Part shown: piece after piece, positions 1 through 64,000 of the stretch
How the letters are laid out: each line of letters starts with the position of its first letter
Numbering within the stretch: the first letter of the stretch is position 1
Sequence record: PZ495249.1
Length of the DNA: 64,000 nucleotides
DNA from: a phage
Direction: 5' to 3' (one strand)
Notes under the pieces: generated by a model
Told to the model about the DNA's origin: nothing
The model's input: the letters and a program-made list of their open reading frames with translations, nothing else
The model's database searches: none
Made by a program: the position numbers and the translations under genes

Positions 1-33
1 TGGGCGCAATGTCTAATAGTTATTTCCTATCAA

Positions 34-219
34 TTAAATATGATTGATAGCCACTACCTGATCAGGCTTAACACGGTTTTTTAGATTGTCAATCAAAATC
101 TCACCGTTATCAATCCCCAGGATCACGCCATTAACCATAAAGCCCCATTGATCACGATAACGCGCTTTTAAGCGCCCTCCGCGCTGTTCTATGGCCTTTT
201 CTATTTGTTCCAATGTCAT
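34..219 (-). CDS. hypothetical early protein (61 aa)
   Basis: track ORF; GGAGG upstream of ATG; part of leftward small-gene array. Confidence 0.55.
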   Translation of the reverse strand: MTLEQIEKAIEQRGGRLKARYRDQWGFMVNGVILGIDNGEILIDNLKNRVKPDQVVAINHI

Positions 220-284
220 TGGATAACCTCCGGTTAAAACTCGTTAGAAAGCGAAAGAGGCGCTATTCTGCGCCCCTTCTCTTA

Positions 285-422
285 TCACTCAATCCAGCCC
301 CGTTTCTCGGTGCGGTCGCGCTTTGTTTTGTTGCGCTTATCCCCTTTGCGGCTGGTATCTTCGTTCCATGCCTTGCGCGGTTTACCGTTACCCATTTTTT
401 CTACGTTGTTGGAACCATTCAT
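285..422 (-). CDS. small Lys/Arg-rich protein (45 aa)
   Basis: hand-called ORF below track cut-off; GAGGG RBS; leader hairpin upstream; frame checked against neighbouring track ORFs. Confidence 0.3.
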   Translation of the reverse strand: MNGSNNVEKMGNGKPRKAWNEDTSRKGDKRNKTKRDRTEKRGWIE

Positions 423-452
423 TTTTAAACCCTCGTTTTATTTTCAATGTTA

Positions 453-469
453 GCGGGAGAAGTTCCCGC
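453..469 (-). promoter_or_regulatory. leader/intercistronic stem-loop GCGGGA-N5-TCCCGC
   Basis: palindrome just upstream of RBS of ORF 285..422. Confidence 0.4.
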
Positions 470-484
470 CGTTGTTGTATCAGC

Positions 485-859
485 TTACGCTACGTTATGA
501 AACTTTGCAACCGCGATCAGTGACCCCGCCAGGTAAAGCCAGTAATTATCCCGCTCGCGGTCAATCGTTGCCTCGCGGCTGGTAGGCTTGAGATAACCCC
601 ACTCAATCAAAAGAGAATCAATCTCATTATAATAGTAAGCGTGGTTAATGTCTGACGGTAAACCCTGCAACCATGAGGCCATCGCTTTTAACACGTTGCC
701 ATTGTAGCGCTGCTGGTTTTCATAATACCAGTATTCAGAATTGAAACGGCGCATCAGTTCTGTAATCTTGCCCTCTTCACTGGTGATTAAGTCCTCTTTA
801 TGATCGTAAAACTCAATTGCTGCCAGGATGTAAGACTTGATTTTTTCTGCTGATTTCAT
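485..859 (-). CDS. hypothetical early protein (124 aa)
   Basis: track ORF; promoter and leader hairpin upstream. Confidence 0.6.
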   Translation of the reverse strand: MKSAEKIKSYILAAIEFYDHKEDLITSEEGKITELMRRFNSEYWYYENQQRYNGNVLKAMASWLQGLPSDINHAYYYNEIDSLLIEWGYLKPTSREATIDRERDNYWLYLAGSLIAVAKFHNVA

Positions 860-882
860 TTTGATAACCTTTTCATTGAGAG

Positions 883-899
883 GGGGAACCGCTCCCCCT
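883..899 (-). promoter_or_regulatory. leader stem-loop GGGGGA-N5-TCCCCC
   Basis: between promoter and start of gene 485..859. Confidence 0.4.
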
Positions 900-907
900 T
901 GAATACT

Positions 908-936
908 AATTTACTTTAAACCGTTTACCGTGTCAA
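908..936 (-). promoter_or_regulatory. sigma70-like promoter TTGACA-N17-TAAATT
   Basis: read on minus strand; upstream of gene 485..859; approximate coordinates. Confidence 0.5.
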
Positions 937-949
937 CCTGTTTTTAAAA

Positions 950-1312
950 TTATTCTTCGCTCTCTTCGGCTTCCAGGTCTGCGATCTCTTCCTCTAAGCT
1001 ATCGCGGCGCTCTTCCAGATCTTCCAGGTCGCTCGTTAACTCCTGATAGGCTGGCACTTCGTCAAGATCCATTGTCCCTTCATAGTCGCTTTTACCGCAA
1101 CGGTACGCCGCCGGATCAAGATTTTTCAGAGCATAGGACGGGCTAAACAATGATCCGCAAACGTCTATGTCTTCGTAGCAGTCATCGAGCATTGCATCAT
1201 ATTCCTCTTCGCTTGCTTCATAAGAGAAGTTGCGGATCTGACGCTCAGTTTCTGCAATATCACGGATCACACTTGCCAGTTCTGCGCGTTTCATTTCGAG
1301 GATAGTAGTCAT
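950..1312 (-). CDS. acidic early protein (120 aa, Glu/Asp-rich C-terminus)
   Basis: track ORF; consensus promoter at about 1380..1408. Confidence 0.6.
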   Translation of the reverse strand: MTTILEMKRAELASVIRDIAETERQIRNFSYEASEEEYDAMLDDCYEDIDVCGSLFSPSYALKNLDPAAYRCGKSDYEGTMDLDEVPAYQELTSDLEDLEERRDSLEEEIADLEAEESEE

Positions 1313-1379
1313 AATATTTTCTCTTCTGTTTAAGCGGGTGCATAATCCTATATTATGCTATTCCCGCCCCTTGATGAAT

Positions 1380-1408
1380 AATTTAATGCTTTTCGGTGAT
1401 GCTGTCAA
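1380..1408 (-). promoter_or_regulatory. sigma70-like promoter TTGACA-N17-TAAATT
   Basis: upstream of gene 950..1312; approximate coordinates. Confidence 0.5.
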
Positions 1409-1421
1409 CTGGTTATTGAAA

Positions 1422-1643
1422 TTATTTTTCTACTACCAATTGATACCAGGATTCAACATTGGTAAACACGATCCGTCCATCGTTACGCTCGGACATAAGC
1501 ATACAAGGCGATAACATACGCTCGGCGGCTTTACATTCAGCATAGACGGCGCTGATCTCACCTGGCTTGCTGTCATCAGCTTGGAAAGTGTCATTGATAA
1601 ACACGTTGCCAGCCACCAGGGAAATAATTGCAAATGTAACCAT
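1422..1643 (-). CDS. small secreted protein, signal-peptide-like N-terminus (73 aa)
   Basis: track ORF 1422..1655 trimmed to internal Met with GAGGT RBS; hydrophobic N-terminus. Confidence 0.5.
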   Translation of the reverse strand: MVTFAIISLVAGNVFINDTFQADDSKPGEISAVYAECKAAERMLSPCMLMSERNDGRIVFTNVESWYQLVVEK

Positions 1644-1644
1644 T

Positions 1645-1839
1645 TTAAACCTCACTATACCATGTTAAAAACTGCTGCTTTTCTGTTTCGGTAATATTGC
1701 GGTCTATACACAATTCACCATCATTGCAAGTGTAATCAAAAGCTAACGAAAGATTTTCAACACTGACAGATTTTTCATCCCACTCTAAAACCTCAGTTAG
1801 TTGGTTGAGTATACGTTGCATTTCGGATAGTGTCAACAT
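1645..1839 (-). CDS. hypothetical early protein (64 aa)
   Basis: track ORF 1645..1884 trimmed to internal Met with GAGGT RBS; longer form would run into the promoter. Confidence 0.5.
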   Translation of the reverse strand: MLTLSEMQRILNQLTEVLEWDEKSVSVENLSLAFDYTCNDGELCIDRNITETEKQQFLTWYSEV

Positions 1840-1883
1840 TTTAACCTCGTTAGATTGTTTGGTTTCTCTCTTCAATGGCTGCA

Positions 1884-1911
1884 TTATCTAACAGCCATTA
1901 CAGAAAGTCAA
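1884..1911 (-). promoter_or_regulatory. sigma70-like promoter TTGACT-N16-GATAAT
   Basis: upstream of gene 1645..1839; approximate coordinates. Confidence 0.45.
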
Positions 1912-2060
1912 CCGATCTCTTCTAATTTTTCTGTTCGCCAGGTATATTTGGTTAGCTTGCTTAACATCGCGCAACCTTCCGCATGAGTTAACGGCGAATC
2001 ATTCATGATCACTTTAACGCCTGTTTTATTGTTGACTACTACAACATTGTACTTTCTCAT
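1908..2060 (-). CDS. small hypothetical protein (50 aa)
   Basis: hand-called ORF; AGGAG 9 nt upstream of ATG; own promoter at about 2097..2124. Confidence 0.3.
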   Translation of the reverse strand: MRKYNVVVVNNKTGVKVIMNDSPLTHAEGCAMLSKLTKYTWRTEKLEEIG

Positions 2061-2096
2061 TGTTCCGGCTCCTGGTTTCTCTTCTCTATAGCGCCC

Positions 2097-2124
2097 ATTA
2101 TAAGGCGCTATAACGAAAAGTCAA
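2097..2124 (-). promoter_or_regulatory. sigma70-like promoter TTGACT-N16-TATAAT
   Basis: upstream of ORF 1908..2060; approximate coordinates. Confidence 0.5.
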
Positions 2125-2126
2125 CT

Positions 2127-2291
2127 TTATTTTTTCAGGCTCAAAGTGCCTTTGTTATCGGCATGAGACAAGCCAGGGAAGATCCAACCGTCTGCGCCTT
2201 TCACTGGTGCTTTAAGCTTCGCGCCTGTATTGGCGCTATTCACTTTACGGGCTACGTTGCGAGCGGCTTCACGGGTAGTCATTGCGATCAT
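2127..2291 (-). CDS. small hypothetical protein (54 aa)
   Basis: track ORF 2127..2348 trimmed to Met preceded by AGAGAGAG RBS; longer form would read through the leader hairpin. Confidence 0.45.
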   Translation of the reverse strand: MIAMTTREAARNVARKVNSANTGAKLKAPVKGADGWIFPGLSHADNKGTLSLKK

Positions 2292-2313
2292 GATGTTTCT
2301 CTCTCTTTGGTGT

Positions 2314-2335
2314 GGCGCGGGAACCATTCCCGCCC
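2314..2335 (-). promoter_or_regulatory. conserved leader stem-loop GGCGCGGGAACCATTCCCGCC
   Basis: between promoter and RBS; same sequence recurs at 3572 and 4492. Confidence 0.5.
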
Positions 2336-2346
2336 CTCTGATAAAC

Positions 2347-2375
2347 AATTTACGCTCTATTTAGTTCACTGTCAA
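2347..2375 (-). promoter_or_regulatory. sigma70-like promoter TTGACA-N17-TAAATT
   Basis: upstream of leader hairpin and gene 2127..2291; approximate coordinates. Confidence 0.5.
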
Positions 2376-2392
2376 GCTAATTTTGCGATAAT

Positions 2393-2506
2393 TTAAAAGC
2401 GGGTTACGATGAAATAGACAAGTGCTATCACCGCCCACGATGGAACCGCCAGGATCAGAGCATTAATAATGCCAGTGGTGAAGCAATTTGCTTTTTTGAT
2501 TAACAT
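2393..2506 (-). CDS. small hydrophobic protein (37 aa)
   Basis: hand-called ORF; single hydrophobic helix; promoter at about 2553..2582. Confidence 0.3.
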   Translation of the reverse strand: MLIKKANCFTTGIINALILAVPSWAVIALVYFIVTRF

Positions 2507-2552
2507 AGTGCATCCTCTTTGGTGTCGGCATCATTGCCGCCCTATGTGATGA

Positions 2553-2582
2553 ATTATGCGCCCCTCCTGGGCGCTTGTCAAT
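2553..2582 (-). promoter_or_regulatory. sigma70-like promoter TTGACA-N18-CATAAT
   Basis: upstream of ORF 2393..2506; approximate coordinates. Confidence 0.45.
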
Positions 2583-2585
2583 CCC

Positions 2586-3134
2586 TTATTTAAAATAATT
2601 TCGTAGGGCTTGCGCTGCCTCTTCCGGTGTCGGATGATACGGCGTGATCGCGTCCTCTTCCAGGACTACCGGATCAAGCTCCGGCTCTTCCTCCGGCGCG
2701 TTCTCTTCCTCCAGGAGTACAGATCCCGCCAGCTTATCGATCTTGCGCTGCGCCTTGTCTGCTTTCACGTCCAGGACTCGCAAGGCGCTACGATAAAGGC
2801 TCTCAGGCATCTTTCCCGCCTCATATGCTTTTGTAAGCGCTGCCACCTTGCCAGGGTACTCTAACAGCGTTTTAAACGCCGGATCTACCATCAGCAGGGG
2901 ATCGCCTTTCGCGTCATCTGCCGGATCTGCCGCCCCTGCAATGTCTGCCTGTCCATTTGGTAGCCAGCCTGGAACCGTGGCGCGGATCGCCGTGTTCCCG
3001 TTGTTACGCGCTACGCGCTGCCCCACTTGCTCGCCACTGTAGCCGCTTGCGTCATCCAGGAGATCAGGCGGGATCACCCTCCAATCATCCTCGTCATGCT
3101 TAACCCACGATTGAATAACATGCTCACGCCCCAT
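2586..3134 (-). CDS. hypothetical early protein (182 aa)
   Basis: track ORF; GAGGGG upstream of ATG. Confidence 0.6.
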   Translation of the reverse strand: MGREHVIQSWVKHDEDDWRVIPPDLLDDASGYSGEQVGQRVARNNGNTAIRATVPGWLPNGQADIAGAADPADDAKGDPLLMVDPAFKTLLEYPGKVAALTKAYEAGKMPESLYRSALRVLDVKADKAQRKIDKLAGSVLLEEENAPEEEPELDPVVLEEDAITPYHPTPEEAAQALRNYFK

Positions 3135-3137
3135 AGG

Positions 3138-3398
3138 TTAACCCCTCGTTACTAACTCACATACACGGTAAAGGCTCCCCGCATCTTTTGAAGGTAGCCA
3201 CCCGATCCGATACTTCCCGATCTCAACCTTCGTAACGTCCTTTACTTCGGCGTTACGGTGATTAAAGATAGTGTAACCGCCCCCACTCCGCTTGTAAACG
3301 TTTTCTTTAAACGTCATTGCATATCGTGCGAGATCATAGGCTGTTGAATCCATAAAGGCGATAACCTCGCCTTTACAGTTTAGAAACAATGGTTTCAT
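3138..3398 (-). CDS. hypothetical early protein (86 aa)
   Basis: track ORF; GGGGGAA upstream of ATG. Confidence 0.55.
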   Translation of the reverse strand: MKPLFLNCKGEVIAFMDSTAYDLARYAMTFKENVYKRSGGGYTIFNHRNAEVKDVTKVEIGKYRIGWLPSKDAGSLYRVCELVTRG

Positions 3399-3405
3399 TA
3401 CGTTA

Positions 3406-3552
3406 TTATTTCCCCCATCTGGTAAACCCCGCGCCCTGATTAGATTTTAACTCACGTTTCAAACGGGCGCAACGGCTCGCGATAGCGAAACGGGAGGGAG
3501 TTACAACGGTTGATCCGGTGTTGGTGTGGATTTTCATTACACGTTGTTTCAT
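3406..3552 (-). CDS. small basic protein (48 aa)
   Basis: hand-called ORF just downstream of promoter and leader hairpin; stop abuts start of next gene. Confidence 0.3.
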   Translation of the reverse strand: MKQRVMKIHTNTGSTVVTPSRFAIASRCARLKRELKSNQGAGFTRWGK

Positions 3553-3571
3553 AATCTTTCACCTTTGAGGA

Positions 3572-3593
3572 GGCGCGGGAACCATTCCCGCCC
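3572..3593 (-). promoter_or_regulatory. conserved leader stem-loop GGCGCGGGAACCATTCCCGCC
   Basis: between promoter 3603..3631 and ORF 3406..3552. Confidence 0.5.
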
Positions 3594-3602
3594 TTTGAGA
3601 TA

Positions 3603-3631
3603 ATATTAGCCCCATTCCTGGGACTTGGCAA
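3603..3631 (-). promoter_or_regulatory. sigma70-like promoter TTGCCA-N17-TAATAT
   Basis: upstream of leader hairpin 3572..3593; approximate coordinates. Confidence 0.45.
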
Positions 3632-3871
3632 CTATCTTACCGTAATTTTTTCACCTTTTACGATAATGTAAGTATGGCCTGAATTACTGTATTGATCGAC
3701 ATAGACACGGCGATCACGCCCCTGGAAATTAATTTTCCATTGAGTAGGTATTTTTGTACCATAGCCGGATCGTGTCTTAGAAAGTCCCGCCGTTTGCCAC
3801 CACAAAGGCGCTTCAATCGTCTCTACTTCCGCTAACAGTGAACCATCTTTTGCAATCAATAAAGTTTCCAT
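3632..3871 (-). CDS. hypothetical early protein (79 aa)
   Basis: track ORF 3632..3934 trimmed to internal Met with GAGAG..AAGAAG RBS; hairpin 3905..3924 lies upstream. Confidence 0.5.
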   Translation of the reverse strand: METLLIAKDGSLLAEVETIEAPLWWQTAGLSKTRSGYGTKIPTQWKINFQGRDRRVYVDQYSNSGHTYIIVKGEKITVR

Positions 3872-3904
3872 CTTCTTACTCTCTTCTGTTGGTGTAGGGG
3901 AATG

Positions 3905-3924
3905 ATAGCCCCTTTCGGGGCTAT
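3905..3924 (-). promoter_or_regulatory. intercistronic hairpin ATAGCCCC-TTTC-GGGGCTAT
   Basis: 8-bp GC-rich stem right after stop of gene 3938..4471; no clear U-run. Confidence 0.4.
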
Positions 3925-3937
3925 GGTCAAGCACTAT

Positions 3938-4471
3938 TTAGACGTTTTCAACAATACTTTTCAAGACGTCTACACCTTCCAGGAGATCACGCGCTGCACT
4001 GATCGCGGCTTCAATTGCATCCTCTTCGCCGCCGTGTTCTTTCCAGATCTCTTCTGCCGTGTCTAAGAGTGATCCTTCATCATCGTAGGAATAATCAAAA
4101 CCGCAACATACTACTTCACCGTCTAACAGGGTATGAGATCCGGCGGTAGCGTCAACCGTGAAATAGTAGTCATTGGCGGTAATGTCACGCGCTAATTGAC
4201 GCTGTAAACTTTCGTAAGCTTCACGGGACGGGTTAGCACGTCCTGCTTTCGCATAGTCTGCCGTGAGTTCTGCCAGCGTATACTGCTGAGGGATAGCATA
4301 TTTAAAGCTATTGCGATCTGCATCAGGGTTAGTAATAGTTACGCCGCCCTCGTGCGTGTCTGTCATTTTCCACTGATCCCCGAACTGGTCAAACGTGTAA
4401 GCACATACAACGTTAACAGTGAAATCAATGTTGTTACGGGAAAAGTTGAAAGTTTCAATGATATCAGACAT
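3938..4471 (-). CDS. hypothetical early protein (177 aa)
   Basis: track ORF; consensus promoter TTGACA-N16-TATAAT and leader hairpin upstream. Confidence 0.6.
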   Translation of the reverse strand: MSDIIETFNFSRNNIDFTVNVVCAYTFDQFGDQWKMTDTHEGGVTITNPDADRNSFKYAIPQQYTLAELTADYAKAGRANPSREAYESLQRQLARDITANDYYFTVDATAGSHTLLDGEVVCCGFDYSYDDEGSLLDTAEEIWKEHGGEEDAIEAAISAARDLLEGVDVLKSIVENV

Positions 4472-4491
4472 TTGGTTATCTCTCTTTAATT

Positions 4492-4512
4492 TGGCGCGGG
4501 AAACATTCCCGC
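4492..4512 (-). promoter_or_regulatory. conserved leader stem-loop GGCGCGGGAAACATTCCCGCC
   Basis: between consensus promoter and RBS of gene 3938..4471; no U-run, so not a terminator. Confidence 0.5.
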
Positions 4513-4525
4513 CGCCTATGAAGTG

Positions 4526-4553
4526 AATTATACGTTACTGGGTGAATCTGTCA
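4526..4553 (-). promoter_or_regulatory. sigma70 consensus promoter TTGACA-N16-TATAAT
   Basis: perfect -35 and -10 hexamers; upstream of leader hairpin and gene 3938..4471. Confidence 0.6.
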
Positions 4554-4562
4554 AGCGTTTAT

Positions 4563-4766
4563 TTACTCAATATCTAAAACTTTTTTCAGGCGGTTGATCT
4601 TCGCTTCGCGTTGCTCATGAGTGATCACGCACATTTCAACCAATGAATCAAGGAAAGCGGATACAATGCAATAGCCGTTAAAATCGTTTTCCTCTTCTTT
4701 CTCACAAAAGCCGTTCACGATCACTTTGATTGATTCAGTCGTCACTACTACATGTAATGTTGCCAT
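4563..4766 (-). CDS. hypothetical early protein (67 aa)
   Basis: track ORF; AGGAAG RBS; promoter at about 4818..4846. Confidence 0.5.
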   Translation of the reverse strand: MATLHVVVTTESIKVIVNGFCEKEEENDFNGYCIVSAFLDSLVEMCVITHEQREAKINRLKKVLDIE

Positions 4767-4817
4767 TTTCTTTTCTTCCTGTTATGCGGTGCGCCTCTCG
4801 CCTCGCCTTGTGTAGTA

Positions 4818-4846
4818 ATATTAGATCGCCGCCCCTATGCTGTCAA
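4818..4846 (-). promoter_or_regulatory. sigma70-like promoter TTGACA-N17-TAATAT
   Basis: upstream of gene 4563..4766; approximate coordinates. Confidence 0.5.
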
Positions 4847-4887
4847 CTACTACCATAAAATTTTTTATATATATTTCCCTGGTGCTT

Positions 4888-5067
4888 GAAAAATAAAAAA
4901 TTTTTTCACCTGGGAGTTCCCACAAAATTTTTTCGATTAGGTGGATCTCGTTTCGGAAATTTTCCTCTTACGTAAAACTCGTTACAAAAATTTTTCGACC
5001 TGGTAAAATCCGTTGGCGGAAAAAATTGAGATCCTAAAACTCAAATCAGCAAAAAATTTTCCTTGCG
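4888..5067. repeat. phased A-tract/T-tract array (AAAA(A)TTTT(T)C about every 30-35 bp, six copies)
   Basis: direct reading of the sequence; candidate intrinsically bent DNA. Confidence 0.5.
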
Positions 5068-5133
5068 CTTTCCTTGGTGTGGTGTATAGTGGTTATCAAG
5101 CCGCCACGGTGGAGGCACAAAGAGGAAATAACC

Positions 5134-5244
5134 ATGAAAGTTTACAGTGTATATGATGACGAAATTTGCAACCATTGCTATCACCCTAAGCGCTTAAAGT
5201 GGTGTTTTATCTGTAAGCAAGAGATGCAAAAACAGGGTAAATAG
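5134..5244 (+). CDS. micro-ORF with CxxC..CxxC zinc-ribbon pattern (36 aa)
   Basis: hand-called ORF; AGAGGA RBS; lone rightward ORF inside the non-coding control region. Confidence 0.3.
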   Translation: MKVYSVYDDEICNHCYHPKRLKWCFICKQEMQKQGK

Positions 5245-5246
5245 TG

Positions 5247-5276
5247 TTGACACGCCCCAGGGAACGGGGCTATAAT
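5247..5276 (+). promoter_or_regulatory. sigma70 consensus promoter TTGACA-N18-TATAAT (rightward)
   Basis: perfect hexamers; no obvious CDS downstream; fires into the repeat region. Confidence 0.5.
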
Positions 5277-5494
5277 CACCACATACAGAAGAGGACACGC
5301 CACCCCACGGCGTAAAGGCGGGGCTAACATACCAGGGCGCTGGTTGCAAGGTGGATCGCCGGTAGCTCGCCTCAAAAAAGTTTTGTAAAGATTGAATAAA
5401 GTGCTTGCGTCCTGGGTTGGTTGTGTTATTATGTATACATGGACAGGGGAACGGGGCTGGCGAGACAATCACCGGAGCTGCCCGTCATTCTGGA

Positions 5495-5595
5495 AATGCG
5501 AATGAGTCTCTTTTCGGTTTGTAGATGAGAATGATTCTCATTCAACTTTATAAACGAGAATGATTATCACTTGCAAATGAGAATGCTTATCATAC
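5495..5595. repeat. four operator-like near-palindromes GAGAATG(A/C)TT(C/A)TCA
   Basis: four spaced copies of an imperfect inverted repeat in about 100 bp. Confidence 0.5.
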
Positions 5596-5613
5596 TCATC
5601 CGGCAAATTTTCG

Positions 5614-5820
5614 AGAATTTTAAATTTTGCTTTTGGAAAAATGCAGATCGAAAAGTTAAAAAACTTTTAATAATTGGGGAATTTTTTGAAAATTTTAAAT
5701 TTTGGTTTTGGATTTTTCTGTGGTAAGATGCAGAAAAGTTTTAAATAATTCAGGGAAATTTTAAATTTTGCTTTTCAATATTTATTGAGCAACCTGGAGA
5801 AAAGTTTTAAATAGTTTGAG
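5614..5820. repeat. three tandem AT-rich direct repeats of about 70 bp
   Basis: GARAATTTTAAATTTTGSTTTTGG plus CAGAAAAGTTTTAAATA recur three times in the same order. Confidence 0.55.
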
Positions 5821-6049
5821 AGTGATTTTCAAAGTTTGTTTCCATATTGTTCGGACTGAGATGGAAATAGATTATCAAGTTATTACAACAACTTACAAGA
5901 TTGCTTAGAGTTTGATTTAAATATGGTGTTAAGAAGTTCAAACTGTGTCTATGAATTTACTGGTATGTTGGAGGTGAGGCTCCGAAATATTGAACCCCAC
6001 ACCCCTTATTCTAAAAACGAAAATTTTTAAAATATCAGATAATATCAGG

Positions 6050-6667
6050 TTAGCCTAACATCGGCAAGAAAAGTCGGTCGCCACTTAGAATTAGTTCTCT
6101 TTGAATTAATCCATAGATGACAAACCCGTGACCACACTTCTTATCCTCAGCATGAATCACATCGTAATAATCCATACCTAACTCCTGGTAGTGATAACCG
6201 TCGAAGTCTAACAGTGCAATTTTCTCACCATCATTAACCCGTTTCCATAAGTCTTTGAATGTATCTGTTTGCACCACTGCACGGGCGTACATTGGGAAGT
6301 ACAGGTTTCGACGGGCAGTGATGTAATCCAGTTTCTTGCCATCCCAGACACTATACAGAGGCTTTCTGCCTTTACCCATAGGGTAGCGTTCTGCTCTCCA
6401 GTTAGCCCAACCTGCTCGCGCCCATGTGTAATACGCTTCGGTTGGATCACCGTTCTCATCTACGTGCTCTTCGTACACTTTACTAAATTGCCAGGCGTTC
6501 TCCATATTCTTGGCTACAATGCCACCATACATAGGTATATCGCGCAGGTAGAACGGGCTAAGCTGCTGTCCGTATCCTTCTTTATCACGGCTGGTAGTGT
6601 TGACCACCTTAAACCCTTCCGGTACTTTGTCCCGCATACCAACCACGATTAGATTATCAAACTTCAT
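6050..6667 (-). CDS. hypothetical protein (205 aa)
   Basis: track ORF 6050..6739 trimmed to internal Met with GGAG-N6-ATG. Confidence 0.6.
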   Translation of the reverse strand: MKFDNLIVVGMRDKVPEGFKVVNTTSRDKEGYGQQLSPFYLRDIPMYGGIVAKNMENAWQFSKVYEEHVDENGDPTEAYYTWARAGWANWRAERYPMGKGRKPLYSVWDGKKLDYITARRNLYFPMYARAVVQTDTFKDLWKRVNDGEKIALLDFDGYHYQELGMDYYDVIHAEDKKCGHGFVIYGLIQRELILSGDRLFLPMLG

Positions 6668-6881
6668 TCTTATCTCCGTAGTTGTCGTGGTAGTATTGGA
6701 TGGCTTCTTCGAGATCCATTCCGCACATACCTGTTTCATTGATACTCACGGTGTATTTATTCTGATACCGTTGGATAACATTCCCTTCCTCGTCATGGCG
6801 AGTCCACCAACCTCCACCTGGGAGGATAGTAACCACATTGTTAAGGATAAAATCAAACATCTGTTCTTTAGTCAGTTTCAT
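6657..6881 (-). CDS. hypothetical protein (74 aa)
   Basis: track ORF 6657..6914 trimmed to Met with GGAGAAA RBS. Confidence 0.45.
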   Translation of the reverse strand: MKLTKEQMFDFILNNVVTILPGGGWWTRHDEEGNVIQRYQNKYTVSINETGMCGMDLEEAIQYYHDNYGDKNEV

Positions 6882-7098
6882 CAGGTTTCTCCGTAATCTC
6901 TTCGATAAAGGCAATCAGTGCTTGCCCTGCTTCATCAGCATTCTTGAGAGAGCGTTCGTAATTACTTGTCACTAAATCACGGCTTGCAGGATCAATCTGT
7001 GTGGGACGTAAATGATCCCACAGTGCCACCTGCCCTTCGTAGACACAGCAATTTTCAATCAGTGCTAATAGTTTCTGTTTTTCTGCTTGCGTAATCAT
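6868..7098 (-). CDS. hypothetical protein (76 aa)
   Basis: track ORF 6868..7143 trimmed to Met with GGAGGA RBS just after hairpin 7107..7134. Confidence 0.45.
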   Translation of the reverse strand: MITQAEKQKLLALIENCCVYEGQVALWDHLRPTQIDPASRDLVTSNYERSLKNADEAGQALIAFIEEITEKPDETD

Positions 7099-7106
7099 AA
7101 TTCCTC

Positions 7107-7134
7107 CACATGAAGAAAGCCCCTTTCGGGGCTT
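7107..7134 (-). terminator. rho-independent terminator
   Basis: AGCCCC-TTTC-GGGGCT stem followed by U-rich run on minus strand; after ATPase gene. Confidence 0.5.
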
Positions 7135-7139
7135 AGTTA

Positions 7140-8264
7140 TCACATAATCAGTGACAGGTTTGCACTTCGCGTTGTGCTTGGTTCCAGTACCACACGGAAG
7201 CTGTCGCCTGGTTCATCGCTGTACACCACCAGTTTACCACCTGCAATCAGGTCTGTCTTCCACTTCGTGGCGTTCAGGTGAATGCGTGGATCACCTTCAT
7301 CATCAATGATGACTGCGGAACATTCTTCGAATGCTTCCTGATTGTCCTGCGTTGCCGGACGCAGATAAACATCGAGGGTTTTGATGCCACTCAGGAATGA
7401 CATTGGATTGAATCCATGCCAGTTGCTAACCCAGTTCACTTCTGCCAGTTTACCGTTCACGGTGATATTGCTGATATCCCACTTGGCTTCGCCGCCCAGG
7501 GAAATACCCATCATATCCAGACACGCTTTGAAGGTCATGTCTTTGTAGAAGTTAAGCTCTTCCACGATGCCTTGAATCACATCGAAGGAGAGTTCCAAAC
7601 TCACATCCCACAGACGCTGGAAGCTTGCCTGATGCTCTTTATCATCGAGATTCTTATCCAGATAATCGAGCATTGTCTCCAGGGAGATCTTATCATAGTT
7701 GAAGCTGTAGAAGATACGGCTCGGACGGTTGATAAAGAACTCGGAGATGAAGCCGCTATTCTTGGTCAGAATAAACAGCTTGTTACCACTGCCTGTACCA
7801 TCCAAAAGCGTTAACAGCGCTTCCTGATCCTGTTTCTTCTCGTACACTTTGTCAAACTCATCGAAGATGACAATTGCTTTCTCTGCAATCTTGCTCATCA
7901 GTTCAATGAAATTGGCATCGCTATACGCTTGCGTTACCATAATAACTGGTAAACCCTCTGCTGCCAGTTTACGGCTAATCACCTTAGCCAGCATGGTTTT
8001 ACCGCTACCCTTTGTGCCGGATAAGAGAACACCTGTGTTCTTGCCCTGCTCCGCACGACGCTTGTAGGTAGAGATGATGTGCGATGCACGTTTCTCTGTT
8101 TCACCATACAGGACGCTTGGTACTCCTGTCAAATCCCCACGACTAAGGAAGTAGTTACCCAGTGGATCACGGCTCACTGTCCAGAAACCAGCAGGGAGAG
8201 TTTCGCTCTTGACACCTGCCTCTTTGTCCACTACTGCGATATCACCATAAATTGTGTATGACAC
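7140..8264 (-). CDS. P-loop ATPase (AAA-like), paralog of 24796..25956
   Basis: Walker A GTKGSGKT and Walker B IVIFDEFD; long blocks conserved with the 24796 gene product. Confidence 0.75.
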   Translation of the reverse strand: MSYTIYGDIAVVDKEAGVKSETLPAGFWTVSRDPLGNYFLSRGDLTGVPSVLYGETEKRASHIISTYKRRAEQGKNTGVLLSGTKGSGKTMLAKVISRKLAAEGLPVIMVTQAYSDANFIELMSKIAEKAIVIFDEFDKVYEKKQDQEALLTLLDGTGSGNKLFILTKNSGFISEFFINRPSRIFYSFNYDKISLETMLDYLDKNLDDKEHQASFQRLWDVSLELSFDVIQGIVEELNFYKDMTFKACLDMMGISLGGEAKWDISNITVNGKLAEVNWVSNWHGFNPMSFLSGIKTLDVYLRPATQDNQEAFEECSAVIIDDEGDPRIHLNATKWKTDLIAGGKLVVYSDEPGDSFRVVLEPSTTRSANLSLIM

Positions 8265-8278
8265 ATAACCCCCTTAAA

Positions 8279-8671
8279 TTATTTTTTAATCAACTGTGCT
8301 GCGTATTCAATCAGCCAAACTTTCGGTGCAATAGAGATGTAAGCCAACTGGAGAAGATTCGCGACAAGCATACTACCACCGACAGCTAAACCTACTACCC
8401 AGAAGATAAATTGTACGAAAGTACCCAACCCTTTTTCATACTGGTTCAGGTTTGGTTTGAATCTGTTACCCATTTTGCACAAGAACACCAGAATAACGAT
8501 ACCAACCACCATCCAAATCGAAACCTTCGCAATGTTCCACATGATAAGTTGATGGATAACTTCTGGAATTTGTTGTTTACCAAACTCCACAACATCGCTG
8601 ACGCTTTGTACTGTCACATCAATCATCTTGACCAGTAACTCACTTGCCTTTGCTTCGAGTGCCTCGTTCAT
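8279..8671 (-). CDS. membrane protein (130 aa)
   Basis: track ORF; AAGGAG RBS; hydrophobic segments. Confidence 0.55.
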   Translation of the reverse strand: MNEALEAKASELLVKMIDVTVQSVSDVVEFGKQQIPEVIHQLIMWNIAKVSIWMVVGIVILVFLCKMGNRFKPNLNQYEKGLGTFVQFIFWVVGLAVGGSMLVANLLQLAYISIAPKVWLIEYAAQLIKK

Positions 8672-8741
8672 GTTTTCTCCTTAGTGGATTAGTTTCTCTC
8701 AACAAGGAACACTTTACAGTGCTCCTCAGTGAAAGTCAACT

Positions 8742-9341
8742 TTATTTGAAGTTGCGCAGTACCAGGTTGGTATTCTGAATAGCGTTGATATCACGCTCAC
8801 TGTTACGAACCAGGAAAATACCGCCACCACTGGTGATCATGTCACGTTTAGCTACGAACACAGAGCGCAGGGACTGATCTTCGTTCAAAGCAACACAGAT
8901 ATCACCAGGTACGATGTTCAGGAATGTGAAGGTTTTATCGGTGTCCTTGCGGTACGTTGGCTGAGCCACACGAACACGCGCTGGTTTGCCGTTGAACAGC
9001 ACACGGATCGCATTACCTTTGATCTGGAACTTAGCTTTCGGTAGAACAGTTTCCAGAATGTTCGGGCGGGTAGAAGGGCTACGCGCTGTGCTAACCAGAC
9101 GGACATATTCACCTTGTTTTGGTTGCTCAACCATCACTTTCGCAGGTGCGGCAACAGGCGTTGCTTTTACGGTGGGTGCTTTCAGCTTAGCCATCTCACC
9201 TTCAACCTTCTCCAGCTTTTCCAGACGCGCATCAGCGAGAACAGACAAGCCGTATGATTTGGTTTCCAGATAATCAATACGTGCTTCCAGTTCAGCAACA
9301 ATCGCATCGTGAGTAGTTTTACGCATCAGACCAAAAATCAT
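8742..9341 (-). CDS. hypothetical protein (199 aa)
   Basis: track ORF; AGGAG RBS. Confidence 0.6.
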   Translation of the reverse strand: MIFGLMRKTTHDAIVAELEARIDYLETKSYGLSVLADARLEKLEKVEGEMAKLKAPTVKATPVAAPAKVMVEQPKQGEYVRLVSTARSPSTRPNILETVLPKAKFQIKGNAIRVLFNGKPARVRVAQPTYRKDTDKTFTFLNIVPGDICVALNEDQSLRSVFVAKRDMITSGGGIFLVRNSERDINAIQNTNLVLRNFK

Positions 9342-9355
9342 ATATTTCTCCTCTT

Positions 9356-9622
9356 TTAAAATTCAACACACTTGTCTAAGTGTTCCAGTTCAACTTCTGC
9401 CAAGGTTAGCATCTTAACTAAACCCTTGTCAATACCTAATTTGATTACTCCGTAATAATCACCAAACAAATCTGTGGGGCAGATCTCATGCTCAGTGACA
9501 ACCACTACCTCGTTACCAGCGACGTACTCACGCCACACCTTACCGCATTTCCACACATGATCTGCTGCATCATCAGAGATCATCTTCTGTTTAACTTTAA
9601 TCAAAACACCCTCGTTGTCCAC
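9356..9622 (-). CDS. hypothetical protein (88 aa), GTG start
   Basis: track ORF; first codon is GTG; overlaps stop of upstream gene. Confidence 0.5.
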   Translation of the reverse strand: MDNEGVLIKVKQKMISDDAADHVWKCGKVWREYVAGNEVVVVTEHEICPTDLFGDYYGVIKLGIDKGLVKMLTLAEVELEHLDKCVEF

Positions 9623-9846
9623 TCTTTACCAGAAGGATAATTACCTCGGCAAATCTTGCCGTCTGAATGCCAGTTTATGCTATCAGGGAACGTATGTCCA
9701 GCAATTTTTTCATGTGGGAGCCATTCTGTTGGCTTCTCATTCCCGTTGATCCACTTGAAACCAGCATCTTCAAGCAGTTCCAGTGCAAAGATCATATCAT
9801 CTTCACAATAAACCGTCATCTTCTGACCTTTAACGAAGTTCATCAC
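9601..9846 (-). CDS. hypothetical protein (81 aa)
   Basis: track ORF in tight array. Confidence 0.5.
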   Translation of the reverse strand: MMNFVKGQKMTVYCEDDMIFALELLEDAGFKWINGNEKPTEWLPHEKIAGHTFPDSINWHSDGKICRGNYPSGKEWTTRVF

Positions 9847-10178
9847 ATATCTCCGTAGCAGACGGTAATATCCATCTCTTTGCAGAGCTTATCCCAGGCT
9901 TGGCTACCGAAGCTGCGACCGCAAATGCAACTATATGCGAAGCAACATGCCGCATGGTACACTAAGGCTTCTGCATCTTCTTCGGCAGAAACTTCTTCTT
10001 GTTTGCCGTAACGCATATCGAACACCACTTTACCATCCTTTTCAAAAACATGCAAGTGGCTCTTAGCCTGGCTGTGGAGATCGGCATAATAAACACCGTT
10101 GGCACGTTTGTGCAACGAAACTTCAATATCGTTGTCAATCAGGTAGGACAGCATTTCTAATACGTTTGGGCTAAACAT
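9843..10178 (-). CDS. hypothetical protein (111 aa)
   Basis: track ORF; start overlaps neighbour stop. Confidence 0.5.
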   Translation of the reverse strand: MFSPNVLEMLSYLIDNDIEVSLHKRANGVYYADLHSQAKSHLHVFEKDGKVVFDMRYGKQEEVSAEEDAEALVYHAACCFAYSCICGRSFGSQAWDKLCKEMDITVCYGDM

Positions 10179-10187
10179 AATTTCTCC

Positions 10188-10595
10188 TTAGTTATACAGA
10201 TTGTTGAAGTATTTAGCAAAGAGTATACGCCCTTCGCGTTCAATGTCAAGACGTTCTGTACGTTTTGCAATATAATGTGGATCAGAGTGGTGGATGATAT
10301 CCTTACTTTGATCGAAAGCATCAATCATACGATCAACGACCCGCAGCCATTCCTTATCTGCCTGTTCAATCTGTTCTTCCGTATGCTCTCCCTGTGGGAC
10401 AGTTGGGAACATCTCACGCAGCAATAAACCAGGGACAGCGCGGAATGGATCATTCGCAATCACTACACGGAACTGGCACAACCCCTGAAAAATGATGGTG
10501 GCGAGAGTAGTATCCAGATCCAACACATCTTCTTTTTCCAGGATCACTTCGGTAATGGTGTCGCCTTTTTCATTCTTCATGTTCTTACTCCTCAT
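10188..10595 (-). CDS. hypothetical protein (135 aa)
   Basis: track ORF. Confidence 0.55.
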   Translation of the reverse strand: MRSKNMKNEKGDTITEVILEKEDVLDLDTTLATIIFQGLCQFRVVIANDPFRAVPGLLLREMFPTVPQGEHTEEQIEQADKEWLRVVDRMIDAFDQSKDIIHHSDPHYIAKRTERLDIEREGRILFAKYFNNLYN

Positions 10596-11055
10596 TTACA
10601 GCTTTCAATTTACGCAGGATGTTTTCCACTTCTGACATAGTTTTAGCTTCTTCAAGCTGGCTTGTCAAGCGAGTAATGATGCCTTTAATTACATCAGGAT
10701 TCGTCTTTGGCTCACGGCGGCGCAGAGCACTCATCTCTTCATAGTGCTTGTTCTCTACTTCCGTCACTTCGTTACGCCAATCCACTTCATCCATTGCGCC
10801 TTTACAGACGCAAGTGAAACCTGTCACATCGTAGTTGCCATAACGTGCAATGTTGGGTTGCAGAGGTAAGCCCTCGTTCCCGCAGTAGGCACACACTGGA
10901 CGACCATAAGTGCTGATCATTTTCGTGGGTTCAGCGTCACACTCACTATTCCAACTGATACGGTAGCTGGAACCATTATCACCATGTGAGGAACCAACAA
11001 AACCACGGCTAAAGCGGTCGTATGAACGTTCATCTGCGTAGTCAGGAATAGCCAT
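10585..11055 (-). CDS. hypothetical Cys-containing protein (156 aa)
   Basis: track ORF. Confidence 0.55.
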   Translation of the reverse strand: MAIPDYADERSYDRFSRGFVGSSHGDNGSSYRISWNSECDAEPTKMISTYGRPVCAYCGNEGLPLQPNIARYGNYDVTGFTCVCKGAMDEVDWRNEVTEVENKHYEEMSALRRREPKTNPDVIKGIITRLTSQLEEAKTMSEVENILRKLKAVNEE

Positions 11056-11068
11056 TTGAATTCTCCTC

Positions 11069-11362
11069 TTAGAATGCCAACACTTTCTTCGTTTCGGTAG
11101 GTGCAGTATCGAACAAGTCGATCACAAAGTCAAGCATTTTTATTAACTCGTTTGTGACATTAAACTCTTTATACGAACGGAGTTGAGTTTTCTCTTCTCC
11201 CACCTGGTGCAACACCTTAATCGGTGCATCCAGACGAATGTTACGATCTTCGTCCTCCTCGAAAGAAGCTAACCATTTCTCGTTAACACCGTGGATAGCA
11301 ATGATGATGCCATACCCTTCGGCTGTTTCTGAGATGTTCTTGGTAGATGCAATGATTTTCAT
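11069..11362 (-). CDS. hypothetical protein (97 aa), first gene of the leftward unit
   Basis: track ORF; AGAGGAG RBS; promoter at about 11392..11419. Confidence 0.55.
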   Translation of the reverse strand: MKIIASTKNISETAEGYGIIIAIHGVNEKWLASFEEDEDRNIRLDAPIKVLHQVGEEKTQLRSYKEFNVTNELIKMLDFVIDLFDTAPTETKKVLAF

Positions 11363-11391
11363 TTATTACTCCTCTTGTTTCAATACCGCCC

Positions 11392-11419
11392 ATCTTACTT
11401 GAAAAATATTTCATGTCAA
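11392..11419 (-). promoter_or_regulatory. leftward promoter TTGACA-N16-TAAGAT
   Basis: divergent pair with rightward promoter; -35 hexamers about 3 nt apart. Confidence 0.5.
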
Positions 11420-11422
11420 GTG

Positions 11423-11450
11423 TTGACTTTCATTTCTGGTTTGATAAGAT
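11423..11450 (+). promoter_or_regulatory. rightward promoter TTGACT-N16-TAAGAT
   Basis: 30 nt upstream of RBS of gene 11481..11969; strand-switch point. Confidence 0.5.
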
Positions 11451-11480
11451 TGTTGCATACAAAACGAGAGGAGACACCTA

Positions 11481-11969
11481 ATGTACAATCTGACCTGGAC
11501 TCAAGCCCAAGAAGCAATGCGTGAAGGTAAACGTGTTAAGAACAGCAACTTCACGGACGAAGAGTTCTTCTATATGGAAGATGGAAAGATCTGGGATGAG
11601 CAGGGCTACCCAATGGCTGGCTGGTATCGTGGCTACGATTGGCAGGAGGCAGGTTGGATGATCCTGGAAGACAACTTCAAACCTTTTGAAGAAGATATCT
11701 CAGAATCTGCCTGGAAAGAAGAAGAGATCCGTCTTACTGGTGCAGAACGCCAGAAGATGAAAGCTGTTATGCTTGGTGAAAACTATTCTGCACTGGAGGA
11801 GAAAGTTCTTGCACTTTACGCAGGGCAAGGTTATGATTTGGAAACTATGGATTGCTACGTTGGTATCACTCCACGATCTCCGACCTTACCTCGTGAAAAG
11901 GAGAACTACAACTTCCGTATCACGAAAGGTCGTGGTCATAACAAATTACAGAAGAGGAAAAAGAAATGA
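11481..11969 (+). CDS. hypothetical protein, N-terminus resembling DUF2829 (Tad2-like) fold
   Basis: track ORF; GAGAGGAG RBS; N-terminal W..A.EAMREGKRV...GW...DW pattern; first gene after rightward promoter. Confidence 0.6.
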   Translation: MYNLTWTQAQEAMREGKRVKNSNFTDEEFFYMEDGKIWDEQGYPMAGWYRGYDWQEAGWMILEDNFKPFEEDISESAWKEEEIRLTGAERQKMKAVMLGENYSALEEKVLALYAGQGYDLETMDCYVGITPRSPTLPREKENYNFRITKGRGHNKLQKRKKK

Positions 11970-12073
11970 TAACATTTCTGTTAGGGTTGGGTATCGGAAC
12001 ACTATTAGGATATATAGCTGTTGTTCTTATCGTTGGAGCAATAGCGGTTTTAATTTTAGATCTATTCAGTTAA
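11966..12073 (+). CDS. small hydrophobic protein (35 aa)
   Basis: hand-called ORF; ATGA start/stop overlap with upstream gene; one predicted helix. Confidence 0.3.
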   Translation: MITFLLGLGIGTLLGYIAVVLIVGAIAVLILDLFS

Positions 12074-12082
12074 GGAGCAGAG

Positions 12083-12256
12083 ATGACTAAATACTACCGG
12101 AACAAACATAACGATCTGATCTACTGGGTCCAGGATGATGTTGTGCTGTGTGACGATGATGATATGTGTGATACCATGCCATCAGCTTTCACTTTAGCCG
12201 AATTTGAGGAAGCACTGCTGGATACTTTTGCGTTTGAAGAAGTGATGGATGTATAA
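12083..12256 (+). CDS. small acidic protein (57 aa)
   Basis: hand-called ORF; AAGGAG RBS. Confidence 0.4.
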   Translation: MTKYYRNKHNDLIYWVQDDVVLCDDDDMCDTMPSAFTLAEFEEALLDTFAFEEVMDV

Positions 12257-12420
12257 TGACTATCTATCAAAATCAGTTTCGTGCTGTCATGCGTAAATAC
12301 GTTGGCAACAAGGGTTACGCCTCTACGGATGGTGGAGTCACTTGGTCTGAAAGCGGTACACCGGAAGAACTGATCAAGAAACTTCCATACTACAAAATTG
12401 TGAATAAAGGAGGAGAGTAA
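12256..12420 (+). CDS. small protein (54 aa)
   Basis: hand-called ORF; TAATG overlap with upstream ORF. Confidence 0.4.
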   Translation: MTIYQNQFRAVMRKYVGNKGYASTDGGVTWSESGTPEELIKKLPYYKIVNKGGE

Positions 12421-12421
12421 A

Positions 12422-12829
12422 ATGAAAAAACAATCTATCTTCAATACTGCTGTGGGTGTCCTCACTATCGCCTTAGCTACGGTTAGTCTTATTGGTTGTG
12501 AACAAGCTGCTGACGTTGCAAGCCGTAACATCGCCACCGCTGGCGATAACTTTGAAGTGTTGCGTTCTATTCACTTCATCAACACCCGTACAGATAAAGA
12601 ACTCATGCGTATCGAAGGTTACTGTGCGAAAGACAACAGTAGCACTGATCGTACACTGATCATCACCTGCCGAGATAAGGCCAACGGTTCCGTGAAGAAG
12701 CACTATATGGGGCTGTCTACCGACACCACCTACTTCATTGAACAAGTGGATGGTGCTCAGGTGAGCGTGGATCACACCCGTGTTATCTTTGCTCCACAAA
12801 CTCTGATCCCAAGTCTGGAAGTACGCTAA
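12422..12829 (+). CDS. lipoprotein (lipobox L-I-G-C)
   Basis: track ORF; signal peptide ending in LIGC; AAGGAGGAG RBS. Confidence 0.65.
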   Translation: MKKQSIFNTAVGVLTIALATVSLIGCEQAADVASRNIATAGDNFEVLRSIHFINTRTDKELMRIEGYCAKDNSSTDRTLIITCRDKANGSVKKHYMGLSTDTTYFIEQVDGAQVSVDHTRVIFAPQTLIPSLEVR

Positions 12830-13176
12830 TGGCTGAACTCACTGTACGTGAAAAGGTGATGAAAGCCGAACTGCAAAACATTGCCTGTGATCTGGGGTTA
12901 GACCACGAGACAGCGGGATTCTTGGACATTGTGAATGCAATCTTTGCATTACAACATCCGTGGATTGATGTTGATGGTATTGACAACATGCCATTTGGTA
13001 ACTGGATTGTCATTATGGCTGATGGTAAACATGGCGTTTGCCAGGTAGTACAAGGTGGTAGCGGTAAGTTTGCAGTGATCAATGGTCACTTCTACTTTGA
13101 CCTGGAACCAGTGGTAGCATACATGCCTATGCCTGAATATATCCCGAAAGGAGGTGTTGAATGTCCTTCTTCTTAG
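12829..13176 (+). CDS. hypothetical protein (115 aa)
   Basis: track ORF; TAATG overlap with upstream gene. Confidence 0.55.
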   Translation: MAELTVREKVMKAELQNIACDLGLDHETAGFLDIVNAIFALQHPWIDVDGIDNMPFGNWIVIMADGKHGVCQVVQGGSGKFAVINGHFYFDLEPVVAYMPMPEYIPKGGVECPSS

Positions 13177-13298
13177 GTATGAACTTGATGTTCATGGTGG
13201 CGTGTAACATTGCCGTTTGGTTGTTCAATAGTCCTGGCTTGGGGCTTGTTTTCTTAGGTTGTCAGGTTGTTTGCTTGTTCTTATCATTCTTGGAGTAG
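13161..13298 (+). CDS. small hydrophobic protein (45 aa)
   Basis: hand-called ORF; GGAGGT RBS; overlaps end of previous gene in another frame. Confidence 0.3.
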   Translation: MSFFLGMNLMFMVACNIAVWLFNSPGLGLVFLGCQVVCLFLSFLE

Positions 13299-13306
13299 GA
13301 GGTTTT

Positions 13307-13738
13307 ATGACAGATATCATTCGCGCTAAATTCGAGGAACTTCACCCGTACAAAGAGGGTAGCAACAAGAGCCTCTACGAATCGCTGTACGCGATCTTCA
13401 AGGAAGGATGGGAAAACGGTAAGTCTTCTCGTGAAAACACGCCAGAGAGCGATACAGGCCGTCGTTATGGCTTCTGCATCCCTGTTATGGAGTTTGAACG
13501 AGGTTGGGGTGCTAAACACGATGGCTACATGGTTGGTTTTACCATCGAAGATATTAAAGCCCGTCAGGAGATTTTTGAAAGAACCAATTCTGACGATTAC
13601 GGCTTGTACTATGCTCGCCCTAATGAATTTACTCCTGTGGAGTTGACAGAAGAGGCAATTGAAGCTTTAATGTTAGCTACCGACAGACACTGTACGATCT
13701 GGTTTGATTATGCAGAACAATTTGCAAAAGGAGAATAA
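13307..13738 (+). CDS. hypothetical protein (143 aa)
   Basis: track ORF 13259..13738 trimmed to Met with AGGAGG RBS. Confidence 0.6.
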   Translation: MTDIIRAKFEELHPYKEGSNKSLYESLYAIFKEGWENGKSSRENTPESDTGRRYGFCIPVMEFERGWGAKHDGYMVGFTIEDIKARQEIFERTNSDDYGLYYARPNEFTPVELTEEAIEALMLATDRHCTIWFDYAEQFAKGE

Positions 13739-13739
13739 C

Positions 13740-14015
13740 ATGCAGAACAACGTCACACCACGCGCTAATATTTCAGATCACATCATCGAAACTGCTGATG
13801 GCAGTTTGTTGTTACTGAAAGATCCTGTTGACTGGAAAGAGGGTGAAACTGTAAGAACAGCATCATCCTCCGTGAAAGGTGTTGACATTCGAGAGTTCTG
13901 TGCTGTATTCTGCAAGGACACAGGCATTCAACAAATTACCTTCGACCAAATGTATCAGATCTGTGAAGTGATGCTGCAAATGGAAGAAGCTGGAAAGGAG
14001 GTATTCCCTAAATGA
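13740..14015 (+). CDS. hypothetical protein (91 aa)
   Basis: track ORF 13704..14015 trimmed to Met with AAAGGAGAA RBS. Confidence 0.55.
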   Translation: MQNNVTPRANISDHIIETADGSLLLLKDPVDWKEGETVRTASSSVKGVDIREFCAVFCKDTGIQQITFDQMYQICEVMLQMEEAGKEVFPK

Positions 14016-14287
14016 GCAAACATCCATACTACCAACTGCTGGCGATGTTACGTAAACAGCGCAACAACATGATCGCAGACTTCCGTCACTTCAAACGGGA
14101 TCGTGTTAACCGTCATTGGATGCCACATAGTGCATTCTCTCATACGGTGACACGCTTCCGTCAGAAGATTAAGGAGATTGACAACCTGATCTTCTACAGT
14201 AAGCTGGCTATCCGTGTATCTCGTGAAACCGGAGTGCAATACCTATACGATCATGAGAACAACCGTATCTACTTTGAACTCCCGTAA
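14012..14287 (+). CDS. hypothetical basic protein (91 aa)
   Basis: track ORF; ATGA overlap. Confidence 0.55.
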   Translation: MSKHPYYQLLAMLRKQRNNMIADFRHFKRDRVNRHWMPHSAFSHTVTRFRQKIKEIDNLIFYSKLAIRVSRETGVQYLYDHENNRIYFELP

Positions 14288-14428
14288 ATAAATGTCACCA
14301 GGGTATTGACTTTCGTTAAAAAGTATGCTACCCTAACCCTGAAAGGTGACGAGCGAAGCGAGTGTGATTTATCTATTCGTTCCTGACACTCGTAGAGTGG
14401 AAGGGACGGATAGCTTAGAGGAGGAAAT

Positions 14429-14695
14429 ATGGATGTAATGACTATGAGATTCATAGTGATCTTCTTGATTATCCTGGTAGGTTTAGTTATTATACCTGCT
14501 GGTTTATGTCTTTGCTGGATGCGTAAGTATGGTGATAATGGTAGATGGTGGATGTTACCTGTATTGTTAGTTTACCTTTACCTATTCTTCAACTATTCTA
14601 ATCTTCTCATGCCTGAGAGATGGACATTGAAGCCAGTGGAAGTGTATCGCTGTGAATGGAAAACTGAATATATACCTAAATACCCTATTGACTAA
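14429..14695 (+). CDS. membrane protein (88 aa)
   Basis: track ORF; GAGGAGGA RBS; two hydrophobic segments. Confidence 0.55.
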   Translation: MDVMTMRFIVIFLIILVGLVIIPAGLCLCWMRKYGDNGRWWMLPVLLVYLYLFFNYSNLLMPERWTLKPVEVYRCEWKTEYIPKYPID

Positions 14696-14714
14696 CTGAT
14701 CAGAGAGGATTACT

Positions 14715-14924
14715 ATGACAATCAGCACAACAAAGTTACCAGCTAACAAGGACAGACCGGATGATCGTCCATACGAAGTTACTGCTTACGATGACATGAT
14801 TCTGATTGAACGTGACAGTAATTTCTTGTATGATTACGAATCTATGGCTCTAACCAAAGAACAAGCCCTGTGTCTCGCTCGATACATCATGGGTAAGTAT
14901 GGAATCAAAAACGAGGAGGTATAA
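14715..14924 (+). CDS. hypothetical protein (69 aa)
   Basis: track ORF; AGAGGA RBS. Confidence 0.5.
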   Translation: MTISTTKLPANKDRPDDRPYEVTAYDDMILIERDSNFLYDYESMALTKEQALCLARYIMGKYGIKNEEV

Positions 14925-14925
14925 C

Positions 14926-15153
14926 ATGCAAATCGAATATCCTGTGTTTCGTCGTAAAGGCGTGAAAGCCAAGTTCAACCTGGATCAGTATGCAGGCTAC
15001 AGTGTGGCTGAATGGGATACTTGTCGTATCCACCTGACGAACGGTAACACCGTTCACACGGCGTGGTCGCCGGAGCACCTGGAACGCGCTATCGAGCGTG
15101 CGGAGAAAGCCGAGATTGAGGCGGAGAACTGCCGTTGGGATCTTGAGGACTGA
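14926..15153 (+). CDS. hypothetical protein (75 aa)
   Basis: track ORF 14899..15153 trimmed to Met with GAGGAGG RBS; terminator follows. Confidence 0.5.
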   Translation: MQIEYPVFRRKGVKAKFNLDQYAGYSVAEWDTCRIHLTNGNTVHTAWSPEHLERAIERAEKAEIEAENCRWDLED

Positions 15154-15158
15154 TAACA

Positions 15159-15183
15159 AAGGGGCGTAAGCCCCTTATTTTAT
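15159..15183 (+). terminator. rho-independent terminator
   Basis: GGGGC-GTAA-GCCCC stem plus T-run. Confidence 0.55.
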
Positions 15184-15193
15184 AGGAGATGTT

Positions 15194-15634
15194 ATGAACC
15201 TGATTGAACTGTTAGGGGGAATTAAATTCCCATCAGATGTTAAATTTGTCAGCCAAGATGAAGATGGTGTGATAAATATGTACCACTCAGATCCTGAGCA
15301 ACGATCTGTCGAGCAATACTGGACATGTAAATTCTTCCTGCAATACTTAGAAGGTGAAGACGGTGAAGATCTCTATCTGCCATTGGCAGATGACTTCCGT
15401 ACTGCACTTCTGACTGTTGTTGATGGTAAAGTGGCAGGTCTTGCTTATGGTTGTGTGAATGCCCCTCCCAAACCAAAAGCTGAGTTCAAAATTCTCTTGT
15501 GTCAGGAAGATTTTGATTATATGATGGATGGCATGGAGGTTGCTGAACTCACGGTAGGCATTGTCAACCAGATCCTGAAAGAGCAGGGTGTAGATATTGT
15601 CTTTGCAGTAGAAGACAGTTCTGACGAAGAATAA
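15194..15634 (+). CDS. acidic hypothetical protein (146 aa)
   Basis: track ORF; TAGGAG RBS. Confidence 0.6.
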   Translation: MNLIELLGGIKFPSDVKFVSQDEDGVINMYHSDPEQRSVEQYWTCKFFLQYLEGEDGEDLYLPLADDFRTALLTVVDGKVAGLAYGCVNAPPKPKAEFKILLCQEDFDYMMDGMEVAELTVGIVNQILKEQGVDIVFAVEDSSDEE

Positions 15635-15651
15635 TTGATAAAGGAGATCCC

Positions 15652-16722
15652 ATGAAAGTAGGCTTAATTTTCGGTAAATTTGCACCACTGACAGCAGGAC
15701 ATGTCAACTTCATCCGTATGGCAGTAGAGTCGGGCATTGATCGTCTGTATTTGTTCCTGTCTTTCGACCAGAAGTTCAACGACACTCAAACTCCGTGGAT
15801 GCAGAAGCGCCTTGGCCTCACACAACGTTTGTGGGATCTCAAGTCTCTTATCGAAGACTCTGGACTCACTCGCAAAGTGATCGTAGACTACGTGGACGAG
15901 TCCAACATTCCTGGCTACCCAGAAGGTGGTAAGGCGTATGCTGAGTTGATTCGTGCTAAGATCCCCGAAGGAGAGGTGTTGACACACGCATTCTCTTCTG
16001 AGCCGGAGTATACTGCCTACTTCTCTGAGTATTTCCCAGAGGTGGAGCATGTTGTGCTGGATGCAGAGCGCAGCGGAGTAGATATTTCTGCTACACGCAT
16101 CCGTACCAACCTGCGGGACAACTTCGAGTATCTTTCCGAGCAAGCTAAACCTCGCTTTGTCAAGCGTGTGGCTATTATCGGTGTAGAAAGCACTGGTAAA
16201 TCCACGATGACCGAGCGTTTAGCTCACCACTACGCAACAACGTCTACGCCTGAGATCGGGCGGGACATTTGCGAAGAGTTATTCTGTGGTAGTGAATTCC
16301 TAATGGATCGTGAAGCGTATCTCAAAGTTGCTATGGCACACCGTATGGAAGAATATATGCACTCCAACGAGGCACACGTTGTCCACATCTCGGACACCAC
16401 CAACTTGATCACGCACTTCTCCGGTATTTGTTCAGGCAAACTGTATCTGAACGACCATATGTTCAGGGCTTTATCTCGTGAAGAAGCTAACACCTTCTAT
16501 GACCTGGTGTTGTTCCTGTCTCCAGAAGTCGAGTGGGTAGAAGATCCTCTGCGACTGCAAAATACGCCACGGAAACGACTTGACACACATAATTTCCTTG
16601 ATATGATGGTGACTGAACATTATGTCGGTCGTGTTCCTGTTGTTCACATCACGGGTACGGACTATGAAGATCGTATCAACCAGGCTATTAAAGCCATTGA
16701 TAAACTTTTAGCGGAGGGTTGA
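15652..16722 (+). CDS. nadR: NadR-like bifunctional NMN adenylyltransferase / ribosylnicotinamide kinase (no HTH domain)
   Basis: N-terminal nucleotidyltransferase motif GKFAPLTAGH; C-terminal P-loop GVESTGKST; AAAGGAG RBS. Confidence 0.8.
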   Translation: MKVGLIFGKFAPLTAGHVNFIRMAVESGIDRLYLFLSFDQKFNDTQTPWMQKRLGLTQRLWDLKSLIEDSGLTRKVIVDYVDESNIPGYPEGGKAYAELIRAKIPEGEVLTHAFSSEPEYTAYFSEYFPEVEHVVLDAERSGVDISATRIRTNLRDNFEYLSEQAKPRFVKRVAIIGVESTGKSTMTERLAHHYATTSTPEIGRDICEELFCGSEFLMDREAYLKVAMAHRMEEYMHSNEAHVVHISDTTNLITHFSGICSGKLYLNDHMFRALSREEANTFYDLVLFLSPEVEWVEDPLRLQNTPRKRLDTHNFLDMMVTEHYVGRVPVVHITGTDYEDRINQAIKAIDKLLAEG

Positions 16723-16724
16723 CA

Positions 16725-16898
16725 ATGTTTGGAAAACGTCTTAAAGTGTTGGCTACAGAACGAGCAGTACCAAAGCTGGAACTGCGTGAATATGAAATCG
16801 TGGTGCGCCACGGCAAAGAATGGATTGTTGACGGGTACGGCGGGTTTGTTCCGGTTAAAGAACTCCACCTTGCTAAGGTGACATTCGAAAGACTCTAA
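16725..16898 (+). CDS. small protein (57 aa)
   Basis: hand-called ORF filling the gap between nadR-like and the next gene. Confidence 0.4.
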   Translation: MFGKRLKVLATERAVPKLELREYEIVVRHGKEWIVDGYGGFVPVKELHLAKVTFERL

Positions 16899-16907
16899 GG
16901 AGGGTTT

Positions 16908-17093
16908 ATGAAAGTTGGAGATGTGTTGCGTTGTACTTACTCCGTGGACAGTGATTTCACGGTAGGAAATCTCTATGAGATCGTGTCTTTTGATAAGGAT
17001 GGTGATCCTATTTTGAGGGATAACGACGATTACACTGGCGGTATCGGTGTTGTCATGAATGGCACTCGTTGGCGTTTCGAGGAGGTTGAATGA
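16908..17093 (+). CDS. small protein (61 aa), tandem paralog A
   Basis: track ORF; shares MK.GD.(L/V)RCT..(S/D)D....G.LY pattern with next gene. Confidence 0.5.
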   Translation: MKVGDVLRCTYSVDSDFTVGNLYEIVSFDKDGDPILRDNDDYTGGIGVVMNGTRWRFEEVE

Positions 17094-17281
17094 AAATCGG
17101 TGATCGTGTAAGATGTACTCGCAGCGATGACTCTGAATTGTATTCGGTGGATACTCTCTATGTGATAGAAGGATTTGGATACGGTGGAATGTTGCTACGT
17201 GATGATAAGGGTGGTCTGGATCGCATTCCTATCCCGATGAAAGGTGCATTCTGGGATTTCGAACCAGTTTTAGAAAACTAA
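17090..17281 (+). CDS. small protein (63 aa), tandem paralog B
   Basis: track ORF; ATGA overlap with paralog A. Confidence 0.5.
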   Translation: MKIGDRVRCTRSDDSELYSVDTLYVIEGFGYGGMLLRDDKGGLDRIPIPMKGAFWDFEPVLEN

Positions 17282-17305
17282 TTTAATCCTAAAGAGGAGA
17301 TGAAC

Positions 17306-17998
17306 ATGAACTTATACGTTAAATCCACCTGGACTGACTTCTACGGCTGGAAACCTTTGGAATATCTTTGGTTGGTTATCTGTACTGCCAGTATCGGTGC
17401 GATCTCTATTGCGATGAACAGTACGCTGGTTGAGTTTATCTCCTCAGTAACAGGGATTGTAGGTGCAATCCTTGTGGCAAAGGGTAAAATTTCAAGCTAC
17501 TGGTGGGGTGTCATTGCTACGGCACTCTACGCATGGATCTCATACAAATACCAACTCTTCGGTGAAGCGATCATGTACACACTCGTGTTCCTCCCGATGC
17601 AGTTCTGGGGTGCAGTGGTGTGGAGTCGAAAGCTGAATGTAAGTGGAGATCGTGCAGATGTTATCAAGAACTACCTGACGACAAAGCAACGCATTTGGGT
17701 GAGCGTCGGTACGCTGGCAGCAATTGGGCTTTATGCCTTGTTCGTAGCCGAACTGAAAGGTAGTATGCCTGGTTTGGATTCTGCAACTGCAATCCTGTCC
17801 ATTCTGGCTACCACACTTATGATGTACCGTTATGCTGAGCAATGGTATGTTTGGGTGTTGGTTAACATCGTGGCAGTGGTCATGTGGATTCAGGCTACAC
17901 TACACCATGAAGGTGGTGGCGCAGCAGTGCTGGCAATGTGGGTAGCATTCCTGCTTAACTCTCTGTTTGGAGTGTACCAATGGCGCAAGCAAAGTTAG
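17306..17998 (+). CDS. pnuC: PnuC-family nicotinamide riboside transporter
   Basis: multi-helix membrane protein with PnuC-like W/Y-rich pattern; AGAGGAG RBS (alternative ATG at 17300). Confidence 0.8.
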   Translation: MNLYVKSTWTDFYGWKPLEYLWLVICTASIGAISIAMNSTLVEFISSVTGIVGAILVAKGKISSYWWGVIATALYAWISYKYQLFGEAIMYTLVFLPMQFWGAVVWSRKLNVSGDRADVIKNYLTTKQRIWVSVGTLAAIGLYALFVAELKGSMPGLDSATAILSILATTLMMYRYAEQWYVWVLVNIVAVVMWIQATLHHEGGGAAVLAMWVAFLLNSLFGVYQWRKQS

Positions 17999-18137
17999 TG
18001 AAATACTCCCTGTACGGGAGAATGGGTTGGGACAGTGAGCCAGTTTGTCTGCACACAAATCTTAGCGCGGTACAAGTGGCTCTTAAAATAGAACATTACC
18101 TCGCCACCTGGCGACATGTTGAAGTGAGGAGAGAATT

Positions 18138-18494
18138 ATGAGTTATCAAGAAGCATTAGAAGCAACAGGTGCGGAAGTGCTGGACTACCAGGAATTTGGT
18201 AGCTATCAGGGCGAATGGTTGGCTCTTGTACGAGTTAATGGTGTTCTCGGTGTAGCTGAGGGTTCCTACGGCTCCTGCTCTGGTTGTGACTCGTTTGAGG
18301 CAGAATTTGGTTGGGGTGATCGTGATGCTGACGACTACCAGGAGCGACTCGCTGATTTCGGCAATGGTTATCTTCCGGCTTGGTCGTTCAATGAATTAAT
18401 CTCTCGCCTGGAGTACCAGGTGGAGGAGTATTCATGGGGTGATTACGAAGAAATGTTGGAGAAAGTTAAGGCTTGGAAAGAAGCCTACGAGTAA
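18138..18494 (+). CDS. acidic hypothetical protein (118 aa)
   Basis: track ORF; GAGGAGAG RBS; strongly Asp/Glu-rich. Confidence 0.6.
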   Translation: MSYQEALEATGAEVLDYQEFGSYQGEWLALVRVNGVLGVAEGSYGSCSGCDSFEAEFGWGDRDADDYQERLADFGNGYLPAWSFNELISRLEYQVEEYSWGDYEEMLEKVKAWKEAYE

Positions 18495-18503
18495 GGAGGG
18501 ACA

Positions 18504-18881
18504 GTGAAAACAACGATTGAAGTTGATTTAAAATGGTATACAATGCGTCAGAATAACTCTGGTGGTTACTTCATCCGTAATGATGAAGTGAGAGACACGG
18601 TTATCATCCAAGCAACATCACCAGAGGATGCACAGAGTCGTGCTGATCGTATAACCTGTGGAAATGACTCATACTGTGAATGCTGCGGTGAACGTTGGTA
18701 CACTTGGTTTAGCTCAACAGATGGTGAAGAAGTACCAAGTTTGTACGGTACACCAATCGACGAATTAGATCGTGAATCTTTCCGTTATGATGCAGTGTTG
18801 TACTACTTTGACGGAACCAAGCGTTTCTATAAGTTTGGTACTGGGTTCGTACCTTACGAACAACTGGAGGATGATGAATGA
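18504..18881 (+). CDS. hypothetical Cys-containing protein (125 aa), GTG start
   Basis: track ORF; AAGGAGGG 4-5 nt before GTG. Confidence 0.55.
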   Translation: MKTTIEVDLKWYTMRQNNSGGYFIRNDEVRDTVIIQATSPEDAQSRADRITCGNDSYCECCGERWYTWFSSTDGEEVPSLYGTPIDELDRESFRYDAVLYYFDGTKRFYKFGTGFVPYEQLEDDE

Positions 18882-19240
18882 TTAAGTGGCTATTGGTGAT
18901 CGCGCTGTTTTTATCTGCTGGCGCGAATGCGCGGGAAGGATTCAAAGTGGTTGCCAATGGCACTAAATTCTTTACCTGGTATGGTGGTGTAGCTTTATAC
19001 CAAGATGAAGGTAAGGACATTCGTTGTAAGCTGGACAAGAGTACAAAATCAGTGGATCAGTGGGGCGATGCCTTTAAAGCCACTGGCTTTTATTGTGGGA
19101 AGGATCTCTTCATCCTTGTCAAAGAATACATGGACATAGACCGCCAACTCTTCATCACTCTCAATCCTGCGAAATTTGAAGAAAGGAAAACCTACAAAGT
19201 AGATTTGTTCCTGGAGTACAAAGAGGACGAGAAGAAATGA
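18878..19240 (+). CDS. secreted protein with signal peptide (120 aa)
   Basis: track ORF; N-terminus MIKWLLVIALFLSAGANA. Confidence 0.6.
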   Translation: MIKWLLVIALFLSAGANAREGFKVVANGTKFFTWYGGVALYQDEGKDIRCKLDKSTKSVDQWGDAFKATGFYCGKDLFILVKEYMDIDRQLFITLNPAKFEERKTYKVDLFLEYKEDEKK

Positions 19241-19614
19241 AAGTTTTAAATTTTTACCACCTTGGCAAGGTGATTCCAGAGGGAGCGACATACATTGGAC
19301 GTGCAATGCCCCACTTCGGGCTTAAAGCCTCCAAGTTTGCCAACCCTTTTAAGCTACAAGATGGAGAGCCAAGAGGCTCAACAATTCAGCGATACAAAGA
19401 ATGGTTGTGGGAACAGATACGTTCTGGTAAGATTACCCTTGAGGATTTACTGGAATTGGAAGGTCAAAACCTTGTTTGCTTCTGTGCTCCTCAAGCTTGT
19501 CACGGAGATGTGTTGGTTGCAGCCGTACAATGGGCGAGAAGAGAATGGGACAAACGTCACCCGCCATTTAAAGATGACTATTGGGTTTGGGAGGAAAATT
19601 ATGGTAACAGTTAA
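19237..19614 (+). CDS. hypothetical protein (125 aa) with CxC..CHGDVL motif
   Basis: track ORF; ATGA overlap. Confidence 0.6.
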   Translation: MKVLNFYHLGKVIPEGATYIGRAMPHFGLKASKFANPFKLQDGEPRGSTIQRYKEWLWEQIRSGKITLEDLLELEGQNLVCFCAPQACHGDVLVAAVQWARREWDKRHPPFKDDYWVWEENYGNS

Positions 19615-19831
19615 AGTGTTTGCCTATAAAGATGATTTGGGGATTGACTGCGAAGATTTCGTGGTTAATGATGGCATACTCTTTCCATTGGGAGAATCCA
19701 AGGATGAAGAAGATCGGAAAGCAACGGCTATCCGTTGTGTGAAAGGTCACTTTTACGGCTTAAATGCCGATCAGAACATGGACAAGAAAGCAGTCCTGAT
19801 TGCAACCTATACCTTCGAGGAGGAAGTATGA
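19601..19831 (+). CDS. hypothetical protein (76 aa)
   Basis: track ORF 19295..19831 trimmed to Met 103 with GGAGGAAAA RBS. Confidence 0.5.
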   Translation: MVTVKVFAYKDDLGIDCEDFVVNDGILFPLGESKDEEDRKATAIRCVKGHFYGLNADQNMDKKAVLIATYTFEEEV

Positions 19832-20202
19832 ATCAAACAACACAAGATATTGATATCTTCAAACTAACCATGCTGGCAGATCGTCCAGCCACCATTTACC
19901 ATGATCTGGATAAGAACGATACCTTCATCTACATCGGTGCAGAACGTTTCACAATTCCGCATGGTTCAATGGCACTCTCCCGACCAGGAGATCACCCACT
20001 GAAAGAAAAATTCAGAGGCTTCGGTTTCGCACAGGATGTTAAACTGGATGGTTGGATCAAAGTGTTCCAGATGGATGAACACTACCTGGTGATGTTCGCC
20101 ACAGAGAAGTTCACGGAGCAACCAGGGGAACCTGATGCAGTGAATGATATCATCCTGCTCAAAGCAGGTAACGCACTGGATGACGTTAAAGCCCTAAGCT
20201 AA
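19828..20202 (+). CDS. hypothetical protein (124 aa)
   Basis: track ORF 19735..20202 trimmed to Met with GGAGGAAG RBS. Confidence 0.55.
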   Translation: MNQTTQDIDIFKLTMLADRPATIYHDLDKNDTFIYIGAERFTIPHGSMALSRPGDHPLKEKFRGFGFAQDVKLDGWIKVFQMDEHYLVMFATEKFTEQPGEPDAVNDIILLKAGNALDDVKALS

Positions 20203-20211
20203 GGAGGCAAG

Positions 20212-20721
20212 ATGTTTTTTGATGTTTTCTCACCTTTGGTTGAATCTTCAAGCCAAGCGGTTATTTACCCTGAGTGGGATGAACGTGAAGAGTGGATTGA
20301 AAACCACGATTACGATCCGACAAATGTAAACTGGTGTAGCCTGGATGTTCATAACTTCAAACGTGATACAGGCATCTTAAAATATTACGCTTTCTACACG
20401 GTGGATAACATCTACGAATACTTTGTGTTCCGTAGTTTGATTATCCATCTGAACAAACTTGGTGGTCTGGAGGGTAAAGGTAGTTTCACTTTAGGCCACT
20501 ACATCCCCTTTAAGAAAGGGGGCGTTCACTTCCCCAGTAATTGGATCATTCAAACTCAACGTGAGAACTCTCACGCTGGAGATAAATTGCCGGAGAAAAA
20601 AGAAAAATGGACATGGGAAGAGCAGAAAGATTATATCTTCAAGCACTTACCAGAAGATTTGAACGGTGAGTATGCAGAAATCACTATAAAACGTATGTTG
20701 CAAGTGATGGACTTTTACTGA
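20212..20721 (+). CDS. hypothetical protein with possible HNH-like (His-Me finger) motif
   Basis: track ORF; AAGGAGG RBS; GHYIPFKKGG...N....REN pattern. Confidence 0.55.
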   Translation: MFFDVFSPLVESSSQAVIYPEWDEREEWIENHDYDPTNVNWCSLDVHNFKRDTGILKYYAFYTVDNIYEYFVFRSLIIHLNKLGGLEGKGSFTLGHYIPFKKGGVHFPSNWIIQTQRENSHAGDKLPEKKEKWTWEEQKDYIFKHLPEDLNGEYAEITIKRMLQVMDFY

Positions 20722-20730
20722 GGAGGAACA

Positions 20731-21192
20731 ATGAGTAAACGTTTTGGACGAAACCAAAAACGCAAAATGCGTGAAGCTCTGGCTGCACAGCAAGAACAAT
20801 TAAATAAATTGCAGAGAGATCTTGACAACAGTCGTAATGAGAATAGAATGGAGCGCGAATGTCTTGAAATGACATGCGAACTCCTGGGAGAATATTTCCC
20901 AACCCTCATGCCTAAAACCAAAGATGTAAATTACCTTCCAGTACAATTAGCTCGTACATCTGGTGAAGATATCTACAATATGATGGCGACTATTCACACC
21001 TTACGAGGTATTGAGTATCGTGCTGACCTCGACAGATTACGAGATACTATGTATATCCGTGTCTCTACACCGGAAGGTGGTACTGTGGCATATAACTGGC
21101 AGTTTAGAAATCTGCCCTCACACATCATGGAGCGAGTATTGGAACGAGATCTGATTCCCATGTTAGTGAATGAAATTAAGAGAGGAATGTAA
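20731..21192 (+). CDS. coiled-coil protein (153 aa)
   Basis: track ORF; GAGGAGG RBS. Confidence 0.6.
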   Translation: MSKRFGRNQKRKMREALAAQQEQLNKLQRDLDNSRNENRMERECLEMTCELLGEYFPTLMPKTKDVNYLPVQLARTSGEDIYNMMATIHTLRGIEYRADLDRLRDTMYIRVSTPEGGTVAYNWQFRNLPSHIMERVLERDLIPMLVNEIKRGM

Positions 21193-23006
21193 TGGCTAAA
21201 AGCGAACTAAGTTTTACACCGACTGACGAACAATTTGCAATTGAAGGTGCGTTCAAAGAGAACCGATTCACCACCATTCAAGCTAAATCTGGATCTGGTA
21301 AAACTTCCACATTGTATATGCTGGCAAATGGTACGGATGATAAGATCCTGTATCTGGCATTTAACAAAAGCATGGCAGAAGAAGCCCGTCGCAAGATGCC
21401 GGATAATGTAGAATGCAGAACATTGCATTCCATATGCTACCAGCAACTGGATCAGTCTCTGCGTCACAAGCTGACACGTCCAGAAGGTGCATACGTTAAC
21501 GTGGCAGGAACGGGTAACGAGATTGCCAAGAAGTTCAAAATCAATAACTTGATTGATAAAAATGGGAAAACTCTGCTCACTCGTGCAATGATTGGTTTGA
21601 TGATCAAGCAAACTGTGGGTAAGTTTGAATTCTCCGACGATGCTCACCTGGGGCGTAAACACTTCCCTACTGTGCATCTGGCAGATATTAAACGCAAAAA
21701 CATCAATGAAAACAAACTGATTTCAGAGGTGGTTACGTATGCTAAACAGCTTTGGCGTGAACGTATTGATCCTAAGTCAGAAACAATCATGACTCACGAC
21801 ACCTATGTGAAACTGTTTGAATTGTCGGGTAAAGACTTGGGATACGATATCATCTTTGGTGATGAGTTCCAGGACGTTAACCCTGCGTTCCTGTCCATCC
21901 TGCGTAATGCCAAGGCAGCTAAACGCATTGTGGTGGTAGGGGATGAATTCCAGAGTATCTATCAGTTCCGTGGTAGTCAGAACATGATGAAAGAAACCTC
22001 CACCTACGGTGTAGAACTTCCTCTGACAGCATGTTTTCGATTCGGTCCGAAAGTGGCAACTATCGCCAACATGATCCTGGAAGATAAAGAACCGCTGGCT
22101 CACCCGCTGGTAGGTAAAGGTTATGATACAACGGTAGGCAGTTATGTCTCTGATATGGTGGATTACACCAAGCCGTATACAATCATCTTCCGTAAAAACC
22201 TGACACTGCTGATGGAAGCAATGGATCGTATCGCTGATGGTGAGGAGATTATCATCAACGTTGACACCAAAGACTTTATCTCAATGGTGGATAGCGTGAA
22301 CGCTCTGCGTCGTGGTGATATTGAGAAGGTGAAACACGAAACAGTGTTACCATATGCAAACTGGGATGAGTTTGTAGAGTGCGCTGAGAGCGATCCTGAC
22401 GCGAAACGACTGCTTAACGTAGTTGTGAGTGGGAAAGCGAATACAATCGCTCACACCCTGCGTACACATCGAAATTCACCTACTGCGAAGGTGACGCTCA
22501 CTACGGCTCACAAGTCAAAAGGTCTGGAGTGGGATCAGGTAGTTGTTGCTAACGACTTCCCTTCCAACTATGATAAGAAAACAGGGGAATGGGTGGGTTT
22601 GGAAGAAGCAGAGCGTAACCTGTTGTACGTAGCCCACACTCGTTGTATCAAATGCTTACAGTGGAACAGCACTGTTCAAGAGATTATTGATATCAGGGGT
22701 GTAGCGCAGGAGAAAACTGCGCCCCCAAAGGAGAAGCCGCTTAAAGGCGGCATCCCCATCGAAAATGTTCGCTTAGGCGTGTTTGGTGCTGGCTGTACGA
22801 CAGCCAGTGATATCAAGTGCTTCGTAGCAGATAGCTTCGATGGTAACGATAACCACCTCCAGGCTTACGAAAGTTGGCTTGAAGATGGTGACGGTGAATT
22901 CCTGGGAGAGATTGATTTGATGCCGGACTTGTCCCGTAGCAATGACCTCTTAGGACGCATCGAAAGAAAGATAGCAATGGAAAACTATGACGGAGATACC
23001 TGTTAA
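21192..23006 (+). CDS. UvrD/PcrA-like superfamily 1 DNA helicase
   Basis: Walker A AKSGSGKT; Walker B FGDEFQD; helicase C-terminal motifs; 604 aa. Confidence 0.8.
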   Translation: MAKSELSFTPTDEQFAIEGAFKENRFTTIQAKSGSGKTSTLYMLANGTDDKILYLAFNKSMAEEARRKMPDNVECRTLHSICYQQLDQSLRHKLTRPEGAYVNVAGTGNEIAKKFKINNLIDKNGKTLLTRAMIGLMIKQTVGKFEFSDDAHLGRKHFPTVHLADIKRKNINENKLISEVVTYAKQLWRERIDPKSETIMTHDTYVKLFELSGKDLGYDIIFGDEFQDVNPAFLSILRNAKAAKRIVVVGDEFQSIYQFRGSQNMMKETSTYGVELPLTACFRFGPKVATIANMILEDKEPLAHPLVGKGYDTTVGSYVSDMVDYTKPYTIIFRKNLTLLMEAMDRIADGEEIIINVDTKDFISMVDSVNALRRGDIEKVKHETVLPYANWDEFVECAESDPDAKRLLNVVVSGKANTIAHTLRTHRNSPTAKVTLTTAHKSKGLEWDQVVVANDFPSNYDKKTGEWVGLEEAERNLLYVAHTRCIKCLQWNSTVQEIIDIRGVAQEKTAPPKEKPLKGGIPIENVRLGVFGAGCTTASDIKCFVADSFDGNDNHLQAYESWLEDGDGEFLGEIDLMPDLSRSNDLLGRIERKIAMENYDGDTC

Positions 23007-23194
23007 TGGACGGAAGTTCAATTCTGCACAAAGTATTAACCTGGCTTGAACAAGAAGTAGAAAAAGGCTTGCATGATCCCTCAGTGGATGCTAAAGTAGA
23101 GTCACTTTTGAAACTTGGCTGGACAAAGACCAAAGAACAACTCATCGAACTCGTTGAGAAGTGGGATGGCACTGAGGACAGTTTGAAGAAATAA
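23006..23194 (+). CDS. hypothetical protein (62 aa)
   Basis: track ORF; terminator immediately downstream. Confidence 0.5.
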   Translation: MDGSSILHKVLTWLEQEVEKGLHDPSVDAKVESLLKLGWTKTKEQLIELVEKWDGTEDSLKK

Positions 23195-23197
23195 TAC

Positions 23198-23219
23198 ATG
23201 CCCCTTCGGGGGCATTTTA
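23198..23219 (+). terminator. rho-independent terminator
   Basis: ATGCCCC-TTCG-GGGGCAT stem plus TTTT. Confidence 0.55.
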
Positions 23220-23232
23220 CAGGAGATAACTT

Positions 23233-23445
23233 ATGTGTGAGAATGACACTATTGCTTTTGGAATGAATGCAGCAGAAATCGTGTTGACAATTTTTGCATT
23301 TGGTTCTATCATTGCCTTAGCTGTTGTGATGATTGCCTATCTTAACGGACATATTTTTGCCGATGCTGAAACTAAAGCAACCAGAGGTACTCTCACAAGA
23401 GAACAGATCTCAGAACTGCATAGCCACATGATACGCAAAGAATAA
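23233..23445 (+). CDS. small membrane protein (70 aa)
   Basis: track ORF; AGGAGA RBS; one hydrophobic helix. Confidence 0.5.
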   Translation: MCENDTIAFGMNAAEIVLTIFAFGSIIALAVVMIAYLNGHIFADAETKATRGTLTREQISELHSHMIRKE

Positions 23446-23460
23446 TTAAAGGAGAAAAGA

Positions 23461-23895
23461 ATGAGCATTGTAACTCAAATGAAAGCAGATCGTATTCTGG
23501 CACGTACCACAGATAAAGGTGCGTTCGCCCTGTTAACCAATATCATCGGTGAGTTTGATCTCGCTCGTACTCAGAAAGCGAATCTGGGTAAATCCGAAGA
23601 CGATATCATGATCAATATCGTAAAAGTCGGGATTGCTCACACCAAAGAAGAGATTGCTTCTCTGAAAGCTGTATCTGCTTCCCAGGCACGTATCGAACGT
23701 GCAGAGCGCGATGTTATCGTACTGGAGCGCTATCTGCCGGAAATGCTGTCTGAGGAAGACCTGCGTTTCATTGCAGAAGAATTTGCTCTATCTGGTAAGA
23801 AAATGCCCGATATGATGAAACACCTGCGTACTGATTTCCCTAACCAGTACGATGGTAAACTGGCTTCCACTATCGCTAAGGAGATCTTGGGATGA
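23461..23895 (+). CDS. GatB/YqeY-domain protein
   Basis: track ORF; AAAGGAGAAAAG RBS; YqeY-like helical pattern (..LERYLPEMLSEEDL..). Confidence 0.65.
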   Translation: MSIVTQMKADRILARTTDKGAFALLTNIIGEFDLARTQKANLGKSEDDIMINIVKVGIAHTKEEIASLKAVSASQARIERAERDVIVLERYLPEMLSEEDLRFIAEEFALSGKKMPDMMKHLRTDFPNQYDGKLASTIAKEILG

Positions 23896-24728
23896 ATATT
23901 TTAAAAATTGCTTTTGATGACAAGCAGCTTGATAAAGAAAAACTGCAAAACGTCTTAGATGCTATTCAAACTGATCACATTTTCTGGGAGAATGCTGATG
24001 AATTTATTCTCTTTTCAAGAGACGGGGAATTCACATGGCTTGAAAAAAGCGGAGATACCATTTCTCTTGGTGGTGGTGCAAATCTACCTGGTGGAGTTGA
24101 GGTGGTTGATTTTGATGTGTGGTACAAAGAGGCTATGAAAACACTTGGAGAAGAAACAATTACCGATAAGAAAGAAGATAAAATTATCGGTATTCCAGAA
24201 GGGTTTATCTATCACGATGGTAAATCTGTCGTAGGTGACAAAGATCGCAAAGTGAAGATCGTAGTTCGCGAGGGGGATGTATTAGATGGTAGGGTGGGAG
24301 AATTCCGTTGGAATCATTACGGCAATGACCGAGATATTGTAGGTTATAGATTCTTGGATGACAAGCCAACACCTGTACGTAACCCTCGTCCACGCTATCG
24401 TAAACGTACTCGTCAGAAGCCAACCGTGGCTAAAACTATCGTCCGTGTACTTTACACCACGCAGCAAGTGTACACGTTTAAAAACGTGCGCAGTGTGCAG
24501 GTGATCGATGGTACGGTGTACATCCAACATGAGCGGGAAGTCACCGAAGGTATTAAAGAGAGCATCGAAACTGAGATCGATGAAAAACTGCTGATGGCTG
24601 TAGTGATCCACGATGTGGGTAATCGCTCAAGCTTCCTGCGTAACATTGACGGCTCCTGGGATTACCAGGCAGAAGATGGTACGGTGATCAATGGCGGTAA
24701 ACAACTCGGTCGAATTTTTAAAAAATAA
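23892..24728 (+). CDS. hypothetical protein (278 aa)
   Basis: track ORF; ATGA overlap. Confidence 0.6.
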   Translation: MNILKIAFDDKQLDKEKLQNVLDAIQTDHIFWENADEFILFSRDGEFTWLEKSGDTISLGGGANLPGGVEVVDFDVWYKEAMKTLGEETITDKKEDKIIGIPEGFIYHDGKSVVGDKDRKVKIVVREGDVLDGRVGEFRWNHYGNDRDIVGYRFLDDKPTPVRNPRPRYRKRTRQKPTVAKTIVRVLYTTQQVYTFKNVRSVQVIDGTVYIQHEREVTEGIKESIETEIDEKLLMAVVIHDVGNRSSFLRNIDGSWDYQAEDGTVINGGKQLGRIFKK

Positions 24729-24795
24729 GAGTTGATTTTCACAGGGGAGGTTGATATACTTCCCCTACACTTTAAAGAGAAAGAAGGAGAAATAC

Positions 24796-25956
24796 ATGTT
24801 CACACAATTCGGTAGCCAAATCTTCCTGCGTCAGAAATCCGGTGTTGATATCGACGTAATTCCAGCGGGTACTTATGGTATCGGCGTTACAATGGAAGGT
24901 GCGTTTTATCTGTACCCTAAAAACGATATGGAAGTGCCAGCCGTAACCTACGGCGACACAGATGACAAGTCCGAACGTATCATCAAGACGTTCCTGAGCC
25001 GTGATGGTAAGAACACTGGTGTTCTCCTGGAAGGTACTAAAGGCAGTGGTAAAACCCTGCAAGCGAAAATGCTGTCAGTGGCACTGCGTAAACAGGGCAT
25101 CCCTACCATCTCCATCGGTAGCCCGTTCAACGGTGAAGCGTTCATCAACTTCATGTCGAAAATCAAACAGCCGATCATGGTGATGGTGGATGAATTCGAT
25201 AAGCTTTATGCTGAGAAAGAACACCAGGACGGTCTGCTTACTCTGCTGGATGGTGTCGGTGGTTACAACAAACTGTTCGTTCTGACCAAAAACGATGGTT
25301 ATGTTTCTGAATTCCTGCGCAACCGACCAAGCCGTATCTTCTATAGCTTTAGCTATAAGAAACTGCCTAAGTCTACGCTGGATGATTACCTGGATAAAAA
25401 CCTGGTAAACAAAGCGTTCGTTGCAGACTTCGAAACTCTGTACAACCTGTCAGCAGATCTGAACTTCGACGTAATTCAGTCGCTGGTAGAAGAACTGAAC
25501 CGTTACCCTGACGATAAGTTCTCTGATGCGCTGAACCTGATGGGTATTTCGATCAACGAAGGTAGCCGTTCTGCCAAAGAGATTAAAACTCTGAAAGTGA
25601 ATGGTGTAGATCGTCTGCAAGATGTCCGTGGATTCGATCTGTCTGGAATGTCAGCACAGTCCCTGTTCCAGGGCGCTAAGTTCCAGATCAACGTAGACCA
25701 CAAAGAAGGTACTGAACGTCTGCCTAACATGAAAGGTGTTGTTACCCTTGACCAGCAGGACGCTGACGGCGATTGGTACTATGATTGCGACAAGATCTTC
25801 ATCAGCTACGATGAGAAGAGCATTAAGAGCATGGGCGGAGATGGTTATCACTTCGTGTTCGCTCAGGGCGATAACGTCATTGAGATTGAGGTGAAACAGA
25901 AAGAAACCCTCAACTACATGGATTACGCCTTCTCAGGCGCAGGTTACAACTACTAA
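24796..25956 (+). CDS. P-loop ATPase (AAA-like), paralog of 7140..8264
   Basis: track ORF 24751..25956 trimmed to Met with AAGGAGAAA RBS; Walker A GTKGSGKT; Walker B VMVDEFD. Confidence 0.75.
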   Translation: MFTQFGSQIFLRQKSGVDIDVIPAGTYGIGVTMEGAFYLYPKNDMEVPAVTYGDTDDKSERIIKTFLSRDGKNTGVLLEGTKGSGKTLQAKMLSVALRKQGIPTISIGSPFNGEAFINFMSKIKQPIMVMVDEFDKLYAEKEHQDGLLTLLDGVGGYNKLFVLTKNDGYVSEFLRNRPSRIFYSFSYKKLPKSTLDDYLDKNLVNKAFVADFETLYNLSADLNFDVIQSLVEELNRYPDDKFSDALNLMGISINEGSRSAKEIKTLKVNGVDRLQDVRGFDLSGMSAQSLFQGAKFQINVDHKEGTERLPNMKGVVTLDQQDADGDWYYDCDKIFISYDEKSIKSMGGDGYHFVFAQGDNVIEIEVKQKETLNYMDYAFSGAGYNY

Positions 25957-25960
25957 TTGA

Positions 25961-25986
25961 AAGGGGCGAAAGCCCCTTTCTTGTTT
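25961..25986 (+). terminator. rho-independent terminator
   Basis: GGGGC-GAAA-GCCCC stem plus TTTCTTGTTT; after ATPase gene. Confidence 0.6.
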
Positions 25987-25995
25987 GGAGGATTT

Positions 25996-26187
25996 ATGGC
26001 TCAGTTTTATTTCTATAAAGATCAGATCGATAGTGCAAAGGGGTTCGTAGAAAAGAGTGATCGAGATACTCGTGAAATGCTCGGTACTCTGGTGGAAATC
26101 CTACAAAGAAAAGAGTTGCTTTCTGATAGAGACATTGCTAATATTGTTGGCATTGAACCGTATGAGTTAGAACGCGCACCTTTCTAA
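25996..26187 (+). CDS. hypothetical protein (63 aa)
   Basis: track ORF 25957..26187 trimmed to Met with GGAGGA RBS; longer form would include the terminator hairpin. Confidence 0.5.
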   Translation: MAQFYFYKDQIDSAKGFVEKSDRDTREMLGTLVEILQRKELLSDRDIANIVGIEPYELERAPF

Positions 26188-26197
26188 GGAGGAAACA

Positions 26198-26803
26198 ATG
26201 AAACATAAGCTGATCGTCAACCTGCCACGCACCAACGGTGAACCTCTTGGTGTTCCAGTGGAGAAGGTGTGGAAAGCGCACTTTCATCTCACCCTGGCAG
26301 ATGTAAATAGTGAACAACTCATGGAGGCAGCAAAATTGATTGGTGCAAAATGTACCACAATCGATCTGCACCGTGATACTCAGTCACAGCGTGACCGTAT
26401 GCTCACTAAATACCAGGCGGGTATTGAGACAGATCTTATGTTGGATTGTGTAGCAAAACTCGAAGACGCTGGATTCAAGGTGGTACGCTATAAACTGGAA
26501 CGGATGTTCCGACATATTGCGTGTGTGATGTTTATGGATCTCAGTAAAGAGCATTACGGGGAAGTTCATATCAAAACTCCCGCCAGTACGCCGGAAATTG
26601 ACACTGGCTTCTTCCGTATCTCTTCCAATGCCGAAGAGGTTGATTATCGCTTCTATAATGCCCGTTTGTATTCCGCAGAAGATAAGTTGCGTTTCAATGA
26701 GGCGTATGGTATGCTTCTGTTAAATGGAATCGAAATGAAGAGCTATCACGTAGAACAAGTGATAGTAGATAGTAACTTAAACCTTGACGCATGGTGGGCT
26801 TAA
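26198..26803 (+). CDS. hypothetical protein (201 aa), possible 2H-phosphoesterase-like H-x-T-x motif
   Basis: track ORF; AAGGAGGAAA RBS; single HLTL motif only. Confidence 0.6.
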   Translation: MKHKLIVNLPRTNGEPLGVPVEKVWKAHFHLTLADVNSEQLMEAAKLIGAKCTTIDLHRDTQSQRDRMLTKYQAGIETDLMLDCVAKLEDAGFKVVRYKLERMFRHIACVMFMDLSKEHYGEVHIKTPASTPEIDTGFFRISSNAEEVDYRFYNARLYSAEDKLRFNEAYGMLLLNGIEMKSYHVEQVIVDSNLNLDAWWA

Positions 26804-26804
26804 T

Positions 26805-27464
26805 ATGACAATCAAACACATCTCTTTTGACGTATGGAATACCCTGATCACTGCTAATCCTCGTTATGCTTACGAGCGTACAGAAATTATTTCTTACTTT
26901 GGCGGAGTAGCTCCAGAAGAGGCAGATGCTGCCTATGCACACGTCAAACGTGTGTTGGATATGAATGCTGAACACATGTTGTGTGGTGATCAATATCACG
27001 CATGGTGGGCGTTGGGTAGACACTTGGGTGTAGATCGAAAATCAGCAGAGCAGATGAAAAAGTATTCTGAGATGGCTTTCCTGGTGAATCCACCACACCT
27101 GAGTATGGATTTGGTTGACCAACTGATTAATCTGGCGATGGATTATGAGTTGAGCATTAAGAGCAATACCAACTTCATTCCTGGATATATTCTGGCACAG
27201 GCTGTCGGTTTTGATCGTATGCCCTTCTGGGCTTTCATGCACTTTTCTGATAACTGGGAAATGTGTAAACCTGATAAACGCTTCTTTGACCAGACAGTTC
27301 TTCGATCTTACAATCGCCAGCTTCAACCTGACGAAGTGTTGCACATCGGAGATAGTGAAATTTTTGATGGGAAATGTGTTGACGCAGGATTTAATTTCTG
27401 TCACATTAAGAACCCACAAGACCTGTTAGAGAAACTGCAAAAAGGAGAAATCATCAATGCGTAA
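26805..27464 (+). CDS. HAD-superfamily hydrolase-like protein
   Basis: track ORF 26784..27464 trimmed to ATG; motif I ISFDVWNTLI (atypical second position), motif III KPDKR, motif IV GDSEIFDG. Confidence 0.65.
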   Translation: MTIKHISFDVWNTLITANPRYAYERTEIISYFGGVAPEEADAAYAHVKRVLDMNAEHMLCGDQYHAWWALGRHLGVDRKSAEQMKKYSEMAFLVNPPHLSMDLVDQLINLAMDYELSIKSNTNFIPGYILAQAVGFDRMPFWAFMHFSDNWEMCKPDKRFFDQTVLRSYNRQLQPDEVLHIGDSEIFDGKCVDAGFNFCHIKNPQDLLEKLQKGEIINA

Positions 27465-28290
27465 CCAGAAACAACACTTCGCCCATGTCTTTAGCGACCT
27501 GACTGTTGCTTGTTTTAATACTGCCGACTACTCACGTCTGAAATTCGGTAGTAATCAAGCTGCGAAGCGTATGGGACGTAAACTGGCAGAGAGCTTCTAT
27601 GAAGCCCACAAACTGCGTCTGTTGAACGAACAGTTCGTGGTGATACCTTCGCCTTACAACTACGTTAAAAACGCAGCTACGGTGTTGTCAGAGCATTTTG
27701 TAGACCATCTCAACTATCTGATGAACCGTATGGGTGGTGCTTACCCAATTGAGTGGGATATCATCCATCGTAAGGTAAGTTACATTAATGATTACGGCTT
27801 CCTGAGTAAGGAAGATCGTAAGGCTCTGATCGATGGCGACACGTTCTCCATCAATAAAGACTTTTGGGGCAACAAGAATCTGATCTTCATTGATGACGTG
27901 AATATCACAGGAACCCATGAGGATAAGCTGATTGAGATCCTGGATGCAGAGAATGTAACTAACGACACATTTTTCCTGTACTTTGCCAAGTATAACGGCA
28001 ATGAGGCAAACACCGAAGCGGCGCTGAATTTCAGCGACATTAACAGTGTCTCTGCATTTGTGCAGATGATCAAGGATGAACCAGATGCCAAGTGTTTGGT
28101 ACGTCCAATCAAATATCTGATGAGCCAGAGTGAGATCACATTTAAGGTGGCACTCAGCCAGCTTCCGCTATCTTATGTTGAAGCACTCTACTTCGGCTGC
28201 CTGGCGGAAGGTTACAACAGCATTGAGAAATATGAAGAGAACTTTGAGTTCTTGGAACACTTCTTTGAAAGTAACATCTTGAACAAGTAA
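27457..28290 (+). CDS. type I phosphoribosyltransferase-fold protein
   Basis: PRPP-binding-loop-like LIFIDDVNITGTHEDKL; AAGGAGAAA RBS. Confidence 0.65.
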   Translation: MRNQKQHFAHVFSDLTVACFNTADYSRLKFGSNQAAKRMGRKLAESFYEAHKLRLLNEQFVVIPSPYNYVKNAATVLSEHFVDHLNYLMNRMGGAYPIEWDIIHRKVSYINDYGFLSKEDRKALIDGDTFSINKDFWGNKNLIFIDDVNITGTHEDKLIEILDAENVTNDTFFLYFAKYNGNEANTEAALNFSDINSVSAFVQMIKDEPDAKCLVRPIKYLMSQSEITFKVALSQLPLSYVEALYFGCLAEGYNSIEKYEENFEFLEHFFESNILNK

Positions 28291-28299
28291 GGAGAGAGA

Positions 28300-28857
28300 A
28301 TGCTAAGAGAGATTAAAGAAATATGGGCTTCTGATGCAGGACGTATTGCAGTATCTGCTGATGGTACATACGAAGTGATATTTAAACACATCACCAGGGT
28401 AGATGATGAGGGAGGGGTGTTTGCTCTGGTTGAAAGCAACATGCGTGATGGTGGTATCTTCAGTGATTTTGCTATTATTGGTGGGCGTCAGAAAATGTTT
28501 TGGAAATGCGAATATGCCAAGGAGTTAGACTATCCCGAAATGACACTGGATATATCCGCAGCAGTACATGCCAGTCGTTATGTTAATCAACCTCGTGGTG
28601 TATTTGAGGTAATGGCTTATCTCACTTCCGAAACCGGAGAATGTGCAGATTGGCTGGTAAACCCTGATCGTCAGAAAGAAGATCTCTTGGGAGAGTGTGC
28701 TGACGTTATTATCTGCGCATTGGACCTTGCACTGATGCACAAGAAGTCAACCAGTGGTCTTGATGGTCAGGAACTGGCAGACGAAGTGATCAGTCATCTC
28801 AATGATCTGCTGAAAGTTAAAGCTGAGAAATGGTTGGATAAACATGCAGCAGATTGA
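28300..28857 (+). CDS. hypothetical protein, possibly MazG-like helical NTP pyrophosphohydrolase
   Basis: track ORF; AAGGAGAGAGA RBS; ECADVIICALDLALMH helix. Confidence 0.55.
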   Translation: MLREIKEIWASDAGRIAVSADGTYEVIFKHITRVDDEGGVFALVESNMRDGGIFSDFAIIGGRQKMFWKCEYAKELDYPEMTLDISAAVHASRYVNQPRGVFEVMAYLTSETGECADWLVNPDRQKEDLLGECADVIICALDLALMHKKSTSGLDGQELADEVISHLNDLLKVKAEKWLDKHAAD

Positions 28858-29332
28858 ACCTATTCAATACCGAGAAGGAGATCTTCTTGTCGCAGCTTCG
28901 GAAGGTGAAGTAGATGCGATTGCGCACTGCTGCAACTGCTGGAACACAATGAGGAGCGGCATTGCTCCCAAGATTAAGGCTAAATGGCCTGATGTGTACG
29001 CCGCAGATTGTGCAACTATTAAAGGCGACAAGTACAAACTTGGTGGCTACAGTAAAGCTGTAGTTGAGGATGGTTTCCTGACTGTCTACAACCTGTACGG
29101 ACAGTACGGGGATAGTAAACGAGATCAAGGCATTCGTGACCTGAATTACAATGCCATCTACGATGCACTGGATGCGATGGGAGCAGACCTGGTAGCCAAT
29201 GGTGCAAGACGTGTGGGTTTACCCCTGATCGGTTGTGGCTTGGCTGGAGGTAAGTGGTCTGTCGTTGAGGCCATGATCAAAGAAACTCTGACGCTGAGAG
29301 GCTTAGAGGTAATTGTTTATCAATTGAAGTAA
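28844..29332 (+). CDS. macro-domain (ADP-ribose-binding/processing) protein
   Basis: GDLL...VDAIAHCCNC and GLPLIGCGLAGG motifs typical of macro domains. Confidence 0.7.
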   Translation: MQQIEPIQYREGDLLVAASEGEVDAIAHCCNCWNTMRSGIAPKIKAKWPDVYAADCATIKGDKYKLGGYSKAVVEDGFLTVYNLYGQYGDSKRDQGIRDLNYNAIYDALDAMGADLVANGARRVGLPLIGCGLAGGKWSVVEAMIKETLTLRGLEVIVYQLK

Positions 29333-29342
29333 GGAGAAAATT

Positions 29343-29546
29343 ATGGAGTTTATTGTAGGATTGTTATTTCTGGTGGTCATATTCCTGATTTGCCTGATCC
29401 CAACGTGGTTGCTGATGTTGGCATATAACTACATTGTTGTGCTCGTTGGTCATCCTAACTGGGAAATCCCTGTCACGCTGTTGAGTGTGGTATGTGTCGC
29501 ATTCATTCTGACAGTGATCCGTGGAATATTCCGAGGTCGAAAATGA
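29343..29546 (+). CDS. small membrane protein (67 aa)
   Basis: track ORF; AAGGAGAAAA RBS; two hydrophobic helices. Confidence 0.5.
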   Translation: MEFIVGLLFLVVIFLICLIPTWLLMLAYNYIVVLVGHPNWEIPVTLLSVVCVAFILTVIRGIFRGRK

Positions 29547-29758
29547 AAAGAATTTTGTTGACTCTGGCTCTCGTCCTCGGTACTATGGGGACAGCTAACG
29601 CCGATGAGGTGAGAGTGAATCAGGTTTACGATGGTTGGGATGCTGTGAATAAGATCTTCATCATGCAGGATGATCAGAACCACAAGTTCTGTTACATCGT
29701 AAGCAATTCGAGCGGTTCAGTTGGTATGTACTGTTTCGATAAAGAAAGTTCAAAATAA
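29543..29758 (+). CDS. small secreted protein with signal peptide (71 aa)
   Basis: track ORF 29492..29758 trimmed to Met with GAGGT RBS; MKRILLTLALVLGTMGTANA. Confidence 0.5.
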   Translation: MKRILLTLALVLGTMGTANADEVRVNQVYDGWDAVNKIFIMQDDQNHKFCYIVSNSSGSVGMYCFDKESSK

Positions 29759-29839
29759 CGCTTGACTCTGTGCGAAAAGAGAGTAAAGTATAAGTTATCA
29801 AGAGGGAGATAGGCTCCCTCTTCAAAAGAGGAGAAAAAC

Positions 29840-30820
29840 ATGACTCATTTCGGATTCCCACTGCTGGATATCGCAGTGCTGGTTGGTGTACTGGTACTGT
29901 CAATCGTAGTGGACTTCTTCGGTCATAAGGAGAATAAAGAGATTGGTATTAAAAGTGCGCTGGCATGGTCAGCATTCTGGATTGCCCTGGCGTTTGCGTA
30001 CTACGGTTTTATTTGGGTAGAGTACGGTAAAGAATTTGCTTCCCTCTTCCTAAGCGGGTATGTATTAGAGAAGTCCTTGTCGGTGGATAACCTGATGGTG
30101 TTCATGGCAATCTTTGCAAGTTTCGGTATCAAATCGACACACTTGCAGCATAAGATTCTGCTTTGGGGTATCGCAGGTGCAATCGTCTTCCGTGGTATCT
30201 TTGTAGCAGCAGGTACTGCACTGTTCAACCTTCACTGGTCTGTACAAGTGTTGTTCGGTTTGATTGTCGCATGGTCTGCAATGGCTATCATCAAAGGCGG
30301 TGAGGATGAAGAAGATGTGGATTACTCCAAACACTGGGCTACCCGTTTGGTTGGTAAGATCCTTCCGGTTCATCCGGCTCTTGATGGCGAGAAGTTCATC
30401 ACGATCAAAAACAATATCAAATACGCAACTCCAGCCCTGCTGTGTGTGTTCGTGGTAGAGTTTACTGACGTAATCTTCTCCTTCGACTCTGTACCTGCGG
30501 TGATCGGTGTGACACAAGAACCTCTGCTGGTTTACTCTGCGATGCTGTTCGCAATCCTGGGTTTACGTGCTTTGTTCTTCGTGCTGAGTGTTGCAGTTAA
30601 GTATCTGGTTCACCTGGAGAAAGCAGTGGCGGTGGTCCTGGTGTTTGTTGGTGCTAAACTGATTTACCACCCGTTCGGTGAAACGTTACATGCTAAGTGG
30701 GCGTTCCTGCCACACGATATCTCAGCCAACGTTAGTCTGTATATCGTACTGGGTACTTTGGCACTGGGTGTTCTGGCAAGCCTGGTCTTCCCTGAAAAAG
30801 AAGACGAAGCAACAGCTTAA
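29840..30820 (+). CDS. terC: TerC-family integral membrane protein
   Basis: LEKSLSVDNLMVF and FSFDSVPAVIGVT...AILGLRALFF motifs; about 9 helices; terminator downstream. Confidence 0.85.
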   Translation: MTHFGFPLLDIAVLVGVLVLSIVVDFFGHKENKEIGIKSALAWSAFWIALAFAYYGFIWVEYGKEFASLFLSGYVLEKSLSVDNLMVFMAIFASFGIKSTHLQHKILLWGIAGAIVFRGIFVAAGTALFNLHWSVQVLFGLIVAWSAMAIIKGGEDEEDVDYSKHWATRLVGKILPVHPALDGEKFITIKNNIKYATPALLCVFVVEFTDVIFSFDSVPAVIGVTQEPLLVYSAMLFAILGLRALFFVLSVAVKYLVHLEKAVAVVLVFVGAKLIYHPFGETLHAKWAFLPHDISANVSLYIVLGTLALGVLASLVFPEKEDEATA

Positions 30821-30825
30821 TCAAA

Positions 30826-30850
30826 AGAGCCTCCTTCGGGAGGCTTTTGT
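30826..30850 (+). terminator. rho-independent terminator
   Basis: GCCTCC-TTCG-GGAGGC stem plus TTTT; after terC. Confidence 0.6.
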
Positions 30851-30864
30851 ATAAGGAGAGAGAA

Positions 30865-31062
30865 GTGAAAATCTTAAAAGTGATCTGGATCGTGTTTGAA
30901 AATATTTGTTACGCAATCGGATTTTTATTTTTGTTCACGGTGTTGACAATGGTACTTAACGGAGGTACTATTGAAATCATGAAAGACGGGAAGCAAACAT
31001 ATTGCTACTCGACCGATAAAACTAAATGTGAAATTTCAAGCGAGGAGAACAAACATGACTAA
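30865..31062 (+). CDS. small membrane protein (65 aa), GTG start
   Basis: track ORF 30847..31062 trimmed to GTG preceded by AAGGAGAGAGAA. Confidence 0.45.
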   Translation: MKILKVIWIVFENICYAIGFLFLFTVLTMVLNGGTIEIMKDGKQTYCYSTDKTKCEISSEENKHD

Positions 31063-31618
31063 TATGAAACTGGTACTGGGTGCTGTGATCGTTCTGGGTG
31101 CAAGTATGCTGGCAGGTTGTGATGACGATGTTCCAAAACAAACTCAATACGTCCCTGCTCCTCAGCAGCAGATGGTGGATGAGCAATACGTTAACCAACC
31201 AGCGCCTCAAGTTGTTCAGGCGGCTCCTGCTCCGGTTATCGTTCAAAGCGGCGGTCATGATTCGGGTGTTGGTGATTTTGCCACTGGTATGATCCTGGGT
31301 CACATGATGAGCGGTGGTGGTAACGGTGGTGGTTATAGCAATAACTCCAGCCGTACCACGATCATCAATAACAACACCGTAGCACAGCCTCGTAGTGGTA
31401 GTAGCTATTCCAGCAAGACCACTCGTTATTATAACAACAGCGGTAAGCAGGTGTATCAAACGCAGTCCCGTCCGACTATGAGCACTAACAGCGCATACTC
31501 GGCTAAGAAATCCTACTCCAGCCCAATGAGTAGCTATAGTAAACCATCTCGTAGTTATAGCAGCAGCAAGAGCTTCTCCTCAAGTCGTAGCAGCTTTAGC
31601 TCAAGTCGTCGTCGCTAA
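31055..31618 (+). CDS. lipoprotein with Ser/Tyr-rich C-terminal tail
   Basis: track ORF 31028..31618 trimmed to Met with GAGGAGA RBS; lipobox LAGC. Confidence 0.65.
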   Translation: MTNMKLVLGAVIVLGASMLAGCDDDVPKQTQYVPAPQQQMVDEQYVNQPAPQVVQAAPAPVIVQSGGHDSGVGDFATGMILGHMMSGGGNGGGYSNNSSRTTIINNNTVAQPRSGSSYSSKTTRYYNNSGKQVYQTQSRPTMSTNSAYSAKKSYSSPMSSYSKPSRSYSSSKSFSSSRSSFSSSRRR

Positions 31619-31630
31619 TAAGGAGGCAAT

Positions 31631-31870
31631 ATGTTTAAGAATGCAAAGAAAGGTGATATCGCAGTAATGGTTGACACAGACTTCTCGGCACACGGGGATA
31701 AAGATCAACTGGAAATCGTCCTGGTTGACGAAGACGGTATCTACGTCTACGATCCGAATGACCGACTGCTGTTTCAGCACGAAAGTGGCGTTGAATTCAG
31801 CTTCCTTATTGATTTTGATGGCACATTAGCAGGACGTGAGCCAGCAATTAAAGAAATCATTCCGCAGTAA
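31631..31870 (+). CDS. hypothetical protein (79 aa)
   Basis: track ORF; AAGGAGG RBS. Confidence 0.55.
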   Translation: MFKNAKKGDIAVMVDTDFSAHGDKDQLEIVLVDEDGIYVYDPNDRLLFQHESGVEFSFLIDFDGTLAGREPAIKEIIPQ

Positions 31871-31939
31871 GGTTGACTTTTGCTTAGAGGGATAATAAAG
31901 TCCCTCTCGTCAAGAGAAACCAATAACAAAGGAGAGAAC

Positions 31940-32503
31940 ATGCAACTTATCGTAAATAATGTGTACCACCTGACCGGAGAAGGTTTCGCGGAGAGTGTTC
32001 TGGAAGATAACAGCAATCTTTTCAGACTTGTTCGCATTGAAAACAACGGTGATTGGGTGTTTAAGGGTGTAACAACAGGAACTACTCAATTCTCTGGTGC
32101 TGATATGGTGAAAACTGGTGAAGCCGTTATTACGCCAATGTACCCAGTTCTTCAAACAGAAAAACCAAAACGTGCCAAACGTAAAAAGGGTGAACGAAAC
32201 AAAGCCCCAACTGTAAATAAAGCGACAATTACTTTCACAAGTGGAGAGCAGTATACAGTGAAAGACTTTATTTCCATCGAAGTAACTGCTGAGAAGGTTG
32301 TCTTTATCATGGAAGATAACTGGAAAGATACTGTAAACTACCGTCAAGCAATCACCGTACCTAATGATGATGTTGCGCGTGTCAAAGTCCGTGGTGTTAA
32401 CCATCAATTTGAACTGGATATGTCACTCACCAACTTGGGGACTGTGATCCTCGAAGCTGAGGGTGCAGAAATGTACACATCCTCCATTAACATGACTGTA
32501 TAA
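31940..32503 (+). CDS. hypothetical protein (187 aa)
   Basis: track ORF 31880..32503 trimmed to Met with AAAGGAGAGAA RBS. Confidence 0.6.
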   Translation: MQLIVNNVYHLTGEGFAESVLEDNSNLFRLVRIENNGDWVFKGVTTGTTQFSGADMVKTGEAVITPMYPVLQTEKPKRAKRKKGERNKAPTVNKATITFTSGEQYTVKDFISIEVTAEKVVFIMEDNWKDTVNYRQAITVPNDDVARVKVRGVNHQFELDMSLTNLGTVILEAEGAEMYTSSINMTV

Positions 32504-32513
32504 GGAGAAAGAA

Positions 32514-33617
32514 ATGTCTAAGAGTCCATTCCTGAATGCCGTGAAAGGCAATAAGCATGGTGCAAGTGTTCTGACCACTGTTGATGACAAACGCTCTGCA
32601 CTGGCTCCAAGTGTGCTGGAAGCAAGCCCTGTGTTTGCTCCGGCAGTTGTTAAACCTGTACCTGCTCTTCCTGCAATGAGCCGCAAGGAGATTGATGGAG
32701 TGGGCGCTGAGGCAGGACTAACTCTGCGTAGCCTCAACAGCGAAGTGCTGAAACACCAACGTGGTAATCAAGGCGGGGAGATGAATGAACGCCTCACTGC
32801 CCTGATTAAACAGGCTAAACAGCTTGATCCTTCTTCAATCAAGCAGTCAAAAGGCGTTGGTAAATTCATCAAGAAGATCATGGGGCTGAAAGAAGATCTG
32901 TTTGCTGAGTACGACAACGTTAACAACCGTATTGATGTTCTGGTGAAAGAACTGGAAGGTGATGTACGTAAAGAGGAAGATTCACTTGTCTATCTGGAAA
33001 AACTGAAATCCGCTATTGCTCAGTACGCCATGAGCCTTAACCGTGATGTGGAACTCCTGACGGACACCTACGCAAAAGAGGAAGCACGTTTCTTGAATAC
33101 ACCAGAGGAACAAGTGGAAACTCGTACCGAGATCCGTGATACCCTGGATATTCTGGAGATTCGTATTGCTGACCTTAAAGCACTGCGTCTGCTGTGTGTT
33201 CAGATGGGACCACGAGTGAACAGTATGATCAAGGTTAGCGAGATGCTTATGCGATCTGCTCGTAACATAGTGAACAACGTTATTCCGGCTTACTCTGCAA
33301 ACTTCTCAATGTATATTGAGAGCTTACGCCAGGCAGAAGCTGGTAAAACTCAGGCTAATGTGTTGGATGAATTCAACACTGCAATTCAAATGGGGAGCGA
33401 TTTGGCTGCACAAAACATTATCAATGCTACGGCTCTGTCTAACCGTCAGATTCTGGACATTGAAACCCTGCGTAAAGATCAGGAAAACCTGGTTAAAATG
33501 CTGGAAGAAACCAACCGCATCAATACCGAGGCTCGCGCCGCTCGTATTGATTACATCAACGAGGTTCAATCCCTGGAAGATGGGATGATCCAAAAAGTCA
33601 AATCTGGCTTAGTGTAA
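32514..33617 (+). CDS. TelA-like (toxic anion resistance family) helical protein
   Basis: track ORF; AAGGAGAAAGA RBS; all-helical 367 aa; C-terminal ILDIETLRKDQENL..EETNRIN pattern recalled from TelA/YaaN proteins. Confidence 0.6.
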   Translation: MSKSPFLNAVKGNKHGASVLTTVDDKRSALAPSVLEASPVFAPAVVKPVPALPAMSRKEIDGVGAEAGLTLRSLNSEVLKHQRGNQGGEMNERLTALIKQAKQLDPSSIKQSKGVGKFIKKIMGLKEDLFAEYDNVNNRIDVLVKELEGDVRKEEDSLVYLEKLKSAIAQYAMSLNRDVELLTDTYAKEEARFLNTPEEQVETRTEIRDTLDILEIRIADLKALRLLCVQMGPRVNSMIKVSEMLMRSARNIVNNVIPAYSANFSMYIESLRQAEAGKTQANVLDEFNTAIQMGSDLAAQNIINATALSNRQILDIETLRKDQENLVKMLEETNRINTEARAARIDYINEVQSLEDGMIQKVKSGLV

Positions 33618-33626
33618 GGAGAAAAC

Positions 33627-33833
33627 ATGCGAATTCGTATTTATAAACTGGAAGATGGGTATGTAGCTGTTCGTTATGATGATGAAGAGCAGTTTGCAGG
33701 GAACAGTGATCATATTTTATCTTTCCCTAATCTGGAGCCTGTGTTGGCTGTTGGTCGTGAACTCTATGGTTATGACCAGTGTTCAGCAGAACGCTTTGAT
33801 GAACTTGAGTTGGTCAAGGAGTTTGAGGTATGA
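33627..33833 (+). CDS. hypothetical protein (68 aa)
   Basis: track ORF; AAGGAGAAAAC RBS. Confidence 0.5.
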   Translation: MRIRIYKLEDGYVAVRYDDEEQFAGNSDHILSFPNLEPVLAVGRELYGYDQCSAERFDELELVKEFEV

Positions 33834-34069
33834 AGATTGCTCTCGTAATTGCCGATTGCGGTGATGGTAGCGCCACTATTCGTTTCTTCAAAGATGTTGA
33901 CTTTGCGGAGAAGATCGCTTACCATGATTACTTCTGTGAAGAGTTAGCAATGAGCGAAGGTGGAACAATCATCGAAGTGCCTGATGACTTCAAACCACCC
34001 GCTGGTTGGTCAGATCAAGACTATCGTGAAGAAGTAGAACGTGCAGGGTTGGATTTAGACGATGAGTGA
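33830..34069 (+). CDS. acidic hypothetical protein (79 aa)
   Basis: track ORF; ATGA overlap. Confidence 0.5.
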   Translation: MKIALVIADCGDGSATIRFFKDVDFAEKIAYHDYFCEELAMSEGGTIIEVPDDFKPPAGWSDQDYREEVERAGLDLDDE

Positions 34070-34268
34070 TAAAATTGTCTTGACACGCGAAGAGTTGAAG
34101 ACTATCATTGAAGACGCATTCATAGATGGTTGGAAGCAAGGGCAAGAATCGGATTGGTACGATGCAGAAGACTTTTTGCACTACCACGCCAATCCAGATG
34201 GTTCTGAGGAAGAAACTCAGTCTGAAACAACCATCGCAATCAAAAACTTAATGGAGGAAAAATTATGA
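34062..34268 (+). CDS. hypothetical protein (68 aa)
   Basis: track ORF; overlaps neighbours. Confidence 0.5.
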   Translation: MSDKIVLTREELKTIIEDAFIDGWKQGQESDWYDAEDFLHYHANPDGSEEETQSETTIAIKNLMEEKL

Positions 34269-35059
34269 GCGAGAAAATTAGTCTGGTGAAACGTCAGGAA
34301 CAACTGGTAATCAGCCTGAAAAAGAAAAAGATTGCACAGATCGTACTGCGCGTTGCATCTGCACTGGATATCTCCGGTAGTATGCACAGCCTATATCGTA
34401 ACGGGACTGTTAGCGATTTCGTTGGTAAACTCCTGCCGTTCGGTATGCAGTTTGACGATAACCAGCAGATCGATATGTGGGCGTTCAACAACTACTCTTC
34501 TGAACTGCCGCCAGCTACCGCTGACGTGTACGATGACTATGTAGGTAAATGTATGCGTAACGTATCCATCAATGGTGGCACGAGCTACGCACCAGTTATC
34601 CAGGCGATCTACGACGAATACTTTGGCTCTACGCCAATGAAAACTGTATCTCGTGAAGTTGAGGTACAAGAGCAGCGTCCGGTGAGCGGTTTCTTTGCCA
34701 AACTGACAGGTAAAACTGAAACCGTTACTGTCAAGAAAACGATCACAGAACAAGTACCAGATACCTCTGCGCCTGTGGATACCACACCTGCAATGGTGTT
34801 CTTCCAGACTGATGGTGAGAACAATGACGAATCCGCAGTACGCGCTGTACTGAACCGTAACAAAGGTAAACCTATCTACTGGTTCATGGTTGGTGTTGGT
34901 AATGCTCGCTTTAGCTTCCTGAAAGCTCTGGCAAATGAATACGATAACGTAGCTTTCATCGGCATTGATGACCTGGATCTGTCTGACGAGCAACTCTATG
35001 ACAAACTGCTGTCTGATGAGTTTGGTCAGTGGGTTGAGAAAGTAGGTGCAAAAAACTAA
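34265..35059 (+). CDS. von Willebrand factor A domain protein (TerY-like)
   Basis: MIDAS motif LDISGSM; vWA fold pattern; directly upstream of TerD. Confidence 0.75.
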   Translation: MSEKISLVKRQEQLVISLKKKKIAQIVLRVASALDISGSMHSLYRNGTVSDFVGKLLPFGMQFDDNQQIDMWAFNNYSSELPPATADVYDDYVGKCMRNVSINGGTSYAPVIQAIYDEYFGSTPMKTVSREVEVQEQRPVSGFFAKLTGKTETVTVKKTITEQVPDTSAPVDTTPAMVFFQTDGENNDESAVRAVLNRNKGKPIYWFMVGVGNARFSFLKALANEYDNVAFIGIDDLDLSDEQLYDKLLSDEFGQWVEKVGAKN

Positions 35060-35164
35060 AAATAGTTGTTGACTTACCCGAAGAAATACGTAGAATAGAT
35101 TACATCAAAGGGGAAGAGCGGTTCTTCCCCCCAGTAAATGAAAACAGAAAGAAGGAGAACATAC

Positions 35165-35767
35165 ATGTCTGAGAAAATTTCCCTGAAAAAAGGTTCCACC
35201 GAAAAGATCTCCCTGAAAAAGATCGCACCTCTGCTGAAAGAGATTCGTCTGGAATTCTCCTGGAAATCATCCACTAAACTGGATCTGGACGTAAGCGCAC
35301 TGGTGTGCCGTCATAATGCCTCTGGTAATCCAGAAATGCTGTCTGCCCGTCACCTGGTTTGCTATGCAAACAAAGTTGATCCAGAGCGTTCAACCTTCGC
35401 TGGCGAAGATGTTCGTGATGGTACTGGCAACCTGGAGCAGATCGATGTTACTCTGAGTAAAATCTCCCAGAATGCAGATGAAATTGCATTCGTGATCACC
35501 ATCGACGATGAAACTGGTCAGAAGCGCCTCGGTCATGCCTCCGAAGGTATGCTGAAAATCTTCGACGCAGAACGTAACGTCGAGATCCTGGACTTTGACT
35601 TCCTTGCACCGGAAGTTGCTGGTAACACCATCTGTCACGTAGCTTCGCTGGTTCGCGAAGATGGCGAATGGAAACTGAAAGCCTACGGTGTTGGTAAAGC
35701 AGGTATGGATATCTGTGATGTGGTGGTAGCATTCGGTGGTGACGTCAACTGGTTTGACTGCCCGTAA
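35165..35767 (+). CDS. terD: TerD-domain protein
   Basis: track ORF 35138..35767 trimmed to Met with AGAAGGAGAA RBS; TerD pattern ISLKKG..LDLDVSAL..GEDVRDGTG..EWKLKAYGVG. Confidence 0.8.
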   Translation: MSEKISLKKGSTEKISLKKIAPLLKEIRLEFSWKSSTKLDLDVSALVCRHNASGNPEMLSARHLVCYANKVDPERSTFAGEDVRDGTGNLEQIDVTLSKISQNADEIAFVITIDDETGQKRLGHASEGMLKIFDAERNVEILDFDFLAPEVAGNTICHVASLVREDGEWKLKAYGVGKAGMDICDVVVAFGGDVNWFDCP

Positions 35768-35782
35768 GGATTAATCTGCCAC

Positions 35783-35800
35783 GGAGGGCGCAAGCCCTCC
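35783..35800 (+). terminator. GC-rich hairpin (weak terminator or RNA-processing site)
   Basis: GGAGGGC-GCAA-GCCCTCC stem without T-run; after terD. Confidence 0.35.
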
Positions 35801-35828
35801 CCACTGAAACTTAAAGAAGGAGAATAAA

Positions 35829-36482
35829 ATGAGTGCATTAGAGAAACTGCGTAGCCTGTTCGAAGAAGATTTTGTTATTGATGTGGACTACAACGCAGCT
35901 AAGAGCCGCAAAGCTACAGCTTTATTTCAAGATGTAAGGGATATGGGTATTCATTTCACCGTCTGCGAGAATTTTGAAGATACTTGGATGGGTAAAACTG
36001 GTTTCACAATTGATAACTGGAACTATATGGGTATCAAAGACGGTGACACCGAGATCGATGACTGCGACTGGAGTGATCGTGATCCTCTCGAAGTAGAAGA
36101 GTTTGAAGAGATGGTTAGTGCAGCAATATCGGAATTCCAGTATCTGCAAAGTTTACCATCTTCAACCACTCTTGCAGTAGGTGTAAATACTGCTCCAGTG
36201 GCAATCGTGTTGGGTGATAATCTGGTAGTTAGCGGTGGTGTAGTTGTCGTCAACTATAAAAACGGTAGTTCTTACCACCTGGAACATGACGGTAAAGCTA
36301 CTCTGATCGTCGCAGACAAGGTGGTAGTCACAGAGCGTACTTTCCTGAAAGATGGTCAACCAGCCTACGAGCGTGTGACTGTCAAACTGGAATCTCTGGA
36401 TAATATTCAGAGCGACACCCTCAAGCTCACCGTCCTTGAAGATGGCGCTAAAGTGGACTTCACCACCACTTTCACACTGTAA
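35829..36482 (+). CDS. hypothetical protein (217 aa)
   Basis: track ORF; AGAAGGAGAA RBS; terminator downstream. Confidence 0.6.
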   Translation: MSALEKLRSLFEEDFVIDVDYNAAKSRKATALFQDVRDMGIHFTVCENFEDTWMGKTGFTIDNWNYMGIKDGDTEIDDCDWSDRDPLEVEEFEEMVSAAISEFQYLQSLPSSTTLAVGVNTAPVAIVLGDNLVVSGGVVVVNYKNGSSYHLEHDGKATLIVADKVVVTERTFLKDGQPAYERVTVKLESLDNIQSDTLKLTVLEDGAKVDFTTTFTL

Positions 36483-36488
36483 CATGAG

Positions 36489-36512
36489 AGGGGCGAAAGC
36501 CCCTTTCTCTTG
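36489..36512 (+). terminator. rho-independent terminator
   Basis: AGGGGC-GAAA-GCCCCT stem plus T-rich tail. Confidence 0.55.
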
Positions 36513-36569
36513 CAAAATCCTCCCTCCTGTGATAGAATAATAGTTCGTAAAACAAAAAGGAGGCAAAAT

Positions 36570-37094
36570 TTGCTGATACGAAACTTTGTAACAATTGCGT
36601 TACTATCATTAACTGCTTTTACATTTACACCTGTAATCGGCGTTGCCGAAGCTGCAAACGTAAAGACCGCTAAAGTAGTCCACAAGTGTACAAAGCGAGA
36701 TACGAAAGAAAATCTTTTAGCTTGTGCAATGTACGCAGAGAGCCGTAACCAAGGAAAGAAAGGAATGGCTGCTGTCGGTAATGTTGTTCTGAATCGTGTT
36801 AACGATCCTCAGTTCCCTAAGACCGTCAAAGGTGTTCTCTTCCAACCAGGACAATTCTCATACACGTATAAAGGCGCATTTAATGTCGTCGAAAAGGACA
36901 GATGGCAGGAGGCAAAGCATATTGCTGATCGCTTAATCTACCTTGATAAGAACTTCCCCGAAGCTCGTGATGCAACAGATGTAACGAAAGGGGCTAAGTA
37001 TTTCAAAAAGAAGAATATCCGTACCCATTGGGAGAAGGATATGATCTTGGTGTACCGTTACAAGGAACATCAATTCTATATACCTAAGAGCTAA
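36570..37094 (+). CDS. SleB/CwlJ-family cell-wall hydrolase with N-terminal signal anchor (endolysin candidate), TTG start
   Basis: track ORF 36510..37094 trimmed to TTG 6 nt after AAGGAGG; CAMYAESRNQG...GNVVLNRV...FQPGQFS hydrolase motifs. Confidence 0.7.
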   Translation: MLIRNFVTIALLSLTAFTFTPVIGVAEAANVKTAKVVHKCTKRDTKENLLACAMYAESRNQGKKGMAAVGNVVLNRVNDPQFPKTVKGVLFQPGQFSYTYKGAFNVVEKDRWQEAKHIADRLIYLDKNFPEARDATDVTKGAKYFKKKNIRTHWEKDMILVYRYKEHQFYIPKS

Positions 37095-37103
37095 GGAGAA
37101 AAT

Positions 37104-37385
37104 ATGCAGGATAGACATGTAGTGGTGGCGAGTTATTTGATGATTGGACTCACTGAGGAGGATGCTCTGTACATCCGTAAACACCTCGAAAGTTATGGTC
37201 AGATGTTCGTGGAGGAAGATGAGAACCCAAACGTGTTTCACGTAGAGGTTATTCACGACTCTATCTATCCTTGCATAGCTCTCAAGGTTGATGCAGAGGT
37301 GTGGGAACGTTTTTCACGATCTCACGACATGGTAGAACTCAGTGCTACGATGGCACAGAATAACATCTTGGGAGCAGTACATTGA
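37104..37385 (+). CDS. hypothetical protein (93 aa)
   Basis: track ORF; AAGGAGAAAA RBS. Confidence 0.55.
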   Translation: MQDRHVVVASYLMIGLTEEDALYIRKHLESYGQMFVEEDENPNVFHVEVIHDSIYPCIALKVDAEVWERFSRSHDMVELSATMAQNNILGAVH

Positions 37386-37609
37386 TGGCAGATATCATCG
37401 AAGTTAATTTTCGTACTAAGAAACGTATTGAGAAGTACACAATCCTGAAAAATGTTTGCGTTGTGTGTTTCAACAGTGTAATCTATGACTCTCGTCGGGA
37501 AGATAACTCCCCGTATATTGAACTTGAAAAGAACAAAGGCAATTGTATCTGTAAAGATTGTGCCGTAGCCATTAAGGAGGTTGTTGATGCAAACGAATGG
37601 GACAAATGA
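37382..37609 (+). CDS. Cys-rich small protein (75 aa)
   Basis: track ORF; CVVC...CICKDC pattern. Confidence 0.5.
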   Translation: MMADIIEVNFRTKKRIEKYTILKNVCVVCFNSVIYDSRREDNSPYIELEKNKGNCICKDCAVAIKEVVDANEWDK

Positions 37610-37784
37610 TGTAGAGGTGTTTGATGACCTGACTCAGGTGACAGACGAGAAGCTCTTGAAGCTGCGCGATGTGGCTGGTGATCATCTCCAGGAGACTTTC
37701 ACAGAGTACATGGCTGCACGAGATCGCTCTATTGCCATTCAGTTGGAGCTACAGAATCGTGGCATTGTGAAGCCTAAAGATTAA
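37587..37784 (+). CDS. hypothetical protein (65 aa)
   Basis: track ORF 37581..37784 trimmed to Met after AAGGAGG. Confidence 0.45.
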   Translation: MQTNGTNDVEVFDDLTQVTDEKLLKLRDVAGDHLQETFTEYMAARDRSIAIQLELQNRGIVKPKD

Positions 37785-37846
37785 TAGGCAATACCGATTG
37801 GACATTTCCACTGATCGGTGCTAAATTAACATTACAGGAGGGAGAA

Positions 37847-38410
37847 ATGATCTTCCACATTACTCCCTATCTTTCTGGTGATATCGGCAAAGGCATCAAC
37901 GATACCATCCGTGAACTGCCGGAAGATAGTTGGATTTGCTTGAGGGATATCGACACGATGTTCCTACTACCAGAACAACCGATGTGGCTTGAAACCCTCG
38001 TCCGTTCTAACCCAGAGTATGATGTTATTGGTGCATCATGCAACCGCTTGGGATCTACTTACCAATTGTTCGGTAACGAAATAAGTGACGATTCAGACAT
38101 ACGCAATCACATAGAAATTGCGAAAGCAGCCCGAACAGCCTGGGGCAATAGCATTGAAGATGTTCCTCTGGGAGTACCACTTGCAGGATTCTTCTTATTA
38201 TTCAGGAAGAGTTTGTGGCAAGAAATTCCATTCGAAGAAAGATCTATTCAATTCGATTTAATCTTCTCTAATACTCTACACGCAGCAGGAAAGCGATTAG
38301 GAATCATGCGAGGAATGTATCTGTTCCATACTTATCGTCTTGGAGCAATCGATCCACGTAGAGCCATTTCGCATCTCATTCACTGCCAGGATATGGAGAA
38401 GGTAATATGA
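37847..38410 (+). CDS. hypothetical protein (187 aa), possible sugar-nucleotide transferase
   Basis: track ORF; CAGGAGGGAGAA RBS; heads a three-gene block with two glycosyltransferase-like paralogs. Confidence 0.55.
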   Translation: MIFHITPYLSGDIGKGINDTIRELPEDSWICLRDIDTMFLLPEQPMWLETLVRSNPEYDVIGASCNRLGSTYQLFGNEISDDSDIRNHIEIAKAARTAWGNSIEDVPLGVPLAGFFLLFRKSLWQEIPFEERSIQFDLIFSNTLHAAGKRLGIMRGMYLFHTYRLGAIDPRRAISHLIHCQDMEKVI

Positions 38411-38436
38411 TTGATAATTTAAGGAGGATGTTAAAC

Positions 38437-39405
38437 ATGCTTGTTCATAAGCCCCGCTTATATTGTGATAACAAGTTAGGGAGTGGGTGCGACTATCACC
38501 GAGTGGTGATGCCTTTTGCTGATAATAAATTCAAACCAAAAGAGAATGTATTGGTGTTCAACCGTATTTATTCTCGTGGTGCAGAAGAGGTTCGCCGTCT
38601 GAAAGAGCGTGGTGTTAAAGTGGTAGTAGATTTAGATGACTTCTATGAACTTAACCCTGAGCATTACCTGGCAAGCGTGTTCACAAGTCACACACAGAAC
38701 ATCATTGACATGGTGAAATTAGCAGATATTGTTATCGTCACCACTGAATATCTGGCTTACAAGGTAAGGCCACTGAATAGAAATGTGGTGGTTATCCGTA
38801 ACGCACTGCCTTTCGACACTGGTCAGTTTACCCTGAGTGAAGATAAAGAGTCAGACACTCCGCTGATATGGGCGGGTGGTGCAAGTCACTATCCTGATCT
38901 ATCTCTTGTCTCGAACAGTTTTGATGATGATTTGTTAACAATTGCCGGATATGAAGAGCACAAGTCTGCTCCTGCTGGTAGTCATCAGCAATTGACAACT
39001 GCCGAGTGGAGAAAAGTCAGACGTAAGCTACCAAATGCACAATACAAACCAGCAGTACATCATTTAGGCGAGTATATGTCGGTGTACGATGGTCATGCCG
39101 TAGCTATTGCTCCCTTGGTTGATAACGACTTCAATGCTTGTAAAAGCAACTTGAAGATCCTGGAGGCAGGAGCTAAGGGACTACCTATCATTTGTTCTAA
39201 GGTGTTACCATATTATAATCCGGTGGATGCTAACGTGGTGTTTTATGCTGAATCCCGCGCAGAATGGCACTACGAGGTGGTGAAACTTCTTCGTAATCCA
39301 AACTACGCAGAGGATCGTGGTTTAATGCTTGCAGAACACGTCAGAACACATTACAATCTTGATGATGCAAATGAATTGCGCCGACAAGTGATCGAAAGTT
39401 TATAA
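38437..39405 (+). CDS. putative GT-B-type glycosyltransferase, paralog 1
   Basis: track ORF 38407..39405 trimmed to Met after AAGGAGG; C-terminal KSNLKILEAGAKGLPIICS motif. Confidence 0.6.
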   Translation: MLVHKPRLYCDNKLGSGCDYHRVVMPFADNKFKPKENVLVFNRIYSRGAEEVRRLKERGVKVVVDLDDFYELNPEHYLASVFTSHTQNIIDMVKLADIVIVTTEYLAYKVRPLNRNVVVIRNALPFDTGQFTLSEDKESDTPLIWAGGASHYPDLSLVSNSFDDDLLTIAGYEEHKSAPAGSHQQLTTAEWRKVRRKLPNAQYKPAVHHLGEYMSVYDGHAVAIAPLVDNDFNACKSNLKILEAGAKGLPIICSKVLPYYNPVDANVVFYAESRAEWHYEVVKLLRNPNYAEDRGLMLAEHVRTHYNLDDANELRRQVIESL

Positions 39406-39413
39406 GGAGTTCT

Positions 39414-40358
39414 ATGCCTAACATTGTGCTTGACACACGCGACGGACATAATTATAGTGTCTGTGATTTCCATAGAATTATCCTTCCATACAAACGAGCG
39501 CTCACCATTAACCCACAACACAATATCTTCGTGTTCAATGGTGTGCCTACTCGTGGGAAGTCAGGATTCCTGGCTCTCAAACAACTTGGTTTCAAAATGG
39601 TTATGGATCTTGATGACTCTCTACATATTCCAGAAGGACATATGCTTGAGGACTTGTTTGATACCCGTATCCGTGATGACCTCAAGTGGTTTTTGGAACG
39701 GAGTGATTTGGTAACAACAACTACTCCTGCTCTCCAGAAAGAACTCTCAGAATATAATGACAACGTGCATATTGTGCCGAATGGTTTGCCTTTCGATGAA
39801 TGGCAATTCACCATAACAAAGGATCGTTATTCTAAGAGTCCACTGGTGTGGGCTGGCAGTGAAACCCATAAACATGACTTGGCAATCCTACCGCCCCTCG
39901 GTAAGATGCTAACACTCTGCGGATTCCGTAGAGACAAAGAAGAGCTAAGTAGCTTGCAATGGATATTGATACGAGAAGATATTCAACCTGATTGTATCTA
40001 TGAAGGTGTCCGACCATACGCCACTTACATGGAATCGTATGACGGTCATCAGGTGAGCATTGCTCCACTTGTGGATAATCCTTTTAATAATGCAAAAAGC
40101 AATCTCAAGATTCTTGAGGCTGGAGCCAAAGGCTTACCGCTGATTTGTTCTCCTCGTGAGAATTATTTCACCGAAGAGTTTAAGGATCTGGTTTACTTTG
40201 CCGATTCATTATCCGAATGGAAAGATCTGGTAGAATACTTAGTAGAGTCTCCAGATATTTGTGTTGAAAAGGGAATGGCCTTAGCCAAATATGTACGTGC
40301 TCAATACAGTATTGACGCATTAAACGAGACTCGTAGATTACTTATTGAGAGGTTGTAA
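39414..40358 (+). CDS. putative GT-B-type glycosyltransferase, paralog 2
   Basis: track ORF; AAGGAG RBS; same C-terminal motif (KSNLKILEAGAKGLPLICS) and overall colinearity with paralog 1. Confidence 0.6.
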   Translation: MPNIVLDTRDGHNYSVCDFHRIILPYKRALTINPQHNIFVFNGVPTRGKSGFLALKQLGFKMVMDLDDSLHIPEGHMLEDLFDTRIRDDLKWFLERSDLVTTTTPALQKELSEYNDNVHIVPNGLPFDEWQFTITKDRYSKSPLVWAGSETHKHDLAILPPLGKMLTLCGFRRDKEELSSLQWILIREDIQPDCIYEGVRPYATYMESYDGHQVSIAPLVDNPFNNAKSNLKILEAGAKGLPLICSPRENYFTEEFKDLVYFADSLSEWKDLVEYLVESPDICVEKGMALAKYVRAQYSIDALNETRRLLIERL

Positions 40359-40627
40359 TGAACACATTCGATTTTGAATATAACTTGCCGTCCGGCACTC
40401 CTGTAATTGTCGAAGTAGATTTCTTCTACGAAGAACCAAATCCATTGTCTCGTGAAAGTGATTGGGACTTCTACGGTGGACTCATCATTGATGATGTTCG
40501 TGTCTATGATGGAATGGAAGAAATATCCAACGTAAGTATTACAGGTGCAGAAATAGCTTTCCAATTTAAGAAATACAAGGAAGACTTGGAACTTAATTAT
40601 GTAATGGAGAGCAACGAATATTTTTAA
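40358..40627 (+). CDS. hypothetical protein (89 aa)
   Basis: track ORF; overlaps stop of upstream gene. Confidence 0.55.
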   Translation: MNTFDFEYNLPSGTPVIVEVDFFYEEPNPLSRESDWDFYGGLIIDDVRVYDGMEEISNVSITGAEIAFQFKKYKEDLELNYVMESNEYF

Positions 40628-40639
40628 CAGGAGAAACCA

Positions 40640-42409
40640 GTGACACATGTTGTAAATAAGTACGGCTTTAATATTGATTTGAGTCGAGAAGGTCACACTG
40701 GTTGTCCACGTTGTATGAAGAATGGTAGAGATCGTTCACAGAATAACTTGATGGTATATGGGTTAGATAGTGGCGGTGAGCACAAAGGAGCACACTGCTT
40801 CTCATGCGAATTTACCATTCCGAGTCAAGAATGGTTGGATGAACACGGTGAAGAAATTGAAGAGGAGGATATCTTGGGAAGCGAGTTCAACCCACAAATT
40901 CATGATAAACTGAAAGAACAAACCGGAACAAACCCACGAGGCTATCGTGGAATCCGAGAAGATATTTCAAAACCCCTGGGTGTACGTTATGGTTATGATG
41001 CTGAAACAGGCAATGTGACAGACACATATTATCCAACCACTAAGAGCTATCAGATCGCAGGTTATAAACACCGCATTGATCCGAAAGACTTTACGCAACC
41101 CGTAGGGGAAACAGGTAAAGAATGTGACCTGTTCGGTGAGTTTAAATATCGAAACCACAGTGGTACAATCGTCATCGTAGGTGGTGAGCATGACATGCTT
41201 GCAGCTACACAGATGCTGATGGATCATAACAAAGGTGGTAAATACCCTGTGCCAGCCGTTGTCTCTGGTACATGCGGTGAGAGTTCCCTGCACAAGCAAC
41301 TGCAATCACGCTACAAGTTCCTTGATCAGTTCAAGAAAATCATTCTCTGCATGGACAATGATGATGCTGGTAGAGCAGCAGTAGAGAAGTGTGTTAAGAT
41401 TCTACCTCGCAACAAAGTGTACGTGATGGACTTAACTGAGGTTAAAGATCCTAATCAGGCACTTGAAGAAGGGAAGGTTGATCACTTCATTGACCGATTC
41501 TTTAAAGCGAAGATGTACACCCCTGCTGGTGTATACGCATCAAACGTCCTGTACGAGGCTGCATTGGAATGTTTGGAGGCTAAGGTCATAACCCTACCGC
41601 CATTCATGCGACAGGCTGCTAACATGCTTGGAGGCGGTTTGGTGGAGGAAGAGATTACTGTTATTCTGGCTAAAACCAGTATCGGTAAAACTCTCCTGGT
41701 GAATGAGATCACCAAACACATTATCATGGCGCACCCAGAGCATACTCTTGGCGTTCTTTCCTTGGAGGCAACGTACAAGAAGTATTCTCGTAACTTGCTG
41801 TCATCTTTCCTGCACATTCCTCTGCACCGTAAAACGGCAGAAGAGAAACAGGAGATCCTGAAAGCGAATGAGGAGAGAATTCGTAACTTCTACGAGCACG
41901 AAGACGGCACTCCACGTTTCTACGTGTGTGATGACCGAGGAGCTAACGTAGACGTTATCAAGGAAAAGGTTCTGGAGATGATCATCTACTTCGGAGTGAC
42001 AATCCTTGTTATCGACCCTTATTCTGACTTGCTTTCTGGTATGGATGTTTCCGCGCAGGAAGAACTCGCAACTTGGCTGAAACGTATTATGAAAGAGTAC
42101 GGTATCACTATTATCGTAATCTCTCACGTTAAGAAGTCTTCCAATAACAGCAATGAACACATTGTGGAAGATGATGCAATGGGTAGTAGCTTCCTGGCTA
42201 AAGGTGCTGGTATCACCATCGCACTGGAACGTGACAAACAAGCAGAAGATCCAATGGAACGAAACCGTACATATTGCTACATCCTCAAGAACCGTGAGTT
42301 CTCTGAGACAGGTGCAGCAGGTAGTTTCTTCTATGAAATCAAGACTGCTACCCTTCATGATTACGATCAGTACATGAACAAACTGCCTGTACCCGAAGGT
42401 AGTTATTAA
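40640..42409 (+). CDS. bifunctional DNA primase/helicase (T7 gp4-like), GTG start
   Basis: N-terminal Cys4 zinc ribbon; TOPRIM-like acidic motifs (MDNDDAG); C-terminal P-loop KTSIGKT. Confidence 0.85.
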   Translation: MTHVVNKYGFNIDLSREGHTGCPRCMKNGRDRSQNNLMVYGLDSGGEHKGAHCFSCEFTIPSQEWLDEHGEEIEEEDILGSEFNPQIHDKLKEQTGTNPRGYRGIREDISKPLGVRYGYDAETGNVTDTYYPTTKSYQIAGYKHRIDPKDFTQPVGETGKECDLFGEFKYRNHSGTIVIVGGEHDMLAATQMLMDHNKGGKYPVPAVVSGTCGESSLHKQLQSRYKFLDQFKKIILCMDNDDAGRAAVEKCVKILPRNKVYVMDLTEVKDPNQALEEGKVDHFIDRFFKAKMYTPAGVYASNVLYEAALECLEAKVITLPPFMRQAANMLGGGLVEEEITVILAKTSIGKTLLVNEITKHIIMAHPEHTLGVLSLEATYKKYSRNLLSSFLHIPLHRKTAEEKQEILKANEERIRNFYEHEDGTPRFYVCDDRGANVDVIKEKVLEMIIYFGVTILVIDPYSDLLSGMDVSAQEELATWLKRIMKEYGITIIVISHVKKSSNNSNEHIVEDDAMGSSFLAKGAGITIALERDKQAEDPMERNRTYCYILKNREFSETGAAGSFFYEIKTATLHDYDQYMNKLPVPEGSY

Positions 42410-42412
42410 TAA

Positions 42413-42432
42413 AAGGGGCGCAAGCCCCTTGA
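42413..42432 (+). terminator. hairpin, weak terminator
   Basis: GGGGC-GCAA-GCCCC stem with short T-run; after primase-helicase. Confidence 0.4.
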
Positions 42433-42448
42433 CTTAGAGGAGAGAATT

Positions 42449-42766
42449 ATGATACAGTTAAAAGGTTCCGTAACGACAGTCGAGAGAATGGATGTAGAAG
42501 TTACCCCGCAGGAACTATCCAAACACACAATAAAGAACTTCACCCCTTACGAAATAACCCGCATGGCTTATGCAAGTTGGCTTGCTGGCAAGGGTATGGG
42601 GACAGATGTTCAACTCAAACAAAATTCCCTTGGTGCATATTATTTTCAAGAGTATGAAAATAATGGGAGCCATTATTCAGGTTATTACGAAGTGAGTAAT
42701 GCATACAAGGAAGGTGACGAAGTTATTTGGGAGCAATTCCATCAGCTACTTAATACATTAAAATAA
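42449..42766 (+). CDS. hypothetical protein (105 aa)
   Basis: track ORF between primase-helicase and polymerase. Confidence 0.55.
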   Translation: MIQLKGSVTTVERMDVEVTPQELSKHTIKNFTPYEITRMAYASWLAGKGMGTDVQLKQNSLGAYYFQEYENNGSHYSGYYEVSNAYKEGDEVIWEQFHQLLNTLK

Positions 42767-42778
42767 TTAGGAGGGAAA

Positions 42779-45364
42779 ATGGGAGCATTTACTTTCGACA
42801 TTGAAAGTAACAACTTGCTTAATGATGAGAGTGTGGATTACCTGTCAAGTCCTTATCGACTGAAAGACAGTTTCGAGATGCACTGTATTGTATGCGAGAG
42901 TCATGACACCGGAGAGATTATTGCTTTCCACGATGGAGACAAGTATCACTTCGATGGTCGTCCTTACGTAGAGACTGACGGGAAATACACTTACAGCCTG
43001 TTAGAATACGAACATCAGGATTACACCCATTTTCCAATGAGCGCATTCCGAGACTTCGTTAAAGGCACTGGTGTATTTGCCAACAAACCTCAGTACAAGA
43101 TTACGAAAGTAGTTGGTCATAACATTATCAACTTTGACTTGTTAGCCATTAAACTCTACTTTAAAATGAATTACAGCGTGAAATACAATACTTGGGATAA
43201 TCAGGATGTAGAAATCTGTGATACCATGATCCTGAGTAAAGTGCTGAACCCTGACCGTTTCGGTGGTCATAGCCTGGCGGAATTATCCAGCAAGGCAGGT
43301 GGTGATGTTAAGCTTGACTTCCGTAAAGATATTCCGGTTGAAGATCGATTCAAAACGTTTGCAGCAGACATGCTCTATTACTGTATTTACGATAACAAAT
43401 CGAACACCGCCGTATATAAATATCTGATGGAAGAATGGGGAGACTACGATAAATGGGCGGAACCATTTATTCTTGAACAACGTATTGCTGATATTATCAC
43501 TCGTCAGGAACACCGTGGCTTCGCTTTCAATATGAAACAAGCCGAAGAGAATATAAAAGATCTTGATTCTAAGATGGAAGCGTGTAGACTTGAGGCTGAA
43601 CCTATTCTTCCTCCGAAACCTGCAACGAAAGGTTATCTGAAAGACTTCATTCCGCCTAAACTCCAGTTTAAGAAGAATGGTGATCCAACGAGTAACATTA
43701 CGAAGTTTGCAGCTAAGCATGGTGGTGAACTGGTTGAACGTGAAGATGGATGGTGGTTGATCGCCTTGGATAAGGAAATGAAACTTCCTATCTCCAGTGA
43801 AGAGCCAATCTGTGAACCTACTGTTCCGGCTACACTGAACGACACGACACACATCAAGAACTGGCTGGTAGGATTAGGCTGGAGTCCTTCTGAGTACAAA
43901 GATAAAGACATTACGTTGAAGTCTGGTACTAAGATTAAAAAGGACGAGGCGCAGATGGAGAAAGCGATTCGCGATTACGTGGATCAAACTTTAGCATCAA
44001 ACTTCTGTCAAGATCGTTGTGACCACCTTGAATGTACGCCTGAAACTCTTGAGTGGAAGCTGCGTGACCGTATTGCTAAGGCAAAAGGTAAAGGTGTGAA
44101 GGTATTGACTAACCCATCATTCACCAAGGGGCAGGAGAAAGAGATTTGTCCTAACTTGGCTGAACTGGGTGAGAAGTTCCCGTATGCTACCCAGATCGTG
44201 GAATACCTGACGTACAAACACCGTCGAAACTCTATTCTCGGTGGTGGTGCAGATTGGGAAGATGATGAAGAGGATCAGGAATACAACAAAGGTTATCTTG
44301 CAGCAGTAAGGGCAGACGGGCGTATTCCAACGCCAGCGGCAACGTGTGACGCTGCTACTTCTCGTATGAAACACCGTCTTGTTGCTAACATTCCTCGTGT
44401 AACCTCTCTATACGGTTTCCAGATGCGTAACATGTTTGGTGTAGAGGTTCCGGCATACTTCCAGATTGGTTATGACTTTGACTCACTTGAGGCGAAGATT
44501 GAATCACATTACTGCTGGAGATATGAAGCAGAGCCGCATGAATATTGTAACGCTCTTCTGTTAGAAAAGCCGCACGATGTTCACTCAATGATGGCACGAC
44601 GCATTACAGAAACTATCGGACGTAAGTTTGAACGTGCTCCGGCTAAATCTGTTAAGTATGGTATCACATACGGCGCTCAGGCTGCGAAGGTGGCTAAGAC
44701 AATCGGTAGTGATATGCACACAGGCCAGATGGTTTATGATGCATTCTGGGAAGCTGCAAAGCCTCTCGCATTACTGAAAGAACGTCTGCATGACTTCTGG
44801 GTTAAAACAGGTAAGAAATACATTCTCGGTATCGACGGACGTAAAGTGCCTACCCGTTCTGCTCACGCTATCCTGAACTCACTTTTCCAGAGTGGCGGGG
44901 TAATCTGTGCGAAACGTGCAATGGTGATTTACGACGACCTGATCGAAGAAGAAGGGCTGGCAGTTGACTTCTTTGTTGACGATTGGAAAAACAAATCCTT
45001 CGTGCAGCAAATGATCGCTTACCACGATGAAGCACAACTTGAGGTTACTCGTGACCTGGTTGAGTTCAAATGGTTCTCCAAAGAATCTCTGGGCTGGATT
45101 CAAGTTGAGGATGAGAAAGAGCAGGAACGAATCGACAAAGAATGTATGGCTAAAGTAAATGCGTGGAAAGCTGAGGAAGAAACTCGTACTGGTAAGATCT
45201 GGGCTAACGTACACGAATCTCCGAAAGGTGGTTGGTTTACTGGCTACAGTCGTGCAGGTGAACTGGCATCCATCGCAGTTAAGAAAGCAGGTGAATTCTA
45301 TGGCCTGAACGTAGAACTGACAGCAGGTTATGACTTAGGTAATTCCTGGGCGTCCTGTCACTGA
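42779..45364 (+). CDS. family A DNA polymerase with 3-prime to 5-prime exonuclease domain
   Basis: Exo motif FDIESNNL; polymerase motif B-like KSVKYGITYGAQ; HDEAQ motif C; 861 aa. Confidence 0.85.
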   Translation: MGAFTFDIESNNLLNDESVDYLSSPYRLKDSFEMHCIVCESHDTGEIIAFHDGDKYHFDGRPYVETDGKYTYSLLEYEHQDYTHFPMSAFRDFVKGTGVFANKPQYKITKVVGHNIINFDLLAIKLYFKMNYSVKYNTWDNQDVEICDTMILSKVLNPDRFGGHSLAELSSKAGGDVKLDFRKDIPVEDRFKTFAADMLYYCIYDNKSNTAVYKYLMEEWGDYDKWAEPFILEQRIADIITRQEHRGFAFNMKQAEENIKDLDSKMEACRLEAEPILPPKPATKGYLKDFIPPKLQFKKNGDPTSNITKFAAKHGGELVEREDGWWLIALDKEMKLPISSEEPICEPTVPATLNDTTHIKNWLVGLGWSPSEYKDKDITLKSGTKIKKDEAQMEKAIRDYVDQTLASNFCQDRCDHLECTPETLEWKLRDRIAKAKGKGVKVLTNPSFTKGQEKEICPNLAELGEKFPYATQIVEYLTYKHRRNSILGGGADWEDDEEDQEYNKGYLAAVRADGRIPTPAATCDAATSRMKHRLVANIPRVTSLYGFQMRNMFGVEVPAYFQIGYDFDSLEAKIESHYCWRYEAEPHEYCNALLLEKPHDVHSMMARRITETIGRKFERAPAKSVKYGITYGAQAAKVAKTIGSDMHTGQMVYDAFWEAAKPLALLKERLHDFWVKTGKKYILGIDGRKVPTRSAHAILNSLFQSGGVICAKRAMVIYDDLIEEEGLAVDFFVDDWKNKSFVQQMIAYHDEAQLEVTRDLVEFKWFSKESLGWIQVEDEKEQERIDKECMAKVNAWKAEEETRTGKIWANVHESPKGGWFTGYSRAGELASIAVKKAGEFYGLNVELTAGYDLGNSWASCH

Positions 45365-45368
45365 TAAA

Positions 45369-45390
45369 CAGGGGCGAAAGCCCCTTATTA
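45369..45390 (+). terminator. rho-independent terminator
   Basis: GGGGC-GAAA-GCCCC stem plus TTATTA; after DNA polymerase. Confidence 0.5.
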
Positions 45391-45402
45391 GAGGAGAAAA
45401 CA

Positions 45403-45633
45403 ATGAAATTAGTATTCCAAACAGACGACATTTTCATGTTCACAAAGGATATGGGAACATATACAGGTGGACAGATTATCATCCTGGGAGATAAAAACGG
45501 ATCATCATTTAATATCTTAGGTGACATTCGTAAGGATGGGGAAGAAAAACCTGTGACTGTAACAGGTTCAGAGAGTTGGTTAGAAACTTTATACCAAACT
45601 GGTGTTATCAAATTTATTGGGGAGAAAAAATGA
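45403..45633 (+). CDS. small protein (76 aa), tandem paralog A
   Basis: track ORF; GAGGAGAAAA RBS; C-terminal G.(I/V)K(F/L)(I/L)GE.K shared with next gene. Confidence 0.5.
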   Translation: MKLVFQTDDIFMFTKDMGTYTGGQIIILGDKNGSSFNILGDIRKDGEEKPVTVTGSESWLETLYQTGVIKFIGEKK

Positions 45634-45872
45634 AACTTGTAGAAACAGTAATCACTACCGTAGAATTTGAAGTAGGGGATGTAGTTATGTTCCTGGATGA
45701 AGTTGGCTTTTATAAATTGGGAGATGTAATTGTTCTCCGTAAAGATTCCGAGCCAGAGAGATTCAAAGCTGAGGGTGCAGGGTTTATTGCTGGAGAAGCT
45801 AATGTAACACAGAAATGGCTGCATGATCTTCTGAAAGAAGGTCGAGTGAAACTGTTAGGGGAGTTAAAATAA
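45630..45872 (+). CDS. small protein (80 aa), tandem paralog B
   Basis: track ORF 45576..45872 trimmed to Met after GGGGAGAAAAA. Confidence 0.5.
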   Translation: MKLVETVITTVEFEVGDVVMFLDEVGFYKLGDVIVLRKDSEPERFKAEGAGFIAGEANVTQKWLHDLLKEGRVKLLGELK

Positions 45873-46510
45873 TGGCATTATTCATGACCGTAGATAATCA
45901 AAAGCAAGCAGCATCAGAACTTCTTTCTAAATTGAAGATGGTAGATCCGTTTGCTATGATCGCAGGTGGTGCTCCTCGTGACTGGTACTTTAACACCGTT
46001 GCCAAGGACTTGGACGTATATCTCCGTCTTCCTAACCACAATACCATTGGATTGGTAACTTCCTTGGCTGCAATGGTGGGGATTAAAGATTTCTACCCTA
46101 TCGACAAGATTAAGGAATCAACCTACGCAGAATTACCTAACCTGAAATGGGTGTTTGAAGGTCGTTACAACGGTGTTCAAGTTAATCTGATGGTTATGGA
46201 GAAGGGTGTACGCGAAGAAATTATCAAAGATTTCGACGTGGCTATCTGTCGGGCATGGTTTGATGGGATCGAGTGTCATTACAATGAAGAATTTCAATTC
46301 TGTGTGAAGACTCGTGTTTGCCTGGTTCATGAGAACTACACTGGTAAAGAAGCCCACCTGCGTAAGATGGCTAAACGTTTCCCACAATTCATGTTCTATA
46401 AGAAAGTGGAGATCCCAGAAGAACCGGACGTGAGCTTTGACGCACCTCCAAGCCACGCTAAGGCTGCACCGCTTCCTCGTAAGCTGCCTGATTTCTGTGA
46501 TGAAATTTAA
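45872..46510 (+). CDS. Pol-beta-superfamily nucleotidyltransferase (CCA-adding-enzyme head-domain-like)
   Basis: IAGGAPRDWYF...DLDVYL matches the GG..RD...DxD nucleotidyltransferase signature. Confidence 0.6.
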   Translation: MALFMTVDNQKQAASELLSKLKMVDPFAMIAGGAPRDWYFNTVAKDLDVYLRLPNHNTIGLVTSLAAMVGIKDFYPIDKIKESTYAELPNLKWVFEGRYNGVQVNLMVMEKGVREEIIKDFDVAICRAWFDGIECHYNEEFQFCVKTRVCLVHENYTGKEAHLRKMAKRFPQFMFYKKVEIPEEPDVSFDAPPSHAKAAPLPRKLPDFCDEI

Positions 46511-46561
46511 TAAATAAGGGGTTGACAAGCCCCTCCATTTTATGTTAAGATGAGGACTTGA

Positions 46562-46960
46562 ATGACAGATTCACGCGCTAAAATAACAGTCGAGACTTCT
46601 TACAGTCGTGAGATGAACAGTCTCGTTCTCGTTGAGAAAGAAGCACTTCCGCAAGACAATTCGTTCTTCATACAACTCCTGAGTATCACTGGCGGTGCAG
46701 TACGTTTAAGTGTACGTATCGACGATTCTCAGTTCTCAGAACAAACTGTCACCCGTAAAGAATTTACCCTGTTGCAAGACACACTCCGAAATATCTTAGA
46801 TACTCCAGGCAAAGCCGGAATCATTAATCTTGGTGGAAACAAGATTCAACTTCTGCATTTTGAAAATGGTGAAATCGGTGTGGGTATTGGGAAAGGTAAA
46901 TATCTGTTAGAACCAACAGATGCAATTCTATTAAGAGAATTCTGTGTCAAAGTAATGTAA
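46562..46960 (+). CDS. hypothetical protein (132 aa)
   Basis: track ORF. Confidence 0.55.
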   Translation: MTDSRAKITVETSYSREMNSLVLVEKEALPQDNSFFIQLLSITGGAVRLSVRIDDSQFSEQTVTRKEFTLLQDTLRNILDTPGKAGIINLGGNKIQLLHFENGEIGVGIGKGKYLLEPTDAILLREFCVKVM

Positions 46961-46977
46961 TCCAAAGAGGAGAATAT

Positions 46978-47886
46978 ATGCCAGTAATTAATTCCGAAAT
47001 CGACCGCAAGACTAAACAAGAAGCATTCTGGGCTGAGGGTATTGTAGAATACGTTAAGCTGGATAAGTTTGCAGAGATGAAAGTCTCTTACATTAAAGTC
47101 GCTGGTCAGCCGGATAAGAAAATTGAGTCCACTCACAAAGCTTCCATTCTTCTGAAAGAGAAAGGTGCTGGTAAGGATGATCCAGGTGTTTGGATCGGTC
47201 TGGGTGATGTTAAGCTGCATCCAGAGCATGAAAATCTGCAAGTCAAGAAAGACGACCAGTGGGTGACTATCGAACGTGGTGTTGAAATTACACTGGACGT
47301 TAAGCCTAATGAATGGCAGGGTAAAACTTATTACCAATCATCCAAAGGTAAGATCTTCGTTGTATCTACCGAAGGTGTTCAAGCTGCTGCTCCGAAAGCA
47401 GGAAAAGGTGGTGATAGCACTCCAGCTAAACAACCGTTCAAGAAACGCGATACCGTAGGTATTGAAACTGGTCACGCTGTTAACGGTGCTCTTGAGCTAA
47501 TCCGTGGTGGTGTGAAAGGTGATGCCTTTGAACTCGCAGGTGTAGTACAGTCTGCCACTGTAACGCTGAAAGCAGAAGTTGCTAAGGCTCGTGGTGTGGA
47601 TATCACTGATTACGATCTGGGTGCTTCTGTCGGTCATGCTATCCTGAATGCTTGCCGTGATCACTCTCGCGATGATGTGACCATTGACGAACTGATTGAA
47701 GCTGCTCGCGATGTGCTGGCGCTATCTGATAAGGTGGCTGCTGCAATCCGTGGTGATGCTCCTGTTGCTGAATCCAAACCAGCCGCAGAGAAGCCAAAGA
47801 CAACTCGTAAGCCAAAAGAGGCGGTAAAAGCTCCTGAGCCAGAGCCAGAACCTCCAATGGACTTCGACGACGATATTCCTTTCTAA
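46978..47886 (+). CDS. ssDNA-binding-protein-like replisome protein with E. coli SSB-type C-terminal tip
   Basis: C-terminus ...PEPEPEPPMDFDDDIPF identical to the E. coli SSB tail tip; adjacent to polymerase and primase-helicase. Confidence 0.65.
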   Translation: MPVINSEIDRKTKQEAFWAEGIVEYVKLDKFAEMKVSYIKVAGQPDKKIESTHKASILLKEKGAGKDDPGVWIGLGDVKLHPEHENLQVKKDDQWVTIERGVEITLDVKPNEWQGKTYYQSSKGKIFVVSTEGVQAAAPKAGKGGDSTPAKQPFKKRDTVGIETGHAVNGALELIRGGVKGDAFELAGVVQSATVTLKAEVAKARGVDITDYDLGASVGHAILNACRDHSRDDVTIDELIEAARDVLALSDKVAAAIRGDAPVAESKPAAEKPKTTRKPKEAVKAPEPEPEPPMDFDDDIPF

Positions 47887-47890
47887 GGAT

Positions 47891-47928
47891 AAAAATAAAG
47901 GGAGCCTCTTTCGAGGTTCCCTTTTTTA
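47891..47928. terminator. bidirectional terminator at convergence of middle and late blocks
   Basis: 9-bp stem flanked by A-run on one side and T6 on the other; between convergent genes ending at 47886 and 47929. Confidence 0.6.
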
Positions 47929-49080
47929 TTACACAGCATTTACGGATAAGTAGGAGCTATCAGAAGCAACCACCGTACCTTGATATGTGGCAGTACATCC
48001 TATCCTGCACCCGCCATCGCCTACTCCAGTAATAAGACCATTACTATCAACCGTAGCCACTGTAGGATCTGTTGTGGTATAAGTGATAACCATATCTGAT
48101 AACGACGCTGCACCATCTGGTGTTATCGTTGCCACAAGTTGTTGTGTAGTCCCTACACTCATTGCACTCAAGCTTTCAGTGTACACGCTTAATGTAGATG
48201 CATAGCCTCCAGAACTATCAGAGAGCGTTGTTCCAACATTGTTTTTAGCTGTTAAACTTGCATCGAAACCACCTTCACTAACAAACGACATTAGCCCATT
48301 AGTATCAATGGTCATAATAGAAGTATTACTTGAAGCATAAACTTTATCTGTTATTGGTGCTCCGGTTGGAGTAACAGAGTATGTTAATTGTTTCGTGCCT
48401 CCCACTATTGCAATACCGATGGAATCTGTGGTAATGCTTGTGGCTGTCGGTACTATACTGGTCATGATAGTTAGATCGTCTATTTTACCACGCAGCATTA
48501 GCGCGTTATCTGTAGTCCCAGCAATACAGAAGGGATTAGCAGTATTTCCCCCGAAACCCTTAGAAATAGTTAAAACAGATCCGAGAAAGACATTATCTTT
48601 CTTCACATACAAGCTACTCCCTGACTTCGTTATTGTCAGTCGAAACCAAGTATTAACTGGTAGTGCAGCAGTCCCAAAACGAAATCTTTGGACTTCCCCT
48701 GTCGTGCTGTAGCCATCTATACTAACGGATGCGAATACTTGATACGTATTGTTTAAGGTTATCCACCAACTACCAGAACCAGCATTGTTATTCAAGTTAC
48801 CGCATAGAATAGCTTGAGAGGTGTTATCTAAATATAACCATGTGTCTATAAGTAGGTCGGTAGTAGTCCCAACCACAAGACCAGTAGGTAGGCCACCAGA
48901 CGGGTTTGTAACGGTTATTTTACTATTAGATGTTCCACTAAATATGAGCGAACCTTTCCCTGATGCCGAATCTGTAGACTCGGCAACACCTGCACCCAAG
49001 GTAACTACACCGAATTCTTGCAAGCGTTTAACGATGTAGTTTACGTAAGGCTTTCCTCCGGCGAGTAACACTTCAAGCAT
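47929..49080 (-). CDS. tail fibre/adhesin-like protein with Ig-like (Big_2-type) C-terminal domain
   Basis: TTDPTVATVDSNGLITGVGDGG Ig-like motif; Thr/Ser/Gly-rich; first gene of late leftward block. Confidence 0.65.
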   Translation of the reverse strand: MLEVLLAGGKPYVNYIVKRLQEFGVVTLGAGVAESTDSASGKGSLIFSGTSNSKITVTNPSGGLPTGLVVGTTTDLLIDTWLYLDNTSQAILCGNLNNNAGSGSWWITLNNTYQVFASVSIDGYSTTGEVQRFRFGTAALPVNTWFRLTITKSGSSLYVKKDNVFLGSVLTISKGFGGNTANPFCIAGTTDNALMLRGKIDDLTIMTSIVPTATSITTDSIGIAIVGGTKQLTYSVTPTGAPITDKVYASSNTSIMTIDTNGLMSFVSEGGFDASLTAKNNVGTTLSDSSGGYASTLSVYTESLSAMSVGTTQQLVATITPDGAASLSDMVITYTTTDPTVATVDSNGLITGVGDGGCRIGCTATYQGTVVASDSSYLSVNAV

Positions 49081-49089
49081 AAGTTCACC

Positions 49090-49758
49090 TTAACTAATAA
49101 ATGTATTAGGTACAGCAGGTAGATTCTGCTTACTTGTCGCCTCGTATGTTGCTTTCAAGACAGTCAGATAATTTTGTACCACAACACCCCATTGCTTCAT
49201 AGCTTCATCAATTAGGCCAAGGGTATCTGTTTTATTTAGTGGATTTGACACACCTTCTTTCAGATTGATCAGATAAGTATCGGTGGCAGTTCCGCTGGTA
49301 GCAGACGTTTTGATAATATTTAATAGTGCCATACCATCTGCTGTCATTTGCAGGGTGTAATTTTGACCTGCGTATGTAACAGTGATACCTGTGAAACCAT
49401 CTTGAATAAAGATGTTATACAAGTTAGCTGCTTGACCTTGTTTTCTTTGTGCAAGATCTGCTGCGGCTTCTTGTTCATCAAAATCACGTACAACATAAGT
49501 ACGGTAGAATTTACCATCTGCCCCTTGCACTGGAGTGACTTCTGTAATAACATCACCATCAGGAATAGGTGAATCGAAAATCACAGCATAACCAAACTCT
49601 TCAAGAATGTAATCTCGGCAAGGGTATGGATAACTGATGTTAGTGTTAGAAGCACGAATAGCAGGGAAATAAATAGGCCAAGAAAGATCAGCCATATTAA
49701 TTAACGGGGTGTAATCATAAACCAAAGTAAAATCTTCGATTGAAGTAGTTTCTTCCAT
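49090..49758 (-). CDS. hypothetical structural-module protein (222 aa)
   Basis: track ORF; GGAGGA RBS; between two fibre genes. Confidence 0.55.
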   Translation of the reverse strand: MEETTSIEDFTLVYDYTPLINMADLSWPIYFPAIRASNTNISYPYPCRDYILEEFGYAVIFDSPIPDGDVITEVTPVQGADGKFYRTYVVRDFDEQEAAADLAQRKQGQAANLYNIFIQDGFTGITVTYAGQNYTLQMTADGMALLNIIKTSATSGTATDTYLINLKEGVSNPLNKTDTLGLIDEAMKQWGVVVQNYLTVLKATYEATSKQNLPAVPNTFIS

Positions 49759-49770
49759 CGTATTCCTCCG

Positions 49771-49799
49771 AATAAAAGAAGAGGGGATTTCTCCCCTCT
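49771..49799 (-). terminator. rho-independent terminator
   Basis: AGAGGGGA-TTTC-TCCCCTCT hairpin plus U-run on minus strand; after collagen-like fibre gene. Confidence 0.55.
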
Positions 49800-49803
49800 G
49801 TTA

Positions 49804-52296
49804 TTAAGCGTAACCACCTGGTTTGAAACCAAGTAGGCTCGTTCCGTCCCATAACAGACTAACTGTGCAACGTCCAGTGGTGTAGGTTGGAGCCGTTCCA
49901 TCTGTCCAGTTGATTGTGTTAGTCCATGACACTGAACCTGTATTACCAGTGAAGATAACAACAATGGTCATCGCTCTACCCGCTGGTAGGTTAGTAATCG
50001 TTAGGGTTTTGCTTGATGCCAGAGAGACAGTAAACACTTGTCCCTGACTTGCGTCAAGTGTAGCAGTTGCAGTAGATACAGCCAAATCGTAACGATTTAG
50101 ACGAGTCCACACACCACCGCTTTGCATGTAATATCCATCTGTGGTAGGGGCTTTCGCCAGTGTTTCTACCCAAGCTGTATCTTTACGTGCATAAACTTTC
50201 CCATCAGCAGGAGCATCTGAGATTCCTGGAGAAGGAATCGTAAACGCTGTCCAACCACCGTCTTTACGAGCGTACATAGAGCCATCGCTTGGTGCGTCAT
50301 AGACGTTACCACCACCCATGTAACCCATAGAAGCCCAGTTAAGGCTGCTGGTTTTCTGGAAGAACTGTAGTGTTAAGGAGTTTAGGAAGTAGTCGCCTAC
50401 ACGTCCGTCAGCAGGTCCAGGGTTACGCTGCAATACGATCCACAGTGTACCTTGATCACCCTTATCACCTTTCACACCCTGCGCACCTTGCGGTCCCGCT
50501 GGTCCCTGGATATTACCTGCGTTCTGGTATGATCCATTTCCTGAGCTATCTACGTTCCAAACCCAGAAGTTGCCATCAATCAGATAACCTTCACCGATGG
50601 TTCCAGTTGCAGGAAGATCTGCGGTTGAATCAAGTTCACCAAGGATCTTAACCCCTGGTCCCATAGGACCTGGAATACCCTGAATACCTTGTTCCCCTTG
50701 AATACCCTGCTCACCCTGGATACCTTGTGGACCGCTGTTCACGCCCATATCGATCCAAGCTGTACCGCTCCAGATGTATGAACGCTGGTGAATGTAGTAC
50801 ATGTCACCTTGAATGTTACCAGTGGTAGGTAGGTCTGAGGTGTTACTTAGTTCACCCTTCGCATGAATAGAATTACCAGTGGCTCCTGTTGCACCTTGTT
50901 CCCCTTGGATGCCACGAAGAACACCCATATCCACCCAACCTTCACTCTTGTCAAAGTTTAGCGTATAGATGTAAAGATTGCCAGTGTCTTCTAAGCTATA
51001 TGCGCTACCGTATGGAGGCTTAACTGGAAGATCGCTTGCAGATGGTACTTGACCTTTAGCGGTGATTGAGATACCTTGTAGAACACCAGCGTTGAGCCAT
51101 TCACCAGTTCCTGCAACAGGATCTATTGCTACCCAAATATAGATGTATTTATCAGGACCGACTAAGTAAGCTGTACCATAATTAACATCTTCCGGCGGAG
51201 GTAATTGACTTTCGTTATCTACTTCACCTACGATGTTAAGACCTGTACCAGGAACACCTTGGATACCAGGTACACCTTGCTCGCCTTGGATACCTTGTTC
51301 ACCTCTATCTCCTTTATCTCCCTTCAGAGATGCAAGGAAATCGGCTTCGGAACCAAAGTTACCAGCATTAATCCAGATTTGGTAAGCGGAGTCCCCGTCT
51401 TTACCATCTGCACCGTTTGTACCAGCATTACCTTTGTCTCCCTTATCCCCTTTGTCGCCTTTCGGACCGACAATAGCTCCCATGTCCACCCACGCAGTAC
51501 CGTTAGATACGTAGAGGTAGGTTCCATAGCTCCATGCCTGAGATACGTTAGCTGGAGATGGTAGTGGCAGTAGTCCAGGATCAGAGATAGCACCCTGATA
51601 ATCAAATCCGTTAGCGTTTACACCAGGATCACCTTTCTGTCCTTGTGGACTTGGATCACCTTTATCGCCCTTGATGGATTGAACGAAGTCAAGCTCTGTA
51701 CCTGTGTTACCAACGTCTAACCAACTTTGATACGCAGATTTACCTTCCGGTCCCACTTGACCAACAGGCGACCATTGGATACTATCCCATACCCACATTT
51801 GCTCTTGAACAATATATGCATCACCAGGAGAGTTTCCTGTCATAGGTAGGTCGGATACAGAATCAAAGCTTCCTTTGATTACAAGACCACTACCTGTATC
51901 TCCTTTCAGAGAATCAAGCCATTCTTGTTCAGTACCGACGAAGCCATTATCTACCGCAATATCATATGCAGATTTACCAGCTTCTGGAATTTGTGTAGCG
52001 AGGTCGTCGATCTCTTGTTGAATAGTTGTGAACTTGGCATTGATAATAGCAATATCGTCAGCTTTACCAACGTTAACCCAAGTGTTAACACCGATGCCAC
52101 CTGTAGAACCAGGGGTAGAGTTTGCTGGAACGACTTTCGGTAAAGCGCCCTTCCATTGATAGTAGTTACCGTCTGTATCGTACAGTAATACTTCTCTTGC
52201 ATTTGTTAATGTAAAGCCAGCTACAAAGCTTCTACGCTTTCTGTAGGTAGCTTCGACCATATCAGCAATAGCGCTATTAGGTCTTGTTAGAATCAT
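49804..52296 (-). CDS. tail fibre protein with collagen-like Gly-X-Y repeats
   Basis: several Gly-X-Y runs (e.g. GPQGIQGEQGIQGEQGIQGIPGPMGPG, GPKGDKGDKGDKGNAGTNGADGKDG); 830 aa; GAGGAG RBS. Confidence 0.8.
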   Translation of the reverse strand: MILTRPNSAIADMVEATYRKRRSFVAGFTLTNAREVLLYDTDGNYYQWKGALPKVVPANSTPGSTGGIGVNTWVNVGKADDIAIINAKFTTIQQEIDDLATQIPEAGKSAYDIAVDNGFVGTEQEWLDSLKGDTGSGLVIKGSFDSVSDLPMTGNSPGDAYIVQEQMWVWDSIQWSPVGQVGPEGKSAYQSWLDVGNTGTELDFVQSIKGDKGDPSPQGQKGDPGVNANGFDYQGAISDPGLLPLPSPANVSQAWSYGTYLYVSNGTAWVDMGAIVGPKGDKGDKGDKGNAGTNGADGKDGDSAYQIWINAGNFGSEADFLASLKGDKGDRGEQGIQGEQGVPGIQGVPGTGLNIVGEVDNESQLPPPEDVNYGTAYLVGPDKYIYIWVAIDPVAGTGEWLNAGVLQGISITAKGQVPSASDLPVKPPYGSAYSLEDTGNLYIYTLNFDKSEGWVDMGVLRGIQGEQGATGATGNSIHAKGELSNTSDLPTTGNIQGDMYYIHQRSYIWSGTAWIDMGVNSGPQGIQGEQGIQGEQGIQGIPGPMGPGVKILGELDSTADLPATGTIGEGYLIDGNFWVWNVDSSGNGSYQNAGNIQGPAGPQGAQGVKGDKGDQGTLWIVLQRNPGPADGRVGDYFLNSLTLQFFQKTSSLNWASMGYMGGGNVYDAPSDGSMYARKDGGWTAFTIPSPGISDAPADGKVYARKDTAWVETLAKAPTTDGYYMQSGGVWTRLNRYDLAVSTATATLDASQGQVFTVSLASSKTLTITNLPAGRAMTIVVIFTGNTGSVSWTNTINWTDGTAPTYTTGRCTVSLLWDGTSLLGFKPGGYA

Positions 52297-52329
52297 TTAT
52301 TACTCCTCGTTCGATTATTAAACGGTAGC

Positions 52330-52360
52330 ATAGAAATTAAAGAGGGGATTTCTCCCCTCT
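52330..52360 (-). terminator. rho-independent terminator (same hairpin as 49780..49799)
   Basis: identical AGAGGGGATTTCTCCCCTCT hairpin; after tailspike gene. Confidence 0.55.
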
Positions 52361-52362
52361 AT

Positions 52363-55300
52363 TTACGTCGTTGGTACATCGTTTGGAGTTGGACGAATTA
52401 CCGCAGTGTTACCCACTGAAACATTACTTGCGTCGTTAGGAACAGTTTTAATTCTAATTCCAGCCGCAGTAGCTGTTTGAATAGGATCGGCAATATCAAT
52501 CTTGACAGGGTTTGTCCACAGGTCATTATCTTGATATGGTGCGCGGGTAATTACAGTATCGAGATCTGCACCACCTGCACCTGCCCCAGGAATACGGATA
52601 CGTGTTCCGGCTGATAATGGGTAATGGTATAACCAAGAAGCGTTTGTCGCCGTTCCATTTGGTACTAAGTTCTGAGCCAGTGATTTATCGCCAACAGTTG
52701 TTGCACGAATTCCGAATGCTGCAATATCTGGGATATATGCACCACTTGTCGTAACAAGGAAGAACGTGTTATCTGCTTTAACGATCATGTCACCTTTATC
52801 AAACTCTTTCCCAGTTGGGAAGTGCAGACCATCAATGTTTCTGCTTGGGTTAGCTTCCAGGTAATAAACCTTTCCGGTAGAACCAAGAAGAGCACCAATT
52901 CCGCCAGCGATGTTGGTATACATGTTGGCTTCAACGTTACAGTTGACACGGTGAATGTCAGAGTAACGGCAACGGCTCCATGCTGGACGACCACTAACCA
53001 TTGTGTTACCATTTGGGTAGCAGTTTACGTTAACCATTTCAAGAACAGATTTCTCGCGACGGAAGAATCCATCGTAGAATGTACCTGGTCCTGACTCTGG
53101 TTGACCAACACACTCGAAGCTGTTACAAGTGATGTTTGACATTGACAGCCAAGAAGCAATACCGAATAGCTGTAGTGCAGCACAACGGATGTTCTCGAAG
53201 CTCACACGGTTTTCAAATCCTGGTCCTGCTGAAACACCTGCGAACACACGCCCTGTGCGGGTATGAACGTTCTTAACAGAGTAGTTGAAGCAAGGGTTTG
53301 AAGGTCTACCTTGTGGTGGCTGAACTGGTTGTCCATCCGGTCCCAATACTGGGTTAGTACCCCACTCCAAGTAAATCAGACGGATATTACTTGCTGGAGT
53401 GTTAGCATCAGTTTTAGGTTCACCGTAAACACCGTCAATCGTGAAGTCTTTGCTTCCGTACATTACCACTGCACCTGTTGCTAAACCAGTACCTGTCGAA
53501 ACAGTCTGATCAGGATCACCGTGGATGTTCTCAATAGTAATGTTACGTCCAACTTCTACGTGAACAATTTGACGACAACGTTTTGCAAACACGTTGCGGA
53601 TTGTGATATTCTTACAGTATTGACTGTCTGGGATATCGTAACCATATGGTCCCTGTCCTGCCACACCGATACCGATACCCCAGTTGGAGTTAGCGATAGG
53701 AGCGTTTGTACCGTCAATGTTAGACAGATAGATGTTCTCGATCACACAACCATCATCATAGTGTTTACTGATAACGTTAAGTTCGATAGCATCACCTTGC
53801 ATATCCATGAAGGTAAGGTTGCGGAATACACCACGAGTTACAGGCTCACCAGTACCTTGTTGAAGAATACCGTATAAACCGTTTTTGAAGGTACAGTTGT
53901 CAATCTCGAATGTACCCGTGATTGGGTTGCCCTGGAATACCAGGCTACCAACTTGTCCTGCGCGTGGCGCACCGTCCCACAGGCAGTCGTAGATACGAAC
54001 TGCACCACCCCAATACATAACGCGAGCGTTACGGAAGGTTACACCTTCTAAGGTAGCATTTTGTAAACGATAGTCACGTTGACCACGGAATACACCACCT
54101 TTCAGCGTGATACCAGTGATATCAAAGCTGCTTGTAGTGAAAGTCATGTCACACCCGTAGGCGTTCAACACTTTCCCTTTGCTGTTAGCAGTTGCTGTCA
54201 GAGCCGCCTGGAAAGCTGCTTCTGGTGTGGTGTATTTTGAATTGTTCGCAAACTCAGACAAGTAAACAACGTCGAACAGATCGTTGAATACACCACCGTG
54301 TGGTGTTAGAAGCGCTTCTGTGTTCGTCAGAACCCAAGTGGTAGGGCTAACCCCTCCGCTGCTTTCTAAAGTGTCTGTAGCTGAAATTGTCTTAGGTAGA
54401 GTACCAGCCCAACGATAACGACCTGAACCCATACCGATAGTTTGGTTCTTGATAGTTAAAGTAGCTGCGTTACCGAAGCTCGTTGGCAGGTGAACAAATT
54501 GTCCACGTTCAACAGCCAGTGCAGCAAGGTCAACTGTACCACCTGAGTAAGTTAACACACCTGTTGCAGAAAGGCTACCGAAGTTACCGCTAATACCTAC
54601 TGGTAGAGTGTACGCTGCTTGGGTTGTAGGATCGTAAAGAGCCTTAATCCCTGTTAGAGACTGCCCTGTTTGTGCTAAACCAACTTCTGCATCTTTCAGA
54701 CCGAACTTACGTGCCACAATCTGTGTTGGAACTTTACTCATCTGAGTCGTCAGATCAGAAGTAGTAGTTTCCAGTGCAGTAACACGGTTTGCCAGGTTAG
54801 GATCGTTATCTGCGGCAGCTACAATTTTACCAATGTACGCAAACAGTTTGTTAGGTAGTCCAGTAGCAGGATCTAAACCAAGAGGTTCAGAAAGAATGAT
54901 CTTGCTGTCCTGAATAGTATACGCATCACCAACAATCTGCACAACCCCGTTGATAGTTACGATAGCACTATCAAACACGTATGGAGGGCTGATAACTTTC
55001 TCATAACCTGTTGCGCCAGTGTACAACCAAGGGTATACTTCGTTAGCAAGCTGTTCAGTTTTCATAGCCCAGAGAACCCAGTTATTATCTCCTACTGGAG
55101 TCCCTTGCATAGGGATTGGGTTAGCGGTTGTCGCTGTTGGAGCGTAGTAATACCCACTCAGAATCCCATTCTGGAAGAAACGGAGTTGGTTAAATACTGT
55201 TTCATTAGTACCTGCCGCCCAAGCGACAGGGCTTTTGAAATAGAAGTTATCAAGCAACGCTTTACGCAGCGTAGGAATTAAACCTGTTTCAGTTTCAACC

Positions 55301-55407
55301 GTAGCTGTCGCAGCACCGTTAATAACATCGTGCAACTGGTTAGAAGAGAAAATAACCAGGTCAACACCCTGATCGAGTGTTGTAGCAGGATATGTTGGAA
55401 ATGCCAT
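52363..55407 (-). CDS. tailspike / receptor-binding protein with parallel beta-helix-like repeats (candidate depolymerase)
   Basis: 1014 aa; repeated N.T..N pattern (NCTFKNG, NITIRNV, NITIENI) typical of pectate-lyase-like beta-helices. Confidence 0.7.
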   Translation of the reverse strand: MAFPTYPATTLDQGVDLVIFSSNQLHDVINGAATATVETETGLIPTLRKALLDNFYFKSPVAWAAGTNETVFNQLRFFQNGILSGYYYAPTATTANPIPMQGTPVGDNNWVLWAMKTEQLANEVYPWLYTGATGYEKVISPPYVFDSAIVTINGVVQIVGDAYTIQDSKIILSEPLGLDPATGLPNKLFAYIGKIVAAADNDPNLANRVTALETTTSDLTTQMSKVPTQIVARKFGLKDAEVGLAQTGQSLTGIKALYDPTTQAAYTLPVGISGNFGSLSATGVLTYSGGTVDLAALAVERGQFVHLPTSFGNAATLTIKNQTIGMGSGRYRWAGTLPKTISATDTLESSGGVSPTTWVLTNTEALLTPHGGVFNDLFDVVYLSEFANNSKYTTPEAAFQAALTATANSKGKVLNAYGCDMTFTTSSFDITGITLKGGVFRGQRDYRLQNATLEGVTFRNARVMYWGGAVRIYDCLWDGAPRAGQVGSLVFQGNPITGTFEIDNCTFKNGLYGILQQGTGEPVTRGVFRNLTFMDMQGDAIELNVISKHYDDGCVIENIYLSNIDGTNAPIANSNWGIGIGVAGQGPYGYDIPDSQYCKNITIRNVFAKRCRQIVHVEVGRNITIENIHGDPDQTVSTGTGLATGAVVMYGSKDFTIDGVYGEPKTDANTPASNIRLIYLEWGTNPVLGPDGQPVQPPQGRPSNPCFNYSVKNVHTRTGRVFAGVSAGPGFENRVSFENIRCAALQLFGIASWLSMSNITCNSFECVGQPESGPGTFYDGFFRREKSVLEMVNVNCYPNGNTMVSGRPAWSRCRYSDIHRVNCNVEANMYTNIAGGIGALLGSTGKVYYLEANPSRNIDGLHFPTGKEFDKGDMIVKADNTFFLVTTSGAYIPDIAAFGIRATTVGDKSLAQNLVPNGTATNASWLYHYPLSAGTRIRIPGAGAGGADLDTVITRAPYQDNDLWTNPVKIDIADPIQTATAAGIRIKTVPNDASNVSVGNTAVIRPTPNDVPTT

Positions 55408-55748
55408 TAATTTTTGTCCTTACTTTGTGTGCGTTTAGTTATTTCCTCTAACATCATCTGGATAGTCGCATTCTTGAGATCCATAATCTTTTCGATTTTC
55501 TGTTCAAGAGCGGTATTGTTTGCCATCAGAGTAGAGTTTATCTGGTTCAGCATCTGAGCAAGTTCGGCTTTCGTTGCGTAAGTTGATTCGACAAAGACGA
55601 GTTTCTTTTCTAATTCTCGATACTTGTCTTCAACTTCTTCTAAATCCGATGACATGTCATCAACTTTCTGTTTGAAGAAGAACCAGATAACACCAATTAA
55701 AGGGAGTATCGTTTCCTTTGCGATATCCCATAGTTCGGTAATTTGCAT
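55407..55748 (-). CDS. hypothetical protein with N-terminal hydrophobic helix (113 aa)
   Basis: track ORF; AAGGAG RBS; ATGA-type overlap with tailspike start. Confidence 0.5.
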   Translation of the reverse strand: MQITELWDIAKETILPLIGVIWFFFKQKVDDMSSDLEEVEDKYRELEKKLVFVESTYATKAELAQMLNQINSTLMANNTALEQKIEKIMDLKNATIQMMLEEITKRTQSKDKN

Positions 55749-55757
55749 GTGATCTCC

Positions 55758-56303
55758 TTATTTGGTTGGCAGGATAGGCCATTCAATATTAGTTGGATAG
55801 CCCTCTTGCGAAGTCACACGGCTTAGATATACCAAGTAACGTTGCAATTCTTTTAAGTAGGCAGCTTCTTCGTCAGTCATCATATCCAACTCTTTAGCCG
55901 CCTGTAACGGAGCCATAAGTTGAGAGACTTCGTTTTGTAATGTATCTGCTTTACTTTTTGCATTTGCAATCAGTTCTTCACGAGTTGGTATACGATCTTT
56001 TATTTTCCCTGTTCGAAGATCAAACACCTTGTTTTTGAAATCATCAATGACACCATCTAAATCAATATCGGCAATGCAAGCATTGATAGGCCACAAGCCA
56101 GATACATCCTTGGAGACGGATGTAATTACCCCAGACTGTTTATCGAAAACAATTTTCAGCTTATCATTATCAAACAAACGCTGGCATTCGTACCAATCTA
56201 CACCTTCTTGACTTTTCAGAAAAATGACGTTTAAAGTTTTCTGTAACTCCAGCTTGTCTTTATCTTCTGGGTTGTAAATTTTAAAATTTGTTAAAATAGT
56301 CAT
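55758..56303 (-). CDS. tail fibre assembly chaperone-like protein
   Basis: track ORF 55758..56327 trimmed to Met overlapping fibre stop (TAATG); Tfa-like C-terminus; sits immediately downstream of a fibre gene. Confidence 0.6.
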   Translation of the reverse strand: MTILTNFKIYNPEDKDKLELQKTLNVIFLKSQEGVDWYECQRLFDNDKLKIVFDKQSGVITSVSKDVSGLWPINACIADIDLDGVIDDFKNKVFDLRTGKIKDRIPTREELIANAKSKADTLQNEVSQLMAPLQAAKELDMMTDEEAAYLKELQRYLVYLSRVTSQEGYPTNIEWPILPTK

Positions 56304-57358
56304 TATAATTGTCCCACCGTGTACCAATTTCCGTTAACATTCTTCTGGACAGGTTTGAAATATAATGTATCCCCGCCAGGGTTTTCACCCTCGAAGTAAT
56401 AACCCATTACAAAACCGCCACCATCTGCTAAGACAGCCTGATTGTGTTTAATAATCTTCGTGTACGTCGCGCCTAAGCGGATATCTATAACACAGTTAGC
56501 AAGAGTCCAGTTCCAGTTGTTAGAGATCTGCCCTTGCAGGTAGTCCTGTACGTTAGTAATACGGTTGTTAACTGCACCAATCTGAGAGTTGATGTAGTTA
56601 GTTAGGTTGGTATTAACGTTGTTGATGTTGTTTTGCAACGTCGTCTGTAACGTGTTTAAACGTGAGTTTAAATAGTCTAAACGAACAAGCGCATTCTGGT
56701 TCACTGTATCCTGTGCATCGTTTGTACGAGGACTTGTCAGGGTAACATAACCACCATCCCACATAGTAACAACAGCAGTTTGAGCACCGTTTGCAGGGTT
56801 AATACGTGCCATTGATAAATAACCACCACCCGCATAAGTGGATGAGAAGTTACCATTAGTCTGACCAGCGAAATTCTGAAAGAAGATCGTTGCAGCATCT
56901 GTTGTGCTTGTACCACAGACATAAATATCACCGCCCCAAATACCACCATTACCATCTCGCTTAACTAATACGTTAGGAGTGACAACATTACTTGTAGCAT
57001 CTGAGATATTCGCTGATAAGTGGTTGTGACTGTTATCTACCACCTGAATTGAAAGAGTAACCTCTTTGTTACCATTCCAAGTTACAGAACCCGTGGCATC
57101 ACCAGCCATTGTAATCTTAGTACCAACAAGCGGAAGATAGGTGTTTGGTAACGTTGGCATGAAGTCATCTACGATGTAGTGAATCCATAATCCAAGGTTA
57201 TTCAGCAGCCAGTTTAATTCTTCGCAAGTCATAATTTGACCGAAGTCCATACCCACTGTGCGGATAGTTTCTTTCGGTCTAATCTTGTTTGTGTTCCCTG
57301 TCCCTGGAAGCGTTACTGTTTGTGTCGCCCAATCAGGGTAGTATGTTGGCTTAGCCAT
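56303..57358 (-). CDS. tail fibre protein (351 aa)
   Basis: Asn-rich coiled segment NNINNVNTNLTNYINSQIGAVNNRITNVQ; AAGGAG RBS; followed by chaperone gene. Confidence 0.6.
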   Translation of the reverse strand: MAKPTYYPDWATQTVTLPGTGNTNKIRPKETIRTVGMDFGQIMTCEELNWLLNNLGLWIHYIVDDFMPTLPNTYLPLVGTKITMAGDATGSVTWNGNKEVTLSIQVVDNSHNHLSANISDATSNVVTPNVLVKRDGNGGIWGGDIYVCGTSTTDAATIFFQNFAGQTNGNFSSTYAGGGYLSMARINPANGAQTAVVTMWDGGYVTLTSPRTNDAQDTVNQNALVRLDYLNSRLNTLQTTLQNNINNVNTNLTNYINSQIGAVNNRITNVQDYLQGQISNNWNWTLANCVIDIRLGATYTKIIKHNQAVLADGGGFVMGYYFEGENPGGDTLYFKPVQKNVNGNWYTVGQL

Positions 57359-57367
57359 TTAAACTCC

Positions 57368-57997
57368 TTACTCTATTTGCGCTATTAGCATACACATGCG
57401 TCCAGTTTCTTCTCCGGTAGATTCCATGTATAGGGAACCCAGGCCACCAATCCCATGAGGGGGCTTAGTCGCGTAATAGGAAGTGAAACCGAAAGCCGAT
57501 CCAGACTTCGCTCCTAAACGGTAGCTACTTAAAATTGGGAAAACGTTAAGCAGTTGCGCAATAGCCTGATCAGATTGCAGACACAAGTTATAAAAGAATA
57601 CGTCGAAGGTTTTGTTTAACCCAACGTATGTGTTAATCGTAGATCTATCTGTACCTGTGAAACGAGCGAAAATATCAATAATGTCGCCTCGTGTACCAGA
57701 GGATGCAACACGATATGCCCTGATTTTTAAAATCGTTCTATACTCTTCATCGTCAGAACCATTTCGTTCGATCCCCATTTCTTCACCGATGATATCGAGA
57801 TATTCACCTGTAGCAGTGGAGATCAAACGGTGTTTAGCAAGATAGATCATTGCCTGATCTATCTTTTGCTTTTCACTTGAAATGACGTAAAGGAGCTTGA
57901 CAATGTTTTCAGAAGATTTAAAATCTTCAATCAGGAGGTTTTTAACATCTTCATTGATATTATCCCAAGTCGTTACATGGTCAACACTCACTGCCAT
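57368..57997 (-). CDS. baseplate protein (P2 gpI-like position)
   Basis: track ORF; called from position next to the gpJ-like gene, in P2-like J-I-H-G order. Confidence 0.5.
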   Translation of the reverse strand: MAVSVDHVTTWDNINEDVKNLLIEDFKSSENIVKLLYVISSEKQKIDQAMIYLAKHRLISTATGEYLDIIGEEMGIERNGSDDEEYRTILKIRAYRVASSGTRGDIIDIFARFTGTDRSTINTYVGLNKTFDVFFYNLCLQSDQAIAQLLNVFPILSSYRLGAKSGSAFGFTSYYATKPPHGIGGLGSLYMESTGEETGRMCMLIAQIE

Positions 57998-57999
57998 TT

Positions 58000-59487
58000 T
58001 TAGACTCCGTATTCGTATGAAATGTTTTCAAGGTCGAATGATGGTACAACGTTGTACGCAGGAACGATATCGCTCTCAGTGTATTTACTGTCATCCTCAG
58101 TATTAAGTTTAACATAAACACGCAGAGAAGTCAAGCGTCCAAACGCCAGAGCGGAATAAATTACCCCTTTAATCTGGTCGTTAGTAACAGTTGAACCTAA
58201 TTCGAAGTAAGCTTGCAGGTCAGAGAGAGCCTTGACAATGTTTTCTCTTTCTGTCGTACTTAGAGTAGAACCGTTAGCACTCTGATAAACCAGTTTCAGA
58301 GAGTAAACTTGGCTATCACCTGGAGAGAAACGAATAATCTCTTGACCACCGTCTTCCGTTGTGATAGTAATAGCTGTAGTCCCATAAGTCAGGGTGTTGA
58401 TTGGCTTAGTGTCATAAATAACTTTAGCCACTTCCTCAGCGTTACCACCGAATACGATAGTTTGGAAAGTAAAGGCTGGTGCATATGTCTGATCGTGCAG
58501 TGTCGGGTTATCATAAATCTTAACCTTAGTTACACCGTCAGTTAACAGCAGAGCTTTGACAATCGCAGCACGAGTAGCAGCATTTGCTTCATCAAGGTTG
58601 TCATTGAAACGTGAACGGAATTCCGCATCGGTTTCAACATCACGACCTGGGGAGAATGCATAGAAGTTACCAGTGTCTAAGTAACCCGCAAATGTTGAAG
58701 AGATACCAGTGATACTCTCCACGCCAACAGGGTTATATCCAGCCTCTGCACCAACGACAGGAATTTCACTCCACTTAATTCCGATAGGAATGGAAGCGTA
58801 GAATTTCATTGGAGTAACAAGCCCAACGGGATTAACGTTATCTGAGGTATTAAAACCTACGTATACGTTGCTTGAATCGTTCCATACAAGGTTTCTATCC
58901 GTGATAGATACGTTTGCCTTAATGAAATTCATTAAGTCTGTAATGAACGTTGTAGAGTTCGGATTTAGCGTTTTACTGTTCAGACCACCATCACTTGCGT
59001 TCTGCATGTAGAATGTAATAGCGTTTACACCAGATCCTGTTGCGTTAGCCTTGGAAATAGTGTATGCTCCAATCTTAGCATTAAGCATGGTAGGAGTGCT
59101 GACGTAATATGTCAAGTCGTTATCTGCATTGAAATAGGTTTCTGTGCCTAATTCATAAGTCCAAGCAGCTTTGTTGTTTGTCTTAACGTAAGCATAACCA
59201 CTACCAGCAGATGCACCTTGGCGGTAGAAACCACGTTTAGAGAAAATCTCGTCGAGGTAAATACCTTCTGCGCCATCTAAGGTTTGCGTGTTATAGACAC
59301 CCTGCATACCTTCCCACAATGTGTAGTCGGTGTATGCAACAATGCGGAACAACTGCCCGAAAACCGTATCTTCGGAAGTTGCAGTGTCTGCCCCGAAAGT
59401 GTTTTTCAGGGAAGTCATGTAGTTATTCAGAATGTCATCGAATGTCGGGATTACAAATCCCGCATCTGTTAGGCCATAATCTGCCAT
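58000..59487 (-). CDS. baseplate wedge protein (gpJ-like)
   Basis: 495 aa; AAGGAGGA RBS; position between spike/wedge genes and fibre genes. Confidence 0.55.
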   Translation of the reverse strand: MADYGLTDAGFVIPTFDDILNNYMTSLKNTFGADTATSEDTVFGQLFRIVAYTDYTLWEGMQGVYNTQTLDGAEGIYLDEIFSKRGFYRQGASAGSGYAYVKTNNKAAWTYELGTETYFNADNDLTYYVSTPTMLNAKIGAYTISKANATGSGVNAITFYMQNASDGGLNSKTLNPNSTTFITDLMNFIKANVSITDRNLVWNDSSNVYVGFNTSDNVNPVGLVTPMKFYASIPIGIKWSEIPVVGAEAGYNPVGVESITGISSTFAGYLDTGNFYAFSPGRDVETDAEFRSRFNDNLDEANAATRAAIVKALLLTDGVTKVKIYDNPTLHDQTYAPAFTFQTIVFGGNAEEVAKVIYDTKPINTLTYGTTAITITTEDGGQEIIRFSPGDSQVYSLKLVYQSANGSTLSTTERENIVKALSDLQAYFELGSTVTNDQIKGVIYSALAFGRLTSLRVYVKLNTEDDSKYTESDIVPAYNVVPSFDLENISYEYGV

Positions 59488-59735
59488 TAATCTTCCTCCT
59501 TCTTATCAGGGGCAGGTGTTCTGCCCCAACGTAGATCGATCAGATTCTTCATTAAGCGTGAAGGTGTGATCATGAAAACGAAAGCCCAACCCATCCACTC
59601 AGGGATCTCTTTTTCGATCCCTAAGAAGATGAACATTCCTGTCATGGTAAGCATTCCGACTGCGTTCCACACTTTGGTAGAACTAACTTTGCTGTTTGGA
59701 TAAGTACAAAACATTCCGATTAAAAATTTCTTCAT
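59487..59735 (-). CDS. small membrane-like protein (82 aa)
   Basis: track ORF; ATGA overlap; hydrophobic segments. Confidence 0.45.
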   Translation of the reverse strand: MKKFLIGMFCTYPNSKVSSTKVWNAVGMLTMTGMFIFLGIEKEIPEWMGWAFVFMITPSRLMKNLIDLRWGRTPAPDKKEED

Positions 59736-62566
59736 TGGTTTTTTCTCAAGTCAATGCCAATATCTGGTAGGCTTGACTGCGGATTCAGTTCACGGTAAAG
59801 TGCATACAGACCGAAGCCACGTAGCAATTCACCTGCGTGGAAACCGAAGAACATGCCGTTGTCCGTATTGGCGCGAGGTGCAACACTCCAGCTTCCGTTC
59901 ATTGGATGATTAGGAGTCAGAATGATGTAATTTTCTTGGATCAGTTCGAAGCAACGATCAGCCACAATACCGATGTTAGGAATTTGATTTTCCAGACCAG
60001 CAAGACCAACATAAGAACATCCAGCCATCCACAACGCTGACATGTGACTTGTGAAGTCATCAATAGGTGCAAGCACTGTTCCATCTGGGTTAAAGATGGT
60101 TGGTGTACGTCCATCATTATGATCCTGGAACCATTTCAGGTAATCAACCCAGTTCTTAACAACTGTCAGTAGTTTAGGTGGAATAGGCTCGTTACGAGCT
60201 TTTAGTTCGTGCAGACAACGTGCAGCACAATAGAATGCGCGAGCTTCGTATCCATCCCAAGCTTTCTCGTTCCAGTGTTTCATTGTGAACTCATTGGTGT
60301 CACCGTATTTCTTAGCATCCCAACGATCCCATACGAATGCTTGAGCCATAGGACCAGGCATTACAGGATTGAATGTTGTGTAGAACCATTGTTGAGCGTC
60401 ATAAAGGAAGTTGATACTTTCATTCAGACGTGTATAATCAATGTTCTGACCTTTGAAGCAATACAGAGTAGGGTACTGGTATCCTGGGTATGGAAGTCCA
60501 CGCCATCCATCAAACAAAGCCGTATTAGGGTCACTGATGTTGGAGAACGGGATAATACCAGGTGTGTAGTACAAACTGTTTAGCTTATAGTCGATGATTA
60601 CACAATCACCAAGTTTGGCATTGTACGGATTGCTTCCCTGTACCGTGATACGGAAATACATGGTATAATCATCACCACTCGTAGAGGAGTAGGTGGTAGG
60701 TACGTCATTAACGCAATACCAATCAATTTTACCATTTACACCGTTCACTGGATCTGTATCCAGCACCAGGTTGATTTGATCTACATGGCTTAAATCAATA
60801 ACAGATGGTTTAGGATCTGTCTCTGGGTGGTTAGGCTGATAAGCACTTAATTTGAAGCTTGCTGGAGTTAGGTTTAATGTAGACCATGCACCACCAGTTT
60901 TCGGAACCATAGCCCACCATCTCCATCCGGCAGCATCTGTAATCGTGATATTAAAATCATCGTTGTAAGATCTGTACGATAGAGACTTTAAGTTTGTTGT
61001 CTCAGCATCAAGTAACCAGAAACCGATAGTGATACCACCATCGCCATCCATTGTTGCACTGCAAATCTGATCACTAATTCCTGATAGAATGTTAGTAGTA
61101 TACTGGAATTGTACCACAGTATTATCACCCCAGTCAACAACAATTCGTGGATCTGCAATAATATATTGACCACCACCAGGAGGAGTTGAACGGACGAAGT
61201 TATATAGCGGAATATCCATTGACTGAATCGCTGTTGTACCTAATGGCAAACCACAACGATACTCAACTAAATCATTCTCAGTTTTTGATTTACTCAGTGA
61301 TAATTCAGGGCGGAACAGCAGACCATTACCTGCATCATCTACACCGGAGAATTGAACACGGAGTTTAGAATTCTGATCTACACGGAACCAGATTGCTTGT
61401 TGTTCCAGTGTAGTTTGTGCAGCCACATTCTGACGAATTGTGATATAACCCTTTGAGTCACGTCCATATACCGGAGTAGCATCTGAGGGGTATGTGTAAT
61501 CATAACTGATACCGTCAGTAAATGGAATAGCTGCCATTGTTGATTTACGGAAGAATTTATCAAAACGGTCAATATCTGAATAGTCGATACATACCATTAA
61601 TGAAGACTGCCAGCAAAGCCAGTATTTTCTTTCTCCAGTAATTTTATACATGATGTAGTTAACATCGCACCACCATGTCTCAGCATCCGAGGCATTGTCT
61701 GCGAAGTCAAGAGAAATAGGAACGTTCACAGGACGGTTATGCCACATTTCATTACGTCCCATTAAATATCCACCTTTATCCACCGGATTGCAAGTTGCGT
61801 AATTGAACTTGTGGTTTCCATTTAATGTTGTGTTCTTTAACTGAACTGTTCCATATTCGGCAACAGAATACCCTTCTTGGATAATATTTCCGTCCCAATC
61901 CACTTTACGTCCCAGGCGGTCGATAATCCAATCCACATCATATTGCTGTCCCTTAGCATCCCAGTTTGTTGATCCGTCAGCGTTAGCAGCATATACTGTT
62001 GCGTTAACAGAATTCCAACCTAAGTTACCGTCGAAAGCGAACCATGCTTTGTCCAGATATTCACCCCAATGCGGAGCACCGTGAGGAATAACAGTACGCC
62101 CGTTTGTCCATGTCATCATGCTTCCTTTGAAGCCACCATGAGTAGGATATCCGTCATCGGTTAACGGGTAGTGTGCCAGGCGCGGTTCTTTCCCGTTAAT
62201 GATCCAGTTAGGACGATATTTAGCCGGAGGATCAGGAATAGGTTGACCACCGAAGAAGTGATCAATATAGGCTTGCCAGTATTTCTTAGCAGAGTCTAAA
62301 TATTTCTTATCCCCCGTAGCAAGATATGCATAGGCACATCCAAGAATCAGCACTGATTGACCTTCGGTAGTAGCGTCACCATTTGGCTGACCTTCTTGAC
62401 CTGTCCAGTTAATAAAGTGTCTGTTGTTCGCTAATACGAATTGTGGGTTGAATACGTAGTGTTGAACTGTAGGATCAATAGTCAAACCCGTATTACGATC
62501 AAGGAACTGAATATGTCCCTCAATCAATTGAAAAGCATTGTCAATATTGTGCTGTGTTCTTGACAT
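59732..62566 (-). CDS. large baseplate-associated structural protein (944 aa)
   Basis: track ORF; AGGAG RBS; Trp/Tyr/Asn-rich; embedded in baseplate cluster. Confidence 0.65.
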   Translation of the reverse strand: MSRTQHNIDNAFQLIEGHIQFLDRNTGLTIDPTVQHYVFNPQFVLANNRHFINWTGQEGQPNGDATTEGQSVLILGCAYAYLATGDKKYLDSAKKYWQAYIDHFFGGQPIPDPPAKYRPNWIINGKEPRLAHYPLTDDGYPTHGGFKGSMMTWTNGRTVIPHGAPHWGEYLDKAWFAFDGNLGWNSVNATVYAANADGSTNWDAKGQQYDVDWIIDRLGRKVDWDGNIIQEGYSVAEYGTVQLKNTTLNGNHKFNYATCNPVDKGGYLMGRNEMWHNRPVNVPISLDFADNASDAETWWCDVNYIMYKITGERKYWLCWQSSLMVCIDYSDIDRFDKFFRKSTMAAIPFTDGISYDYTYPSDATPVYGRDSKGYITIRQNVAAQTTLEQQAIWFRVDQNSKLRVQFSGVDDAGNGLLFRPELSLSKSKTENDLVEYRCGLPLGTTAIQSMDIPLYNFVRSTPPGGGQYIIADPRIVVDWGDNTVVQFQYTTNILSGISDQICSATMDGDGGITIGFWLLDAETTNLKSLSYRSYNDDFNITITDAAGWRWWAMVPKTGGAWSTLNLTPASFKLSAYQPNHPETDPKPSVIDLSHVDQINLVLDTDPVNGVNGKIDWYCVNDVPTTYSSTSGDDYTMYFRITVQGSNPYNAKLGDCVIIDYKLNSLYYTPGIIPFSNISDPNTALFDGWRGLPYPGYQYPTLYCFKGQNIDYTRLNESINFLYDAQQWFYTTFNPVMPGPMAQAFVWDRWDAKKYGDTNEFTMKHWNEKAWDGYEARAFYCAARCLHELKARNEPIPPKLLTVVKNWVDYLKWFQDHNDGRTPTIFNPDGTVLAPIDDFTSHMSALWMAGCSYVGLAGLENQIPNIGIVADRCFELIQENYIILTPNHPMNGSWSVAPRANTDNGMFFGFHAGELLRGFGLYALYRELNPQSSLPDIGIDLRKNQ

Positions 62567-63039
62567 TAAATAACTCCTGCTGTCGCTAACTTACCTGTCC
62601 AGGTAGCGCCGTTGTCATAGCTGGTGAACTCGAAAGTGTCAACAGCCCCTTGTGCATAACTCAACACCGGATCACGTCCATAGCTCCACTTGACAGAAGG
62701 AGGCCATGATACTAAATTAGCACCACTGCCTTGTTTCAATGCCAATACAAACGTCTGAACCACGTTCGTAGTTACAGGAATGTTTGTGAAGCTGATTGTA
62801 CATGTTGAGGATGATAGTGTGGCAGTGAAATAGTCTGCCGTGTTTAAGTCTAAAGATAAAGCACTACCTACTGTTCCTCTTACAGAGAGGCGGTTACGCA
62901 CCACCCCTCCTCCGGCAAGAAGAACTTTCAAGGCAGTTTTCTTAGTGATACCCGCTTGGTCAGTAATGAAGAAATCATTATCTCCTACTGACGTTGTTTG
63001 GGAAAGATCACTAACCTTGATTGTTGTTAGATCTGCCAT
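62566..63039 (-). CDS. virion structural protein (157 aa)
   Basis: track ORF; ATGA overlap with downstream gene. Confidence 0.55.
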   Translation of the reverse strand: MADLTTIKVSDLSQTTSVGDNDFFITDQAGITKKTALKVLLAGGGVVRNRLSVRGTVGSALSLDLNTADYFTATLSSSTCTISFTNIPVTTNVVQTFVLALKQGSGANLVSWPPSVKWSYGRDPVLSYAQGAVDTFEFTSYDNGATWTGKLATAGVI

Positions 63040-63667
63040 TTATACTGTTAACTCCCATAGTTGCAGTAATACCGAAGCCATTATCATTCGCCAATGCTTT
63101 ACCACCCTCGTTGACCATGATTTTCTCAACGAGTCCTTCTTCAACCCATTCATTCCACCAGGTAGAATATGTTCCTCTTGGTAGCCCAACAAAGTTGATG
63201 AAGCGGTATAGACGGTTAGAAGAATCGACAATTTCGAATGCTTCACAAGTGATCGAAGCGTTATCATCCCCAGATTCAGGATAAATAAATTCTTCGGAAG
63301 GTTGTGTGTTAAATACTGAGGTAACAGTATCTGCACCAACTGTAACAGTGACATTCATAGAGTAATATCTTTCATCACGATCAAAGTAGGACGTGTATGA
63401 ATTGATATTGTCTACGTAAATGTTGTTAGCAATTTCAGCCAGGAAGATTCTGTCCACAACTTCTTTCTTCTTAGCCACACCTACAATTTCTTGGAGATAT
63501 GGTACACCGAATTGAGAATTTAGGAACCACTCTCCACGATATGTTTTAAGAGTGATACCTAAAGTTTGAGCAGCAATTTCCGTCTTCGTTGTCGTTAGTG
63601 TAAGATCCCCGTTCGCAAGAACGAGGTCATTATTACTACCTAACTTTAGATCAAATGGAATACCCAT
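63011..63667 (-). CDS. putative baseplate protein (218 aa)
   Basis: track ORF; GGAG RBS; N-terminal DL.L..NGDL.L....EI.AQTL.I.L.T..GEWF pattern. Confidence 0.55.
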   Translation of the reverse strand: MGIPFDLKLGSNNDLVLANGDLTLTTTKTEIAAQTLGITLKTYRGEWFLNSQFGVPYLQEIVGVAKKKEVVDRIFLAEIANNIYVDNINSYTSYFDRDERYYSMNVTVTVGADTVTSVFNTQPSEEFIYPESGDDNASITCEAFEIVDSSNRLYRFINFVGLPRGTYSTWWNEWVEEGLVEKIMVNEGGKALANDNGFGITATMGVNSINGRSNNNQG

Positions 63668-63669
63668 TA

Positions 63670-64000
63670 TTATTCTCCAGTAGGTGGATCAGATTCACGA
63701 GAACTATTACCGCTCTGAACGTTACGGACTGTGTGGGTGTGGTTATGGAATCCAATACCGTTACCATCAGTCATCTTACCGCTTTCGTCGATAATTAAGC
63801 CGTTAATGTTTACTACGCCACCTTTCCATGTTAACTTACCGCCAGAGATGGTTAATGTTCCTGTACCATCCGTGATAGTTATTCCAGAAGGTGTCATATC
63901 CATTTTCATGCCTTGGCTATTGTAAATGGAAATAGTACCTGTCGGGTCGAATGAGGCGTATGTATTTTTATTGTTTGAGATAACCACTTTATCGGAGTCA
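63670..64000 (-). CDS. baseplate central spike-like protein, 5-prime end outside window
   Basis: reading frame open to window edge (track start is GTG at 63987); C-terminal GIGFHNHTHTV His-rich motif as in gpV-type spike tips. Confidence 0.5.
   Translation of the reverse strand, partial: DSDKVVISNNKNTYASFDPTGTISIYNSQGMKMDMTPSGITITDGTGTLTISGGKLTWKGGVVNINGLIIDESGKMTDGNGIGFHNHTHTVRNVQSGNSSRESDPPTGE

Follow-up and report, generated by a model that had tools for sequence, protein, structure and literature searches.

What does the open reading frame at positions 20212-20721 of this phage DNA encode, and is it a mobile element or a settled gene of its phage? A preliminary description had read it as a possible HNH-like nuclease of the His-Me finger type, free-standing and perhaps a homing endonuclease or a factor for host-DNA degradation. 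We analysed the whole 64,000-nucleotide stretch that holds the reading frame (hereafter the window). The reading frame was confirmed, running from ATG to TGA over 169 aa behind a Shine-Dalgarno sequence, and the nuclease-like protein is indeed free-standing (Table 1). The gene is part of an extended, densely packed run of + strand genes for nucleotide and DNA metabolism, and DUF4326, helicase, RNR and MazG genes are the metabolic genes found near it. The upstream PHROG 8284 neighbour was not conserved beside the HNH-like gene in other lineages. The downstream PHROG 20923 ORF was absent from the corresponding position of Klebsiella phage FKP3, in which the helicase begins 10 nt past the HNH-like gene, and this 153-aa ORF may represent the insertion of a small gene. 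Inside it, at 20822-20849, there is also a strong sigma-70-like site (TTGACA-16-TAGAAT).

Table 1. Features of the HNH-like gene and its surroundings, in window coordinates.
Feature	Position	Strand	Remarks
Terminator-like hairpins (GC-rich stem, then T run)	15159-15176; 25959-25980	+	strong; flank the + strand block that holds the HNH-like gene
Promoter-like sites	16580-16607; 16719-16747		10-11 of 12 positions matching
PnuC-like nicotinamide mononucleotide transporter	17300-17998	+	E 9e-39; upstream, same strand block
DUF7296 protein	18504-18881	+	upstream, same strand block
DUF4326 protein	19237-19614	+	upstream, same strand block; FKP3 equivalent labelled 'NrdA-like' by PHROG-based annotation
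Upstream neighbour, PHROG 8284	19828..20202	+	function not assigned in PHROG; likely start is an internal ATG (M32 of the listed ORF)
Shine-Dalgarno sequence AAGGAGG	20201..20207	+	5 nt upstream of the ATG; shares bases with the upstream ORF's stop codon (20200-20202)
CDS of the HNH-like protein, 169 aa	20212..20721	+	ATG start, TGA stop; read from the sequence
N-terminal helical region, residues 1-90	20212..20481	+	predicted helices 8-18, 22-31, 51-61 and 64-84 (AlphaFold model)
N-terminal region, family-conserved residues	20212..20481	+	R25, Y34, R51, Y58, D65, Y68 and E69 (family alignment)
Predicted HNH / beta-beta-alpha-metal core, residues 92-124	20485..20583	+	family alignment, AlphaFold, profile-profile alignment
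C-terminal helices 135-144 and 152-168	20614..20718	+	AlphaFold; conserved K132, W133, Q138, Y141 and Y169 nearby (family alignment)
Downstream 153-aa ORF, PHROG 20923	20731..21192	+	"unknown function"; between the HNH-like gene and the helicase
UvrD/Rep-type SF1 helicase	21192..23006	+	conserved downstream neighbour in Stephanstirmvirinae only

The window region shares ~80% DNA identity with Klebsiella phage phi1_175008, and a hypothetical protein of FKP3 (Justusliebigvirus, Stephanstirmvirinae) matches the window protein at 87% identity; as judged by similarity, the window is from a Justusliebigvirus-like phage of the Stephanstirmvirinae. Using tblastn, we found full-length homologs in 424 phage records, at one place per record, with identities of 53-87% in Stephanstirmvirinae and about 36-45% in Ounavirinae (Sf14, SUSP1 and Felix O1 relatives); a few Straboviridae, such as Ci1 and LPCS28, also carry a homolog. 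Since full-length homologs were found in 424 records with one copy each, the gene is, on comparative grounds, real and under selection. The homolog is named 'hypothetical' in every annotated match listed. The protein belongs to PHROG 3500 ('unknown function'; E 1e-66) and is equivalent to Felix O1 p229 and SUSP1 agp073 (AVU07_agp073). In addition, an exhaustive HMMER search over 1.84 billion representative proteins returned 14 clusters, all of them from the protein's own family, and no canonical HNH protein, and a second indexed search with the family profile gave only 4 further proteins. By these searches, PHROG 3500 is a small phage-restricted family that lies beyond the reach of standard models. 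Several Stephanstirmvirinae-like genomes carried odd host labels, namely seven 'Campylobacter phage' genomes (e.g. C3), Acinetobacter phage vB_AbaM_ABPW7 and Pseudomonas phage PsgM04F. Identity to the window proteins is 57-84% for the genes of these genomes, the same level as in the listed E. coli phages, and the host assignments of these relatives may be mislabelled.

The gene was present in 133 records (E <= 1e-40), compared to 134 records with the adjacent helicase (at least 60% identity). Judging from these counts, the gene is essentially universal in Stephanstirmvirinae, and the presence/absence polymorphism in related phages that had been proposed as a check was not seen. The gene lies directly upstream of the UvrD-type helicase in, for example, ESCO13, REC and vB_EcoM_01, its position is unchanged in FKP3 and phi1_175008, and it is conserved at full length in the second subfamily, Ounavirinae, at about 40% identity. 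Taken together, these results indicate that the gene is fixed, in one copy, in Stephanstirmvirinae and Ounavirinae and is not a selfish homing endonuclease.

The motif GHYIPFKKGGVHFPSNWIIQTQREN was located where the preliminary description had put it, and the pattern quoted there (GHYIPFKKGG...N....REN) was found at residues 95-119. It runs from G95 and H96 through P99, G103-G104, H106 and N110 to N119, with H96 encoded at 20497-20499 (cac), N110 at 20539-20541 (aat) and N119 at 20566-20568 (aac). When the 64 kb window was translated in all six frames, the strict pattern H..P...GG.....N........[NH] was found a single time, compared to 0.005 times per shuffled window; it was defined post hoc, after the motif had been seen, and thus shows only that the motif is not compositional noise. 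Across 22 family representatives, with identity down to 28%, R25, D65, H96, G103, G104, N110 and Q138 were invariant, and G95, P99, H106, W111, Q114 and N119 were conserved in at least 90%. N119 was kept in 21 of the 22 and lost in P0032, and the residue before H96 was Gly in 20, Ser in P0032 and Asp only in P0038. Because its residues are invariant or at least 90% conserved in this alignment, the motif is the most constrained part of the protein. The family alignment held no conserved cysteines, and Q114 and R117 stand at the positions of the second CxxC pair. Furthermore, the E. coli McrA HNH core (HHVIPLSSGGADTTDNCVALCPNCH) has exactly the same spacing, H-x2-P-x3-GG-x5-N-x8-N, and the distances of 14 and 9 residues also equal those separating H840, N854 and N863 of SpCas9. 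Outside the motif, residues 21-68 (stretch EEREEWIENHDYDPTNVN) weakly resemble a helix of Staphylococcus protein A domains. A PDB sequence match to the protein A repeats (E 1.8e-4) was judged to be chance, its E value being summed over 5 weak repeats, and a PDB sequence match to Cif in the family profile search was judged spurious.

We then compared the family with HMM collections and with profiles of known nucleases. Neither Pfam nor NCBIfam gave a match for the window protein at E <= 1. At relaxed thresholds, the secondary HMM matches of family members were nearly all to HNH models, and all of them fell on the motif. For the window protein, these were phrog_9645 (E 0.016) and phrog_9508 (E 0.027); for P0038, they were phrog_9645 (E 1.5e-5), phrog_6050 (E 6.6e-5), Pfam HNH (E 0.033) and HNH_5 (E 0.027); and for the Sf14 homolog, they were phrog_2214 (E 2.3e-5) and NCBIfam IscB (NF040563; E 5e-4). 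The divergent members P0038 and P0037 reached PF01844/PF14279 at E about 0.03, under the gathering score. When the family was aligned by hhalign to 23 McrA-type PF01844 proteins, the score was 25.5 (P 0.0018), and the alignment matched H96 to the catalytic His, GG to GG and N110 to N. In 200 column shuffles of the McrA-type comparator, the score never rose above 18.3 (mean 10.9, sd 2.0). In addition, hhalign to a separate alignment of 24 SpCas9-type HNH domains gave 40 ungapped columns (score 21.9, P 0.01) in the same register, pairing H96 with H840, N110 with N854, N119 with N863, D124 with D868 and P127 with P871; the SpCas9 HNH query sequence had been checked against PDB (E 1.7e-88). The hhalign probabilities of these two alignments were low (15% and 4%).

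For the window protein, AlphaFold (pLDDT 85, pTM 0.83) predicts a strand at residues 92-96, a loop, a strand at 111-115 and a helix at 116-121, and for the Felix-like homolog P0025 (pLDDT 81, pTM 0.79) it predicts strands at 90-94 and 109-113 and a helix at 114-120. In the window protein model, H96 closes strand 1, N110 stands just before strand 2, and N119 lies on the helix and is followed by G123-D124. The loop between the strands carries P99, G103-G104 and H106, and residues 101-110 of it are of low confidence (mean pLDDT 61). The arrangement predicted by both models is the beta-beta-alpha-metal topology of the HNH / His-Me finger superfamily. In Foldseek searches of BFVD, the first match beyond the protein's own family was an Aeh1 'HNH endonuclease' (E 0.036, probability 0.99), the next was an uncharacterized protein of Vibrio phage nt-1 (E 0.041), and about half of the later matches to rank 50 were HNH-annotated phage proteins. 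Against PDB, neither model gave a significant Foldseek match (best E 0.56 and 0.97), and for both models the non-significant matches were enriched in Cas9-HNH, Cas8-HNH and Gme HNH. The flanking helices (residues 1-90 and 135-168) are family-specific and have no solved relative.

The HNH reading holds because five independent lines agree, namely conservation, the McrA/Cas9 register, the profile-profile score, the make-up of the weak HMM matches and the predicted structure. Sequence and model together thus support a nuclease-like protein of the HNH type (His-Me finger) that is very divergent and has no cysteine ligands, in line with the preliminary assignment. The superfamily features present are the invariant His at the end of strand 1, the Asn before strand 2 and the Asn/His on the helix; those absent are the acidic or His ligand of a DH, HH or EH pair, which not every member of the superfamily has, and an above-threshold match to curated HNH models. 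Like classical HNH domains (PF01844; the E. coli McrA C-terminal domain), the phage protein has the core spacing with H or N at its last position, the shared hhalign register and a predicted beta-beta-alpha fold. However, it lacks the CxxC...CxxC zinc site, has Gly in place of His/Asp before the catalytic His, ends its motif in Asn and not in His, and falls below Pfam detection; unlike in McrA, its core is flanked at both ends by helices of its own, and there is no domain that reads methylated DNA. The HNH domains of Cas9 and IscB (SpCas9 about 775-909) are likewise cysteine-free, with an H...N...N triad followed by an 'xD-x2-P' tail, and the Sf14 homolog gives a weak match of about 100 residues to the IscB model, scoring 19 bits where the cut-off is 175 bits. 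The phage protein differs from Cas9 in being a stand-alone protein of 169 aa without RuvC or guide-RNA machinery, and the equivalent of D839, a Mg2+ ligand, is missing from it. HNH proteins are very common in phages, and the present one is a new form, cysteine-free and non-mobile, encoded at a site where a nuclease is no surprise. In the course of the Cas9 comparison, a 2.3 kb contig of a 'Proteobacteria bacterium' metagenome-assembled genome (JAPLFV010000035.1) was found to encode a 99% identical SpCas9 HNH domain reading DVDAIVPQ, which is the engineered substitution H840A; this is almost certainly contamination of the assembled genome by a laboratory construct.

What, then, could such a protein do? 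We assign a probability of roughly 55% to the reading that it has a divergent cysteine-free HNH core (about residues 92-124) set in family-specific helices, nicks or cuts DNA in a metal-dependent manner and is the product of a fixed accessory gene that does not home. By analogy with His-Me nucleases, the protein is most likely an accessory metal-dependent DNA endonuclease; the analysis establishes the gene, its conservation, the HNH-type motif with its predicted fold and the non-mobile distribution, and we infer catalytic activity, metal use and substrate. The gene would be co-transcribed with the nucleotide- and DNA-metabolism genes around it, and its product would act in trans. H96, at the end of strand 1, would be the general base that activates the attacking water, as in McrA, Cas9-HNH and other His-Me nucleases, and N119 on the following helix would hold one divalent metal, Mg2+ or Mn2+. 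N119 might be the only ligand that the protein supplies, an arrangement known from I-PpoI and Serratia nuclease, or alternatively H106, D124 or D65 might assist it, and N110 and G103-G104 would brace the hairpin loop. The enzyme would then nick or cut DNA. As the substrate, we would guess first at DNA of the host or other non-self DNA, which would be degraded or nicked for nucleotide salvage or host shut-off, and this role would be dispensable in laboratory hosts. Host-DNA nicking or degradation for these ends is the leading candidate function; denA and denB of T4 are likewise dispensable. An accessory role fits best because the putative nuclease is conserved but dispensable and lies in a metabolic gene block.

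Previous work included a homolog in a CRISPRi-ART transcriptome-wide screen, in which SUSP1 agp073 (phrog_3500) scored -0.29 and was called 'Not Fit' (PMC11879866, supplementary files 8, 16). In the same screen, the DNA polymerase (agp046), an exodeoxyribonuclease and RNR alpha were called 'Fit', and the primase/helicase and the DNA ligase were also called 'Not Fit' (PMC11879866). Because the calls for the primase/helicase and the ligase point to false negatives in the screen, the call for agp073 is weak evidence. The protein most likely acts alone, since its neighbours differ completely among lineages and the helicase is unmatched in Ounavirinae: no neighbour was conserved across three lineages (window, Sf14 and Ci1), and in Ounavirinae the helicase gave no match at E <= 1e-50 and is not adjacent to the gene. 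Nucleotide-metabolism neighbours elsewhere are NrdD/NrdG, PRPP synthetase and NAMPT in Sf14 and SUSP1, and NAMPT in Ci1. A link to NAD salvage, drawn from NAMPT/PRPP synthetase near the gene in Sf14, SUSP1 and Ci1, was dropped; the FKP3 copies lie about 70 kb away. An accessory endonuclease would give PHROG 3500 a testable functional label, in a family that stands as 'hypothetical' in more than 400 sequenced phages, among them Felix O1, the phi92/Justusliebigvirus group, the BASEL phage Bas61 and SUSP1; several of these are being considered as candidates for phage therapy. The unusual make-up of the putative active site, with no zinc and a Gly before the catalytic His, makes the protein a compact candidate for a new enzyme that nicks or cleaves, and the gene offers a way into the question of what these phages do with the DNA of their host. 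The annotation would be useful for more than 400 genomes; the protein is otherwise of an ordinary kind.

The alternative that survives best, although we consider it unlikely, is a catalytically dead HNH fold retained solely for binding, be it to DNA, to RNA or to a partner; it might then serve as a regulator or assist the UvrD-type helicase as a cofactor. In McrA, Cas9 and T4 endonuclease VII, the position just ahead of the catalytic His holds a metal ligand, and the site could be degenerate because Gly replaces this usual Asp, His or Glu and the zinc cysteines are absent. A dead fold is also consistent with the failure of the curated HNH models, with the knockdown of the SUSP1 homolog without a phenotype and with the position of the gene next to the helicase in Stephanstirmvirinae. 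However, Gly95 alone is no argument for a dead site, because I-PpoI and Serratia nuclease are active His-Me nucleases with a single Asn as protein metal ligand and because lambda Rap also reads A-G-H-Y at the motif registered by hhalign. The invariance of H96 and N110 and the retention of N119 in all but one of the representatives, at identities down to 28%, form the pattern expected of a live site, and they argue for a live and presumably catalytic one. Furthermore, a function as helicase cofactor does not fit Ounavirinae, in which the helicase is neither adjacent nor matched at E <= 1e-50.

The main alternative to host-DNA degradation is a structure-specific endonuclease, analogous to T4 endonuclease VII or lambda Rap, that would debranch recombination or replication intermediates before packaging; we rate it slightly below the dead fold. 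It would suit a core single-copy gene for a protein of about 170 aa in large myoviruses, and PHROG-based annotation of the whole FKP3 genome gave no Holliday-junction resolvase, endonuclease VII, RuvC or RusA. Lambda Rap/NinG (PF05766) and T4 endonuclease VII are similar in size to the phage protein and have non-mobile phage housekeeping roles, lambda Rap also has Gly before its motif His, so that its A-G-H-Y resembles the G-H-Y of the family, and phrog_1035 'endonuclease VII' was weakly matched by P0038 (E 4e-5) and by the Sf14 homolog (E 5e-3). Against these points, both known enzymes have zinc cysteines, and the phage protein has none. The T4 gp49 family (PF02945) showed no profile similarity, since hhalign to 23 of its homologs aligned 4 C-terminal columns at the null-level score of 14.0, and Pfam Endonuclease_7 matched none of the 22 representatives. 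The comparison with lambda Rap/NinG was not significant (13 columns, only the GH motif aligned, P 0.32); it used one sequence, as the NinG loci retrieved from IMG/VR were all at least 98% identical and yielded no usable profile. In addition, the gene lies in a metabolic block and not in a late block, and the SUSP1 knockdown gave no fitness defect, although a sole debranching enzyme would be expected to matter and the screen has false negatives.

A reading that we hold to be more doubtful than either of these combines several elements: a fixed, cysteine-free HNH 'weapon' with a one-ligand site, conserved in Stephanstirmvirinae and Ounavirinae, would selectively nick or degrade non-self DNA (the host chromosome, defence nucleic acid or competing mobile elements), would be paired in Stephanstirmvirinae with the helicase of the next gene downstream as a two-gene helicase-nuclease, and would leave phage DNA spared through one of the many DNA methyltransferases of the phage. 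Lower again, and improbable, is a counter-defence or inter-phage nuclease directed against retron msDNA or against plasmid, prophage or competing phage DNA. Such a function would account for a gene that is conserved although the phage can apparently do without it in a laboratory strain poor in defences, and that moves alone between lineages, including a few Straboviridae (Ci1, LPCS28), without a conserved partner. However, PADLOC returned nothing relevant, we found no report on this family (PHROG 3500) in the literature, and papers on retron Eco2 and on Zorya/Druantia touch on HNH and these phage groups solely in other connections.

A free-standing HNH homing endonuclease, which would cut a cognate site in genomes without the gene and spread by recombinational repair, is very improbable: the ORF is small, stand-alone and HNH-like, as are I-HmuI and the annotated 'HNH endonuclease' genes of FKP3, and its phage group is rich in homing HNH genes (about ten annotated in FKP3, among them one ahead of the DNA polymerase, one that interrupts the terminase and one lying between NAMPT and PRPP synthetase), but it is fixed, single-copy and syntenic, as set out above, and has no extra DNA-binding module (NUMOD, AP2, IENR1 or HTH; Pfam, E <= 1). 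The mobile HNH gene of FKP3 at 34516-35169 and its 'endonuclease' at 16139-17089 have no counterpart in the window, which is the pattern expected of mobile genes and one that the HNH-like gene does not follow. A stand-alone phage HNH protein is thus not always a homing element, and the present gene appears to be a fixed accessory gene.

Some further observations concern mobile genes and annotation in these phages. The window holds a 185-aa ORF at 28300-28857 (+), without a Pfam match, between a Zot-like gene (27457-28290) and a phosphatase-like gene (28844-29332); the same slot in FKP3 holds the 217-aa annotated HNH endonuclease at 34516-35169, and by this comparison it looks like a variable, mobile-gene site. 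In addition, the FKP3 'HNH endonuclease' at 43572-44174 is 87.5% identical to window ORF 35138-35767 (+), which has a TerD domain (Pfam TerD, E 1.5e-28), and this FKP3 annotation is probably wrong. Finally, the helicase match was split in two over about 2.76 kb, compared to about 1.7 kb, in VEcB, ECGD1, vB_EcoM_PD211 and phiWec187, which suggests an insertion of about 1 kb (an intron, intein or homing gene) inside the helicase of these four phages.

What the first reader, a model, noticed from the sequence alone, without database searches (positions are those of the whole stretch)
23461..23895. GatB/YqeY-domain protein encoded by the phage
A 144-aa all-helical protein matches the YqeY pattern. 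This domain is linked to tRNA-dependent amidotransferases and translation-related functions, so a phage copy suggests interference with host aminoacyl-tRNA metabolism.
Basis: inference. Interest (0 to 1): 0.4.

Follow-up and report, generated by a model that had tools for sequence, protein, structure and literature searches.

The report
Phage copy of YqeY helper protein
This phage gene really does encode a small helical YqeY-family protein, but it is a well-known and already annotated accessory gene of large tRNA-rich phages, it has no enzyme domain, and nothing shows that it sabotages the host's tRNA charging.

Summary

The window is a phi92-like myovirus. The phi92 orthologue (gp195, 83% identical) is already annotated "tRNA amidotransferase / YqeY-like". 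That enzyme name is over-annotation. The protein is only the non-catalytic helical module. The large ORFs scanned contain no GatA amidase or GatB cradle, and the GatB Lys-rich motif is absent.

Free-standing YqeY has no established function, and an isolated YqeY domain did not bind tRNA alone in the one published test. The phage proteins form their own subfamily with a G-x-Y-D-G-K-x-A-S loop. Across 30 viral lineages, 11-12 place the gene within 10 kb of a co-oriented tRNA array, and three place it beside a T4 RnlA-type RNA ligase, a P-loop kinase and an RNA-binding protein.

This favours a helper role with phage tRNAs over interference with the host, but the statistics are modest. In this clade the gene lies about 56 kb from the tRNA array. 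Verdict: ordinary and already known; mechanism unresolved.

The parts
23450..23454 (+). Shine-Dalgarno sequence AGGAG, 6 nt upstream of the start codon
   Evidence: Read directly from the sequence. The phi92 orthologue has an annotated AGGAG RBS in the same position.
23461..23895 (+). CDS of the 144-aa free-standing YqeY-family protein (phage subfamily phrog_1460); orthologue of phi92 gp195
23461..23730 (+). N-terminal helical domain (residues 1-90, four helices)
   Evidence: Helices 3-17, 19-36, 46-70 and 75-89 in the model. It aligns to the N-terminal part of 1NG6, 8XJG and 8XJE. Conserved K8, D10, A14, R15, L25, G30, E31, D47, K55 and E63 are shared with the wider phage subfamily.
23731..23892 (+). 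Inter-domain YLPEMLS motif plus the C-terminal three-helix bundle (residues 91-144), the part homologous to the tail domain of GatB/GatE
   Evidence: Helices 98-110, 115-125 and 132-143. The subfamily profile matches the GatE tail 1zq1_C residues 569-627 at E 0.0023. The most conserved residues of the subfamily lie here: P93, M119, Y130, D131, G132, A135. There is no extra helix and no KxGKxK motif (sequence, compared with PMC2811023).
23892..24728 (+). Downstream 278-aa ORF whose ATG overlaps the YqeY stop codon (ATGA); probably translationally coupled; function unknown (context, not shown to be a functional partner)
   Evidence: Overlap read from the sequence. phrog_15930 hit on the C-terminal half only; no Pfam hit and no PDB sequence hit. 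It is a mosaic of two phi1_175008 genes.

Best explanation
The ORF encodes a genuine, conserved, free-standing member of the YqeY family, in a phage-borne subfamily (PHROG 1460) found in many large, tRNA-rich phages. It is a 144-residue, two-domain, all-helical protein with no catalytic domain, so it is not an amidotransferase. The most likely role is a non-enzymatic adaptor that acts with tRNA, or another structured RNA, together with a partner protein. Its C-terminal three-helix bundle corresponds to the GatB/GatE tail that contacts the tRNA D-loop/elbow, and to the YqeY appendix that raises the affinity of Deinococcus GlnRS for tRNA-Gln. I propose that the phage uses it to help its own tRNA set function (charging, maturation, repair or protection) in a host that has no YqeY of its own. 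Shown: gene reality, family membership, fold, absence of catalytic partners, existence of a viral subfamily, and enrichment near tRNA arrays and RNA-repair genes in other lineages. Inferred: RNA binding, the need for a partner, and the direction of the effect (helping the phage rather than harming the host). The 0.45 confidence is for the tRNA-helper mechanism; confidence in the identity as a non-catalytic YqeY-family protein is about 0.97.
Against: In the phi92-like clade itself there is no linkage. The 64-kb window has no tRNA gene, and in phi1_175008 the gene lies about 56 kb from the tRNA array, on the opposite strand. Here it sits among helicase, ATPase and nucleotide-metabolism genes. 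None of the RNA-repair neighbours is encoded in the window. About 60% of lineages show no nearby tRNA, and the P values are modest. tRNA arrays and small accessory genes may also simply share the same early-gene regions. The isolated Deinococcus YqeY domain did not bind tRNA and did not work in trans. The protein is mildly acidic (pI 5.8; C-terminal half pI 4.9), which is not typical of an RNA binder. One structurally characterised free-standing family member (Aim41/NUQM) is a protein-protein bridge in complex I. No experiment on any phage YqeY was found.
Confidence: 0.45

Rival explanations
1. Protein-protein adaptor with no RNA role. The YqeY fold serves here as a helical bridging or scaffolding module for a phage or host protein complex, for example in the replication and nucleotide-metabolism module where the gene sits in phi92-like phages.
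Against: It does not explain the repeated placement within or next to tRNA arrays and RNA ligase/kinase genes in other lineages. The downstream gene is a mosaic and is not conserved intact across the clade. The most conserved residues map to the C-terminal loop that corresponds to the tRNA-facing pocket of the GatB tail (the correspondence is inference).
Confidence: 0.2
2. Ribosome-associated translation factor linked to ribosomal protein bS21. The phage supplies a YqeY to a host that lacks one, in order to alter initiation or ribosome behaviour in favour of phage mRNAs.
For: In bacteria yqeY is most often in an operon with rpsU and is co-regulated with it (PMC1865053; PMC13374519). Both YqeY and bS21 are candidate components of the OLE RNP. 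E. coli is reported to lack yqeY, and no similar DNA was found in E. coli genomes. RF-1/GGQ proteins neighbour the gene in three viral lineages.
Against: No bS21 homologue was found in the window or in any of the 40 sequences searched (the window and the loci held by then) (the probe sequence was recalled from memory and sensitivity is limited). There is no direct evidence anywhere that YqeY binds ribosomes. The phage subfamily has diverged from cellular YqeY in its most conserved loop.
Confidence: 0.15
3. One reading: an inhibitor or decoy that interferes with host aminoacyl-tRNA metabolism, for example by sequestering host tRNAs or blocking a host synthetase.
For: Homology of the C-terminal bundle to the tRNA-binding tail of GatB/GatE. 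The gene lies in an early or middle gene region, where host-takeover genes are common.
Against: The host has no YqeY and, from established knowledge, no GatCAB pathway to compete with. The isolated domain does not bind tRNA on its own. The phage depends on host synthetases to charge its own 17 or so tRNAs. Co-orientation inside phage tRNA arrays fits cooperation better than sabotage. No toxicity or shut-off data exist.
Confidence: 0.1
4. The public annotation is literally right: a subunit of a functional Asp/Glu-tRNA amidotransferase.
For: Only the names in database records and the PHROG label.
Against: At 144 aa it has no GatB cradle or helical catalytic region. No GatA amidase or GatB_N occurs among the large ORFs of the window. 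There is no PF02637 hit. The Lys-rich motif and extra helix of the GatB tail are absent (PMC2811023). Enterobacteria use GlnRS and AsnRS directly (established knowledge).
Confidence: 0.01

Closest known systems
Escherichia phage phi92 gp195 (YP_009012528.1) and its orthologues in Stephanstirmvirinae (Klebsiella phages phi1_175008, FKP3, KP2025; Justusliebigvirus phages), PHROG family phrog_1460
   Same: 83-86% amino-acid identity over all 144 residues. The genomic position is the same: downstream of the UvrD-like helicase and upstream of the AAA ATPase. It has the same AGGAG RBS.
   Different: The immediate neighbours differ. The window has a 70-aa membrane protein where phi92 has gp196, and a mosaic 278-aa downstream ORF. 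The public names ('tRNA amidotransferase', 'Asn/Gln-tRNA amidotransferase subunit B', 'aspartyl/glutamyl-tRNA synthetase') are not supported by the domain content.
Free-standing bacterial YqeY (B. subtilis 1NG6; V. parahaemolyticus 8XJG; C. jejuni 8XJE), Pfam PF09424
   Different: Only 14-20% identity in the structural alignments. The conserved C-terminal loop is G-x-Y-D-G-K-x-A-S in the phage subfamily, against G-[KR]-A-D-G in the cellular proteins aligned. There is no rpsU linkage. The Pfam score is barely above the cut-off.
C-terminal tail domain of GatB/GatE (tRNA-dependent amidotransferases) and the YqeY appendix of Deinococcus radiodurans GlnRS
   Same: The C-terminal three-helix bundle is homologous (profile match to the GatE tail, E 0.0023). 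These domains contact the tRNA D-loop region and raise tRNA affinity (PMC2811023, PMC1865053).
   Different: Those domains act in cis as part of an enzyme, whereas the phage protein stands alone. It lacks the extra helix and the KxGKxK motif of the GatB tail. It has no PF02637 hit and no catalytic domain.
Aim41 / NUQM, the mitochondrial YqeY-family protein that bridges domains of Pichia pastoris complex I (9IHR/9IHQ)
   Different: 10% identity and a eukaryotic organellar context. Its demonstrated role is a protein-protein bridge, not RNA binding (PMC12487887).

Membership tests
YqeY family (Pfam PF09424) | Sequence scores above the curated Pfam gathering threshold | tested here: met
   29.8 bits against a cut-off of 27, E 7.2e-7, profile positions 36-143 of 143. 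54 of 55 diverse relatives also match.
YqeY family (Pfam PF09424) | Two-domain all-alpha fold superposable on solved YqeY structures over the full length | tested here: met
YqeY family (Pfam PF09424) | Free-standing protein of about 140-150 aa with no other domain | tested here: met
   144 aa, with a single Pfam family hit. Relatives are 130-155 aa and match full length.
YqeY family (Pfam PF09424) | Conserved sequence motifs: inter-domain YLPxQLS and the C-terminal G-[KR]-A-D-G loop | tested here: inconclusive
   YLPEMLS is present (Q to M). The loop reads N-Q-Y-D-G-K, which is the variant typical of the phage subfamily (G-x-Y-D-G-K-x-A-S), not the cellular form.
YqeY family (Pfam PF09424) | Typical (not obligatory) operon linkage with rpsU (bS21) | tested here: not met
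   tblastn with E. coli bS21 found nothing in the window or in the loci held at that point (40 sequences in all). The neighbours are a helicase, a small membrane protein, an unknown 278-aa protein and an AAA ATPase.
PHROG phrog_1460 (viral YqeY-like family, labelled 'tRNA amidotransferase') | Full-length match to the family profile | tested here: met
   E 9.1e-33, 114 bits, residues 1-142 on profile positions 1-139 of 140. All 55 sampled relatives match.
GatB subunit of tRNA-dependent amidotransferase (GatCAB) | N-terminal catalytic cradle domain (GatB_N) and helical domain | tested here: not met
   The protein is 144 aa and the only Pfam hit at E<=10 is YqeY.
GatB subunit of tRNA-dependent amidotransferase (GatCAB) | Partner subunit GatA (amidase) encoded alongside; also GatC | tested here: not met
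   No amidase or GatB_N domain in 12 large ORFs of the window scanned with Pfam, and none annotated in about 112 kb of the nearest relative. GatC (about 95 aa) was not specifically searched for.
GatB subunit of tRNA-dependent amidotransferase (GatCAB) | Tail domain with the extra helix alpha14 and the Lys-rich KxGKxK motif (PMC2811023); Pfam GatB_Yqey PF02637 match | tested here: not met
   The C-terminal domain has three helices only. The linker reads LSGKKMPD, with no KxGKxK. There is no PF02637 hit at E<=10. Only the subfamily profile gives a weak match, to the GatE tail (E 0.0023).
GatB subunit of tRNA-dependent amidotransferase (GatCAB) | Host or phage uses the indirect (transamidation) route to Gln-tRNA or Asn-tRNA | not tested
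   It is established knowledge that E. coli and Klebsiella use GlnRS and AsnRS and lack GatCAB. Not checked with tools here.
tRNA-binding accessory domain (functional class) | Direct binding to tRNA or another RNA | not testable with these tools
   The only evidence is contextual and by homology. The one published test of an isolated YqeY domain was negative.

The most novel reading that the evidence does not exclude
The phage-specific YqeY subfamily (phrog_1460, with its invariant Y-D-G loop) could be a dedicated trans-acting cofactor of phage tRNA islands. In this reading, a small adaptor docks on the tRNA elbow/D-loop and recruits or stimulates a partner. The partner could be a host synthetase such as GlnRS, or the phage RnlA-type ligase / kinase / phosphoesterase repair set. 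The result would keep phage-encoded tRNAs charged or intact when host defences target tRNAs. That would give the long-orphan YqeY fold its first defined free-standing function.
Probability: 0.25. Interest if true: 0.6.

Novelty: already known. Interest (0 to 1): 0.25.

Why it matters
For this window it matters little. The gene is an already catalogued accessory gene of phi92-like phages, and the main practical result is a correction: the widespread database name "tRNA amidotransferase" should read "YqeY-like protein, non-catalytic".

More broadly, YqeY is one of the widespread small bacterial proteins that still has no function despite structures dating from 2003. Phages maintain a large, separately evolving subfamily of it (883 cluster representatives at 50% identity), often beside their tRNA arrays and RNA-repair genes. 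That offers a tractable system, with small genomes and easy knockouts, for finding out what the fold does.

Tried and rejected
- **Wide family scan.** Scanning genome contigs and viral contigs with the diverse family alignment A2 failed, because no stretch was conserved enough. I replaced it with three motif-restricted alignments, A3-A5. As a result the cellular collection was never scanned, so the viral versus cellular origin of the 883 relatives rests on PHROG/Pfam score contrasts and contig sizes.
- **bS21 linkage.** No hit. The probe sequence was recalled from memory, so this is a weak negative.
- **Amidotransferase partners.** None among the large ORFs.
- **Host copy.** No similar DNA in E. 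coli genomes (sensitivity only down to about 65-70% identity). One distant GatB/YqeY gene lies on a Pseudomonas megaplasmid.
- **'Ligase' neighbour.** I called it by eye from a KxNG motif. Pfam gave nothing. PHROGs then supported a T4 RnlA-type RNA ligase.
- **RNA-repair and RF-1 neighbours in the window.** tblastn found no homologue, so that context does not transfer to this clade.
- **tRNA-Gln immediately upstream** (L012, L046, L043; second-nearest in River4). It is tempting given the GlnRS and GatB precedents, but P is about 0.07. Recorded as a lead only.
- **2024 YqeY structure paper (PMID 38211535).** Not held in the library.
- **phi92 gp196 'histidyl-tRNA synthetase' as a translation-linked neighbour.** No Pfam support and absent from the window.
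- **Surface electrostatics of the model.** Could not be computed, because coordinates are not exposed to the scripting tool.

Full report
**1. The observation**

AGGAG lies 6 nt upstream of the start. The stop codon overlaps the start of the next ORF in an ATGA.

The ORF is a real gene. Twenty-seven orthologues at 61-91% identity share 43 invariant positions. dN/dS against the Klebsiella phage phi1_175008 orthologue is 0.12, and synonymous sites are saturated against phi92.

**2. Identity**

- **Sequence.** Pfam YqeY (PF09424) is the only Pfam match at E<=10, at 29.8 bits against a gathering cut-off of 27. The viral family phrog_1460 matches end to end at E 9e-33. The only significant PDB sequence matches are the YqeY entries 1NG6, 8XJG and 8XJE.
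- **Model.** An AlphaFold2 model built on the orthologue alignment has mean pLDDT 93 and seven helices. Four form an N-terminal domain and three form a C-terminal bundle.
- **The GatB half of the title.** This part is looser. Pfam's GatB_Yqey domain gives no hit. Only a profile of the phage subfamily reaches the tail of GatE, at E 0.0023 and through the C-terminal half only.

**3. Where the window comes from and what was already known**

The region is about 84% identical in nucleotides to Klebsiella phages of the Stephanstirmvirinae, and related to Escherichia phage phi92. The protein is 83-86% identical to proteins in about 60 deposited phage genomes.

Its phi92 orthologue, gp195, is annotated 'tRNA amidotransferase; putative Aspartyl/glutamyl-tRNA synthetase / YqeY-like protein'. 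Other records call it 'Asn/Gln-tRNA amidotransferase subunit B', 'Yqe Y-like protein' or 'hypothetical protein'. So the feature is already catalogued.

**4. It is not an amidotransferase**

- The protein consists only of the helical YqeY module.
- Twelve large ORFs of the window were scanned with Pfam. They are helicase, AAA ATPases, TerC, TelA, glycosyltransferases, primase-helicase, PolA, an Ig-like tail protein and baseplate J. None is a GatA amidase or a GatB cradle.
- The C-terminal bundle has three helices, and its linker reads LSGKKMPD. It therefore lacks the extra helix and the KxGKxK motif that distinguish the GatB tail from YqeY (PMC2811023).
- The neighbouring phi92 gene labelled 'histidyl tRNA synthetase' has no Pfam support and no homologue in the window.

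**5. A phage subfamily**

An exhaustive search of 1.84 billion cluster representatives found 883 relatives at E<=1e-3. Nearly all are 130-155 aa and match over the full length.

All 55 of a diverse sample match phrog_1460 (best E 5e-40), but they match Pfam YqeY only moderately (best E 4e-21). Those I looked up are unnamed metagenomic proteins, on contigs of up to 108-195 kb.

They share a distinctive C-terminal loop, G-x-Y-D-G-K-x-A-S, where the solved cellular proteins have G-[KR]-A-D-G or variants. Near-invariant positions across the sample are R15, L25, P93, M119, Y130, D131, G132 and A135.

BFVD holds the same fold in about 24 viral clusters from large and jumbo phages: pf16, nt-1, Bacillus phage G, Atu_ph07, CcrColossus, Serratia BF and Acinetobacter ME3.

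**6. What is known about YqeY function**

- The GatB/GatE tail contacts the tRNA D-loop region (PMC2811023).
- The YqeY appendix of Deinococcus GlnRS raises affinity for tRNA-Gln, but only in cis. The isolated domain neither shifted tRNA nor complemented in trans (PMC1865053).
- Bacterial yqeY is usually in an operon with rpsU and is co-regulated with it, and it is reported absent from E. coli (PMC13374519).
- There is preliminary, unpublished evidence that YqeY binds OLE RNA (PMC12054373).
- In Pichia, a family member is a protein bridge in complex I (PMC12487887).
- I found no experiment on any phage YqeY. There are only remarks in genome papers. [quoted passage not shown]

**7. Genomic context across phages**

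In Vibrio phage River4 the gene lies inside a 22-tRNA array, 119 nt after tRNA-Val and 229 nt before tRNA-Trp.

I collected 39 IMG/VR loci by three motif-restricted scans that are blind to tRNA content. I pooled them with the window and four INPHARED loci and collapsed them at 60% identity to 30 lineages.

- 11-12 lineages have four or more tRNAs within 10 kb.
- 9 lineages have a tRNA within 2.6 kb.
- The tRNAs are always on the same strand as the gene.

The null I used is deliberately generous: every phage has one 8-kb array in a genome of at least 100 kb. Under it, the tail probabilities are 0.02-0.05 and 0.013. If only half of phages have arrays, the second becomes about 1e-4.

The same-strand neighbours within 5 kb that recur are:

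| Neighbour | Family | Lineages |
|---|---|---|
| Metallophosphoesterase | PF00149 / phrog_547 | 5 |
| RF-1/GGQ protein | PF00472 | 3 |
| P-loop kinase, polynucleotide-kinase-like | AAA_33 | 3 |
| T4 RnlA-type RNA ligase | phrog_562, E 1e-51 | 3 |
| 'RNA-binding protein' | DUF2828 / phrog_850 | 3 |

In a substantial minority of lineages, then, the gene belongs to a tRNA-supply and RNA-repair island.

**8. Context in this clade**

That linkage does not hold here. The 64-kb window has no tRNA gene and no homologue of the repair or RF-1 neighbours. The nearest relative does carry 17 tRNAs with a phrog_850 protein among them, but about 56 kb from its YqeY gene and on the other strand.

Here the gene sits between a UvrD-like helicase with two small ORFs upstream, and a mosaic 278-aa ORF of unknown function followed by an AAA ATPase downstream. 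No bS21 homologue was found. No similar DNA exists in 5,426 complete E. coli genomes.

**9. Interpretation**

I commit to the following as most likely, at about 0.45. The protein is a non-catalytic adaptor that works with tRNA, or another structured RNA, together with a partner protein. It serves the phage's own tRNA economy in a host that has no YqeY.

| Reading | Confidence | Main point |
|---|---|---|
| tRNA/RNA helper adaptor (best) | 0.45 | Context in other lineages and homology to the GatB/GatE tail |
| Pure protein-protein adaptor | 0.2 | Aim41 precedent, acidic protein, replication-module neighbours |
| bS21/ribosome-linked factor | 0.15 | Bacterial operon logic, but no phage bS21 found |
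| Literal amidotransferase subunit | about 0.01 | No catalytic domain or partners |

**10. Verdict**

The functional inference is only partly supported. The feature is an already known, already annotated accessory gene whose common database name overstates what it is. Interest is low to moderate. The residual value lies in the phage subfamily as a route to the still unknown function of the YqeY fold.

Noticed in passing
L012 9083-9163; L046 9123-9198; L043 4179-4255; L003 4625-4700: tRNA-Gln(UUG) is the nearest upstream tRNA of the YqeY-like gene in three independent viral lineages (838 nt, 382 nt and 5.7 kb away), and second-nearest in Vibrio phage River4. This is intriguing given the GlnRS-YqeY and GatB-tRNA-Gln precedents, but binomial P is only about 0.07.
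   Followed up: partly
L030 5711-5786; L014 584-658: The phage tRNA arrays next to YqeY-like genes include a tRNA with a CUA anticodon (an amber suppressor, which ARAGORN calls 'Pyl') and a tRNA with a four-base anticodon 'tttc'. These may be suppressor or frameshift tRNAs.
   Followed up: no
window 23892-24728 (+): The downstream ORF overlaps the YqeY stop codon (ATGA). It is a mosaic: the N-terminus resembles a separate 90-aa gene of phi1_175008 (47% identity), and the last 100 aa resemble the end of that phage's 323-aa gene (81% identity). The PHROG label 'ribonucleotide reductase' has no Pfam or PDB sequence support.
   Followed up: partly
L001 7416-7985 (phi92 gp196); window 23233-23445: The phi92 gene labelled 'histidyl tRNA synthetase / putative seryl-tRNA synthetase', immediately upstream of its YqeY gene, has no Pfam hit and no homologue in the window. 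The window has a 70-aa predicted membrane protein there instead. The synthetase label looks unfounded.
   Followed up: partly
window 7143-8264 (-) and 24796-25956 (+): There are two AAA/nSTAND3-like ATPases of similar size (374 and 386 aa), with the same Pfam hit pattern, on opposite strands. They may be paralogues.
   Followed up: no
window 29840-30817 (+) and 32514-33614 (+): The phage encodes TerC-family membrane protein and TelA (tellurite/toxic-anion resistance) homologues. This matches the 'tellurium resistance' annotation in phi92.
   Followed up: no
L039 5946-7376 (phi1_175008 55946-57376); L015 7314-8735: A DUF2828/DUF7788 protein (phrog_850, 'RNA-binding protein') is embedded in the tRNA array of the nearest relative. 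The same family neighbours YqeY-like genes in three other viral lineages. It has no homologue within the 64-kb window.
   Followed up: partly
INPHARED record MG065645.1 (hit H35): 'Campylobacter phage A145' (146 kb, unannotated) carries an 83%-identical copy, indistinguishable from the E. coli phi92-like phages. The host label looks doubtful.
   Followed up: no

What the first reader, a model, noticed from the sequence alone, without database searches (positions are those of the whole stretch)
36570..37094. SleB/CwlJ-type cell-wall hydrolase with a signal-anchor, located in the middle-gene block and starting at TTG
The protein carries the Hydrolase_2-type motif block (CAMYAESRNQG...NVVLNRV...FQPGQFS) behind a hydrophobic N-terminal segment, and the best start is a TTG six nt after AAGGAGG. 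It lies far from the structural genes and has no adjacent holin that I could see, suggesting a signal-anchor-release endolysin.
Basis: partly seen in the sequence, partly recalled or inferred. Interest (0 to 1): 0.45.

Follow-up and report, generated by a model that had tools for sequence, protein, structure and literature searches.

The report
Secreted second wall hydrolase of phage
This is a real, intact phage gene for a SleB-type cell-wall-cutting enzyme that is most likely exported by an ordinary cleaved signal peptide; the same gene is already annotated and discussed in close relatives, which also carry a standard T4-type lysis enzyme, so the finding is largely ordinary.

Summary
Window 36570-37094 (+) encodes a 174-aa protein that starts at TTG, six nt after AAGGAGG. 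It has a hydrophobic leader and a Pfam Hydrolase_2 (SleB/CwlJ-type) domain, with the family-invariant Glu57 intact.

The window comes from a phi92-like myophage (Stephanstirmvirinae). Its closest relatives are the Klebsiella phages FKP3 and KP13-26 (92% aa) and phi92 gp170 (75%).

The "signal-anchor-release endolysin" reading is not supported:
- The leader looks like a classical Sec signal peptide: basic n-region, invariant Pro21, a c-region with indels, and small residues at -3/-1 (AEA|A) before a conserved mature end.
- Leaders of orthologues and of rV5-like and T5-like homologues are too short or too polar to span a membrane.
- Complete relatives also encode a soluble T4 e-type lysozyme and Rz/Rz1 spanins. 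These lie outside this window.

Published work already describes this "second endolysin" and its signal peptide, and reports toxicity on expression in E. coli as data not shown.

Best reading: a Sec-exported, processed periplasmic lytic-transglycosylase-type enzyme that is auxiliary to the main lysis system. It has its own conserved sigma70-like promoter and a conserved weak TTG start. Its physiological role is untested.

Novelty: already known. Interest: low.

The parts
36486..36507 (+). Strong stem-loop (GAGAGGGGC-GAAA-GCCCCUUUCUC) just after the upstream gene's stop codon (TAA 36480-36482). It is probably an intrinsic terminator or insulator for the upstream TerD/217-aa genes.
   Evidence: RNA fold gives dG -20.2 kcal/mol, z = -5.0 against 200 shuffles. 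The hairpin is conserved in FKP3, and in phi92 it is kept through compensatory changes (GGGGC/GCCCC to GGGGG/CCCCC). The generic terminator scan did not call it, because the U-run is partly inside the stem.
36510..36538 (+). Sigma70-like promoter candidate: TTGCAA, 17 nt, TG-n-TAGAAT (extended -10).
   Evidence: The scan finds 9/12 matches plus a TG. It is the only TTGCAA-N16-18-TANAAT site in the 64-kb window; 0.2 are expected by chance and 19 of 100 shuffles have at least one, so by itself it is not significant. The CTTGCAAAA and TGnTA[GC]AAT blocks are invariant in window, FKP3 and phi92 although the spacer diverges. Function is inferred.
36557..36563 (+). Shine-Dalgarno sequence AAGGAGG, 6 nt upstream of the start codon.
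   Evidence: Read directly from the sequence. AGGAGGC is conserved in all 14 orthologous IMG/VR loci examined and in FKP3 and phi92.
36570..37094 (+). CDS for the 174-aa precursor of a secreted SleB-type (Hydrolase_2) peptidoglycan-cleaving enzyme. TTG start, TAA stop.
   Evidence: It is 92% identical to FKP3 XCI78035 and 75% to phi92 gp170. TTG accounts for only 3 of 91 sampled FKP3 start codons, one of them this gene.
36570..36653 (+). Predicted Sec (type I) signal peptide, residues 1-28: n-region MLIR, h-region FVTIALLSLTAFTF, c-region TPVIGVAEA. Predicted cleavage is AEA|ANV. The alternative site VIG|VAEA cannot be excluded.
   Evidence: The alignment shows invariant P21, c-region indels and A at -1. 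AlphaFold gives pLDDT below 50 for residues 4-32, with no packing on the domain. Homologues in other phage lineages carry 19-20-aa classical leaders. Cleavage is inferred, not shown.
36654..37091 (+). Predicted mature periplasmic enzyme, residues 29-174. The conserved N-terminus is ANVKTAKVVHKC, and Cys40 and Cys52 are invariant within the clade.
   Evidence: Alignment A1. The two Cys residues are invariant in 25/25 orthologues but not across the wider family.
36738..36740 (+). Codon GAG for Glu57 in the Y-A-E-S-R motif, the putative catalytic general acid.
   Evidence: Glu is present in 173 of 174 aligned family members. It aligns with the Glu of the YGESRGE motif in the SleB catalytic domains 4F55 and 4FET.
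36750..37079 (+). Pfam Hydrolase_2 (PF07486) domain envelope, residues 61-170. The structural domain begins earlier, at about residue 38.
   Evidence: In the AlphaFold model the core from about residue 40 to 140 has pLDDT mostly 85-96, dipping to 70-79 around residues 91-110 and falling off after 140. The top Foldseek hits are the SleB catalytic domains 4FET and 4F55, with probability 1.00 and TM 0.71-0.74 normalised to the target.

Best explanation
The gene encodes a small secreted muralytic enzyme, a SleB-type (Hydrolase_2) catalytic domain of the kind that acts as a lytic transglycosylase in SleB.

**Proposed mechanism**
1. The gene is transcribed from its own conserved sigma70-like promoter within the replication ('early/middle') module.
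2. It is translated from a conserved weak TTG start behind a strong Shine-Dalgarno sequence.
3. The 174-aa precursor is exported through the Sec translocon.
4. Leader peptidase cleaves it after Ala28 (AEA|A), releasing a soluble 146-aa periplasmic enzyme.
5. This enzyme can reach host peptidoglycan without any holin.

It is the phage's second muralytic enzyme. Complete genomes of relatives carry the canonical lysis set, a soluble T4 e-type lysozyme and Rz/Rz1 spanins, elsewhere and outside this window. Its likeliest role is therefore auxiliary: holin-independent weakening or remodelling of the sacculus during infection, which assists or backs up final lysis.

**Shown here:** the domain family, the fold, conservation of the catalytic Glu, the leader features, genomic context, start-codon conservation, and co-occurrence with a T4 e-type lysozyme.

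**Inferred:** export, cleavage, enzymatic activity on Gram-negative murein, expression timing and physiological role.
For: **Domain and fold**
- Hydrolase_2 scores 78.4 bits against a cutoff of 27.
- Sequence hits to the SleB catalytic domains 4F55 and 4FET have E about 5e-9.
- The AlphaFold core has pLDDT mostly 85-96, and the top Foldseek hits are 4FET/4F55 with TM 0.71-0.74.
- Glu57 is invariant in 173/174 family members; N75, R76, Q95, F96 and H167 are nearly invariant.

**Leader**
- It has a basic n-region, invariant P21, a c-region of variable length and a small residue at -1 before a conserved mature N-terminus. The -3 residue is small in the window protein and in the orthologues checked by eye.
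- Orthologues P0015 and P0022 and the T5-like homologue have leaders with an apparent insertion energy of +5.4 to +6.1 kcal/mol, so they cannot act as membrane anchors.
- The rV5-like FFH2 leader is MKIKIFAIILSAFLSLPVVA|AP and the T5-like Shivani leader is MKAALLLVAALTFSFSSQA|SH.
- Buttimer et al. 2020 report a predicted signal peptide for the Certrevirus homologue CB7_83 and toxicity on expression in E. coli, the latter as data not shown (PMC7344957).

**A second lysin exists in relatives**
- FKP3 XCI78162 and phi92 gp061 are Phage_lysozyme PF00959 proteins with no leader, about 51% identical to T4/T2 gene e.
- Rz/Rz1 spanins lie next to the terminase gene.
- 138 phage records hold the lysozyme at 60% identity or more, against 132 for the SleB-like protein.

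**Context**
- The gene shares its strand with, and lies upstream of, the primase/helicase and DNA polymerase genes.
- A conserved hairpin and promoter-like site lie upstream.
- TTG is conserved in 17/17 orthologues, against 3/91 TTG starts in an FKP3 sample.
- In FFH2, Shivani and PaP1 the homologue also sits among early or nucleotide-metabolism genes with no membrane-protein neighbour.
Against: - No signal-peptide predictor (SignalP, Phobius) was available. My own rule-based scorer does not separate classical signal peptides from SAR domains.
- In this particular protein the uncharged stretch is 22 residues. Its apparent insertion energy is +1.7 kcal/mol (+0.9 in phi92), close to the SAR controls at 0.5-0.8. 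An uncleaved, releasable anchor therefore cannot be excluded from sequence alone.
- The phi92 depositors annotated SignalP 3.0 signal peptides on several genes but not on gp170.
- The phage that the window comes from is not available as a whole genome. The presence of the T4 e-type lysozyme is extrapolated from relatives.
- In Certrevirus a class II holin candidate adjoins the SleB-like gene. That suggests that in some lineages it is part of a true lysis cassette.
- Which of the two enzymes drives lysis has not been tested in any of these phages.
Confidence: 0.62

Rival explanations
1. SAR (signal-anchor-release) endolysin. The N-terminal segment is not cleaved. It tethers an inactive enzyme to the inner membrane, and the enzyme is released and activated when a pinholin depolarises the membrane.
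For: The uncharged N-terminal stretch is 22 residues with marginal apparent insertion energy (+1.7 kcal/mol; +0.9 in phi92), similar to the SAR controls. About half of its residues are Gly, Ala, Ser or Thr. No adjacent holin is needed for export. SAR lysins are common among phages of Gram-negative hosts (PMC8223927).
Against: A canonical AXA cleavage motif with Pro at -8 is conserved in position although the c-region has indels. Orthologues and T5-like homologues have leaders that cannot span a membrane (+5.4 to +6.1 kcal/mol). There is no Cys in the leader for P1-type disulfide activation. AlphaFold does not pack the leader onto the domain. A soluble T4 e-type lysozyme is present in relatives. 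No paper in the library links SAR with SleB-type enzymes.
Confidence: 0.1
2. The principal endolysin, delivered by Sec with a cleaved signal peptide, as in Lys44 of Oenococcus phage fOg44. The enzyme accumulates in the periplasm and stays latent until a holin dissipates the proton-motive force. The T4 e-type lysozyme would then be redundant or serve another purpose.
For: RefSeq and pharokka label this gene 'endolysin'. CR3_087 is said to be 'implicated in host lysis' and CB7_83 to be toxic on expression. In Certrevirus a class II holin candidate adjoins the gene. No holin has been identified next to the T4 e-type lysozyme in phi92-like phages, where the neighbouring 47-48-aa protein is highly charged.
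Against: The 'endolysin' labels are transferred from PHROG 938, not tested. The gene sits in the replication module behind a sigma70-like promoter rather than with late genes. The T4 e-type lysozyme is conserved across the subfamily, with 138 records at 60% identity or more. Here, and in FKP3, FFH2 and Shivani, no membrane protein adjoins the gene. A conserved weak TTG start argues for a low dose.
Confidence: 0.15
3. Not a lysis protein at all. It is a periplasmic murein-remodelling factor that acts during the infection cycle. Possible uses are trimming or opening the sacculus for envelope-spanning phage structures, altering cell shape or growth, interfering with superinfecting phages, or working with the neighbouring Ter-like envelope module.
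For: The gene recurs in non-late regions of at least three unrelated virulent enterobacterial phage lineages that each have a separate endolysin. The weak start codon is conserved. The gene lies one gene downstream of a TerC/TelA/vWA-TerF/TerD block, in this window and in phi92.
Against: No direct evidence for any such function exists. The neighbours are not conserved between lineages. Toxicity on over-expression fits a plain lytic activity equally well.
Confidence: 0.13

Closest known systems
phi92 gp170 and its orthologues in Stephanstirmvirinae (FKP3 XCI78035, BME3, muut, alia and others), annotated 'putative cell wall hydrolase' or 'endolysin'
   Same: They are orthologues at 75-92% aa identity. 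They share the length, the leader, the TTG start, the upstream hairpin and promoter-like region, and the flanking genes: TerD and a 200-aa protein upstream, small acidic and zinc-finger-like proteins plus glycosyltransferases downstream. The BME3 paper already describes the gene as the second, SleB-homologous endolysin in the replication module.
   Different: Only sequence divergence. The window's phage is not in the phage collection above 92% aa identity for this protein. IMG/VR contigs L010 and L011 are 99% identical.
SleB-like hydrolases of Vequintavirinae (CB7_83, CR3_087, FFH2 gp002, PVP-SE1 gp243) and of T5-like phages (e.g. Shivani gp73, AKFV33 ORF81)
   Same: They have the same one-domain architecture, a Sec-type leader followed by Hydrolase_2. 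They lie outside the lysis cassette in phages that have another endolysin. A signal peptide and toxicity in E. coli are reported for CB7_83.
   Different: Identity is only 35-41%. Their leaders are shorter (19-20 aa) and their Cys positions differ. The start codon is GTG in FFH2 and ATG in the T5-like phage. Certrevirus has an adjoining class II holin candidate that is absent here.
Bacillus SleB, the germination-specific cortex lytic transglycosylase (PDB 4F55, 4FET)
   Same: The catalytic-domain fold and the Y-x-E-S/A-R motif with the catalytic Glu are shared. Sequence E is about 5e-9, and Foldseek gives probability 1.0 and TM 0.71-0.74.
   Different: It is not an orthologue: TIGR02869 scores 61.5 bits against a cutoff of 236.5. 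There is no N-terminal PG_binding_1 domain. The host has no spore cortex and hence no muramic-delta-lactam substrate (established knowledge). The substrate must therefore be ordinary Gram-negative murein.
SAR endolysins (P1 Lyz, phage 21 R) and Sec-secreted endolysin Lys44 (fOg44)
   Same: The muralytic enzyme reaches the wall compartment through the host Sec system without needing a holin channel.
   Different: SAR domains are uncleaved, Gly/Ala-rich and refold into the enzyme, whereas this leader has an AXA site and 16% Gly+Ala. Lys44 and the SAR enzymes are the phage's only endolysin, whereas relatives of this phage also encode a T4 e-type lysozyme. The catalytic families also differ.

Membership tests
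Pfam Hydrolase_2 (PF07486), SleB/CwlJ-type cell wall hydrolase domain | Match to the family HMM above the curated gathering score | tested here: met
   78.4 bits against a cutoff of 27, E=7.2e-22, covering profile positions 2-100 of 100.
Pfam Hydrolase_2 (PF07486), SleB/CwlJ-type cell wall hydrolase domain | SleB catalytic-domain fold | tested here: met
   The AlphaFold2 core has pLDDT mostly 85-96. The top three Foldseek hits are 4FET_B, 4FET_A and 4F55, with E about 4e-5, probability 1.00 and TM (target) 0.71-0.74. The next hit has E above 2.
Pfam Hydrolase_2 (PF07486), SleB/CwlJ-type cell wall hydrolase domain | Conserved catalytic Glu in the Y-x-E-(A/S)-R motif | tested here: met
   Glu57 is present in 173/174 aligned homologues. 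It aligns with the Glu of YGESRGE in 4F55/4FET.
Pfam Hydrolase_2 (PF07486), SleB/CwlJ-type cell wall hydrolase domain | Glycan-strand cleavage (lytic transglycosylase) activity on peptidoglycan | not testable with these tools
   This needs purified enzyme and muropeptide analysis. The only indirect report is toxicity of CB7_83 in E. coli, given as data not shown in PMC7344957.
Spore cortex-lytic enzyme SleB proper (NCBIfam TIGR02869, equivalog) | Score above the equivalog cutoff | tested here: not met
   61.5 bits against a cutoff of 236.5. Only profile positions 76-157 of 201 are matched.
Spore cortex-lytic enzyme SleB proper (NCBIfam TIGR02869, equivalog) | N-terminal peptidoglycan-binding domain (PG_binding_1) ahead of the catalytic domain | tested here: not met
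   Pfam finds only Hydrolase_2. Residues 1-28 are a leader and residues 29-45 a short linker.
SAR (signal-anchor-release) endolysins | N-terminal transmembrane domain of about 20 residues that is weakly hydrophobic and rich in Gly/Ala, allowing spontaneous release | tested here: inconclusive
   The uncharged span is 22 residues and the apparent insertion energy is +1.7 kcal/mol, which is SAR-like. Gly+Ala is only 16%, against 42-53% in the P1 Lyz and R21 controls. Orthologues P0015 and P0022 score about +6 kcal/mol, so they are not membrane-spanning.
SAR (signal-anchor-release) endolysins | No signal-peptidase cleavage; the leader remains part of the mature enzyme | tested here: not met
   This was tested in silico only. 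The A-E-A|A motif with Pro at -8 is conserved in position, and a small -1 residue is present in 25/25 orthologues next to a c-region of variable length. Actual cleavage was not tested.
SAR (signal-anchor-release) endolysins | Serves as the phage's endolysin, usually paired with a pinholin in a lysis cassette | tested here: not met
   No membrane-protein gene lies within about 2 kb on either side. Relatives carry a separate soluble T4 e-type lysozyme plus spanins.
Sec-secreted, signal-peptide-bearing phage muralytic enzymes | Type I signal peptide: basic n-region, h-region of 10-15 residues, helix breaker, small residues at -3/-1 | tested here: met
   The leader is MLIR / FVTIALLSLTAFTF / TPVIGVAEA|A. 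The same architecture appears in orthologues and in rV5-like and T5-like homologues. A signal peptide is reported for CB7_83. No dedicated predictor was available.
Sec-secreted, signal-peptide-bearing phage muralytic enzymes | Demonstrated Sec-dependent export and processing | not testable with these tools
   This requires expression, fractionation and N-terminal analysis.
Canonical holin-dependent soluble endolysins (e.g. T4 E) | Cytoplasmic enzyme with no export signal | tested here: not met
   A hydrophobic leader is present. In relatives the T4 E-type role is filled by another gene outside the window, FKP3 XCI78162 or phi92 gp061 (PF00959).

The most novel reading that the evidence does not exclude
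The Sec-secreted SleB-type enzyme may not be a lysis protein. It could be a deliberately low-dosed periplasmic murein-remodelling factor that acts from early or mid infection. Supporting features are the conserved TTG start and the gene's own sigma70-like promoter. The arrangement has arisen or been kept in at least three unrelated lineages of virulent enterobacterial phages (phi92-like, rV5-like, T5-like), each of which already has a canonical endolysin. Possible functions are preparing the sacculus for spanin action or envelope-spanning assemblies, or cooperating with the adjacent Ter-like (TerC/TelA/vWA/TerD) envelope module.
Probability: 0.2. Interest if true: 0.55.

Novelty: already known. 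Interest (0 to 1): 0.2.

Why it matters
As it stands, little. The gene is a routinely annotated, literature-described 'second endolysin' of phi92-like, rV5-like and T5-like phages, and the SAR reading that made it look unusual is not supported.

Two practical points follow:
- Automated annotation calls this secreted enzyme 'endolysin' and labels the true T4 e-type lysozyme 'baseplate hub subunit and tail lysozyme'. This may mislead anyone mining these genomes for lysins.
- Why several large virulent phages keep a holin-independent, Sec-exported glycan-cleaving enzyme alongside a canonical endolysin is still an open, easily testable question. The strictly conserved weak TTG start suggests that its dose matters.

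Tried and rejected
1. **Rule-based signal-peptide scorer** (-3/-1 rule, h-region hydropathy, n-region charge) applied to 173 homologues. 152 scored as leader-bearing, with a median length of 23. The SAR controls P1 Lyz and R21 also passed, so the scorer cannot separate a signal peptide from SAR. I use it only descriptively.
2. **Mean hydropathy or 'too hydrophobic to be released' as an argument against SAR.** Rejected. The Hessa-type estimate puts this leader (+1.7 kcal/mol) close to the SAR controls. The case against SAR rests on the cleavage motif, the low Gly/Ala content and the non-spanning leaders of orthologues.
3. **Search for the canonical lysis genes inside the window.** tblastn with the FKP3/phi92 lysozyme, its small neighbour, and Rz/Rz1 found nothing. 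Comparison with phi92 and FKP3 shows that those genes lie outside the 64-kb window.
4. **Generic promoter/terminator scan.** Promoter-like sites are not enriched (18 found, 15 +/- 3.6 expected), and the upstream hairpin was not called as a terminator. I kept both features only because they are conserved in FKP3 and phi92.
5. **Lipoprotein reading.** No lipobox Cys is present in the leader.
6. **Virion-associated lysin reading.** The leader, the position outside the structural module, and the absence of the PA5oct SleB-domain protein from virions argue against it.
7. **CR3 genome announcement** (PMC3372181), the source of 'implicated in host lysis'. It is not held in the library.
8. **Cys40-Cys52 distance.** It could not be measured because model coordinates are not exposed to scripts.
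Full report
**1. The observation**

TTG at 36570 is preceded by AAGGAGG (36557-36563) with a 6-nt spacer, and the frame runs to TAA at 37092-37094, giving 174 aa. The protein starts MLIRNFVTIALLSLTAFTFTPVIGVAEAANVK and contains the quoted motifs. Pfam assigns Hydrolase_2 (PF07486) at 78.4 bits against a cutoff of 27, and PHROG 938 ('endolysin') matches at E=4e-22.

The longer reading frame opens at TTG 36510. That codon has no Shine-Dalgarno sequence and lies in a conserved non-coding hairpin/promoter region. TTG-36570 preceded by AGGAGGC is conserved in all 14 orthologous IMG/VR loci examined, down to 56% aa identity, and in FKP3 and phi92. TTG is rare in this phage group: 3 of 91 sampled FKP3 start codons, one of them this gene.

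**2. What the window is**

Megablast and tblastn place the window in Stephanstirmvirinae (phi92-like myophages). The protein is 92% identical to the orthologue in five Klebsiella phage records (FKP3, KP13-26, KP2025 and two records of phi1_175008). It is 75% identical to phi92 gp170 and to the orthologues of many Justusliebigvirus phages. Two IMG/VR contigs carry a 99% identical copy.

Local gene order matches FKP3 and phi92. A TerC/TelA/vWA-TerF/TerD block and a 217-aa protein lie upstream. Three small soluble proteins, glycosyltransferases, a primase/helicase and a DNA polymerase lie downstream on the same strand. By comparison with phi92, the window corresponds roughly to phi92 79-143 kb.

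**3. The enzyme**

Sequence search of the PDB finds only the catalytic domains of B. cereus and B. anthracis SleB (E about 5e-9). An AlphaFold2 model built on 25 orthologues has a confident core, with pLDDT mostly 85-96 for residues about 40-140. Its only significant Foldseek hits are those SleB domains, with probability 1.00 and TM 0.71-0.74 on the target.

In an alignment of 174 family members spanning the whole 50%-clustered library, Glu57 of the Y-A-E-S-R motif is present in 173. R76, N75, Q95, F96 and H167 are nearly invariant. The domain therefore looks catalytically intact.

It is not a SleB orthologue. The NCBIfam equivalog scores 61.5 bits against a cutoff of 236.5, and there is no PG-binding domain.

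**4. The leader: signal peptide or signal anchor?**

In the 25-sequence orthologue alignment the leader has the following features:
- one or more Lys/Arg residues at the start;
- a hydrophobic core;
- an invariant Pro21;
- a short stretch that varies in length and sequence;
- a small -1 residue (Ala in those inspected) before the conserved block (A)NVKTAKVVHKC. Examples are AEA|A, AQAEA|A, ALA|A, VYA|G, SEA|K, VEA|Q and VDA|K.

This is the anatomy of a type I Sec signal peptide.

Homologues in other lineages have even plainer ones. The rV5-like FFH2 leader is MKIKIFAIILSAFLSLPVVA|AP, and the T5-like Shivani leader is MKAALLLVAALTFSFSSQA|SH. Most of the distant representatives look the same.

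A rough Hessa-type insertion estimate gives +1.7 kcal/mol for this protein and +0.9 for phi92. These are marginal values, not far from the SAR controls at 0.5-0.8. Orthologues P0015 and P0022 and the T5-like protein score +5.4 to +6.1, so they cannot be membrane anchors. Gly+Ala content of the segment is 16%, against 42-53% in the SAR controls.

AlphaFold leaves residues 4-32 unstructured and unpacked. Buttimer et al. report a predicted signal peptide for the Certrevirus homologue.

Two caveats apply. My home-made scorer could not separate signal peptides from SAR domains, and no dedicated predictor was available. The phi92 depositors also did not annotate a SignalP 3.0 peptide on gp170. My estimate is about 75-80% for a cleaved signal peptide and about 10% for SAR, with the remainder for a stable anchor.

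**5. Is it the endolysin?**

There is no TM-containing ORF on the + strand between 35.8 and 38.4 kb other than the gene itself.

The complete genomes of relatives show why this is not surprising:
- FKP3 XCI78162 and phi92 gp061 are leaderless Phage_lysozyme (PF00959) proteins, about 51% identical to T4/T2 gene e. They lie next to phoH.
- Rz/Rz1 spanins lie next to the terminase gene.
- None of these genes is in the window.
- The lysozyme is found at 60% identity or more in 138 phage records and the SleB-like protein in 132, which fits co-occurrence across the subfamily.

The literature says the same:
- A Phapecoctavirus has PF00959 plus PF07486.
- Vequintavirinae have the SleB-like protein plus another PG enzyme.
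- T5-like phages have an M15C endolysin next to the holin and a SleB-domain protein far from it. The authors note that it is unknown which enzyme is primarily used.

In FFH2, Shivani and PaP1 the homologue also lies among early or nucleotide-metabolism genes without membrane-protein neighbours. One exception matters: in Certrevirus a 65-aa two-TM class II holin candidate adjoins the gene.

**6. Expression signals**

The 87-nt intergenic region upstream contains three elements:
- a strong hairpin at 36486-36507 (dG -20.2 kcal/mol, z = -5), kept in phi92 through compensatory changes;
- a TTGCAA-17-TGnTAGAAT sigma70-like site at 36510-36538, whose hexamers are invariant in window, FKP3 and phi92;
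- the Shine-Dalgarno sequence.

The promoter match alone is not statistically significant. Its conservation is the evidence. Together with the strand and position, this points to early or middle transcription by host RNA polymerase. The conserved TTG start suggests a limited dose, which fits the reported toxicity of a homologue. These are inferences.

**7. Mechanism proposed**

The steps are low-level synthesis, Sec export, leader-peptidase cleavage (AEA|A), and release of a soluble 146-aa periplasmic glycan-strand-cleaving enzyme that acts on murein independently of any holin. It would be auxiliary to the T4 e-type lysozyme/spanin lysis system.

The rivals are:
- a SAR endolysin;
- a Sec-delivered principal endolysin held latent until depolarisation (Lys44-like);
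- a non-lytic murein-remodelling role.

None of these is excluded experimentally.

**8. Novelty**

The gene family, its signal peptide, its placement away from lysis genes and the 'two endolysins' situation have all been published for close relatives. The window adds another orthologue.

What I did not find in the papers read here are three points: the strict conservation of the TTG start (17/17 orthologues), the conserved hairpin/promoter unit, and the argument from non-spanning orthologue leaders. These are refinements, not a new kind of system.

Noticed in passing
window 29840-35767 (+): A tellurite-resistance-like envelope module lies directly upstream. It comprises TerC (29840-30820, PF03741, E=8e-41), TelA (32514-33617, PF05816), vWA-TerF-like (34265-35059, PF10138) and TerD (35138-35767, PF02342). 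The same block is in phi92 (gp182, gp178, gp173, gp172). What it does in a virulent phage is unexplained.
   Followed up: partly
window 29343-29546 (+): A 67-aa ORF with two strong hydrophobic segments (residues 1-36 and 38-65) lies immediately upstream of TerC. It has the topology of a class II holin-like small membrane protein and no Pfam match. The BME3 paper mentions distant small two-TM holin candidates in this phage group.
   Followed up: partly
window 36570; loci L010-L023, L001, L004: The weak TTG start behind a strong AGGAGGC Shine-Dalgarno sequence is conserved in all 17 orthologues examined, down to 56% aa identity. TTG accounts for only 3 of 91 sampled FKP3 starts. The rV5-like homologue uses GTG. 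This suggests selection for a low dose of a toxic product.
   Followed up: yes
phi92 NC_023693.1 23600-24100 (gp061) and 106125-106634 (gp170): RefSeq labels the leaderless T4 e-type lysozyme gp061 'baseplate hub subunit and tail lysozyme' and the secreted SleB-like gp170 'endolysin'. Both labels look like family-name transfers and are probably the wrong way round functionally.
   Followed up: partly
L009 2324-2884 (Pseudomonas phage PaP1 gp029): The Pakpunavirus Hydrolase_2 homologue has a different N-terminus, METLEALVLSILLAFIGMFLDMEYSRLK. It is a hydrophobic helix flanked by acidic residues with no AXA site, so it may be a genuine anchor or a SAR-type variant of the family.
   Followed up: no
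window 11966-14695 (+), 12422-12829 and 31028-31618 (+): There is a run of small ORFs with strong TM-like segments: 11966-12073, 13161-13298, 13259-13738 and 14429-14695. Two ORFs have lipoprotein-like leaders...LIGC at 12422-12829 and ...LAGC at 31028-31618. Together these suggest a sizeable set of envelope-targeted early proteins.
   Followed up: no
FKP3 PP895363.1 119861-120007; phi92 24113-24256: The small gene next to the T4 e-type lysozyme encodes a 47-48-aa, highly basic or charged protein with no TM segment (MKGKQKRKIFSRALA...). It is therefore not a holin, and the holin of this phage group remains unidentified.
   Followed up: no
window 35829-36482 (+): The 217-aa protein between TerD and the hydrolase gene has no Pfam match. 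It is conserved in FKP3 and phi92 (gp171) and has a Val/Gly-rich hydrophobic patch at residues 122-142.
   Followed up: no
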